This document shows, piece after piece, positions 1-64,000 of a DNA stretch of 64,000 nt. Origin of the DNA: Octopus bimaculoides (taxonomy: Eukaryota); assembly GCF_001194135.2 (NCBI RefSeq), contig NC_068988.1, positions 45,402,319 to 45,466,318 on the forward strand, in the 5' to 3' direction. The notes beneath the pieces were generated by a model. It had not been told where the DNA came from. It saw only the letters and a program-made list of their open reading frames with translations, and ran no database searches. The position numbers were made by a program, and so were the translations under genes. Numbering within the stretch: position 1 is the first letter of the stretch; every line of letters begins with the position of its first letter.

Positions 1-335
1 ACAATCATAAAATAAGGGGAGTAAACACATAAAGAAAAGTATAAAATGAATTCTTTAAAAAAAAAGGATAAACATATAAAATGAAAGAAAACTGCAAAAA
101 TAAAAGAATTAAAAATTAATAAAAGACAAGTAAAAGGTATAACATAAAATAAACAAATAAACATTACAAAAAGCTGGTTGAACAAAAAGAGTAAGGACAA
201 GAATAAGAAGAAAGCATGCATTTATGTATGTATGTGTGCGTGTGTGTGTGCGTATATACATACAGATATTTATTAGTATATATGAGTACATACGTATATA
301 CATATATATTTATATGCAAGTGTAAGCATGTATGC

Positions 336-379
<44 letters not shown>

Positions 380-1123
380 ATGTATATATATATATATGTG
401 TGTGTATATATGTATGTATGTATAAATGTATATGTAAAGAGTTACTAAAAGAGAGAAGAAAAATAACTAAATGCATGCAACAATGAAAGAAATACAATGA
501 AGGAAATTAAAAAGGAAACAACAATAAAAGAAACAAAAGGAAAACCTCAAAGTGTTTGTTGTGTAAACTAATGAATAATTAAAACATAATTATCTCATGT
601 TGTTCATTGGTAAGATTAGAGCAGTGAAGTTAATATTCTTAACGAAGGTTTGACAGCATTTGCAGACTTAATCCAATCAAACATGGAGACTTTAATAACA
701 GTGATAGTGGTGGTGGTGGTGGTGGTGTTGATGGCGGCGGCGGCGGTGGTGGTGATGGTGGTTGTGGCAGTTGTGGAGGTGGTTATGTGTGATGTTGATT
801 GCTTGTTCTAGATTGGAATGGCATAGGGGTATATTAGGTGGAATGCTGGTTGATAGAAGTGAAGGAGGTGCAGGGAATGGATGTGTAGTGCTGTCTCAAA
901 TTCCTCAATTGATCATTTAGTTTTAATTTGCATCCACACACACACACACATACACACACACGTGCACATCCACACAGATACATAGGCATATACGCACAAA
1001 ACACATCCATGTATGCACGTCTGTATGTATATATATATGCATTTATACACATGCACTGACCCACACTTCTAAGTATATATGTACAAACAAAACAGCTATA
1101 CATACACACACATATGCACAAGG

Positions 1124-1163
<40 letters not shown>

Positions 1164-1329
1164 GTGAATAGATATATATGTATGTATGTGTGTGTATATA
1201 TACACACGCACACATATATATATTGTTTGCTGGTGTGTGTGTATTAAAGAAAATAAATACAAATATCAAAAAATATACACACACAGGACTTATTTAAAGA
1301 AGATTTAAAACGTAAATAAAAGGACAATT

Positions 1330-1543
1330 GCTACCACCACCACCACCACCATCGTCGTCGTCGTCGTCGTCATCATCATCATCAATAGGAGTTTCAGTTT
1401 TCCTTATCCTTATAGAGTTGCTTTGGACAGAGTTGCAAAATAGATTAATTAAAAAAGCATGCAGATTAGGTGAGAGCACGCTGCCATCTTTACATCATCA
1501 TCACCGTCACCATCACCAGTATCATCATCATCATCACCACCAT

Positions 1544-1575
<32 letters not shown>

Positions 1576-1625
1576 GCATCAGCGTCATTGGAATCGTTGT
1601 CATTGTCTTCATCATTCTGGGGATT
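1330..1625. repeat. Compound trinucleotide microsatellite (CAC/CGT/CAT/CAG)
   Basis: Direct reading. Confidence 0.85.
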
Positions 1626-2077
1626 AATCCATCTTGTGATTATTTACATTTCTACAATGATACACATTACTGCTATTTTACTGTTTTTAATCATCAGAAA
1701 ACATGTTAAATAAATAATGAAATGTATTGTGAAATGATGGTTGTGCTGGTATGATGGCGTGGATATCTTGGTGGCGGTGATGGTTGTGATAGAAGTGGTG
1801 ATAATAATGATAAGTTATCTCATGGTGTAGTGGTGATGTTGATGATGATAATAATATTAATTATCCTGTCTACTATAGGCACAAGGCCTGGAATTTCTTG
1901 AGAGAAGGCTAGTCAATCATATTGACTCCTGTACACAACTGGTACTCAATTTATTGTCACTGAAAGGATGAAAGACTAAGTTGACCTTGGCAGAATTTGA
2001 TCCCAGAAAGTAAAGACAGATGAAATGCCACTAAGCATTTTGCCTGTCATGTTAACAATTCTGCCAGCTTGCCACCA

Positions 2078-2560
2078 ATGGCAACTAAAGCGAGATCACA
2101 GTCATTGCCATGCCAGTGTTGCATGTCTGGCCCATTTAAAAGTAACCTTGATGCATTGGGTGATATGATATGCTTGAGAAGACCTGTTGAGCCAAGTAAA
2201 ACCAAAATCGTAGCTGTGGCCAGTGTCCCTTGACTGGCTCCTGTGTCAGTGGAACATAAAATGCACCATCTGAATGTGATCGATGCCAGGGCCACCTGAC
2301 TGGCTCCCGTGCCGGTGGCATGTTAAAAGACACTTTCTGAGCATGATCTATGCCAGGGCTACCTGACTGGCTTCCATGCCGGTGGCACATAAAAAGCACC
2401 CACTACACTCCCAGAGTGGTTGGCATTTGGAAGGGCATCCAGCTGTAGAAAGATTGCCAGATCAGATTCGAGCCTGGTGCAGCCACTGGCTTTCCAGACC
2501 TCAGTCAAACCATCCAACCCATGCCAGCATGGAACACGGACGTTAAACGATGATTATGAT
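2078..2560 (+). mobile_element. RTE LINE 3' UTR copy with internal tandem subrepeats
   Basis: ccatgccagcatggaacacggacgttaaacgatgat end; repeated ctgactggctcc.gtgccggtggca..taaaa units. Confidence 0.7.
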
Positions 2561-3640
2561 AATAATGATGAATAATAATAACAACAACAGCAATAATATT
2601 TGTTTCAAATTTTGGCCAGCAATTTTGGGGGAGTGGTTAAGTGAATTACATTGACTTTGGTACTCAACTGGTTCTTGTTTTATCAACCCTGAAAGGATGA
2701 ATGGCAAAAATGAACCTTGACAACATGTGAATTCAGAACATAAGAATGGACGAGAAGCCATAAGCGATTTTGCCCAGTGTGCTAACTCATCTGCCACCTT
2801 GCTGCCTTTTTAATAATAATATTAATGGTGGACTCTCCTGTTCAAGATGATGTATGAGTGTTCAATTTTTGCTGAATGACCTACACAAATGTACGAATAA
2901 GCTGTACATTAGCTCACTATCTTCTTCAAATCGATGTTGCTTGAATAGGTACACAATGTACCACAAATCAGGCATCGAAGTGATTACAGAGCAATGTGAG
3001 ATGGAGTGTTTTTTGCTCAAGAATACAACATGCCACTCGGGGAATTGAAACCACGATTGCTAAATTGTGAGTGCAACACCCTAACCACTAGGCCATGCAT
3101 ATTTACACAACAACAACAATAATAATGGTGATTTCATTTATTTGCCTGAAGGATGAGGAGGACAATACAAAGACAGACATAAAGTGGGGGTGGGGGTTTA
3201 CACATAATGAAATGATAAAGAAAGAAAGAAAGTAATTATACAAAGAATACGCTGAAAAAGAAGGGACATATACATAGTATGCAGAAGTGGCGACCTTTGA
3301 CAGAAATGAATTTACATTCCTCTTCACGGGCCCCGACTTGTCGGTGCAGAGTTATCTGCAAGTGGTGAGTCAACTTGCTTGGGGGCACTGATGAAGTGGA
3401 TTGAACTGAACCTTGAATATTGTGTTTATAGTAATTGTGTTATTGAACTTATTGAACAATGTTTTCGAGGGGTTATCAGTCAGCAGGCGCCGGTACCCCG
3501 CCCAGTTTTACTTCATACTTTTGTAATCACTTTTATCTCATCAATGTCTGTGTCCGGCCTGCAGCTACTTTATGTTTGTCTGTTTGTCCTTGTTTGTCCT
3601 CTCTTTGTAAGGCCTTAATGGCCAATATTTATTGAAATAA

Positions 3641-3782
3641 AGTAGCTTGCTTATCAATCACATGGTTCTGAGTTCAGTCCCACTGTGTGGCACCTTGGAT
3701 AAGTGTCTTCTACTATAGCCTCGGGCTGACCGAAGCTTTGTGAGTGGATTTGGTAGACAGAAACTTAAAGAAGCCCGTCGTA

Positions 3783-3829
<47 letters not shown>

Positions 3830-4345
3830 CTATATGTTTGTGTGTCTGTGTTTGTCCCTCCAACATCGCTTGACAACCGATGCTGGTGTGTTTACGTCTC
3901 CGTAACTTAGCAGTTCGGCAAAAGAGACTGACAGAATAAGTACTAGGCTTACAAAGAATAAATCCTGGGGTCAATTTGCTCGACTAAAGGCGGTGCTCCA
4001 GCATGGCCACAGTCAAATAACTGAAACAGGTAAAAGAGTATATATCTGTCAGTAATAGGATGTTTAGCAATACCTCATGAAACTGAAAGAAGCCCATCAA
4101 ATATATATATATATATGTACATATATATATATATATGTATATGTTTGTGTGTCTGTGTTTGTTCCACCCCCACCATCACTTGACAGCCAATGTTGGTGTG
4201 TTTACGTCCCTGTAACTTAGCAGTTCGATAAAAGAGACGATAGAATAAGTACTAGGCTGATAAAGAATAAGGCCTGGGGTTGATTTATTCAACTAAAGCT
4301 AATGATCCAGCATGGCTGCAGTCAAATGACTGAAACAAATAAAAG
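3641..4345 (+). mobile_element. SINE family A (tRNA-like head, central TA/TG microsatellite, about 400 bp): full copy 3641-4040 and 3' half 4141-4345
   Basis: gtagcttgctta..aa.cacatggttc.g.gttcagtccc head; ...gactgaaacaagtaaaagag tail; many copies in window. Confidence 0.85.
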
Positions 4346-5595
4346 AAAACAAAATCCTGAGTCTTATTCTTTTCAGGAATGGTGAATCTCAAAGCAAATA
4401 AATCTATAAGGAATAGCATGTAAATTTTGAGTAAAAAATCTTTTGGATAGGTAAAGTAGACAGGACAGGTAACATGGATCTCTTGGACCTATGTCTCCAA
4501 TCGTGATGTCTTTGGTAATGTCTATGAACTGACTGAGCTGAAATATACTAATGAGGTGTAGCATTAAAAAGCAAAAGAATACTGAGAGAGGGTTTTTCTT
4601 TCCTTCTTTTATTTTGAGGAAATCATAAATGAATGATATCTATTAACAACACACAAAGAATAGTCTTGTAAGTAGGTAGTATTAGCCAGTGGTTTGAAAC
4701 CAAAAATATTACTGGTATTGAGGTGACAGTGCAAGTAATACAATACATTTAATTTCAGATTTCTGATCTGAAACCTACCCTCAAGAATGATAATTCTATG
4801 TTGTTTACAATTATAATTAACTTTTCCTCTCATGTGCAGAAAAAAAAACAAAGCTTGTGACACTCAGTGAAAATGGAAGCTATCAATTCATGGTAATCAT
4901 GGTACACAATTCAATGAAGTCAGAAAATTCAAATACTGTGAGTCCTATATTGGTTTCAAATTTTGACACAAAGCTAGCAATTTTGGAGGAGGTACAATTC
5001 AATTATATTGACCCAAAGTACTTATTTTATTAACCTCAAAAAGATGAAAGACAGAGTTGACCTTGGTAGAATTTGAACTCGGGATATAGAGATGGATGAA
5101 ATACTGCTAAGCATTTTGCCTGGCATGCTAAAGATTCTGCCAGCTTGCTGACTTGAACCTTGGGTCCTATATTGCTGACAGTAAGAAAGAAAGACTTCCC
5201 AACACGCAAATCTGAAACACCTATAACAAGCTTCAAAACATCTAGCAATCATCTTGCAATCAAATTTTCAAGTCAACAAAGCTGGTTTTTATCAAGACAT
5301 GTATAGAGCATTATTCTCTAAGGAGCTGCAACCTGGGAGCTTTCAGATTGCCTGGTGCACAGGCCAGGCTTTTCATGGGACTCAATCTTCATATGGCTTC
5401 GACATGAGACAACAAAAGAGATAGATATATGAACACTTTCCACTTAATTTTGTTGCTCATTGCAGAGAAATTTTATCGACCGTTGAAACTGGGTTCAATA
5501 ACAGGCTATATTAGATGTTATATTTTAGAGAATTGCATGTGCTAATAGAAGATAGAGACTGCTCAATTACATAGATATTATTAGCAGAGACATAA

Positions 5596-6005
5596 GGCGG
5601 CTAGCTGGTAGAATCGTTAGCATGCTGGGCAAAATGCTTATGGTATTTCGTCTGCCGTAACATTCTGAGTTCAAATTCTGCCGAGGTCGACCTTGCCTTT
5701 CATCCTTTTGAGGTCGATAAATTAAGTACCAGTTGTATACAGGAGTTGATCTAATCGACTGGCTACCTTCCCACAAAAATTTTGGGCCTTGTGCCTAGAG
5801 CAAAAAAGAATTGTTAGCATGCAGGGCAAAATGTTAGCAGCATTTTGTCCATCTTTACACGCTGAGTTCAAATTCTGTGCAGGTTGACTTTGCTTGCCCT
5901 CCTTTCGGAGTCAATAAAATAAGTATAAGTAACATTTGAGTACTGGGGTCAATGTAATCAATTTATACACTTGCCGAGATTGCTAGCCTTGTGCCAAAAT
6001 TTGAA
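5596..6005 (+). mobile_element. Two tandem SINE family B copies (about 210 bp; ggcgg..agctgg.agaatcgttagc head, ctgagttcaaattc B-box-like motif)
   Basis: Family also at about 1868-2077(-), 2597-2805(-), 4952-5150(-), 10785-10990(-), 11345-11568(+), 36566-36780(+), 59133-59340(+). Confidence 0.8.
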
Positions 6006-6398
6006 TCGTTATTAGCAGATACACAAAATATGCAATTGAAAAACCTACCAAAGATAATTGTGTGTGCAACATTGGGTAACATACCTTGGCAGTGATGTGG
6101 TTTTATTTTTTTTGCTAGTTTTCCAAAGATGAATGTTATATAATTAGGATATGGAAATTCAAACAACTCCTCTTAAATTGACCATAAATAATTTTACTCA
6201 AGGATTCACATTCATTGAGGAAGGGCTGTAAATTTTTGCTGATAATAGTCTTAGTCATGAGAGTAACATAGAACTTATAAGAGGAGTTCACAACGATCTC
6301 AGTTGCTATACTGAGCTGTATGAGACAATGATGCATTGTAAACATTAAACAATTTTGGACAAGACCGTCACTCCACAGTTTAATGATCATGAACTATA

Positions 6399-7312
6399 TA
6401 AGATGGGTATCAAAAAGTTCCTGGACTAGTTCTCTAGCCCACGAACAGATGGCATTCCATGGCTGAGTGCATAGTGAGATCTAGCAGAGACGTTCATGGA
6501 GCAGTGTGTTGAGTGACATCACTGTGTTTACTTTGCAAGTTGTAAAATTTGTGTCTTTGTGATCACATTTATGCAGTAGTCTGTGATTTTCTCATGAACA
6601 AGAACAAAGAACCAACCTGAAATTTTGTGTTAAACTTGGGAAGTCTACTACAAGGACAGTGAGCAAGCTTGGCAAGTTTATGGCAATGAGGCAACAGGTC
6701 ACACACAATGTTCTGAGTGGCACAATCACTTCAAAAGTGGAAGAATATCCTGGAAAGAAAATGTGTGATGTGGAAGACCTGCGATGAGTGTCAGCCCTGG
6801 AATATGGCATTGTGCATTGAGAATTTGTTCTCCAGAGCCAGACTGTCATCAAGAGTTCTACTGCAACGTTTTGAAGTATCTGAAGGAGGACATTTGGCCA
6901 AAACAACCAGATCTGTGGAATACAAAGAACTGGATTCTTCACAATGACAATGCACCCTGTCACTGAGCCCTCCTCACTCGTGAATTTCTCACTGAAACCA
7001 ACATGCTATCACTTCTGCACTGACCCTGTTCATCAGATTTAGCACCTATCAACTTCCATCTCTCCCAAAAGATGAAAATGTAGTTCAAAGGTCACTATTT
7101 TAACAATGTTGTCAACATCTAGAGCAAATTGCAGAAGGCCCTCGACTCACAGAAAATTACTTTCAAACCAGATTCCAAAATTGGCAAGAATGCTGGAACC
7201 AGTGTATTGCTGAGCAAGGTTATTATTTCAAAGGAATTGATGTTAAAACTTAGGTAAATAACTTATTTTTCACTAAACATAACTAGTTCTGGAACTTTTT
7301 AATACCATCCTG
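6399..7312 (+). mobile_element. Mariner (DD34D-type) transposon, internally deleted
   Basis: About 30-bp TIRs (gatgg(g)tatcaaaaagttcc.g.actagtt) flanked by TA; remnants QRTNLKFCVKLGKS and WILHNDNAPCH...SSDLAPIN(F) with 34-residue spacing and D-to-N change. Confidence 0.88.
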
Positions 7313-7669
7313 TATGAGAGGAAATAATTTCTTTTATTCTTCCAACAATTCACATTCCAGCAACACCACATCTCACACTGTCAACAAACTTGGTAATAAG
7401 AACATATCCTATTACAATACTATGATTCTTACTTATTCTGTAATGTTTTTAAGCATACATATTGTAGTGTATATGTTTAGAACTTGTTATTTTCGTGCAT
7501 AGAAGTGGTTATGTTGTTCGTTTTTGCTGAGGTTTTGGAAAAATCCGTCAGAACATATTATCACTTTATAACATGAAAATTAATGGGAAATTTTATTTTT
7601 GCATTACAGCAAGTTTATCGGGAACACATTACTCCCATAATGTAGGGGACTCCTGTACATACATACATG

Positions 7670-7701
<32 letters not shown>

Positions 7702-8010
7702 CATACATACATACATACATATTAGTAACATGGCAATATATTCATACATATACGTATATATTATGAATGCATAAGCTCATACTCATGTTTAAATTCATGA
7801 ATAACCAGATATTAAATAACATATTAATTCGCATACACATAAACACATAAGCATAACTTATATACTAACATTAATAGTGACCTGCATACAACTGAACATT
7901 CACACAAACATGCACATAGAAATTCATAATACAAATTTGTGCACAAACCCTAAGTACATACACTATATATATGGTGTATGCATATACATACATACATACA
8001 GAGATATATA

Positions 8011-8098
<88 letters not shown>

Positions 8099-8734
8099 TG
8101 TATGTATGTATAAATATATATACACACATACACACACATACATATAGAGATGTGTAACTATTGCTGCATGCATGATACAGTCTATTTTAATTGTCATTAC
8201 GTAGCTGCCTGGGAAAAACAATAAATGCATGTGAAATATTAAAGAAAATGGTGATGTACGAGAATGAGATATGCATGTATATGGACATAATTACACATTG
8301 CTGAACTCATTTGTAATAGGAGATATTCCTATGCACCTATAATCTTTCATGATTTTACCATTTTCCAATTTCACGAAAGCTATCTCATCATAGAGGCCCC
8401 ACTAATAATGATATAATTTCCAGATATTTACTAAATATTGACCAGAGATTTTTATCTCATTAAACAGCATGCATTGAGGCTATTGACCACATTAAACCAT
8501 GTGCAATCTAGCTTTCTAAATTTGATATTTAACTAAGATGTGACTGTGTTGCATGGAGTCTTGGCTAAAGAGTCCATAGTTCATGTCCTCCAGTTGCTTT
8601 TCTCTTCATGATGTTCAAAGCCAATGCACTAAACTTACTATAGATTGGTTAACTTAACTACAAATTGTTGTTGTTTAGTTCCAGACCTGCCCGATCAAAG
8701 GAGTTTAGCTGTATTCATCCAATCTTTTTCTTAT

Positions 8735-9023
8735 TCTTTTACTCTTCTTTCAATCATTTTACTGTGGCCATGCTGGAGCATCACTTCGAAGGGTTTTTAG
8801 TCAAACAAATTGGCCCCAGGATTTATTTTTTTAAGCCTAGTACTTACTCCGTCGGTCCCTTTTGCAGAACTGCTGAATTACGGGGGATGTAAACACACCA
8901 ACACCAGTTGTCAAGCAGTGATGGGAGAGGAACAAACAGAGACACTAAGACACACGCATAGATATATATATTTACATAAATACATCATACACATATCATA
9001 CATACATACACACATACATACAT

Positions 9024-9076
<53 letters not shown>
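8735..9076 (-). mobile_element. SINE family A, 3' half
   Basis: Reverse complement of 3830-4040. Confidence 0.75.
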
Positions 9077-9079
<3 letters not shown>

Positions 9080-10560
9080 TGTAAAAACCCATGTAATTTA
9101 CGCAAATTTTTCCACTAAAACAAAAATGAATTTTAAGGGGTGCGTAAATTACATAAGTAGATTGATTCCAGAATTGTTTTAGAAATTTTTTTTGTTGGAA
9201 AGGGACGTACAAATGTAAACATTCGTACAGGAAGTTGACTCAGTATAGGTTTTCCAAGAAAAAATATAATGAAGTTGATTTTTATTTATGCTGGATGATA
9301 TAATGCTTACTTTTTTTGTATAAATCTACTAAAACCATTAGATGGTTAATTACTTTTTGAAGTTTGATGTTCATGCAGGTAATCATGGTACAGGCCATAT
9401 TTTACATTGCTTGGAGTTTCTACCTATCACAATGGAGCACAGCAATTTCCTTAAATAGATCAGTTTTTCTCTACTTAAGATGTCTAGCTTGTGTTTGCCT
9501 CCAGGAAGCTATTGTTCACTTTCTCTGCGTTAGGACAATGAAATTCATCACTGCCGACGTCTCTGCTACCAGCTCTTACAGCACATAACGCCGATGACAA
9601 CATCATAATTCATCCTTGTGCATATAAACTTTCCAAGTGAATATGACTTAGCGTTCCAACAGAAACCTTCATTTACTTTATATGTTTTACGTCATTTCAC
9701 ATTCATGTTGAATTATGCAGCAATCTTATGTTCTCTTCATAGAACACTTGTAATGCATGTATTACCAGTTCTTTTGGTATAGTAGATTTTTGCTATTCTT
9801 GTCTATGTCTTCTCACAGATGTGTATATTCTAACAAGTCACTTCTTAAATTTTGCACCTCTCTTGTTCAATAAACACAGAGTTAAACTTGCAAAGCTGTT
9901 TATTTTCTCCTTTCAATTTTTAATGCTTGTTTTAGTGGGTCACCAAACTATCAGTTTGGTCTCCCAGCAAAAATGGTAAGGACAAATTTTAAAGTTTTCT
10001 TGATATTTTATAAGTGTGAAAGGAATTAAACTTTCAATACTCCGTATTAAAGGTTCTGTCAAGTATAGGCAGAAAATTAGAGCTTGAGAAAAAGAAGACA
10101 CTTTCGACCAATCAGAATTCTGTTTACATTATCAGTTTGATCAGTCACCTTCCTCTGTTGGATGAGTAAAGTGTCATCCAAGCTGATGTTTATTGGTAAC
10201 TAAACTTATTTTGCAACACTTGTGTGTATTTATCAGCTTTGCTTTTGTTGATAAGAATTATCAACAACTTTTCCTGTGATCATGATTTCAGAAGACATAC
10301 AGAAGTATGCTAAAGAACGGACATAGTCGCTCGTGGGCAAGAAATGTAAAATAAAATTTATCATAAACACAAACACTTCATAATTTAATAGCTTTCAATG
10401 TGATACCTGTTAAACAGAAATTATTTTTATCTAACGAAAATTTAATAAAATCTAATCATAAGTAAGTGAAATTATGTTAACTACAACTAAATTGAAAACC
10501 TTTTACCTCTGGCCACATCGGCATTTCTGAAAACTTTTGCGTGCAAATATTACACGAGTA
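9077..10560. mobile_element. Possible old pogo-like DNA transposon relic
   Basis: Left end tactgtaaaaacccatgtaatttacgca with subterminal inverted tgcgtaaattaca, and a partly matching end tgcaaatattacacgagta near 10540-10560; interior not convincingly translatable. Confidence 0.3.
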
Positions 10561-12044
10561 GAAGCTTTTTTAACAATTTTTATACTGAAAATCCCCTGCA
10601 TAAATTACACAGCTGCACAAATTACATGGCTGGATGCCCTTCCTAATGCCAACTACTTCAAGAGTGTAACGGGTGCTTTTACATGCTACCAGCATGAGTG
10701 CCAGTTGCATGACACCAGTATTTGCCACAACTATGATTTCACTTGGCTTGATGGGTCTTCTGAAGCATGGCATATTCTTTTCTACTCAAGGCACAAGGCC
10801 CGAAATTTTTGGGGAGGGGGCCAGTTGATTAGATTTACCCTCAGTATGCAACTGGTACTTAGTTTATCAACCCCAAAAGGATGAAAGGCAAAGTCGACCT
10901 CAGCAGAATTTGAACTCAGAACGTAAAGACAGATGAAATACCGCTAAGCATTTCACCTGATGTGCTAATGTCTTTGCCAGCTCAATGCCTTTGAAGCATA
11001 GCTTATTGCCAAAGGTTTTGGTCATTTGTCATTGCCTCCATGAGGCCCAGTGCTAGAAAGGTGCTTTTATATGCCACCTGCACAGGTGCCATTTATGTGA
11101 CATTGGTATCACAAGTTCTGGAAATGATTTTCTTTACATTATATAGATTTGTTGGCTTAAATCATTTTGAGTGCTTTCTCTAAGGTGGTGTTAAGTATTT
11201 TTGTATGTGTGGATATTGAAAAACAGAGAAAACCTATTGGTGTCAATGGTAGTTACAATGGCACATGAGGGAGTTGTTTTTATTGCTGAAGCTATCATGT
11301 ATTCTCTGTTTGAAGTATGCAAATAGTGTAAGGGCTGAGTGAAAGGCAGTGAGCTGGCAGAAACGTTAGCATGCCGGGCAAAATGCTTAACAATATGTCA
11401 TCTGTCTTTATGTTCTGAGTTCAAATTCCGCTTAGGTCAACTTTGCCTTTCATCCATTTTTTTTTGGGGGGGGGGGCAATAAATTAAGTACCAGTTGCAT
11501 ACTGAGGTCAATCTAATCAACTGCTCCCTAGCCCCAAAATTTCGGGCCTTGGACCTAGAACAGAAAAGTGTAAGGGTTGAGTGAAGTGGTCTAAATCCCT
11601 AATGTGGTTCAAAGAGAAGGGTATGTGTAAGTAAGTGATGCTAAACATTAGTTATTTTTAGAAATTCTGAGGATGTGCGTAGGAGTTTGATAATTCTGTG
11701 TGATGCTACTTTGATTGGGTTTTGTTGGATTTTAAAATTGTTATAATTCTGGCCAACTTTCAGATTCTGGGGATTTGACTGTTTTGGGAGGAATAGGTAT
11801 AGATGTTTATGAGGGGAGGTAATTGTGAAAGTTGTAAGAGTTTTATTTTCATGCTCATGCTTGTGAGTTTGACAGGCTCTGGCTGAGGTTTCACAGCTTC
11901 GTTTTTCAGACTTCTACGCAGTTATTCTATGTACAATGAAAGGAAATTGCTAAAATTGTGGTCTAGTTGGCAATTGCATAATTTTGCTATGTGTTCTTGT
12001 CTTTGTTGTTTAGTTTTTTGGTGGATGAATTTTCAAGAAATATG

Positions 12045-12436
12045 TGTGGTAAGTAGCTTGCTTTCCAAACACATGGTTCTGGGTTCAGTCCCATTGCGTG
12101 GCACCTTGGGCAAGTGTCTTCAACTATAACCTTGAGCCAACCAAAGCCTTGTGAGTGAATTTGGTAGGCAGAAACTGAAAGCCCGTTGTATATATGTATA
12201 TGTATATATATATGTGTGTGTGTGTGTGTTTGTCCCCACACCATCGCTTGACAGCCGATGCTGGTGTGTTTACGTCCCCATAATATTAGCGGTTCGGCAA
12301 AAGAGACCGATAGAATAAGTACTAGGGTTACAAAGAATAAGTCCTGGGCTCGATTTACTCAACTAAAGGTGGTACTCCAGCATGGTCGCAGTCAAATAAC
12401 TGAAACGAGTAAAAAATAAAAGAGTAAAAGAGTAAT
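12045..12436 (+). mobile_element. SINE family A
   Basis: Full-length match to 3641-4040. Confidence 0.85.
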
Positions 12437-12624
12437 AAAAGGTGTTTACTTGATGTTGTAATGAATTTTATTATGTGATGTCATTAATGTGACATAGTGT
12501 GTGATGTAATCATTGTTGTTGTTGATGTTACTAATTACTCTATATATTGCATATTGTTGCTAGTTTTATTTTGTTAGATACAAGTGCATGCAAGTTTTCT
12601 GGTTTTCTATGGTTCTTTTAATTT

Positions 12625-12868
12625 TAACTCATTTCAGTCAGTCAATGAAGTGTGGCCATGCTGGGGCAATGCTTTGAAGGGTTTAGTTGAACAAATCAAT
12701 CTCAGAGCACTTATTTTCAGTCTGGCCCTTATTCCATCTCATTTGTCAAACTGGTGCTTTATAGGGATGTAAACGAACCAACACCATTGTCAAGTGGTAG
12801 TGATGGGGACAAATTAACACAAAGATACACCTGTACGCACGCACACACACATGCACACACATGCACAT

Positions 12869-12904
<36 letters not shown>

Positions 12905-13025
12905 GCACACACACACAAACACATGCACACACACACATACACACAGAGGATAAGTTCCTGCCTACCAAATTCATTCAGCAGGCATTGGTCAACTCTGGGT
13001 TATAGTAGAAGACATTTGCCTAAGC
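12625..13025 (-). mobile_element. SINE family A, diverged
   Basis: Reverse-complement match with (CA)n linker. Confidence 0.7.
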
Positions 13026-13095
13026 ATTTTGTCCAGTGTGCTAATAATTCTGTCAGCTTGCTACCTTAATAATAATAATAATAATAATAATAATA

Positions 13096-13700
13096 GAGGG
13101 AGAAAATGTAACTATACTTTGGGATTTCCCAGTATGTACAGACCTGGCTATCAAATGTTGTGAAAGACAAAAGTGATAAAGTCTGTTTATTGATGGACAT
13201 GAGCATACCCTGTAACCATAATATCTCGGCAAAAGAATTTGATAAGCTCAGAAAATATAAAGATTTGTCAGTCGAAATCGAAAAGATGTGGCATCTCAAG
13301 ACGGTTACAATACCAATGATTGTAGGGGCACTTGGAATGATCAAAAAAGGAACTGAAAATTATTTAGGAAAGATCTCTGGCTTACCATCCATGCAGGAAG
13401 TGCAAAAGATTGTCTTAAATGGTATGTTACACATACTGAGAAGAGCATTGTTTCTGTGAATTTTCTTTCCCTTTTTCCCTCCTTTATTTTATTTGGATAC
13501 TTTTCTATTCTTTATTTTTTTCTTTTTTCTCTCTGTCTTCTCCTTTTTCTCTATCACATGACTCTGTAAATGAACAATCTGGTGTGTTTGTTTTAATGGC
13601 GTACCAATATACACAGTACGTTTCTCTACCCTAGGTGTCAGGAAGACACTCGGCAAGAAATAGAAACAGAATTGAATGAAGATGCTAATGAAATGATGAT
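13096..13700 (+). mobile_element. 5'-truncated R4/Dong-type non-LTR retrotransposon (restriction-like endonuclease C-terminus plus 3' UTR)
   Basis: GENVTILWDFPVCTD then VVKDKSDKVCLLMDMSIP...KEFDKLRKYKDL...TIPMIVGALG...LRRAL (ORF 13160-13459), typical RLE domain end; flanked by (TAA)n on both sides. Confidence 0.8.
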
Positions 13701-13721
13701 AATAATAATAATAATAATAAT

Positions 13722-13875
13722 TTCTCTCTGTCATTCTTTCCCTTTTTTTCTATCACATTACTTTGTAAATGAACAATCTGGTGTCTTTGTTTTAATGGCC
13801 TACCAATGTATACAGCAAGTTTCTCTGCCCTAGGTGTCGGGAAGACACTCGGCAAAAAAATTGAAAGAAGCTCAT
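13722..13875 (+). mobile_element. Second, shorter copy of the same retrotransposon 3' UTR
   Basis: Direct repeat of about 13525-13680 (ctatcaca..actttgtaaatgaacaatctggtg ... ccctaggtgtc.ggaagacactcggcaa), followed by (TAA)n. Confidence 0.8.
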
Positions 13876-26381: not shown

Positions 26382-29300
26382 AGTGCATATGAATGTGTTC
26401 ATATGAACATGTGTATATAAATGTATACATTTGCGACTCTGTGCATGTATATCTTTTGTATGTATAGTGAGTGTATGCGTGACTTTGTGTGGATTTATAT
26501 CTGTGTGCATGTGCATATACACACATACATATATGCATATGTACAAATATACATATGCACATATATAGGCATATATATACATATATAGATACATATACAT
26601 AAATATGTAATTTGCATGTGTGTCTCCATATAGATATGTATGTGTATAAACATTTCAATATGTTGCTTTCATTTATGCCTTTGTATAATGTACTTTAATT
26701 ACAATCTCATGTGAATTACCTGCATTTTATATGTTCTTAAATTTATGATGAGTGTCTATTTAACATGTGTATCTCAGTCACGTGCATCCCTTCGTATAAG
26801 TACTAGAATGAAAATTGCTTCCGTGATGCAATCCCAGGTCCAAATATTTTTACGAACAAGGTCGATTTTTTCAATCTAAATATAAGAATAAACACAGGTA
26901 TGATAATAACCATTATCATTATATCTGTACATCAATCAAAGCAGATAAATCCAATAATAGGAAAATAATGTTTCAAATCATTCCAAAATGGGTTTGTTTC
27001 TATGCTCATTCATTTTGGTGATGACGATCAAAGAATTTTCCATTTCTCCCAGCACTGCTTGTTCCTGAGCCTATAATACTTCACAATTTCACCTTTTGGC
27101 TACATGCAGTCAGGCCAACACCAAGATAACATTTGTTTTTGTGCAGATTAACTTTGTATTTAAACCAGTGTCGTGTCTCCATTTTCCCCCTCTAATTTAA
27201 TGTTTTTATTGTACATTTTCACTATTATATATTTCATTTTTACCCTTATTTTCTTTTTATACATACCAGAAACTGAGATTAGCTTTCCATGTTTCAAAAA
27301 TTTACTTGTTTATATGAACTGTTAAGCAAATGACAGTTATTCATCAAACTATTACTCAGTTAATGCAACTATCAGCATTATTCAAATTGATATTACAATT
27401 GTGATTTTCATTACTATTATTATTAATCTGATCATTATTATCAGTCCGTTTCACCTAAAGAAATTCCACCACAACAAATATTAATTAATTCTTTTATTAG
27501 CCACAAGGGCTCACATACATTAGCATTAAATGTCATGGTACAGACGTGGCAAAGACAACACAAAACGAGACAAAGCGTTTTACAGCATGTAAACAATATA
27601 TAACAATAAAAAAATTAAACACATTAAAACTCCCAATAGGGGAGGCACTTTAAAGTCCTCATGAAAAGACCTGCAAAAGCCACAGGTGCTTGATCAACAG
27701 GGCAAGAACCTTCTCTTTTTATTTCTCACAGGTGTATGCTCAGAATTGGTCCTTTCAAACTGGCCATTCTTCCAATATTCATCACAACAAATAATAATGA
27801 CTACATAATCATTATTTCATTCACTGTATTTTCCTATGTAATATCAAAACAACTGGAGATAAAATGACTTTTTGAAATATGAATGAGATAGAGCGTAGGG
27901 TTTCTATCCTCCCTAATATTTTCCTCTCTAATCCAGCAAAATCTTATGTTTTTGCCACTTTAAAGCATAATGCAATATTACACCTATTATAATTGAATTG
28001 GAATAATGCTGTAGTGGAGTTTAATGATAGATTAAGGAATTGAGCTCTAGAATTCTGAAGATATATCAGTTATATATTACATGCATGTGTGTGCTTACAT
28101 GGGGAAACATGGCTTAGTGTTTAGGGCGTTTTAGTTATGATAGTAAGGTTGTGGGTATGATTCCTTGGCTCTGCATTGCTCTGTGTTTCTAGCAAAGACA
28201 CCGTTTTTATGTTGCTCCACTCCTCTCAACTGGCAAGAATGGATGATACTGTGATGGACCTGGCTCCTAATCATGTAGATGGGTTTGGATGATATATACT
28301 CCAGAGAATTTGGAAACTTGCCTTATGAGCCAGTAACTCAGGAAGGAACTTTGATCCGTTGGATACATACACACATACACACACACCCACACATACACAC
28401 ACACAGATATATACACATACACACACACATGCACACACACACAGACACACACATATATATGTACACATGCACACAAGCACACACACACACATATATGTAT
28501 CATATATGGTTAATATTTAACTTTTAATAATACATGACCATTTGACTTTATGGTAAGTATGCATACAATATTATTTTTTCTGTACTAATTACAAAGCTTA
28601 AAACTTTCATCTTTTCCATACATTTGTCATTTCTTCCTTCCAGCCCTTACAATTGAACTATATACGATTTCTCTCCTTGGTATAATGTGTCCCCTATTTC
28701 AATTCATTAACAAGCAAATTTAAGGGTCTTTGACGTTATTGAGGTATTTCAAAACAATTTTGATCGCACTCTATATGAATTGTGGAAACTGCCAAAATCC
28801 TTAGTAAATTAGCAGATGATGTGTTAATTTTTGTTATTTTGCATTTGTTCCATTTGACATGTGATTACATTCGCTGCTGTCATTTCCNNNNNNNNNNNNN
28901 NNNNNNNNNNNNNNNNNNNNNNNNNNNNNNNNNNNNNNNNNNNNNNNNNNNNNNNNNNNNNNNNNNNNNNNNNNNNNNNNNNNNNNNNNNNNNNNNNNNN
29001 NNNNNNNNNNNNNNNNNNNNNNNNNNNNNNNNNNNNNNNNNNNNNNNNNNNNNNNNNNNNNNNNNNNNNNNNNNNNNNNNNNNNNNNNNNNNNNNNNNNN
29101 NNNNNNNNNNNNNNNNNNNNNNNNNNNNNNNNNNNNNNNNNNNNNNNNNNNNNNNNNNNNNNNNNNNNATATATATATATATATATATATATAAGTATAT
29201 GCATATATGCATATAAATATATCTGCATATATGAATATATCTATTTATATATGAGTGTTTGTGTATCTATAAATAAATATATATTTATATATATACACAC

Positions 29301-29439
29301 ATACATAAACTTATATGTGTTGCGGGTATAACGAAGCAAGTGTATGCTCGTTACTGTGCTTATAAGTAGCATATGAATTTTAAAAAAATCTAAGTAGGTT
29401 ATTATTGATGAGGGAACAGACATGATTACAAAAACACAG

Positions 29440-30266
29440 CAGAGCTAATGTGGGCAAGACCTGCATCTATATATATATATATACACACGTATATATGTGA
29501 ATATATATGTATATACATGTATATATATCTACACACACATACATATATGCATACATATATATACATATATACATACACACATATACACACATATATATAC
29601 ATATATATATATGTACAAAGAAGGAAAAAGGGAGGTATGGAGTACCTAAATGTGTTCGTAAAGACATTAAGATGGTATATAAATATAAGTGTATAATTTT
29701 TAATACACATTATGCATATACACAGGGCCATATATATGTACATATACACATATCTATTTCTAAATGAGTGTACATATATATACATGTTTTACATGTGGGT
29801 ATGTGTTTATATAAGAGTTCATATATAAGTACACACAGTTGCATTTATATATAGATGCACAAAGACATATATATGCAGATATATGTATATATGCACATGT
29901 ATATACGTATGTATATATATATTATCAATATATGTATATTATATTTATATGAATGTTCATGTGTATGTATACACAATTTGTGTGCACACAGAAATCTTGT
30001 TTGTGTTCACATATAGATTTATACACACACACACTTGTGCACAAACACACATGCACACACACACATAAACACACATATACATACATATACATATGCATAT
30101 GCATAAGTGTATATGTATATATACCTTTATGTCCGTGTATGCGTAATTATATAGAGGTTTGTATATATACATGAATGTATGGATTTATAAATATATGTAC
30201 ATACGCAGACATGCAAGATGTACATCTGTATGCATACACACACACAGACATATACACATACATATC

Positions 30267-30297
<31 letters not shown>

Positions 30298-30359
30298 ATA
30301 CATATGTATACGTACACACAGATATGCGTATGTGGTTTTGTGTGTGTATGGACATATAA

Positions 30360-30433
<74 letters not shown>

Positions 30434-31150
30434 TATATGTATATATATATATGTATGTATATATATACATGAGAATGTGTGTATATGTGTGTGTATATAC
30501 ATATATATATATACACGCGTATATACAATCTTATAATCACATATATCTGTATTCTTCTGTACATATGCACACACACACACACATATTTGTGTGTAATTAG
30601 AAAGATAGAGAAACAGACAGCAAGTGAAATACACACGTACATACATGGTGACGGACACATGCAAAAATAAACGAATATTAACACACTCTAACACAATTGC
30701 ACGCACACACACTCACACAAACATACACACACACACACACACATACACACATACACACATACAGATGTGGATACATACCTGTCAATTAATTGGTCAGTGA
30801 TTCCTCTCCTGAGTGATCTAAGGTCTCTCTAATGGCAGGATATTTCAGTCTTTATTGCTGCTGCCGAGTCGTGCCGCTGTATGTAGATCACCGCAAATAT
30901 GTCATGCATGAACTGCTATATTTTTATATTGCATCAGATGAAAGAAATCTGTAGCTAAAAGACTTTTCGTCTTCTGATCATTCTTTGGCTTGACTCACAC
31001 AGTCAACGTAGGGACAGATGCACACTCTCTCCAACATACATACATATATACACACACATACAGACATACATACATACATACATACATATATGTTCATGTA
31101 CATATATACGAATATGTAGAAACATGCACACACACACATAAATAATACAT

Positions 31151-31193
<43 letters not shown>

Positions 31194-31560
31194 TAGAAAT
31201 ACACACAGTGAGACATATATAGGTATATGTGTGTGTATATATAAACTGATGTTTGTATATGCAAGTGTATATAAATCGACATATATGCATATGTATATTA
31301 GTGGTGTGTGTTTCTATTTATGAACACTTATATGCATGTATATATATATGTATGTGTGAGCGTGAGCATGTGTGTGTGTATGCACACGTATATATATGTG
31401 TATGCGTGTGTTCTTATTTCTCACAAACACGTGTACACATAGAAAATACTGTATGTCTCTGTATATATGAGTGTATATAATTATACATAGTTTATTCATT
31501 ATTAAGTGTGTCAGGGTAGTTTGTACACATACATATAACTGCATGAAATTGTGTATATGA
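29440..31560. repeat. Extended degenerate TA/CA/TG dinucleotide field
   Basis: Direct reading; source of many [12 protein letters not shown] ORFs. Confidence 0.9.
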
Positions 31561-31589
31561 CTGCAAATTCATTACATTAATATATATAT

Positions 31590-31780
31590 GGTGGTTGTCT
31601 ACTCCTTAAACAGAGTTTGACCACCTCCTGCACCTACACCTTAGCCCTTTCATGGTGTCTGATGTGGCTTTTTAAACCAGACAGTGTTTTGAAAAAACAC
31701 CCACACAGATTGCACCTCTGATTATATATATGCCTTAGATAAGTTAGATTTGTTTTAATCAAAGACTGGTCCAGGCCATG
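31590..31780 (-). mobile_element. RTE-type LINE 3' end with a C-terminal C2H2 zinc finger
   Basis: Minus translation RCNLCGCFFKTLSGLKSHIRHHERAKV* followed by a short 3' UTR. Confidence 0.55.
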
Positions 31781-31811
31781 TCTAACTTAATAGCACCAAT
31801 ATATATAATTC

Positions 31812-31846
<35 letters not shown>

Positions 31847-32046
31847 CAAAAGGATGTGTTATACTATTCCACAAGGTACAAAACAGCCATACCAACAATC
31901 CAACATACCTCCATCTTCAGCTGCCCATGGATATCATTATGGTTTCGACACCTGGGCAGTACCATTTAATCTACCAATGTCAACAGCACTAAAATGAGTG
32001 TTGTTTGGTAACAAACATACCAAAGAAACTACAACTTTCAAACACG

Positions 32047-32077
<31 letters not shown>

Positions 32078-32795
32078 TTACCTTACTCATAGGGTATTGG
32101 AATCTTATATGTATACCGTTCTGCCTAAAAAATGGGCTTACAAATACAATATCCCTGCATATCTCACATCTATTTCCATTCCTCCAATTCACTCTTTATT
32201 TCGTATCTTATCTAAATTTACTATTGCTTAACCATCTTATCACACCGTCTCCAATGAAGGGATATAATAAATATCCTGGAAACAGCTGTAAGACCTTCTA
32301 TTTATAAATGTTCTAAAATCTACACAGCCTTGGTTTTTTTATCTCATTACAAAAAGTAAATCTTTATATATATATATAATGTATATGTATATATATGGAT
32401 GCATATATGGATATGTAAAAACATATATATATATACATGTATAACATAGATATATAGGTATGTCTCTCTATATATATACACCCTCACACACACACATATA
32501 TACATGTGTGACGTTTGTGTGTTTGTGCAATCCATTGGAGTAATGCCTGATGCTTTTGTTACATTAGAATTCATACAACAGTGTTAACAATTAAAACTGT
32601 AAAGGGAACAGAAATCTGCATATGCATTTTCAGTATGAAAGTTCCAAATAGATAAAGGGAATATATTTCTGTGTATGATACCAGATCTGTAAACAATACA
32701 CCAGCAGCATGTCAGCCATTGTAATTCCTTATTCTCTCCCAATTACTGCTTTCTCCTCAAGATTAAAAGTAGGCAATTCCAAAAAAACCTCTTAC

Positions 32796-32918
32796 CATCC
32801 AATGACAATTAGTCTTGCTTCGAAAAGCTGTGGCTGCCACACCACTTAATATATAAGCTTTTGAATGATCAAAACTGCCTCTTCCTGCTGCTTCTCCAAA
32901 ACATTTGATAATGGAAAT
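32796..32918 (-). CDS. Candidate 123-bp phase-0/0 internal exon
   Basis: Acceptor TTTGACTCAG|, donor ATG|GTAAGA, open frame ISIIKCFGEAAGRGSFDHSKAYILSGVAATAFRSKTNCHWM. Confidence 0.35.
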
Positions 32919-33523
32919 CTGAGTCAAACTGCTCATACGAAAACAAATGTATTCGAGTGTTGTTGTTCTTGTTTTTATTGTCGATATAATTCTCATTCTT
33001 ACAGGAAGTTTCAAATTGTGTTTTAAACGAATTTCTTAGAAACCTCTGTAAAGATTTTTACATGTGAAAAAGGCTCTGAAAGATTATTTAATTTTAAAAG
33101 TCTGTCATTGATTTTGGCCTTCATCCACCCTTCGGGATTCCTTATCTAAACTTGAACTTGTATATAAATGCCTATATGTGTGTATGAGTGAAGATGCATG
33201 GCTCAGTGGTTACAGCATCGAGCTTACGATCGTGAGATTGTGAGTTTGATTCCTGGACTGGGTTGCGTGTTGTTTTCTTGAGCAAGACACTTTATTTCAA
33301 ATTGCCCCAGTTCACTCATCTGTAGAAATGAGTTGTGACATCACTGGTGCCAAGCCTTATCGGCCTTTGCCTTACCCTTACATAACATCAGTGGTGTGGA
33401 GAGGGGAAGCTGGTATGCATGGGCGACTGCTGGCCTTCCATGAAAACAACCTTGCCTGGACTTGTGCCTTGGAGGGTAACTTTCTAGCTATAATCCCATG
33501 GTCAGTATCTCTGTAGCAGACCT

Positions 33524-33772
33524 CATAAATTTAACGCAAAATTTCACGTTGGTACATTGTTCCTGTCCATGAGATTATCACAGACTACAGCATACACAAG
33601 ATGACAAAAACACAAATTTCACAACTTGCAAAGTAAACACAGCAATGTCACTCAGTACACAACCTCATAAAGGTCACGACTAGCTCTCACTCTGCATACA
33701 ACCATATGCTGTCATCTGTTGGCACTCTACAGAACTAGTCCCAGAACTTCTTGATACCACCTCAACATACAT
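33524..33772 (-). mobile_element. 5' fragment of the same mariner family as 6399-7312
   Basis: Reverse complement aligns by eye with 6400-6640, including the TIR and the start of the transposase. Confidence 0.75.
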
Positions 33773-33796
33773 ACATTCATACCTGTGTGTGCATGA

Positions 33797-33875
<79 letters not shown>

Positions 33876-34257
33876 TGCATATATATGCATAGATATATGC
33901 ATGTATAATTATGTATATATTAGGTATGTATGTATAAACATCAGTGCTTTTTCCTTTTTTTACTATTACCCATAGGGTTATTTGCAAGCTTTTCCCAATT
34001 TTCAAGAAAAGGTGGACCATAATCCATCTTGTAAATAATACACACAGGAAGCTGCTGCTTCTAAGGTGTGACAATGTAGTTGCACAAATTTTTTTTTATA
34101 TTAATGATACTCATTGTGAATGTAAGATTAGCCATCTAAATACTATATAAATTCCCTGTTTTTTACTATAAATATATAAACGCATTGTATATACGCTATC
34201 ATCATCATCATCATCATTATATATGTATATGTATATATATATATAGCCACTAAACCT

Positions 34258-34441
34258 TTTCTCTTTTCTCTCCCTGTTTATATCTGTGTTCCTTTCTGAT
34301 AAAAAGCATAGGCTCGAAGCATAAAAGACTTTCTCACTTCCTGAGCATTAAACTAATACATCTGTTTGTTGTTTACATACCTGTCTTCGTCTTTTGTTTT
34401 TGTGTAAATTCTCACTATATATATGTGTGTGTGTATATATT

Positions 34442-34498
<57 letters not shown>

Positions 34499-34985
34499 AT
34501 GGAGGAATCCAGTGAAATCTATATGTATATCCAATAGTAATCCAGGTGGAATACAGGTGTGTAGATGAAGAAAAGTGCAGAAACTCCAGGTAGAAGTCCA
34601 AAGTGTGAGATAAAACTGGTGCAACCACGTGAGCATGCAATATCTGGGTGAAATTTACAGAAGACAAAAGATGAAGACAGGTGTATAAACAACAAACAAG
34701 TGTATCAGCTCAGGAAGGTGAGGAAGTCTTTTACATTTCAAGCCTATGCTCTTCAACAGAAAGGAACATGAGGAAATAAACAGCTGCTATGATTGACCGC
34801 TAGCTCCAATAGCTTATTTTTATTCTCTCTGTTCATTTTCTCGTGTTCCTCTGTGTTGAAGAGCATAGGCTCAAAATGTAAGAGACTTACTCACCTATCC
34901 AAGAATTAAACTAATACACCTGTTTGTTGTTTATACACCTGTATTCGTCTTTTGTTTTTCTGTAAATTTCAACTATATATATATN
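34258..34985. mobile_element. Three Penelope-type terminal-repeat copies (+, -, +) each with a minimal hammerhead-ribozyme-like motif
   Basis: Copies about 34258-34420 (+), 34648-34783 (-), 34820-34985 (+); shared motif CTTT-CTG(A/T)TGA-A-GAGC-atag-GCTC-GAAA-(C)GTA-AAAG. Confidence 0.65.
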
Positions 34986-35821
34986 NNNNNNNNNNNNNNN
35001 NNNNNNNNNNNNNNNNNNNNNNNNNNNNNNNNNNNNNNNNNNNNNNNNNNNNNNNNNNNNNNNNNNNNNNNNNNNNNNNNNNNNNNNNNNNNNNNNNNNN
35101 NNNNNNNNNNNNNNNNNNNNNNNNNNNNNNNNNNNNNNNNNNNNNNNNNNNNNNNNNNNNNNNNNNNNNNNNNNNNNNNNNNNNNNNNNNNNNNNNNNNN
35201 NNNNNNNNNNNNNNNNNNNNNNNNNNNNNNNNNNNNNNNNNNNNNNNNNNNNNNNNNNNNNNNNNNNNNNNNNNNNNNNNNNNNNNNNNNNNNNNNNNNN
35301 NNNNNNNNNNNNNNNNNNNNNNNNNNNNNNNNNNNNNNNNNNNNNNATATATAATGTATATATATATATATGTATATATAAATATTCTATACATGTAAAT
35401 AGATATAGATAAATAAATAAATGTTTTATATATATGCTTTATATACATATTATACATGTTTTACTATATGTATGTATTTGTAGCAAAGCAAAAAGGAATG
35501 TTTATCTAATATTTAACAGCATAATCCAATTTGTGTTTCATTAACCACAAATAGCTAACTGTGATATAAAAAAAATCTTATCTGATTGCCTTGCCAAATC
35601 TTCAGAAATTGCATAACTTTCATGATAATCTTTAGAGTATTTATTGAAAAGATGACAGTGTTGTAATGACTACTACAATTTTGGAATTGTCTATCGTAGT
35701 TAAGTTGGTGTCAGCTTATTGATATCAACCATTATAGCAACATCTTCCTGTGCGCACTATTTACTAAATGCTTTATGCGCCACTTAGTGTTGAAAACTTT
35801 GGAAATCTTGCTAATACTGTT

Positions 35822-37640
35822 ATGGCTAATAGCGAAAGGAATATCAGAAAGCACTAATGTTTATCAATGCCACAGAATGTCAGGTTGTCAATAATGACAA
35901 AATAGTGCAAGCGAAAAACGTCTGACTGAGAAGTTTGATGGTCGGAAACATCTGACTAAGAGGTTTAATTGTAGACTTAAAACAGCATGTGACCTAACGA
36001 ATCACAATGAAGAGAAGTTATTAGAAACTAGACGAATATAGCATAAAAAATGAAGATTGTAATCATGGGTTGATGAAGTGCAATCATCAGTGGCTAAGTA
36101 TACAGAAGGCACTCAACAGATTAATGATCAAGAAACAAGCAAACATCTATAATAGCAAAATGAATATTAGAAATAGCTATGAATATACACAGGATTATTT
36201 ACAAAGGCTTAAGAACTGGGTTGGTTTAAATTATTTCAAAATTTTTGGTAATAACACATCAGTTGATTATAAAGCAACCCCTGAATTTCATGGATGAGTC
36301 TGCAAAGATGCAAAGATCACAGCTGATAAAACTTTAACAGCAGAATATGCATAGAATGTTAATGAAACATTATTATTGTGGCTTTAATACCTTGGGGAAA
36401 GATTCACTGCATGAAATATTGACTTCAGGAGTTAAAAATATTAAAGACAAATTAACTGTGCCAGCATATGCTAATACAGCAAAAATCCATAAATATAGAC
36501 TTGCTGTAGTAGGCAAACACCCACATTCTCCCTATTTTAAATCAAGGCATTATTATGGTAACAAAAATGGCGGTGAGCTGGCAGAATCATTACTGCACTG
36601 GGAAAAATGCTTAGTGGCATTTCTTCCAAATTTCCATTCTGAGTTTGAATGTCACTGATGCTGACTTTGCCTTTCATCCTTTCAGGATCAATAGAATGAG
36701 TACTAGTTGAACACTGGCATCGATGTAATCGGCTTAACCCTCCTCCAAGCTTGATGGCCTTGTGGCAAAATTTGATATCATTATTATGGTAACAAAAGTT
36801 ATGGATCATCAGGGGTATTCTTTCTGATTGTTTTCACAAACATTGTGTACCAGAGTCTCATGCTTATTTCAGGGAACAAAAGAGAGTGCTAAGAGCAAGA
36901 TTTTTTTTATTGTTGGACAACTGTTTTGCTGATAATCCAACTGAACTTACTATTAAACAGTATATTTCATTCCAAATGTAGTGTCATTAATTCAGGTATG
37001 TGAGTAAGGCTACTTAACATCATTGAAGACTAAATATAAAGACATTTTCTTGGCATGGTATGCTTGCAGTAATCAACAAAGATATGAGTGTTAAAGTCTT
37101 CCTACAGGTGTACGCTAGAAAATATGGTGCTCTAGCATGGCAACGACCCTTCAGCTGGAAGTAATAAAGAAATAGAACTGTAGTTGTAAATGCATGGGAT
37201 CAAATCACTTAAAAACGCTCTTGTGCATACTTGGCTCAATCTCTGAACTGAAAATATGTTCAATAAGGATGATGGACAAACTGACAATTTTGAAGGATTC
37301 TACGTTTCAAATGAACAAAAAGTATACAATCAGAATTTGTCAGAAAGCCAGTGTAAGTGGATATCAAAGAAGCTTTTAACATCAATAATAACCTTCATTC
37401 CATGACCAATGATGAAATAACTGAAATGGTTCTTAAAAAGTGTATCAGATGATGATTATGCTGTGGGGATCAAGATTGAAGTGTCAACACAATGAAAAAC
37501 ATATCCCCAGATAAAATGGTGAATTTATGTGACAAACTTGTTGAAGGACTAGAACTGCATATGTTCACCTGAGAACAAGTAATCATGACAGTATAAACAA
37601 ATCAAAGAGAGCCTACTTCAACAAAGATTTCATTAATATT
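35822..37640 (+). pseudogene. Decayed pogo/Tigger (Jerky-like) transposase, interrupted by a SINE at about 36566-36780
   Basis: Fragments KRLTEKF, QRLKNWVGLNYFKIFG, KNIKDKLTVPAYANTAKIHKYRLAVVGK, SDCFHKHCVP...LLLDNC, PNVVSLIQ and DKLVEGLE..EQVIMTV match the motif order of Tigger/JRK-type transposases; many stops and frameshifts; TIRs not identified. Confidence 0.75.
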
Positions 37641-38811
37641 CTAGATAACACTAACCTTCTCTACTAACAACATGTCTACTCTAACCATCCTTTTGCTGCT
37701 ATTCACACTTAAGTATTTACACCTTTCTTCTTTGCTGTGATTAGTCTGGCTGAGACTCATTTTATCTTATCTCTTGTACATTGCACACATTCATTTGTCT
37801 TCACTCTAACATCAGTATCATTTCTTCTGGTGTACATTTCAGCATACTAACTTTGATGTTAGTAGAATATCTTAAGTTTTGGATCTGAACAGGTCAACTG
37901 AGCACTAAAGTAGTTACTTGACATGTTCACTACAGCAGCCAAAATCTTATCCCAATATTCCTTGGACAGTTCAAACATCATGTGATAACACATGCAACTG
38001 TATTCCTGTATGAAATAAAGATTGGCAATGTGAACAACACTGAGAAAAGGATGACACACAACAAGTTATTTTAAGAGTAGTTAGAGTTTTATAAAAACCT
38101 TTGCATAGAATTTTGAAAACCAGTTTTACAAAGTCATTATAAAACCATATAATTTAATAATTATTTATGGGAGAAATTCAAAGATGAATGAAGCAGCAAA
38201 ACTTGCTTCAAATATTTCCAATATTCAAATTGTTTTATTTGAGTATTTTCACTTTTTTAATGCAGTCATTAATCAATTATCTTACAGTTGAATATTTAAT
38301 CTTTCTTACTTTCGGTAAGATATGTTGCTTTAGTTTCAGTATGTGATTTATTTATATTCAATATTTTTTAGCATATTTGACTTCTCGACATTTTGGTAGT
38401 CTTAATATTTTAAACACAATAAGTTGCTTTCTTTAGTTTCAATTGATTAAATTAGTCTCCAGAATAATATTCGAATGAAAGTTTTATTTATCTGTCTTCC
38501 ACATTAATGTTAATTTTCTCTTCGATATTGTTTTCTACTTTCATTCTATTTGGTTTTATTTCAGTGAGCCTAAAGTGTTTATTTCAATTCAGAATTATTG
38601 TCAAATTCCAGTTCATTCTTAAATCTAGCAGCAAATTTTGGCTGTTCTTCAAAAATTTCCTGATATAAGCATTAATATTTGAAGTTGCCTCTCTTGAATC
38701 ATACATGCTATTTCAGCTGAGATGTAATTCTTAAATTGTATTGATTCTTCTTCATCTAATAATTTTCTTTTGGCTTAGTTATTCAAAATTTGTTATTTGA
38801 ATTGATGTGTC

Positions 38812-39520
38812 ATTTGATTCCACTGATTTAAGTACGTCATTTGATTCTGCTGATCAAAGTATGGACATTCGATATTGCAGATCCATGCATGTCATCTAAT
38901 GCCATAGATCTATGCTTGTATTTTAATGCAATTGATCCACATATTTCATTTGATTCTGTTGGTCCTTACAAAGCATTGGATGATCTTGATCCATGCATAT
39001 CACTAAATTTCACTAATACAAGCATGGCATATGAATCTACTAATACACATATGCCATGAGATGGCACTGATTGTTTAGAATTATTTCTTACACTTGATGC
39101 TACAGCAATCCATCTTGCTTAATGCCTCTGGTCCATGAATATCATTTGATGCTGTTAATTCAGGCATATTATTTGATGTCAAATATCTATGCTTGCAGTT
39201 TGTGCTTGACGTTCCATATATATTACTTGGTACCATTGATGCATGCATATTATTTGATTTCACTAATCCATGCAAATCTTTTACTTCTCATGATCCTTGC
39301 AAATACTTTGGTACCTCTGATTGAAGTTTATCATCTGATTCTGCTGATTTATGTTTCTCATTAGATTTTGCAGATCTTATTTCACTGGATTTCATAGATT
39401 CATTCACAATACTGGATTTCATTGACTCAATTAATGATCTCTGCATTACACTGGATTGTCCTATTGCTAATGTTTCATTAAATTCTGTTGAATCACTTGA
39501 GTGAACCAGCTCAAATGTTG
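38812..39520 (-). repeat. Degenerate 27-bp tandem repeat (about 25 units) that translates as decayed nonapeptide repeats on the minus strand
   Basis: Plus-strand 27-mers in register: atttgattccactgatttaagtacgtc / attcgatattgcagatccatgcatgtc / atctaatgccatagatctatgcttgta / attggatgatcttgatccatgcatatc; ORFs 39288-39536 and 39081-39275 share one frame separated by a single TGA. Confidence 0.75.
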
Positions 39521-39615
39521 CATTTAGTTTTATCAATTTGTAACTGATGTGAGATGCATCTCAGGATAATGAATGCCTCTTATTCTCTGATTCTTCAGGC
39601 AGTATCATTTATTTT

Positions 39616-42600
39616 CTACATTGCTGTTGCTTCTTTAATTTCTGAGAAATTAATATTTGGTTCAAATTTTCTTTCTGCTTTTGACATAATATTTGCTCCA
39701 AAGGAATTCATCTGGCCAAGCTTACTGGCTGATTGAAACAAATTATTCAGTCTCTGTAAAGTATGCGGCAGCAGTTTGTTCCGTGCAGTAAAGTTGTGGG
39801 GAAATTTATTACCTGTCGTTGGTGTGATGTTTAGCTTCATCTCTGTCTCTGGTTTCAAAGTGGATGAAATTGGTTGTTCAAACAAAAGGCCATATTTACG
39901 TAAGGGTTTACACACATTGCTGGAATTGGTATCCATTTTTGGTTTTAACCAAGCATTTGATTTAAATGTGATTGCTTGTTTTTGAGCCTTCTCTTCTAAA
40001 CAGGTCTTACTGTGTTGACACTGTTCCAAAATATTTTTTACCTTAAAATTATTTTCCCATTCAGAAGTCAATATTAGATTATTAATTGTCTTTAGTTCAC
40101 TAACAGTTTTTCTCCTCTGTATATTTTTTGGTGTCAATATTTGATTCATTTCTTCGATATTATTTTTTTTAGACAGATATTTTTGTGTTTTTGTAATCTG
40201 TGGGCCAGAAAATGCTTTTCTATGTAATATAGCTTTATTTCTAACAAAATTTGGGGGTCGCAAAGACACTTTTGGCTCCAGTTTATCTACCAATTCATAT
40301 GAATGGGTTAAATTAAATGATGATTGTATACTTTGCCTCCTTTTCTCAGGACCATATTTAAATGTTTCTGATTTAAGATCTGCAGAAACTATCGTCTTCC
40401 TCAAGTTATTTTTATGAAATTGTTTCGTTGATTTAAATAGATTCTTTGAGTCTAGTGAATCAAACATCATTACCAATTCTAATACATTATTTTGCATAGC
40501 TAGTTTCTGTTCTCTTTTTGTAACCATTTGTTCATATGTTAACAGAGTTCGAGGAGTATTTCTTGGAGCAAATATATCATCTAGTTGAAATAGTTTATCA
40601 CTTGCAATCATAAAGTTTTGTGGAAATCCTCCTCTTGTCATCACTGAATGGCAAGCATCAAACATTGAGTAATGTAAATCTGTCATTCTTTGGCAAGGGA
40701 AGTGAATAGTATTTGTCGTTGAATTTGGAACAATGCTCCCACTTGGATTCCATTTTTTGTTTGAAACAATTTCAAGTTTTGCTAGATTTTTAGGCTGAAG
40801 TTGCAATGGACCATGAGAAAACCTACCTGTAAGAATAGTCTTTAATTTAAATTCTTTCTTTTCACCTGGAATAATTTTATTTACTTGTTCAATACCAGGA
40901 GGCTTCTGAACTTCACTTGATTTAAAATTAGATCTCAATTCCAATTTTCCTTTTGTCTGTGATGCTATTCTTGGCTCACTCATAATATGCAACTGAAGGC
41001 TTTTCTTTCTTCCACCGGAAATCCTTGGCTGGGGAGCATTTCTTTCATATAGTGCATTTCGCAAATTACAGTTTTCTTTCCACAGAACTCTCTGTTTTGG
41101 ATTAGAGAGGTTCTTTATTTTATCTAGAGAGTTTTTAATTTGGGGAGCTATTTCAGACATAGATGAAGATTTTAGTTTTACAGAAACATTATCTTTAATT
41201 GCATACATTGAACTGCATTGGCTGCTTGTCCTCAGTATGCTTATCATCTCAGGTGGTTTGTCTGGTTCAGTTAGACTAGTTGAATGATGTGATATATTTT
41301 CTTTATCTTTACGTTCTGGTGCATACATTTCTTCTCTTGATACTGAATTATTCCTAGCCAAAAATGTTTTTACTTTTTCAGAAATAAATGGTGAATTTCT
41401 GAAAGTGTTTGACTGAAGAAAATTCCTTATTTTTTGCAGTTCAATTTGGTCTTCATTTTTTTTCTTTTCCCAAAAGCTCCAGTTTAGCTCTTCTTCTCTC
41501 TGATCAAATGCATTCTCTGTTGTACTTATGTAATTTGGTACCTCTTCTGATTTCAAGAAATTCTCCTTACTTTGACTAGGAGCTCCTTCAGATATACATT
41601 TTATTCCAAGAGAAACTTCTGCTGCGCATTCATTTTCTATTCTAAATGTAATATTTGATCGAACTAAGTTTTCTGATTTGATGTCATTTGTTTGCTTTTT
41701 AAAATTTCTTAGTACTTGAGATGTCTGTTGCTTAGATTTCAAGTTATTTACATAGTCTTCCTTAACTGAACTTTGAGACTTTTTCTTATTGATTTGTTTT
41801 TGAGAATTCCTTCCCTCATCTGCTTGCATTTGTTCCACTGTATCTGTAGTTCTACCCCCTGTCATTTTTTGGGTTGCATATTTTAATTTACTCCTGTTTC
41901 TTTGTTTTAGCTGAGGTGCAATTTCTATTCTGGTTGGAGATGTAAAATTCACTTTCTTCTTACTTTTGATGCTAACTTTTGATTTAACAGAAGAATTTAG
42001 AGTTCTCTTTATTGACTTTATTGATGTGTAATTGTTTGTGGATTTCAGGTTAGCAGTCTTTTCTGATATTGATTTGTTGTCTGGTGGACATGGTACCAGT
42101 GGAATTAGTAAATATTTGTGGCTGTATGGATACTCATCAGGAAGTGGTTTCATATGTACAAGCCAAAGTTTAGAGTCATATTTATCCTTTGGTTTTAATC
42201 TGTTCATTACATCATTAACATTACAAACTTCTAGAGCTTCTGATGTATCAGTAGGAGTATCTCGTTTGTTATTAACTTTCAATGGCAATGGAAGGGTATT
42301 GATACCAGTGGCTTCCAAAGCATCTGTTGACTTGGCAAGAGTGACATATGTAGTATTAACATTCTTCAAAGTTTTATCATTTCGTTGAAGAATATCATCG
42401 CCCCTGACATTTTTGCTGACACCTTTGGCTTCCAAAGTTTCTGAAATATTGATAGGATGAGCATTTTCCATTGCAGTATTATTCAAAGGTTTATCATTTC
42501 TGTCAAAAGTATTTTCCATTCTTACAATATCATGGACATCACTGACATTCAGACCTGAAGAGTTGATGAGAGTGATAAACTCAGTACTAAAATTTTTTGT

Positions 42601-44556
42601 TGATTTTTCATTTGTTTGAAAATTATTTTCTTTTCTTACTGTGTTTCTCAGTTTCGTTTGAATGGCTGGGTTAACAGAATTTCTCTTTGGATTAGTTTTA
42701 CCAGAAGCTGGGATGCTATAACCAACAGAAGTTCTTTCACTACTACATGCAGAATTACCTGCTGTTATTTTAGCTCTGGCTTTATCATTAGAACTTGCTG
42801 TAGTTTTACTTTTAGATACAATTTTACTTTCGGGTACAAATGAGCCTCCCAATCCAGTTTCATCTCTAGCTGCAGATTTACCTCCAGATGAAGATTTGCC
42901 TCTAGATGTAGATTTGCCTCCAGATGTAGATTTACCTCTAGATATAGATTTATAGCTATATGGAGATTTATCTCTAGATATATATCTATCTCTAGATGTA
43001 TCACGATGTTCAAAAGATATTTTACTTATAGGTGTACTTCTTATAACAGTTTTAAAACTTTCTGCTGGAGTGTAACCTACAGCTGAAGCTTTATGCTTAT
43101 CTGTAGATTTGCATTTAGTAGTAGCTTTACTTCCAGTTACATTTTTTACTTTAAACTTTATTCTATTTTCCCTTCCTTCTGGTGTATCACCAAACACACT
43201 TTCATTTCTGCCTGTTGATTTTCTTCCTGGATCACTAGTACTTCCAACTCTTGTTTTATTACCAAATGCACTTTTACTTTCCAGCACAGACTTACTGGCA
43301 AATGAAGTTGTAATTCCAGCTGCTGTGGTTTTACCTTTCTCTATGTTTTTACTGCTGGGTGTGCTTTTTCTACCTACTAAGGATTTTGTGCAATGCTTAG
43401 TTTTATCAAGAGATGTGGTTGAACTGACAACACTAGTTTTAATCTTACTTCCAAATACAATTACACTTTCAAGTAAAGCTTTATCATTGTGTTTTATATT
43501 AGATGTTCTTTTACTTCTAGGTGTAGAAGTGGATGCAACTACAGTTTTATCTCTACATTCAGTACTGCAACCAAGTTTACACCTATTGCCCAGTTCAGTT
43601 TTGCCTCCTAAAGTAGTTCTTAGTTTACCTTTGCATGGAATTCCACCTCCTTTTATTTTACATCTTTCTGGGTTTGGTTTACCTACAAATTCAGTTTTCT
43701 CATCAGACATAATTTCCCCTTCATCTATAATTTTATCTTTAATTAATGCTATACCACTAACTACAGTTTTGCCACTAATTGAAGTTTTATCACCAGTTAA
43801 TATTTTCCCATCATATTCAGCTCCAGCACCTTCTGTATTATTACTTTCAAGCATACTTTTATGGTATGGCTCTGGTTGGCATTCTTCAGTCTTTCTGATA
43901 TCCATTCTATTGTTGCTTATAAATGTTGATTCTTTTCTTAAAGGACCTTTATTAAAAGATGTGATTATGCTGCCAGATGATTCTTCTAATTTAGAAGAGG
44001 ATCTATTTCTTACATCCTGATATGCATTTAATGTATTCTTAAAATGTAATGACTTCTCAGTCTGAAAATGTTCTTGCATGCAGGTTGTGGCTCCTAATTT
44101 TGATACATTCTCTTGGTAAAGCATTTCATCTGATTTAAGTGCAGCCATACTTGTTAGTGTTTTTTCTAATTCCAAGGCAAATTTTGATGCTATTTCAGCC
44201 TTCAGATTGAAAGTATTCTTTAGTTCATCATCATTCTTTATAGTAATCCTCATCTGAATCATTGGGATATTATGCTTTTTCTCTTCTTGGAAAGCAACGT
44301 TAGATTCAAATCCATGCCTGGCAGCTTTTTCGTTAACAGTTTCCTTTGTGTTTTTCACAGGAACCCTTGGTTTACATAAAGTTTTCCATTGTTGAGGTCC
44401 AATGCATCTTTGCAATGACAAGGGATTTGACTTTGAAGTATGCCTTAAATTCCACCTGTTCCATTGTTTGAATTGCAAAAATTTCAGTCTTGATGCCAGT
44501 TGAGATATGAAATCCTTCTCAGGGTTTAACCAAGAATAAGACTTATGCCTGTCCAT
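39616..44556 (-). CDS. Large single-exon ORF (1646 aa), Lys/Ser/Thr/Asn-rich, probably largely disordered protein of unknown family with a central hexapeptide-repeat region
   Basis: 4941 bp without a stop in very AT-rich DNA where other ORFs are under about 150 aa; non-microsatellite sequence; in-frame TGA 9 codons upstream of the ATG (44581-44583); TAG at 39616-39618. No recognisable domain. Confidence 0.85.
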   Translation of the reverse strand: MDRHKSYSWLNPEKDFISQLASRLKFLQFKQWNRWNLRHTSKSNPLSLQRCIGPQQWKTLCKPRVPVKNTKETVNEKAARHGFESNVAFQEEKKHNIPMIQMRITIKNDDELKNTFNLKAEIASKFALELEKTLTSMAALKSDEMLYQENVSKLGATTCMQEHFQTEKSLHFKNTLNAYQDVRNRSSSKLEESSGSIITSFNKGPLRKESTFISNNRMDIRKTEECQPEPYHKSMLESNNTEGAGAEYDGKILTGDKTSISGKTVVSGIALIKDKIIDEGEIMSDEKTEFVGKPNPERCKIKGGGIPCKGKLRTTLGGKTELGNRCKLGCSTECRDKTVVASTSTPRSKRTSNIKHNDKALLESVIVFGSKIKTSVVSSTTSLDKTKHCTKSLVGRKSTPSSKNIEKGKTTAAGITTSFASKSVLESKSAFGNKTRVGSTSDPGRKSTGRNESVFGDTPEGRENRIKFKVKNVTGSKATTKCKSTDKHKASAVGYTPAESFKTVIRSTPISKISFEHRDTSRDRYISRDKSPYSYKSISRGKSTSGGKSTSRGKSSSGGKSAARDETGLGGSFVPESKIVSKSKTTASSNDKARAKITAGNSACSSERTSVGYSIPASGKTNPKRNSVNPAIQTKLRNTVRKENNFQTNEKSTKNFSTEFITLINSSGLNVSDVHDIVRMENTFDRNDKPLNNTAMENAHPINISETLEAKGVSKNVRGDDILQRNDKTLKNVNTTYVTLAKSTDALEATGINTLPLPLKVNNKRDTPTDTSEALEVCNVNDVMNRLKPKDKYDSKLWLVHMKPLPDEYPYSHKYLLIPLVPCPPDNKSISEKTANLKSTNNYTSIKSIKRTLNSSVKSKVSIKSKKKVNFTSPTRIEIAPQLKQRNRSKLKYATQKMTGGRTTDTVEQMQADEGRNSQKQINKKKSQSSVKEDYVNNLKSKQQTSQVLRNFKKQTNDIKSENLVRSNITFRIENECAAEVSLGIKCISEGAPSQSKENFLKSEEVPNYISTTENAFDQREEELNWSFWEKKKNEDQIELQKIRNFLQSNTFRNSPFISEKVKTFLARNNSVSREEMYAPERKDKENISHHSTSLTEPDKPPEMISILRTSSQCSSMYAIKDNVSVKLKSSSMSEIAPQIKNSLDKIKNLSNPKQRVLWKENCNLRNALYERNAPQPRISGGRKKSLQLHIMSEPRIASQTKGKLELRSNFKSSEVQKPPGIEQVNKIIPGEKKEFKLKTILTGRFSHGPLQLQPKNLAKLEIVSNKKWNPSGSIVPNSTTNTIHFPCQRMTDLHYSMFDACHSVMTRGGFPQNFMIASDKLFQLDDIFAPRNTPRTLLTYEQMVTKREQKLAMQNNVLELVMMFDSLDSKNLFKSTKQFHKNNLRKTIVSADLKSETFKYGPEKRRQSIQSSFNLTHSYELVDKLEPKVSLRPPNFVRNKAILHRKAFSGPQITKTQKYLSKKNNIEEMNQILTPKNIQRRKTVSELKTINNLILTSEWENNFKVKNILEQCQHSKTCLEEKAQKQAITFKSNAWLKPKMDTNSSNVCKPLRKYGLLFEQPISSTLKPETEMKLNITPTTGNKFPHNFTARNKLLPHTLQRLNNLFQSASKLGQMNSFGANIMSKAERKFEPNINFSEIKEATAM
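42685..43809 (-). repeat. Degenerate 18-bp / hexapeptide tandem repeat inside the large ORF (aa about 250-624)
   Basis: Protein parses into 6-aa units (GKILTG DKTSIS GKTVVS ... SKSVLE SKSAFG NKTRVG ... GKSTSG GKSTSR GKSSSG GKSAAR); DNA units such as agatttgcctctagatgt are nearly identical at about 42890-43000. Confidence 0.8.
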
Positions 44557-44941
44557 TAGACCAAGTGTTTTCGTTGTGCTTCAAGACAACATCTTGCGTA
44601 AAATACATCTTTTTCTTTTTTTATTGATATTGATGCTGTCTAAACTGCAGCTGATGCTGGTCTTGGTGCTTCTGTTCTTTATGCAACTTTGTTGTCTTCA
44701 GTTTGTCCTCCCAGGTACAGGAAAATTCTGTGGATGGAGTTAGCAAAATTAACAAATATGTGTGTATTGCATTTATGTGTGTGTGTGTGGGGGGGGGGTA
44801 TTAATTCCATAACGGCTACGTCTGATGAGTGCAGGTTTACATTATTGGACTGTTACTTAACACTCTGTTGTGAAACCGATTGGTAAGATCGGTTGTAATG
44901 GATATATAAATACTGTACACTTTGATTAATATATTTATATA

Positions 44942-46129
44942 CAGGTGTTGGACAAAATAATGGAAACACCTAGCATCATAGAATCATAATTTTGAAATAT
45001 CTATAAAACCATCAAAAGCTTGTTTATTTATTTATTTTTTTTATTCATTATTAGTGTTGCTTAATATGTTTTGCTAAAATTGCTCTTACTTTTCAGATAT
45101 CATGAGGAAAAGGTAATTAAAATTCATTAAAATGACAGATCTATCGGACTTTCAAAGAGGCCAAATTGCTGGTGCTCGTACGGCAGGTGCTAGTGTAATG
45201 AAAACAGCCGAAATGTTTGGTGTATCAAGAAGTACTGTCTCAAAAGTAATGACAGTCTTTGAGGAAGAGGGAAAAAACCTCTTCATCGAAACAAAACACC
45301 AGAAGAAAACCAAAACTTTCAGATAGGGACCATTGGACTCTTACACGAATTGTTAGAAAGGATCACAAAAGGCTGCAATCAGAAAACCGCAACTTTCAAA
45401 AACAAATGTTGCAAAGCATTTAGAGTGGAGTAAAAACCTACAGAATTGGTCCCTAGAGCAGTGGAAGAATGTTATTTTCTTGGACAAGTCAGTCTTTACC
45501 TTATCCCTGACCACCGGCCGAGTATACGTGTAGAGACAGCCAAAAGAAGCATTTGAACCAGATTGCCTTCTTCCAGCTGTTAAACATGGAGGAGGATCTG
45601 TGATGATCGGGGGGGGGGGGCTAGGATCTGTGATGATCTGGGGGAAATCCGCCAGCCCAATGGTTTCCTTTCATGGCAGAATTAATAGTCAAGAATATTT
45701 AAGCATTTTATCTGATCAAATTCATCTTATAGTTGCAGAACTGTTTTTAGAGGGAAAAACAATCTTGCAGGATGATAATATGCCAATTCACACAGCTAAA
45801 GTTGTTAGTGAATAGCACGAGGAACATTCTAATGAAGTTGAACATCTTATCTGGCCACCACAGTCCTCAGATCTCAATATTATTGAACATTTATGGTGCA
45901 TTTTAGAAAAACAAGTAAGGAGTCTATATCCTCCACCATCATCACTACAAGAACTTAAGACTGTTTTAGCTGAAGAATGGACAAAAATTCCTTTGGAAAC
46001 AAATCAAACTTTGTACGAGTCCATACCTCATAGAATTCAAGCTGTAATTACTGCTAAGGGCAGTCTTACTCCATATTGAAATAAATTTGTTTGAAATTTT
46101 AAGGTGTTTCCATTATTTTGTCCAACCCC
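44942..46129 (+). mobile_element. Tc1-like DNA transposon, DD36E (Incomer-like), non-autonomous
   Basis: TA|CAGGTGTTGGACAAAATAATGGAAACACCT left end, matching inverted copy at about 46102-46129; transposase remnant from ATG 45132 to TGA 46079. Confidence 0.9.
45132..46079 (+). pseudogene. Disrupted DD36E Tc1 transposase
   Basis: MTDLSDFQRGQIAGARTAGASV N-terminus; QDDNMPIH...WPPQSSDLNIIEHLW with 36 residues between catalytic D and E; ends AKGSLTPY*; frameshifts, stops, an internal deletion near 45370 and a small duplication near 45590-45640. Confidence 0.88.
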
Positions 46130-46416
46130 AAGAGGGTAACAGGCTGGGCAAATAAGTAGTATCAAGTATAGAAGAATTTGATAAACGATGAAAAATAAAC
46201 AAACTGAAATGTTAGGAGTACAGTTGAAGAGAAAAAAAAATTATGAGATGAGAAAATAAATGGGATAAGAATACACTGTGCTTACATAAATGTCAGAGAG
46301 TTTGATATATATGTATGTTGTACACATGAGCAATTGTATGTGATCATGTTGATTAGTCTAGCAGCTGATGAACACAAAGTCTCAAAATTCAAAGCTTTTA
46401 AAGTGTATGTTCATAA

Positions 46417-46643
46417 TTAACCTTTTAGCATTTATTCTGGCCATATCCAGCCCAAATATTCTACATGTTTTATGCTAAAACCGAACAGATCCAATCCTTC
46501 ACACCTACCTTACAATGTCTTTCTAAAAATATGAAAACATACCATTGAAATCTTGAAGCTTTGAGATAATGCATGATTAATTCAAATCAATGTGAATAAA
46601 TAAGCTATAGATTTGACAAAGAAATCTGAATACTAAAGGTTAA
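46417..46643. mobile_element. piggyBac-type MITE with TTAA target duplication
   Basis: TTAA|CCTTTTAGCATT ... AATACTAAAGG|TTAA. Confidence 0.7.
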
Positions 46644-46883
46644 AGGATATTGTTAGGTTGAACAAAGAAAATGTGGCATTACAAATTTAAAGTAAAACTT
46701 CAGAGCAAAACCGTCTACAGTGAAATAATAGTATTAAGGAGAGGAAATACTAAGCAGTGCGTATAAATGCAATGTTATCACTGGTTTGAATATGTTGATA
46801 GCATGTTTGGACTTGTAAAAAAGCTAGAAAATTACTGTTTGTAAATCTCTCAAGGAGAGATATTCAGCAACAGTACTCTAGAG

Positions 46884-47230
46884 TAAAGATTATTTGCCAA
46901 CATAACATGTCAGTCCTGGTTTAGGACAAATGTTGCTGTAATTTAGCCCCAGGAGACATCGTCTCCAGCTGGCCATATGACATGATTTGTGTCCTTATAT
47001 TTTTGGAACAAGGGCATTTAGCACCCCCACTCTGCTTAAAACAATAACCTGGAAATTGCGATACATATTGTTTTGAGCTGAGTGGGGGTGCTAAATATAA
47101 AGACACAAATTGTATATAAAGACACAGATTGTATTGTATAGCCAGCTGGAGACGATTTCTCCTGAGGCTAAATTACATCAACATTCATTCTAGACCAGGA
47201 CTGCCATGTTATGTTGGCAAATAATCTTTA
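46884..47230. mobile_element. Foldback / MITE-like near-palindrome (about 350 bp)
   Basis: Outer arms 46884-46973 and 47141-47230 are inverted copies; inner arms 47016-47046 and 47066-47096 also inverted. Confidence 0.75.
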
Positions 47231-47394
47231 TTGTAAATAGGATATTCACTGTATTTTGTCATAGTGAAAATTTCTCACTATAGACAAATGGTGTAGATAC
47301 ATCTAGATCAGTAATAAGTATATTCATGAAAAAATAAAAGCATGGGGCGTAAAACAAGTCGAAAATAAATCTGTTTTCTTCCTGTATGGCGATT

Positions 47395-48640
47395 ACTATT
47401 CTTTTACTCGTTTCAGTCATTTGACTGTGGCCATGCTGGAGCACCGCCTTTAGTCGAGCAAATTGACACCAGGACTTATTTTTTGTGAGCCTAGTACTTA
47501 TTCTATCGGTGTATTTTGCCGAACCACTAAGTTACGGGGATGTAAACACACCAGCATCGGTTGTCAAGCGATGTTGGGGGACAAACACAGACACACAAAT
47601 ATATATACACACATACATATATATGACAGGCTTCTTTCAGTTTCTTTCTACCAAATCCACGCACAAGGCATTGATCGGCCCAAGGCTATAGTTGAAGACA
47701 CTTTCCCAAGGTCCCACGCAGTGGGACTGAACCCGGAACTATGTGGTTTGTAAGCAAGCTACTTACCACATAGTCACTCCTGTGCCTATACCTCCAATAT
47801 TCTGTAATATATATTCTTTCTTTTATTCATTTAGTTGTTCCAGTCATTTGAGTGTGGCCGTGCTGGAGCACCGCCTTTAGTCAAACAAATCAATCCCAGA
47901 ACTTATTCTTTGTAAGCCTAGTATTTATTCTATCAGTCTCTTTTGCCAAACTGTTAAGTTTCAGGGACATAAACAAACCAACATCGGTTGTCACGCAATG
48001 TCTGGGGCACAAACACAGAGACACACACAAACATATACTTATATGTATACGACGGGCTTCTTCCAGTTTCCATCTATTAAATCTACTCAAAAGGCTTTGG
48101 TCAGCCTGAGGCTATAGAAAAAGACACTTGCCTAAGGTTCCATGCTGTGGGACGGAACCTGGAACCATGTAGTTGAGAAGCAAGCTTCCTACCACACAGC
48201 CACGCCTGCGCCTATATGTTTATCTTTTATTTTTTACTTGTTTCAATCATTAGACTATGACCATGCTGGGGCACCACCTAGAAGAACTCTTAGTTGAATG
48301 AATTAAATCCCGTACCTGTTTTTTAAAGTTTGGTACTTATTATATCAAGTCTCTTTTGCCAAACTACTAAGTTACTGGACGTAAACAAACCAACACCATT
48401 TGTCAAGCAGTGGTGGGAGACAAACACAAAGACACACACACACGTAAAGATATATGTGTGTGTGTGTGTGTGTATGTGTACAATGGGATTCTTTCAGTTT
48501 TTGTTTATCAAATCCACTCAGAAGGCTTTGGTCTGCTCGAGGCTATAGCAGAAGACACTTGCCCAAGGTGTCACAGGGTGGGACTGAACCCAGAACAATG
48601 AGGTTGGGAAGCAAGCTTCTTACTACACAGCCACACCATA
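47395..48640 (-). mobile_element. Three head-to-tail SINE family A copies (about 47395-47790, 47815-48215, 48225-48640)
   Basis: Three consecutive reverse-complement matches. Confidence 0.85.
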
Positions 48641-49084
48641 AATGATAAAAGGTGACAATGGAACACATACATGTAATAGTACCGAGTGCTATGTTCATTC
48701 TATTGATGAAAATGTAAAAAACCTGAAAGTCATAGAGGTTAGTATAAAAATAATTATTTTGTAGGAAACATTACTTTTTACCTGCTTCTTCTGAAAAGTA
48801 AAATTGAGAAGCAGGTAAAATATAAATGAGACATGTAGAAGGATGTATCAATTTAACTGAAAAGAAATTTCTAGAGTAACTTTTTGTTTGGTAACTTAAA
48901 CATACGAAATGAACTGGTGGTCAACGTATTTAATAACATTTTAGTTCGCACATATCTTAGAAAAGGAAAGGTACTTCGTTATGTTTGCAAATAGATTAAG
49001 ACAAAACAGGTATATCTTAAAATATGACTAGTAAATATCAAGTTGTGTCAACTTGATGAAATGTATGTCATCATCATCATTGTC

Positions 49085-49925
49085 ATCAGTGTCGTCATCG
49101 TCGTCCGACGTCGTCGTCATCATCATCATCATCATTATCATCATCAACACTATCATTGTTTAACGTCTGTTTTCCATGCTGGCATGGGCTGGACAGTTTG
49201 ACTGAAAACTGGTAAGCCGGGGAGTTACACTAGGTTCCAATCTGGTTTGGCATGGTTTCTATGGCTGGAGTGTCGTGGGTGCTTTTTACATGTCACCGAC
49301 ATGGGTGCCACTGATATGAAAAATTGCATCAACAATGCACTATAACGGTACTTTTTACATGCCATTAGCATGGGTGCCAGTCAAGTGGTACTGGCATCTG
49401 CTCTGGCTACGATTTCACTTAGCTTGACAAATCTTCTCAAGCACAGCATATTGCCCAATGTTTGAGGGGTGATTTTTACATGCCAGTTACAAGACACTGG
49501 CATCAGCCATGACTGTGATCTCATTTGGCTTGAGGTGTCTTCTCAAGCACAGCATATCACCAAAGATCTTGGTCACCTGATTTGCCTGGGTCTACCTCTT
49601 CCACAGGTTCTGTCCACCATTAGAGTGTAGTACTTCTTCACAATGTTGTTTTTGTCCATATACATCACATGACTATACCAATGCAGTCATCTCTCTTGCA
49701 CACCACATCTGATGCTTCTTATGCCGAGCTTTTCTCTCAAGATGCTTACTCTCTGTCATACATGCACACTGACATTGCACATCTAGTGAAGCTTTCTAGC
49801 TTCATTTCTTACAAGCCTATGCATGTCCTTGGTGGTCACAGCCCATGTTTCACTGTCATGTAGCATGGCTGTTTTCACACAGGCATCATACAGTTTACCT
49901 TTCACTCTGAGAGAGAGGCCCTTTG
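49085..49925 (-). mobile_element. RTE-clade LINE 3' fragment (ORF2 C-terminus, 3' UTR and (GAT)n-type tail)
   Basis: Minus translation GLSLRVKGKLYDACVKTAMLHDSETWAV...LREKLGIRSIRCGVQER*LHWYSHV...GRGRP; 3' UTR shared with other copies in the window. Confidence 0.85.
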
Positions 49926-52479
49926 AGAGAGAGACAATACATCACAAGCTGTCAGTTGAAAGAGAAGAAGTGAATGAAGCATGAAGATAAATACATATGA
50001 TTAAAAAATAAATAGGAGATTATAGGAGACCTAAGGAAAAACAAACAGAGAAAATGTTTAAAAAAGGAATATCTATAGGACAAAGAACTGTGAACTGAGT
50101 TAGAAATTTTCAAAAATAGGTGTATGTGATAATAATGAATAATTTTGGTCATGTTAAAGCAATAAGGCTAAATAAATAAATAAAATAATTTGGACAACTT
50201 TTGTGAGGAAAATAAAAAGATATATGGTTTAATAGCAATTTGTTTCTCAGAAAGTAGAGGGTGAGCCACTAAATGGATATGATACGTAAGTGACAAAAAC
50301 TTGAATCTAGGTTTAAATAATTAAATTAATTATGGCAAAAGATGAAACTAAGTTAAGAGTCAAAATTTTTAGTTTGTAAGATGTTAAGATTCTCTGTGAT
50401 ATTGTTAGAATGTAAGAAATTATAATTGAAGAAACATAAGATGTTATACATAACAGACTATTGGCTTGTGTTGCAATGCACTTCATGCTGAAGTAGTTTA
50501 CTATGTGTGTGAATCAAAAAAGAGAAAACAGTATAGTACATGCAGAAATATATTAGAAGGAAGGGAGAGTATGTATGATAAATTATCACCTACTTAGGAA
50601 ATGTATTAGGCTTAAGGTATTTTAGAAACAAAAAAGAGTTCTCAGGCACTGTGTATCTGTTGTACACAGGAGACAACTTGAAGTGACTAATGCTGAATAA
50701 GACAATTTATGTTCTTTGTAATGATAGTTTCTCCACTTTTATTAAACCAGCAAAATTTGAATGGCCTTCTTAGAAATTTAGAACTGACAGTGTGGCCAAA
50801 ATAAAATTAAATACAGTAAAGTATTATGTATTTAAATTTTACTAAATTTTGGGAAAATTTAAGACTAAGTAAAATATAGCAGAATTTGAATTGAAGAAAT
50901 TATTTTGGAGAAGTGAAATTATAAATTTATAACTACAAGTATAACCAGCATTAAGGAAATGTTACATTCCTGAAAATTGTGTTAAAACATGGAACTCCAT
51001 GTTACAAAATATATTTTGTATTGATTTCCATGGAACAGGAGTAGTCAATGGGAAATAGGTTTCCCATTATGGAATTCCATGTGATGGCTAGGTTTTCCAG
51101 AATATAATGTTTCCTTAAGGTGTGAGATTCTTCTATGAGTCTAATACTTTATTTATTGCTTTCTATAACCCTTTGAATGCTTTTGACAAATTAGAATATT
51201 TGATTTGTACTTAAAATTGATTTAAGTGATTAATACCCTCTCTTACAAATCTATGACCTTATTAAGCCCTAGTAAGATTTGATTCATTAGATTTGAAAGA
51301 ACCATTCGCTCTAAGCTTTTATTATTTTTGTTTATCCATATCCTTTAATACTTTGTCACTATATATCTCTATTGAAATGCACTGTCTTTGTTTAAAATAA
51401 TTTTGAATGCATGGAAGAATTTAATGAAATAGCATTGTTGTTATTATGTCAGCGTTTGGGACATAAATTAACATAGAATTTTAATGAAAGTTTTGGTTTA
51501 ATTCGTTTTAAAACACGAAGATGGTATCATGCAACCAAGGGTAGTCTCAGGTGGTCTAGTAACAAAAGGGTTAATACAGAACAAACCTTAAGTCAATGAC
51601 AGTGCCTCAATATCTTCCCTCAACTTGTTGGAAATATCAGCCAAGTCTCCCTTAAATCGCATCCTGTGGTTTTAATAAAAAGGACATATTGAATAGCATG
51701 ATCCTGAATATACTATGTTGGGAGAAAATGTATAGGATATTGATGGCTCAAATGTCTTTGGTCATAGATCTGCTAGATTGTGGCTCAATATATCAAACAT
51801 CAAGGCATAGCTTACAATTATATTACATTGACATTTTTAAGCAGAATAGAATGAAAAGAGAGACAAGAGAAAGACAAATTGGGATCAAGAGAAATATATT
51901 AATATTAGATTAATAAAATCAGTTGGTAAAAATATATATATATATTACTCAAAGAAAATAATTAGTATATAATTACGTTAGGGAAGATATATAAATTCTT
52001 CAAAATCAAGAAAGCAAATTATTTGAAAGGCTAATATGGCGAAATAATGCTACATGGTATCATCAAAGCCGAAGATTGCTAGAATATAAACAAGAGAAAG
52101 CAAAATGAATAACTGGAAACTGAAAATTAAAAAAAGAAAAAGACAACGGAGAAGTCAAAATGAATACTTTCTAAGCAATGATGTAGTGATGACATAATAA
52201 AGCAATACAATATGTTTGTGTATTTGTACAAATATAACTGTGTGTTGTGTATATTTATATGTGTGTATGTGATTGTGTGTATGTGATTGTGTGCATGTGT
52301 GTATGTGTATGCATGCATGTGTGTGCATATATATATATATATATAAATATATATATATGTATACACACACAGACACACACAGACAGACAGACACACATGC
52401 ATACACACACACATATATATATGCATATATATGTGTGTGTATGTGAACGCATCTCGCTCTCTCTCTCCCTCTCTCCCTC

Positions 52480-52553
<74 letters not shown>

Positions 52554-52558
<5 letters not shown>

Positions 52559-54170
52559 GGGGAAAATAAAAATTTGTACGTGTCAAAATTCTTTATTTAT
52601 TTAATTTCTAATAAGCATAAATGGGATATACCAAAACTATATTTGCATACACATGCATAAACTAAGAATATGCAAAAGAAACTAAAAAAAAAGAAGTTAC
52701 TAAGGAATTTATATTCAATTATAAATATTTAGGGGCGAAAAAATTATTTGTATAGAACATAAATAACCGATAATTCTGATTTAATAGTTCGTAGCATAAG
52801 CATTTTTCAGTTCCACTTCAACCAATCTCTTCTTGTTGTTCTTAATCAATGACTCGCATCATTCTTTAGGAATTTTTACCCATTCTTCTTGACAAATTTT
52901 CTTCAAATCTGGAATGCATGTTGGGGCTCTTGAATGAATTTTAATTTTCAAATAACGCCACAAATTTTCAATGGGGTTCAGGCCAGGTGACTGGCTTGGC
53001 CATTCTAGTAATTTTGTATTGTGATCGACAATCCATATTTTGGTAGACTTCGCCATGTGCTTAGGGTCATTATCCTGTTGTAAAACCCACCCTTCACGAA
53101 GCTGGAGCTTTTTTACAGAGTCCCATAAATTATTGTTTAAAAATATTTTGGTACATCTCTGCATTCATTCTACCATCTATCACATGTAAATTGCCAGTAC
53201 CATTTGCAGAGAAGCACCTCCACACCATGATGTTGCCACCTCCAAACTTTATGGAAGGAATTGTGTTTTTCGGTGAATAAGCGGTATCATCTTTCCTCCA
53301 AACATGGCTACGCAAATTTCGTCCAAACAATTCAATTTTCAACTCATCTGTCCATAGAACTTTTTCCCAGAATGTATCAGATTTATCTTTATGTTCATGA
53401 ACAAATTTTAAATGGGCATCTCTATGCCTTTTAGTCAACAGTGGAGTTTTTCTAGGAGAGCATGACTTCGGTTCATTCCCATGAAGTTCATTGCTGATTG
53501 TTCGTAGTGTAACACTAGTCCCTGAAGCTAACAAATCTTCTTGAAACTCTTTTCTGGTGATTATTGCATTTTTTTCGATTCTTTGCTTCCTTTTTCTTAA
53601 AAATCTAGGGGAAATCTTGCGTGGTGCACTGGATCTTATTCTGTCTTCAACAGTTCCCGATTTTTTATATCTTTGAATAAATGAAGATATGGTAGAAAAT
53701 GGAATACAAAGGGTCTCTGATATTTTCCTGAAACTTTTACCTGTTTTCCATTATTCAATAAGTAAGTTTTTTACTGAATTTGTGAGTTCTTTACTTTTCG
53801 CCATTATTATGACACTACTTTATGTTGTCTCAGTGCTGAATGAAGAAGCTAGCATTTTGACACTTAAAAATGACCACTGATAAGATTATTGGAACAAACG
53901 AGAAAGTTCTAGTAAAAAAAAAATTATTTTAACAGTGTTTTGTGGCATAGAAACTCATAAATTTATTCTGTACGAATACTTTTTTCACCCCTAAATATTT
54001 ATAATTGTATATAAATTCATTAGTTACTATAATTTATTAGTTTCTTTTGCATATTCTTAGTTTATGCATGTGTATGCAAATATAGCATTGGTATAACCCA
54101 TTTATGTTCATTAGAAATTAAATAAATTAAATAAAGAATTTTGACACGTACGAATATTTATTTTCTCCCA

Positions 54171-54173
<3 letters not shown>
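52554..54173 (-). mobile_element. Tc1-like DNA transposon (DD34E) with about 215-bp IR/DR-type terminal inverted repeats, 1620 bp, TA target site
   Basis: Inverted repeats 52554-about 52765 and about 53960-54173 (TA|CAATGGGGGAAAATAAA ... TTTTCTCCCACTG|TA), each with an outer and an inner GGGG..AAAA..TATT(C/T)GTA direct repeat; inserted in a (TA)n tract. Confidence 0.93.
52781..53804 (-). pseudogene. Nearly intact DD34E Tc1 transposase (2 premature stops, 1 frameshift)
   Basis: MAKSKELTNSVKNLLIE*WKTGKS...; WTDELKIE, KFGGGNIMVW, QQDNDPKH, SPGLNPIENLW motifs with D34E spacing; +1 frameshift near 53140; TGA at 52859; natural stop TAA 52781-52783. Confidence 0.92.
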
Positions 54174-54195
<22 letters not shown>

Positions 54196-54205
<10 letters not shown>

Positions 54206-54226
54206 TTGATAGATAGATAGATAGAT

Positions 54227-54257
<31 letters not shown>

Positions 54258-54278
54258 TAGCTAGATAGATAGATAGAG

Positions 54279-54329
<51 letters not shown>

Positions 54330-54330
54330 C
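54196..54330. repeat. (GATA)n/(GACA)n tetranucleotide microsatellite
   Basis: Direct reading. Confidence 0.9.
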
Positions 54331-55235
54331 TTATTTCTGTCACAGTGGCCATGCTGTGGTACAGCCTTGAAGTGTTTAGCCAAACACATTGATACAAATA
54401 CCAGCCACGCTGGTAGTTGATTACTGGTACTTCCAAATACACTAATCACTACTGCTATCCCTCTCTTTGTTGCCCACTACTTGTGTGTTTCCCACTTCAA
54501 ATCATTATAGTTGTTCAGTTTTTTTCTTCTTTCTCTTTCACCCTATTGTTACTTGAACATGCTATGTTGTTCATCATGCAAGTATTTTTTGTTTTTTGAC
54601 CACAACAACATCAGGCTTCCAATGTCTGATTTGATAGTCATACTGAATCATTACATCCCACAGGATTTTGCAGTCTTCATTCTCAGTGACTACTTGTGAG
54701 ATTTGGTCATACTATGTCTTAGCTCTTTATAGGCTGTAATTTCCACATACATACATACATAAATACATACATAGCATACATGTTCAATAGGCATGAAATT
54801 ATGGTTGAGTTGATGGTATTCACTACATTTCCTTTGTCTGCTTGTTGCAAGACAATTTAGGCATTTTAATTCTAGAAAATTCTTAATTCTTGAGATTTTC
54901 TTTCCTTTCACATTCAGGGTTAGTCATAACTGCCATCAGACTATTGTTTTATCTTCAAGGGAACTGAATATATTTTCATTTAATCAATTATTTTTTTGTA
55001 TGGTATTTAATGCACCATTATTCATCTTTATATATCAATGTAAGCATTAATGTATATAGGCAAACATGCTTATATGCATGTGCATTTCTGAACCTTCTTT
55101 GTCTTTTCAGAGTTCACTCACTAGAGAGTGGTCAACCTAAGGGTAAAGTAGAAGGCACTTTACTAACATGCCTCCTGGTGAGATTGAACCCAGAAGCATG
55201 TGGCTGAAGAGTAAGCTTCTTATATAGTATTTGTT

Positions 55236-55278
<43 letters not shown>

Positions 55279-55288
55279 NNNNNNNNNN

Positions 55289-55330
<42 letters not shown>

Positions 55331-55385
55331 GGAGATAGATAGATAGATAGAGAGGGAGAGCGAGAGAAAGATATATATATGTATG

Positions 55386-55438
<53 letters not shown>

Positions 55439-55448
55439 NNNNNNNNNN

Positions 55449-55532
<84 letters not shown>

Positions 55533-55627
55533 TTATAAACAACTTCCCTAAATATTTATTTTATCCCCTCATTCATATGATACTATTCATCACTGTAATT
55601 TACTATCCAACCTCTATTTACCTACCG

Positions 55628-55870
55628 TGGAGGCACGTGGCTTAGTGGTTAGGGTGTCAGCATCATGATTGTAAGATTGTGGTTTCAATTCCTGGACTGG
55701 GCAATGCATTGTGTTCTTGAGTAAAACACTTCATTTCACATTGCTCCAGTCCACTCAGCTGGCAAAAATGAGTAACTCTGTGATGGACTGGCATCCTGTC
55801 CAACTGGGGAACCCATACGCCAATGAAACCAGGAAACCGGGCCCTTGAGCCTGGCTAGGCTTTAAAAGAG
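55628..55870 (+). mobile_element. SINE family D (tRNA-derived head ggaggcacgtggcttagtggttagggtg)
   Basis: A-box TGGCTTAGTGG and B-box-like GGTTTCAATTCC; related copies at about 2940-3100(-), 28103-28265, 33195-33505, 60516-60735. Confidence 0.8.
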
Positions 55871-56084
55871 CGTATTTATTTCATTAATTTACCTACCCAT
55901 TATTACCCTAATTATATTCACATATTATCCATTACCCACTAAAACAAACTATAACCCCCTAATCCAGGCAAATACCGATATTAGCCATAAAATAATATTC
56001 TGTCTGCTGTGATGATTCTAATATGTGACACATAAAAACCTAATGGTATATCTTTTTTGTACCCCTCTGAAGAGATTTTGCACT

Positions 56085-56250
56085 CTCTGAGTGGTTGGCG
56101 TTAGGAAGGGCATCCAGCTGTAGAAACTCTGCCAAATTAGATTGGAGCCTGGTGTTGCCATCCGGTTTCACCAGTCCTCAGTCAAATCGTCCAACCCATG
56201 CTAGCATGGAAAGCGGACGTTAAACGACGACGATGATGATGATGATGATG
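56085..56250 (+). mobile_element. RTE LINE 3' end
   Basis: gagtggttggcgttaggaagggcatccagctg ... agcggacgttaaacgacgacgatgatgat. Confidence 0.75.
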
Positions 56251-56464
56251 ATTTTAATAAATGCTGTTTAACCTTTTAAGGTTTAATTGAAACAGCTGTA
56301 AGGCACTATGTTTGATTTTTGCAGATAATAAATTTTTATTAACTGTTATATCTCTATTTTCTTACTTTTTTTGAACGATTATATGCCATGATATATATAT
56401 ATATATATATGTATGTATAGAGAGAGAGATGGAGGTAGACTCTGTGCTTGTAACTCCAAATCTT

Positions 56465-56830
56465 GACATCTCATCACCATCTTCATCAATATTTAACATC
56501 TGTTTTCCATGCTGGAATGGGCTGGATGACTTGACATGAACTGGTAAGGCCAGGGGCTTCACCTGGTTTCATGGCTTGTTTTGGCTTGCTTTCAACAGCT
56601 GGATGTACTTCTTAATACTAACCACTCCACAGAGCGTACTGGGTACTCTTTAAGTGGCACCAGCACCAGTGCTTTTTAAGTAGCACCAGCATCAGTGCTT
56701 TTTATGTGGCACCAGCACCCACACAAATGCTTTTTATGTGACACCACAGTTTTAGGATTTCAGTTCTGTTGTGGTAGGTGGGTCTTCTTGAGTACAGCAA
56801 TGCACCAGATATCTTGATCTTCTGTTGTCT
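56465..56830 (-). mobile_element. RTE LINE 3' UTR copy
   Basis: tttaacatctgttttccatgctgg...gctggatg..cttc...; short tandem ggcaccagcacc.gtgcttttt units. Confidence 0.6.
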
Positions 56831-56869
56831 CCTTTGTAAGATTCAGCATTGTACCATAGTTGTAAATGA

Positions 56870-57250
56870 GTTGTTGGCACTCTGTCGTTTATGATGTCGA
56901 GGGTTCCAGTTGATCCGATCAACAGAACAGCCTGCTTGTGAAATTAACATGCAAGTGGCTAAGCACTCCACTGACACATGTACCCTTAACATAGTTCTTG
57001 GGGATATTCAGCGTAACAGTGTGACAAGGCTGGCCCTTTGAATCACAGGCACAATAGAAACAGGAAGTAAGAGCGAGAGAAAGCTGTGGTGAAAGAGTAC
57101 AGCAGAGTTTGCCACCATCCCCTGCTGGAGCCTTGTGGAGTTTTTGGTGTTTTCGCTCAATAAACACTCCCAATGCCCGGTCTGGGAATCAAAACCGCGA
57201 TCCTATGACCGCGAATCTGCTGCCCTAACCACTGGACCATTGCACCTCCA
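56870..57250 (-). mobile_element. SINE family E (tRNA-derived head)
   Basis: Minus strand begins ggaggtgcaatggtccagtggttagggcagcaga...ggttttgattccc; second copy at about 63297-63458 across an N10 gap. Confidence 0.75.
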
Positions 57251-57358
57251 CTGTAAATGAGTATCACTGTCATATAAGCAGTGTCATTCTTTTTCAATAT
57301 TCTGTGTAAGCATGTCTGATCATGCAAACATTGATAAGTGGACATTAAAATGATGATG

Positions 57359-57395
<37 letters not shown>

Positions 57396-58104
57396 TGCAT
57401 GCACACACACGTATACAGTCACACAAGTCATGTATGCACAGTTGCTATTTCTAGCAACTGAGTTACCATGTAGAGGGTCTGTCTCTTGTTTGATATGTGT
57501 AATGTGTATACAGCATATATATTTATATACAGCAAACATAAATGAATATATAACACCCACCACAAAGTAGATTGTTATTAACTGTTATTAATAATGATAA
57601 AGTCCTCCTATATGAGACCGTTATAACACGTTTTTATGAGACATTTTATTAGTCTGTGCAATATCTCTTATATTGCAGTTTGCTAACTAGACTTGTTTGA
57701 TACTCTAACCAGCCATAACCTCTGGTGGAAAAATCTAATCACAATATACATGTAACAGAATAATTGTGTTTGTTTATAGTGATCTATAAGTGAAGTTTGA
57801 TAAGTAATTAATTCAACTTCAGTATGTTTGTGATATTGCATTCACTGACATCTCTGCTCTCATGAAACTATGAAAAGATATAGAGTTTTAACTGCACAAC
57901 TTTCTTTTCCAAGCAGCCATACGCTTGTATTTTTTTTTGGGGGGGGGGGGTTGTTTTTTAAGACATGATGGGTAACAGTTAAAATAATGGATGCCTACAT
58001 TTTATGGAAGCAGTCTTGGGAAAATTAAGGAAAAAGTGACACCGTTGAGATTTGAACTCAAAAAATGGCACAAGCAAACTAAGATGAAATCTTTTATCTG
58101 GTAT

Positions 58105-58719
58105 CTTTTATTTGTTTCAGTCATTTTTTACTGTGGTCATGCTGGAACACCACCTTCAAGGATTTTAGTTGAGCAAATCAACCCCAGGACTTATTTTTTT
58201 AAAGCTTAGTACTTATTCTATCAGTCGCTTTTACCAAACTACTTAGTTGCTGGAACATAAACACACCATCACCGGTTGTTAAGTGGTGGTGGAGGGGACA
58301 TATGCAGACCCCAAAACACACATAGATATACATACATATATATACAACAGTCTTCTTTCAGTTTCCATCTACCAAATCCACTCAGAAGCCTTTGGTTGGC
58401 CCAAGGCTATAGTAGAAGGTGCCATGCAGTGGTGCTGAACCCAGAAACCATGTGGCTGAGAAGCAAGCTTCTTACCACACAGCCAAATATTTATTCTAGT
58501 TTAATTGCTTTTTCATTTTTTATTATCTTCTACTTGTTTCAGTCATTTGGCTGTGGCCATACTGGAGCACTGCTTTGAAGGGTTTTAGTCAAATGGATTG
58601 ACTCTAGTACTTATTTCTAAAGCCTGGTACTTACTCTTTGGATCTCTTTTGTTGAACAGTTCAGTTAAAGATATGTTAACAAACCCATATCAGTTGTCAT
58701 GTGGTGGTGGGAGACACAT

Positions 58720-58761
<42 letters not shown>

Positions 58762-58910
58762 CAAGCTTCTTTTAGTTTCTGTTTACCATCCACTCACAAA
58801 GCTTTGGTCAACCCAGGGCTATAGTAGAAAACACTGGTCCAATGTGCTTTGCAGTGGGACTGAACCCTAAACCATGTGGTTGAGAAGTAAGTATCTTACC
58901 ACACAGGCAC
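58105..58910 (-). mobile_element. Two head-to-tail SINE family A copies (about 58105-58485, 58525-58910)
   Basis: Reverse-complement matches. Confidence 0.75.
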
Positions 58911-60199
58911 ATGTTCAAGTACCTATGATACTTGGTTACCAAACTGAACTATACTGTCATCTGGTAAACTGATGACATCTGTCATCTGGTAAACAGACAC
59001 TACAATAGATTTTAGCTTATATCTCCTTCAGAAGTTTAACTGTTTATATAGAGAGTCCCTTTAATTCTATTTATGACGATTTAGAGAAGGTCTGTTTATG
59101 AAGTCACTTATCATAGGTTAGTGTAAAGTGGTGAAATGGCAGAATCATTTTTCTGCCAGACAAAATGCTTAGCAGTATTTCTTCCAACTGTACATTCTGT
59201 GTTCAAATTCCACCAAGGTCAGCTTTGCCTTTTATCATTTCAGGCTCAATGAAATACATACCAGTCAAATATTGGGGTCCATGTTATTGACTAACCCCCT
59301 TCCCAAAATTTCAAGTCTTGTTCCTACAGTAGAAAAGATTATAGGTTTCTGTTCTTTCAAGTGGAATTTTTATCTATCATCTGATGAAAGCCATAATGTC
59401 TGTGCTAAATCTCAACTTTTCTAAGTTTACAGTAGTTTATTTTCTTTTCTTGTATAGTTCCATGTAAAGTAAAGATGTAGTTTGAAGATGATAATGTAAT
59501 TATAATGTCATATTGATTTTATGTGTATAATTTCTTCTTTCAACTTTAATGAAGTAGTATGTAGTAATTAGCTATGAACTATGATGGAGAACATCTGGAT
59601 TACCATGTTTTCTGGCAAAGTAATTAGCAACAGGATTAACAGACCAAAACAGAGTGTATCATGATAAACAGATAAAAAATGTACAGCAGTATGATAAATG
59701 GGCTAAGATTTATTATAATGTGAATAAATAGACAAAAGTTGAGTGGCAATACTTTAAAATATAAAAATATATATAGTAGCATGATAGTTTGTGAAATATA
59801 TATAGTAACATGATAAATAGACACCTACCTCAACCTTTGTCCACCTCTACTATTGCCAATCACTCCCTCCAACTTACTTACTCTTGCCTTTATATTGTCA
59901 CCTATCTCTACCTTTGTACACCTGTCATTGCCAATCTCTGCATTCTCCCTGGTCACCTCTTCATATCTCTACCTTCTCCCCCATCATAATCTTGTTTCTT
60001 CTACCTGTCTACCAATTCTAGTCTCTTCTGATGTCAGTCATCTTCCTCTTCTTTATCTCCAGCTCCCCTCTTTGGTCATCTGTGCTAATGAAGATTTTTT
60101 TGATTACTGTCTGTACCTACATTTACTTCCCAATCTGCACCTCTCTTATAACCATTTACAATTTTTCTGTCATCATTGTTCTGCTTCCAAATTCACTAT

Positions 60200-60440
60200 G
60201 CACCAGGCCATATCCACTTTCTGTGGACCTTGTCCTTGTTGGTTTTAGTCTGCCTCCCTTGCGATGTCCAGTGGAGGACTTGTCTTGTAATGTTAGAAAC
60301 AGGTTTCAGCAGGATGTAGCCAAGCCAACTCCATTTCTGCCTCTTGATCTGGATTTTGATAGTTTGCCACTTCACCTGTTTCCACAAAGCCTTGTGAGTT
60401 TGTTTTGCTGCCTCAACTGAAGGATTTTCTGGAGACATTT
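60200..60440 (-). mobile_element. RTE/RTE-X LINE ORF2 C-terminal fragment
   Basis: IKRQKWSWLGYILLKPVSNITRQVLHWTSQG resembles the RWxWIGHTLRK...RQALxWxPQG motif. Confidence 0.65.
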
Positions 60441-60754
60441 AATCACAGACATTTGAAATTTGTTGATGGAGAACGCTGAGAATTGCTATATTTCACATAG
60501 CAAGTCTCAAAGTTGTGGAGGCACGTGGCTTAGTGGTTAGGGTGTTGGACTCATAGTTTTGATTCTGGGACTGGTCAACATGTTGGGTTCTTGAGCAAGA
60601 CAATTCATTTCACATTGCTCCAGTCCAATCAACTGGCAAAATGAATAATTCTGCAACAGACTGGTGTCCCATCCAGTTGTGGAATTTATTTGCCATGAAA
60701 CTTGGAAACTGGTTCTTATAAGTCAGCATGACTTGAAAAGGTAATTCTTTTATT

Positions 60755-61033
60755 CTTTCATTCTTTGATATGTTTCAGTCATTTGACTGCAGCCATGTTG
60801 GAACTCCACCTTTAGTTGAACAAATCGATCCCAGGATTTATTCTTTTGTAAGCCTAGTACTTATTCTATCAGTCTCCTGCTAAGTTACATGGTCGTAAAC
60901 ACACCAACATTGGTTGTCAAGCGATGGTGGTGAGGACAAACACAGACACACAAATATATACATATATATATGCTATATGCCTGTTGGCATATGGCGTAGT
61001 GTTTAAGATTCCAAGTTTGATTCCAGGAAGTGA

Positions 61034-61124
<91 letters not shown>

Positions 61125-61410
61125 CATCAAAAAATACCTTAGGAATGAGAACCCAGGTTTGAAATTTCCCCAAGACACTTGATGAAGGCTGGAGGGTATA
61201 TCAGTGGAAATGTGTTAACAACAAACCAGACGAGGACAAATGTCTGTCAAATGTAAATAATGTAAATAATATACAATGGGTTTCTTTCAGTTTCCATCTA
61301 CCAAATCCACTCACAAGGCTTTGGTCGGCCTGAGGCTATAGCAGAAGACAGTGAGACTGAACAGCGGGACTGAACTCAAACCCATGTGGTTGGTAAGCAA
61401 GCTACTCACC
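60755..61410 (-). mobile_element. SINE family A copy split by nested insertions (60975-61270)
   Basis: 3' half 60755-60965 and 5' half 61272-61410 flank a short tRNA-headed repeat with (AAT)n tail and a Penelope-type fragment. Confidence 0.75.
61120..61270 (+). mobile_element. Penelope-type 3' fragment with degenerate hammerhead-like motif
   Basis: acac-ttgatga-a-ggctg-gagggtatat-cagtg-gaaa-tgtgtt at about 61175-61216; tail of tgtaaataa repeats. Confidence 0.45.
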
Positions 61411-61839
61411 ACACAGCCATGCCTGCACCTTTACTGTTTTTCCTTTTTTACTATGTTTCACACCTGTTCTAAATGAAAGTAAAATCTACAATTTTTATAG
61501 AATCTGGTGATAATCCATGCTAGCAAACAATTAGTTCACAGAAGAGTCTGTTAAGTTCACTTGCTATGAGGAGTGAACATTCTAACATTGATGGTTCTTA
61601 CACTTTATCTTTCTGCTCGTCAGACTTGGGACAGATTTTCCACTCTCTACAGCAATTGAACAATCAAATTCTTTGATTTTTAAGAGATCATTTAATAACT
61701 CTCAGTGGACTAATTTACCTCACTGTAAAATGGAAGCTCATTACACTCAGGACTAGCAGACAAGAATAACTGATAAATATCATGTACAACTACTCACCAC
61801 CATCATTGCTTGCCCTGCCAACACCACCACCTTGTTGTT

Positions 61840-62030
61840 GTTCATGTTGATGATTGTAGTAGTAATTATGATACTCGTGACTGAAGTGACAGTGACGATG
61901 ACAACGTTGATGATGATGATGATAACGACAATAATAACGACGATGAAGATGATGATGATGATGATGAAAATGATGACAAAAGTGGTGGTGGTGGTGGTGG
62001 TGGTGGTGGTGATGATAATGATGATGTAAT
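61840..62030. repeat. GAT/GAC/GGT trinucleotide microsatellite
   Basis: Direct reading. Confidence 0.85.
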
Positions 62031-62511
62031 GTCTACTCTTAGCAAGTTGATACCACGATTCACCATCCCAGTCTTTCCTGTACTAACCTCATACATTCAC
62101 TGTCTGTCCAATTCTTGATATTATTCATTCGTGTATTTCTTAGTTTTTGCTTCTTTTCAAAATTCCTCATTCAGTTTGCTTTCTAATAACAGTCTGTGTA
62201 AACTATGTTTGTCTAATTAAGCAACTGAAATATTTAGTCTTCTGTATTTCAGATATCAAATAAAATATTCTTTTTTTTTTTTGTTTTATTTTTAGCTATT
62301 ACTAGTTCTTCATCAGTGGTTTTCTGATTTTTTTCTGTGATGTTCTCATTTTCAAAACTATTTTCGCTTAAATCCTCTCATGAATTATAATTTAGAGAGT
62401 GGACCTCATCGAAATCTCTAGACATTCATTTATTACATTCAGGATTACTGAACATTTCTCTCACAGCAGTTTTAGAACAAATAAAAATATTTGGGAGCAC
62501 TGTGTTTGTAC

Positions 62512-63229
62512 TTACAGCCACATGGTTTCCAGCTCTACAGCCACATGTTTTCCGATTCTACAGCCACATGGTTTCCAGTTCTACAGCCACATGGTTTCCA
62601 GTTCTACAGCCACATGGTTTCCGGTTCTACAGCCACATGGTTTCCGGTTCTACAGCCACATGGTTTCCAGTTCTACAGCCACATGNNNNNNNNNNNNNNN
62701 NNNNNNNNNNNNNNNNNNNNNNNNNNNNNNNNNNNNNNNNNNNNNNNNNNNNNNNNNNNNNNNNNNNNNNNNNNNNNNNNNNNNNNNNNNNNNNNNNNNN
62801 NNNNNNNNNNNNNNNNNNNNNNNNNNNNNNNNNNNNNNNNNNNNNNNNNNNNNNNNNNNNNNNNNNNNNNNNNNNNNNNNNNNNNNNNNNNNNNNNNNNN
62901 NNNNNNNNNNNNNNNNNNNNNNNNNNNNNNNNNNNNNNNNNNNNNNNNNNNNNNNNNNNNNNNNNNNNNNNNNNNNNNNNNNNNNNNNNNNNNNNNNNNN
63001 NNNNNNNNNNNNNNNNNNNNNNNNNNNNNNNNNNNNNNNNNNNNNNNNNNNNNNNNNNNNNNNNNNNNNNNNNNNNTTTTCCGATTCTACAGCCACATGG
63101 TTTCCAGTTCTACAGCCACATGGTTTCCAGTTCTACAGCCACATGGTTTCCGGTTCTACAGCCACATGGTTTCCGGTTCTACAGCCACATGGTTTCCGGT
63201 TCTACAGCCACATGGTTTCCGGTTCTACA
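62512..63229 (+). repeat. 23-bp minisatellite (ctacagccacatggtttcc(a/g)gtt)n spanning an N-gap
   Basis: Near-identical units on both sides of gap 62686-63076. Confidence 0.95.
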
Positions 63230-63569
63230 TCACTTGTGCAAGTATATGATATTATAGCCTTGGTTTGACCAATGCATTTTCAGAGATGTTTGGTATTGTT
63301 GTTGTTGTTGGCACTCCGTCGCTTACGACATCAAGGGTTCCAGTTGATCCAATCAATGGAACAGCCTGCTCANNNNNNNNNNCCCGGTCTGGGAATCGAA
63401 ACCGCGATCCTATGACTGCGAGTCTGCTGCCCTAACCACTGGGCCATTGCGCCTCCACGATGTTTGGTATAGACAGAAATTGTACAGAAGTCCATTGCAT
63501 ATATTAGTGTGTGTGTGTGTGTGTGTGTGTGTTTATGTCTATGCTTACATTTGCCATGCTGCAGACACA

Positions 63570-63830
63570 AAAGCATGAGGACGACCTCGTTTTTGTTTAA
63601 AGATCGTCTGCAAGAGAGATATGAAGTCAATAGATCTGGACATCCTGAGATGGGTGGAGGCCACAAATGACCACCCATGTTGGAGACAAGTACTGTGCAA
63701 GGGACGGAATGAGGGGAAGAAAAACTGGAACTTGCTACTGAAGAAAAGCATGCTCAAAGAAAGGAAAAGTCATAGCATTGGTGGAGAGCTTCAAATGCAG
63801 TCACTGCATGCATGGCTGCCACTCCTCACA
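63570..63830 (+). mobile_element. RTE LINE ORF2 C-terminal fragment
   Basis: (GRPR)..FKD.CKRDMKSIDLDILRWVEATNDHPCWRQ with one frameshift. Confidence 0.7.
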
Positions 63831-63877
63831 AAAACTCACCAGGTGCAGATCCATAATCTTTCAAGACAGACAGATGC

Positions 63878-63908
<31 letters not shown>

Positions 63909-64000
63909 CCTACAAACCTACCTACCTACCTACCCACCTACTAACCTACCTACCTACTTATCTATCTACCGAGAACGCAGGGTGGACTTCAGTGCCTACC

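What the first reader, a model, noticed from the sequence alone, without database searches (positions are those of the whole stretch)
39616..44556. Giant intronless orphan ORF (1646 aa) in an otherwise repeat-only landscape
Seen: 4.94 kb with no stop in AT-rich DNA, in-frame stop 9 codons upstream of the ATG, no RT/transposase/integrase motifs, K/S/T/N-rich with several internal repeat systems. Inference: a real, probably lineage-restricted, basic and mostly disordered protein. Large, fast-evolving single-exon repeat proteins in animals are often germline/sperm or structural proteins, but nothing here proves that. Best candidate in the window for an undescribed gene.
Basis: partly seen in the sequence, partly recalled or inferred. 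Interest (0 to 1): 0.75.

Follow-up and report, generated by a model that had tools for sequence, protein, structure and literature searches.

The report
Giant single-exon orphan protein gene
A 4.9-kb uninterrupted reading frame in a repeat-filled stretch of a probable octopus chromosome is almost certainly a real, single-copy gene for a 186-kDa basic, largely unstructured protein with no detectable relative in the searched databases; this makes it an unusually large example of an ordinary class, the lineage-restricted "orphan" gene.

Summary
Window 39616-44556 (minus strand) is a 1646-aa ATG-to-TAG frame, 1654 codons stop-to-stop, with a TGA nine codons upstream. The other two sense frames carry 117 and 219 stops, and shuffles of the same DNA give at most 168 open codons. 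The ORF and its 3' flank are unique in the 2.34-Gb genome. No family, solved structure or relative was found: Pfam, NCBIfam, PHROGs and PDB were empty, as were an exhaustive phmmer run (aa 447-1646) against 1.84 billion representatives, three word-indexed searches of 5.8 billion clusters, and viral and metagenome contigs. The protein is basic (pI 9.8) and K/S/N/T-rich (39%), has no signal peptide or TM segment, and folds with mean pLDDT 34-35. It contains a 6-aa array, a 6-aa-periodic zone (aa 240-630) and a roughly 39-aa repeat in 3-4 copies. About 160 nt past the stop lies a unique array of about 25 degenerate 27-nt units, broken by stops and frameshifts. It is probably a decayed C-terminal repeat domain that now sits in the 3' UTR. 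Best reading: a real, taxon-restricted gene for a disordered basic scaffold protein. This is a new member of a known kind, of moderate interest.

The parts
39616..44556 (-). Coding region: ATG (44556) to TAG (39616-39618), 1646 aa, uninterrupted
   Evidence: There are 0 internal stops against 117 and 219 in the other sense frames, and shuffles give at most 168 open codons. It is unique in the genome.
44557..44727 (-). Inferred 5' leader. It starts at an acceptor-like site (ccatccacag|AATTTT at 44727) and holds the in-frame TGA at 44581-44583 and two upstream ATGs (44608 out of frame; 44592 in frame, closed after 3 codons). The main ATG has a weak context (C at -3, G at +4).
   Evidence: Its role as a UTR is inferred, not shown.
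42667..43839 (-). aa 240-630: a K/S/T/G-rich zone with degenerate 6-residue periodicity. It has the strongest codon periodicity in the ORF.
   Evidence: Identity autocorrelation peaks at lags 6, 12 and 18 with z = 7.3, 7.8 and 5.7. Chi-square per 100 codons is 38-87.
42874..43000 (-). 18-nt / 6-aa tandem array of about 7 copies, encoding ...SRGKSTSGGKSTSRGKSSSGGKS...
   Evidence: family D3.
42178..42645 (-). aa 638-793: 3-4 diverged copies of a roughly 39-aa (117-nt) unit
   Evidence: Diagonal scores of 58 and 47 at lags 77 and 38, against a shuffled maximum of 46. A DNA repeat has 117-nt spacing (family D11).
41413..41541 (-). aa 1006-1048: an acidic predicted helix, the longest run of residues with pLDDT above 50 in the protein (50-64). 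The local block has pI 5.5.
38808..39455 (-). Array of about 25 degenerate 27-nt (9-codon) units beginning about 160 nt past the stop. The first 14 units read in one frame (+1 relative to the ORF) with 2 stops. After that come two frameshifts and more stops. It is probably a decayed former C-terminal repeat domain that now lies in the 3' UTR.
   Evidence: (families D1, D2). It is unique in the genome and is not derived from ORF sequence.
38200..39615 (-). Inferred 3' UTR. The sense-strand A-rich skew continues from the ORF and ends sharply at about 38,200. Several AATAAA signals lie at 38583, 38560, 38488, 38352 and 38239.
   Evidence: The transcript end is inferred, not shown.

Best explanation
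This is a genuine, single-copy protein-coding gene. Its whole coding region is one 4.94-kb exon (window 44556 to 39616, minus strand).

Inferred transcript: an exon beginning near 44727-44800, and a 3' UTR of about 1.0-1.4 kb ending near 38,200-38,600.

Product (shown): a 186-kDa, strongly basic (pI 9.8, net charge about +113), low-hydrophobicity protein. It has no signal peptide, no membrane segment and no recognisable domain. It is built from basic K/S/T-rich blocks broken by acidic blocks (aa 100-300 and aa 1000-1100).

Origin (inferred): parts of it grew by expansion of short in-frame tandem units of 18 nt and 117 nt. A further array of 27-nt units downstream was probably once coding too and was cut off by a stop, so the protein was formerly longer. 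Its sequence evolves too fast for relatives to be recognised, or it is genuinely young, which makes it a taxon-restricted orphan.

Mechanism (inferred, not shown): it most likely acts as an intracellular, intrinsically disordered scaffold. Its many dispersed lysines would bind a polyanion (nucleic acid or chromatin, or acidic tubulin tails) multivalently, regulated by its dense Ser/Thr.

My probabilities:
- real coding gene under selection for an open frame: about 0.85;
- no homologue outside octopods: about 0.65;
- the polyanion-binding scaffold mechanism specifically: about 0.3.
For: Shown:
- Open frame far beyond chance, with strong three-base periodicity.
- The ORF and its 3' flank are each unique in 2.34 Gb.
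- No Pfam, NCBIfam, PHROGs or PDB match.
- No relative in an exhaustive phmmer search of 1.84e9 representatives, three searches of 5.8e9 clusters, viral contigs or metagenome contigs.
- pI, charge blocks, no TM segment or signal peptide, and the disordered side of the charge-hydropathy plot.
- AlphaFold2 mean pLDDT 35 and 34.
- Repeat systems.

Internal control. The adjacent 27-nt array of about 250 codons carries roughly 4 stops and 2 frameshifts along its best frame path. The 1646-codon ORF carries none. If the flank was once coding, decay at the same rate would predict about 39 lesions in the ORF.

Compositional transcript-like domain: A-rich sense strand from about 44,800 to about 38,200, ending after AATAAA signals.

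Context: species- and octopod-restricted genes are a documented class, with neural and male-reproductive expression biases (PMC7656900).
Against: - No expression, orthologue or dN/dS evidence was obtainable.
- The collections may withhold records of the same or very near genomes, so absence of close orthologues proves nothing at that range.
- Codon periodicity is weak in aa 1-100, 801-900, 1101-1200 and 1501-1646.
- The start codon has a poor context, with two upstream ATGs within 52 nt.
- A Tc1/mariner remnant lies 388 nt upstream, where a promoter might be.
- The amino-acid composition is close to what A-rich DNA alone would give, so little of the sequence may be constrained.
- There is no classical NLS and no known nucleic-acid- or tubulin-binding motif. 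The proposed mechanism rests on physicochemistry only.
- Single-sequence AlphaFold2 gives low confidence for any orphan, folded or not.
Confidence: 0.6

Rival explanations
1. The ORF is the giant, fast-evolving, disordered exon of a larger multi-exon gene. Its conserved, family-defining exons lie elsewhere, possibly outside the 64-kb window, and coding exons splice into and/or out of the ORF at internal sites.
For: - An acceptor-like site lies 171 nt upstream.
- The first 100 codons show no codon periodicity, and the ATG has a weak context with two upstream ATGs.
- One internal acceptor-like site (42554) and one donor-like site (40826) exist.
- Coding-like sequence continues past the stop in another frame.
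Against: - The frame is closed 9 codons upstream of the ATG, and all three frames close within about 60 nt after the stop. Any joining would therefore have to use internal sites, and almost none score well.
- No non-TE domain appears in any other open frame of the window.
- The protein collection holds a gene product of exactly this 1646-aa sequence. Some annotation therefore calls it complete, though who made that call, and with what support, is not visible.
Confidence: 0.15
2. It is a dying gene. The protein has already lost its C-terminal repeat domain and perhaps its promoter to a transposon insertion, and the remaining ORF is open only because constraint was lost very recently.
For: - A decayed 27-nt array lies just past the stop.
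- A Tc1/mariner remnant lies 388 nt upstream of the ATG.
- Periodicity is weak at both ends of the ORF.
- The composition is close to the neutral expectation for this base composition.
Against: - There are no stops or frameshifts in 1654 codons of DNA where about 8% of random codons are stops, while the adjacent 250 codons have accumulated about 6 lesions. The ORF has clearly been protected for longer than the flank has been decaying.
- The mariner copy is itself old and degraded, with a broken transposase frame and a degenerate right end. The gene has therefore coexisted with it.
Confidence: 0.1
3. It is a relic or domesticated ORF of a mobile element or an endogenous viral insertion of unknown type, which would explain why it is intronless, AT-rich and compositionally distinct from its flanks.
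For: - A 6.6-kb A-rich compositional island has fairly sharp edges.
- The coding region is uninterrupted.
- It lies in a TE-rich neighbourhood.
- A second, broken coding-like stretch lies next to it.
Against: - It is single copy.
- It has no RT, transposase, integrase, capsid or any other domain.
- It has no relative in IMG/VR contigs or in 1.84e9 protein representatives.
- No terminal repeats or target-site duplications bracket the island.
- There is no poly(A) tract at the 3' edge.
Confidence: 0.05
4. It is a chance open frame, an assembly artefact or contamination.
For: None beyond the low sequence complexity of some segments.
Against: - Shuffles give at most 168 open codons, against 1654 observed.
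- The ORF contains no N runs; the nearest are at 34985-35346 and 55279-55288.
- It is embedded in a 97.8-Mb contig between host-type repeats.
Confidence: 0.01

Closest known systems
Species- and octopod-restricted ('novel') genes of octopus genomes (Whitelaw et al. 2020, PMC7656900; Albertin et al. 2015, cited from my own knowledge)
   Same: It has no orthologue detectable outside the lineage and sits in a repeat-rich genome. This is the class the locus belongs to. The reported expression biases (neural for species-specific genes, male reproductive tissue for octopod-specific genes) are the natural first places to look.
   Different: Orphans and de novo genes are typically short. This one is 1646 aa on one exon, with signs of having been longer. 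Whether it is species-, genus- or octopod-wide could not be determined here.
Giant-exon, intrinsically disordered, basic scaffold proteins of animals, such as Ki-67 (MKI67), SRRM2 and MAP1B (from my own knowledge; an analogy only)
   Same: A multi-kilobase single coding exon. High positive charge and Ser/Thr richness. Internal tandem repeats. Almost no predicted fold. Rapid sequence evolution. Action, in those proteins, by multivalent electrostatic binding to chromatin, RNA or microtubules.
   Different: There is no sequence, domain or motif match to any of them: no FHA or PP1-binding module, no RS dipeptide tracts (R is only 5.2%), and no KXGS tubulin-binding repeats. This is a statement about how it may work, not about membership.
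Coding minisatellite-expanded proteins (repeat-driven gene growth; a general concept, from my own knowledge)
   Same: In-frame tandem units of 18, 117 and (downstream) 27 nt, all multiples of three, make up or adjoin a substantial part of the coding region.
   Different: Most of the ORF (aa 1-240 and 800-1646) shows no significant repeat structure, so repeat expansion cannot account for the whole gene.

Membership tests
Transposable-element ORF (LINE/LTR RT, DDE transposase, integrase) | A catalytic domain recognisable by profile (RVT, rve, DDE, endonuclease) | tested here: not met
   Pfam gives 0 families at E<=1 over all 1646 aa. The same library did detect the DDE_3 and HTH transposase fragments elsewhere in the window, so the method works on this DNA.
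Transposable-element ORF (LINE/LTR RT, DDE transposase, integrase) | Multiple copies in the host genome | tested here: not met
   The protein search of the 2.34-Gb genome finds only the locus itself. The DNA search finds the locus itself plus one 63-nt match at 79% identity.
Transposable-element ORF (LINE/LTR RT, DDE transposase, integrase) | Terminal repeats (LTR or TIR) or target-site duplications bracketing the unit | tested here: not met
   No repeat pair brackets 38.2-44.8 kb. The only TIR pair (44944-44971 / 46102-46129) belongs to a separate mariner element upstream.
Processed retrogene | An intron-bearing parent gene elsewhere in the genome; a 3' poly(A) tract; flanking direct repeats | tested here: not met
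   There is no paralogue, no poly(A) tract at the 3' edge and no flanking direct repeats.
Taxonomically restricted (orphan) protein-coding gene | No homologue detectable outside a narrow lineage by sensitive sequence search | tested here: met
   Only self-hits, and no hits. Two caveats apply. Orthologues above 50% identity could also be hidden inside the query's own representative cluster, although (90% clusters) shows none of comparable length.
Taxonomically restricted (orphan) protein-coding gene | Evidence that it is a gene: an ORF maintained by selection, transcription and translation | tested here: inconclusive
   ORF maintenance is strongly supported (and the contrast with the decayed flank). 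Transcription and translation cannot be tested with these tools.
De novo gene (born from non-coding DNA) | A syntenic non-coding orthologous sequence in outgroup species | not testable with these tools
Intrinsically disordered protein | Low mean hydropathy with high net charge, and no confidently predicted fold | tested here: met
   Mean normalised hydropathy is 0.409, below the boundary of 0.438, and 48 of 64 windows fall on the disordered side. Mean pLDDT is 35.3 and 34.1, with 1 residue at or above 70. These are proxy measures only.
Secreted mucin-like or structural repeat protein | An N-terminal signal peptide and Pro/Thr/Ser-rich tandem repeats | tested here: not met
   The N-terminal 30 residues are hydrophilic (mean KD -0.80). 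The most hydrophobic 19-mer scores only 1.18. Pro is 4.6%.
Linker-histone, protamine-like sperm nuclear basic proteins | A winged-helix linker-histone domain or Arg-rich tracts | tested here: not met
   There is no Pfam match. R is 5.2%, and there is no run of 4 or more K/R.
Tau/MAP2/MAP4 microtubule-associated proteins | Tubulin-binding repeats containing KXGS | tested here: not met
   There are 0 KXGS motifs and no Pfam Tubulin-binding match.

The most novel reading that the evidence does not exclude
A 186-kDa protein-coding gene arose within the octopod lineage, essentially from scratch, out of A-rich non-genic or minisatellite DNA. It grew by in-frame expansion of 18-, 27- and 117-nt units and is still being remodelled (its 27-nt C-terminal array has already been lost). 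That would make it one of the largest de novo or near-de novo animal genes known. The evidence does not exclude this: there is no homologue anywhere, the composition is close to that expected from the local base composition, repeat-derived segments are present, and the locus is unique.
Probability: 0.12. Interest if true: 0.7.

Novelty: new member of a known kind. Interest (0 to 1): 0.33.

Why it matters
Lineage-restricted genes are common in cephalopod genomes and are repeatedly proposed as sources of cephalopod novelties, but few have been characterised.

This one stands out in two ways:
- Size. At 1646 aa on one exon it is roughly ten times the length of a typical orphan.
- A built-in record of its own evolution. 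It has in-frame tandem units inside the ORF and a decayed 9-codon array just past the stop.

With sister-species genomes it would be a tractable case for asking whether very large orphans come from runaway divergence of an old disordered protein or from repeat-driven birth. As it stands, it is an uncharacterised but unsurprising kind of gene. No function can be assigned beyond physicochemical inference.

Tried and rejected
1. Family and structure look-ups found nothing: Pfam, NCBIfam, PHROGs and PDB sequences.

2. Homologue searches found only the query itself or nothing:
- whole length, word-indexed;
- exhaustive phmmer of aa 447-1646;
- the C-terminal 397 aa and the N-terminal 446 aa as stand-alone queries, to catch short gene models or transcript fragments;
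- IMG/VR and JGI metagenome contigs.

3. Structure: two single-sequence AlphaFold2 runs covering the whole protein gave pLDDT 34-35. I did not run fold search, because matches to such models are meaningless.

4. The idea that the coding-like 3' flank is a duplicate of ORF sequence, or a genomic repeat, is rejected.

5. A short intron joining the ORF to the downstream 27-nt array is rejected. By hand, the only GT...AG combination near the stop leads straight into a stop, and the PWM scan found no good donor there.

6. Retrogene, TE and EVE signatures (terminal repeats, TSDs, a poly(A) tail, paralogues) were not found.

7. Linear-motif scan: no classical NLS, KXGS, SxIP, LxCxE or CxxC. The few KEN, RxxL and RVxF-like matches are at chance level for this composition.

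8. The Rfam scan of the window found nothing.

9. Wider chromosomal context (100 kb either side) and a same-genome codon-usage reference from HSP70 and actin loci could not be done. The fetch from genomes and the genome search were closed at that point.
Full report

Yes. On the minus strand, window 44556 to 39616 reads ATG...TAG with 1646 sense codons. The stop-to-stop frame is 1654 codons.

The sense strand is 41% A, 26% T, 17% G and 16% C. About 8% of random codons would therefore be stops.

| Measure | Value |
|---|---|
| Internal stops in the ORF frame | 0 |
| Stops in the other two sense frames | 117 and 219 |
| Stops in the three antisense frames | 107, 37 and 121 |
| Longest open run in 300 shuffles of the same DNA | mean 79 codons, maximum 168 |

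The apparently competing open frames of 250-350 codons elsewhere in the window coincide with runs of N at 15049-15701, 20468-21048, 28888-29168, 34985-35346 and 62686-63076. They are not sequence. The longest genuine open frame outside the ORF is 206 codons, a Tc1/mariner transposase fragment.

Three-base compositional periodicity is strong over most of the ORF. Chi-square per 600 nt is 19-139, against 1-12 in the flanks. Per 100 codons it reaches 87. It is weak in codons 1-100, 801-900, 1101-1200 and 1501-1646.

**2. What is around it?**

The other 126 non-trivial open frames of the window were scanned against Pfam. The only real domains are Tc1/mariner ones: DDE_3 in two frames, HTH_Tnp_Tc3_2 and HTH_SB. 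Rfam finds nothing. The 'repeat-only landscape' is therefore a fair description.

A decayed mariner copy with 28-nt terminal inverted repeats (44944-44971 and 46102-46129, 96% complementary) lies 388 nt upstream of the ATG.

On the sense strand, an A-over-T skew (A 0.36-0.49) begins at about 44,800. It runs through the ORF, continues about 1.4 kb past the stop, and ends abruptly at about 38,200. Several AATAAA signals precede that edge, at 38583, 38560, 38488, 38352 and 38239.

A good acceptor-like site (ccatccacag|AATTTT) lies at 44727, 171 nt before the ATG. Inside the ORF only one acceptor-like site (42554) and one donor-like site (40826) pass a simple scan.

All three frames close within about 60 nt after the TAG. 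The frame is also closed 9 codons before the ATG. I therefore read the coding region as a single exon. The 5' leader possibly begins at 44727, perhaps preceded by a non-coding exon. The 3' UTR is about 1.0-1.4 kb. The transcript ends are inferred from composition and consensus signals only.

**3. The 3' flank**

From 39,455 to about 38,800 the minus strand is a tandem array of about 25 degenerate 27-nt units.

Stacked in register, the first 14 units read in one frame, +1 relative to the ORF, as 9-residue repeats (ESMKSSIVN / ESMKSSEIR / SAKSNEKHK / SAESDDKLQ ... LVKSNNMHA ... LTASNDIHG). That frame has only two stops. The register then shifts frame twice, and more stops appear.

The array is unique in the genome and is not a copy of ORF sequence.

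Three features point to a former C-terminal repeat domain that was cut off by a stop and has since drifted as UTR:
- a period that is a multiple of three;
- the same S/K/N-rich flavour as the ORF;
- a stop-poor frame.

I cannot exclude a non-coding minisatellite.

About 6 disabling lesions have accumulated in about 250 codons of flank, against none in 1646 codons of ORF, where about 39 would be expected at the same rate. That argues for continuing selection on the ORF.

**4. Copy number and homology**

A six-frame protein search of the window's own 2.34-Gb genome finds only the locus itself. A DNA search finds the locus itself plus one insignificant 63-nt match. It is therefore neither a TE family nor a recent duplicate or retrocopy.

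| Search | Result |
|---|---|
| Pfam (E<=1) | none |
| NCBIfam | none |
| PHROGs | none |
| PDB sequences | none |
| Word-indexed search, whole protein, 5.8 billion clusters | self only |
| Exhaustive phmmer, aa 447-1646, 1.84 billion representatives | self only |
| C-terminal 397 aa alone (admits shorter gene models) | none |
| N-terminal 446 aa alone | none |
| IMG/VR viral contigs | none |
| JGI metagenome contigs | none |

Two caveats apply:
- The tools state that records of the same or a very near genome may be left out.
- In the 50%-identity representative library, close orthologues could hide behind the query's own cluster.

What is shown is 'no relative beyond close kin', not 'species-specific'.

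The collection does contain a called gene product identical to the 1646-aa ORF. Some annotation already treats it as a complete protein.

**5. The protein**

Basic properties:
- 185.6 kDa, pI 9.8.
- K 12.0, S 11.2, N 8.0, T 8.0, L 7.3, E 6.7 %.

Charge and hydropathy:
- K+R 282 against D+E 169; fraction of charged residues 0.27; net charge per residue +0.07.
- Basic blocks alternate with acidic or neutral ones (aa 100-300 and 1000-1100).
- No hydrophobic N-terminus. The most hydrophobic 19-mer has mean KD 1.18, so there is no signal peptide or TM helix.
- Mean hydropathy lies on the disordered side of the charge-hydropathy boundary, as do 48 of 64 windows.

Structure prediction:
- Single-sequence AlphaFold2 over aa 1100-1646 and aa 1-1100 gave mean pLDDT 35.3 and 34.1.
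- A few isolated helices appear. The longest run above pLDDT 50 is aa 1006-1048, at pLDDT 50-64.
- This is consistent with disorder. It is not proof, because there is no alignment to inform the model.

Repeats:
- an 18-nt array encoding S[RG]GKST about 7 times;
- a broader 6-residue periodicity over aa 240-630;
- a roughly 39-aa unit in 3-4 copies at aa 638-793;
- the rest shows no significant self-similarity.

The overall composition is close to what the local base composition would give. S, E, P, A and G are in excess, and I, Y and H are depleted. That is the signature of a weakly constrained, disorder-biased sequence.

The motif scan found no classical NLS, KXGS, CxxC, SxIP or LxCxE.

**6. 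How it most likely works**

Shown: an open, single-copy, domain-less, basic, low-hydropathy ORF with in-frame repeats.

Inferred: it is transcribed as an mRNA of about 6.5 kb and translated into an intracellular, intrinsically disordered protein.

The most defensible mechanistic guess is a multivalent electrostatic scaffold. Many dispersed lysines would bind a polyanion: nucleic acid or chromatin, or the acidic tails of tubulin. Acidic blocks would provide intramolecular or partner contacts. The dense Ser/Thr would offer phospho-regulation. This is how Ki-67, SRRM2 and MAP1B-type proteins work (from my own knowledge).

It fails every membership test I could run for those families. This is a 'works like' statement, with probability about 0.3. 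The absence of an NLS weakens the nuclear version of it.

**7. Rivals**

- **Giant exon of a bigger gene (0.15).** The weak start context, two upstream ATGs, the upstream acceptor and the unperiodic first 100 codons favour it. The closed frames at both ends and the scarcity of internal splice-like sites count against it.
- **A gene in early decay (0.10).** The lost 3' array and the upstream mariner favour it. Zero lesions in 1654 codons count against it.
- **TE or viral relic (0.05).** The compositional island favours it. Single-copy status, the absence of any domain, of viral relatives and of terminal repeats count against it.
- **Chance or artefact (0.01).** Refuted.

**8. Comparison with what is known, and novelty**

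Octopod genomes are known to carry many species- and clade-restricted genes. Reported expression biases are neural for species-specific genes and male-reproductive for octopod-specific ones (PMC7656900). This locus is a new member of that known kind.

It is unusual mainly in its length and in carrying visible traces of repeat-driven growth and of C-terminal loss.

The most novel reading not excluded is a very large de novo or repeat-born gene. I give it about 0.12.

**9. Limits**

- No cephalopod comparison genomes, transcriptomes or expression data are reachable with these tools.
- The fetch from genomes and the genome search closed mid-session. I could not inspect the chromosome beyond the window or build a same-genome codon-usage reference.
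It fits the genome size and contig count from my own knowledge of the O. bimaculoides assembly, but no tool verified it.

Noticed in passing
window 44944-46129: A decayed Tc1/mariner element with 28-nt terminal inverted repeats (44944-44971 / 46102-46129, 96% complementary) and broken DDE_3 transposase frames at 45534-46076 (+). It sits only 388 nt upstream of the ORF's ATG, where a promoter would be expected.
   Followed up: partly
window 52862-53750 (-): A second Tc1/mariner transposase remnant, with HTH and DDE pieces in two adjacent frames. It contains the longest genuine open frame in the window outside the giant ORF (206 codons).
   Followed up: partly
window 15049-15701, 20468-21048, 28888-29168, 34985-35346, 62686-63076 (plus 10-nt runs at 21274, 21635, 55279, 55439 and 63373, and a 94-nt run at 16670-16763): Runs of N (assembly gaps or masked stretches). 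They create spurious 'ORFs' open in all six frames and depress the apparent GC (0.185 at 14-16 kb). Any ORF-length comparison in this window must ignore them.
   Followed up: yes
window 43076-44020 (+): A 314-codon stop-free frame antisense to the 6-aa-periodic part of the ORF. One antisense frame has only 37 stops over the whole ORF, against 107 and 121 in the other two. This is most simply a by-product of the sense codon structure, not a second gene.
   Followed up: partly
window 39616-44556 compared with its flanks: CpG observed/expected is 0.17 in the ORF and 0.22 in the 3' flank, against 0.43-0.45 in the DNA 5' of the ATG, and 0.13 further downstream (36000-38199). This could reflect germline methylation of a transcribed body, or just codon and base composition.
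   Followed up: no
window 44770-44800 (-): A C8 run followed by an (AC)n microsatellite lies immediately upstream of the acceptor-like site at 44727, at the point where the A-rich skew domain begins.
   Followed up: no
window 42140-42165 (-), aa 798-826: The only Pro/aromatic-rich hydrophobic island in the protein (WLVHMKPLPDEYPYSHKYLLIPLVPCPP) sits right after the 39-aa repeats. It is a candidate short interaction motif, but no known motif class matched.
   Followed up: no
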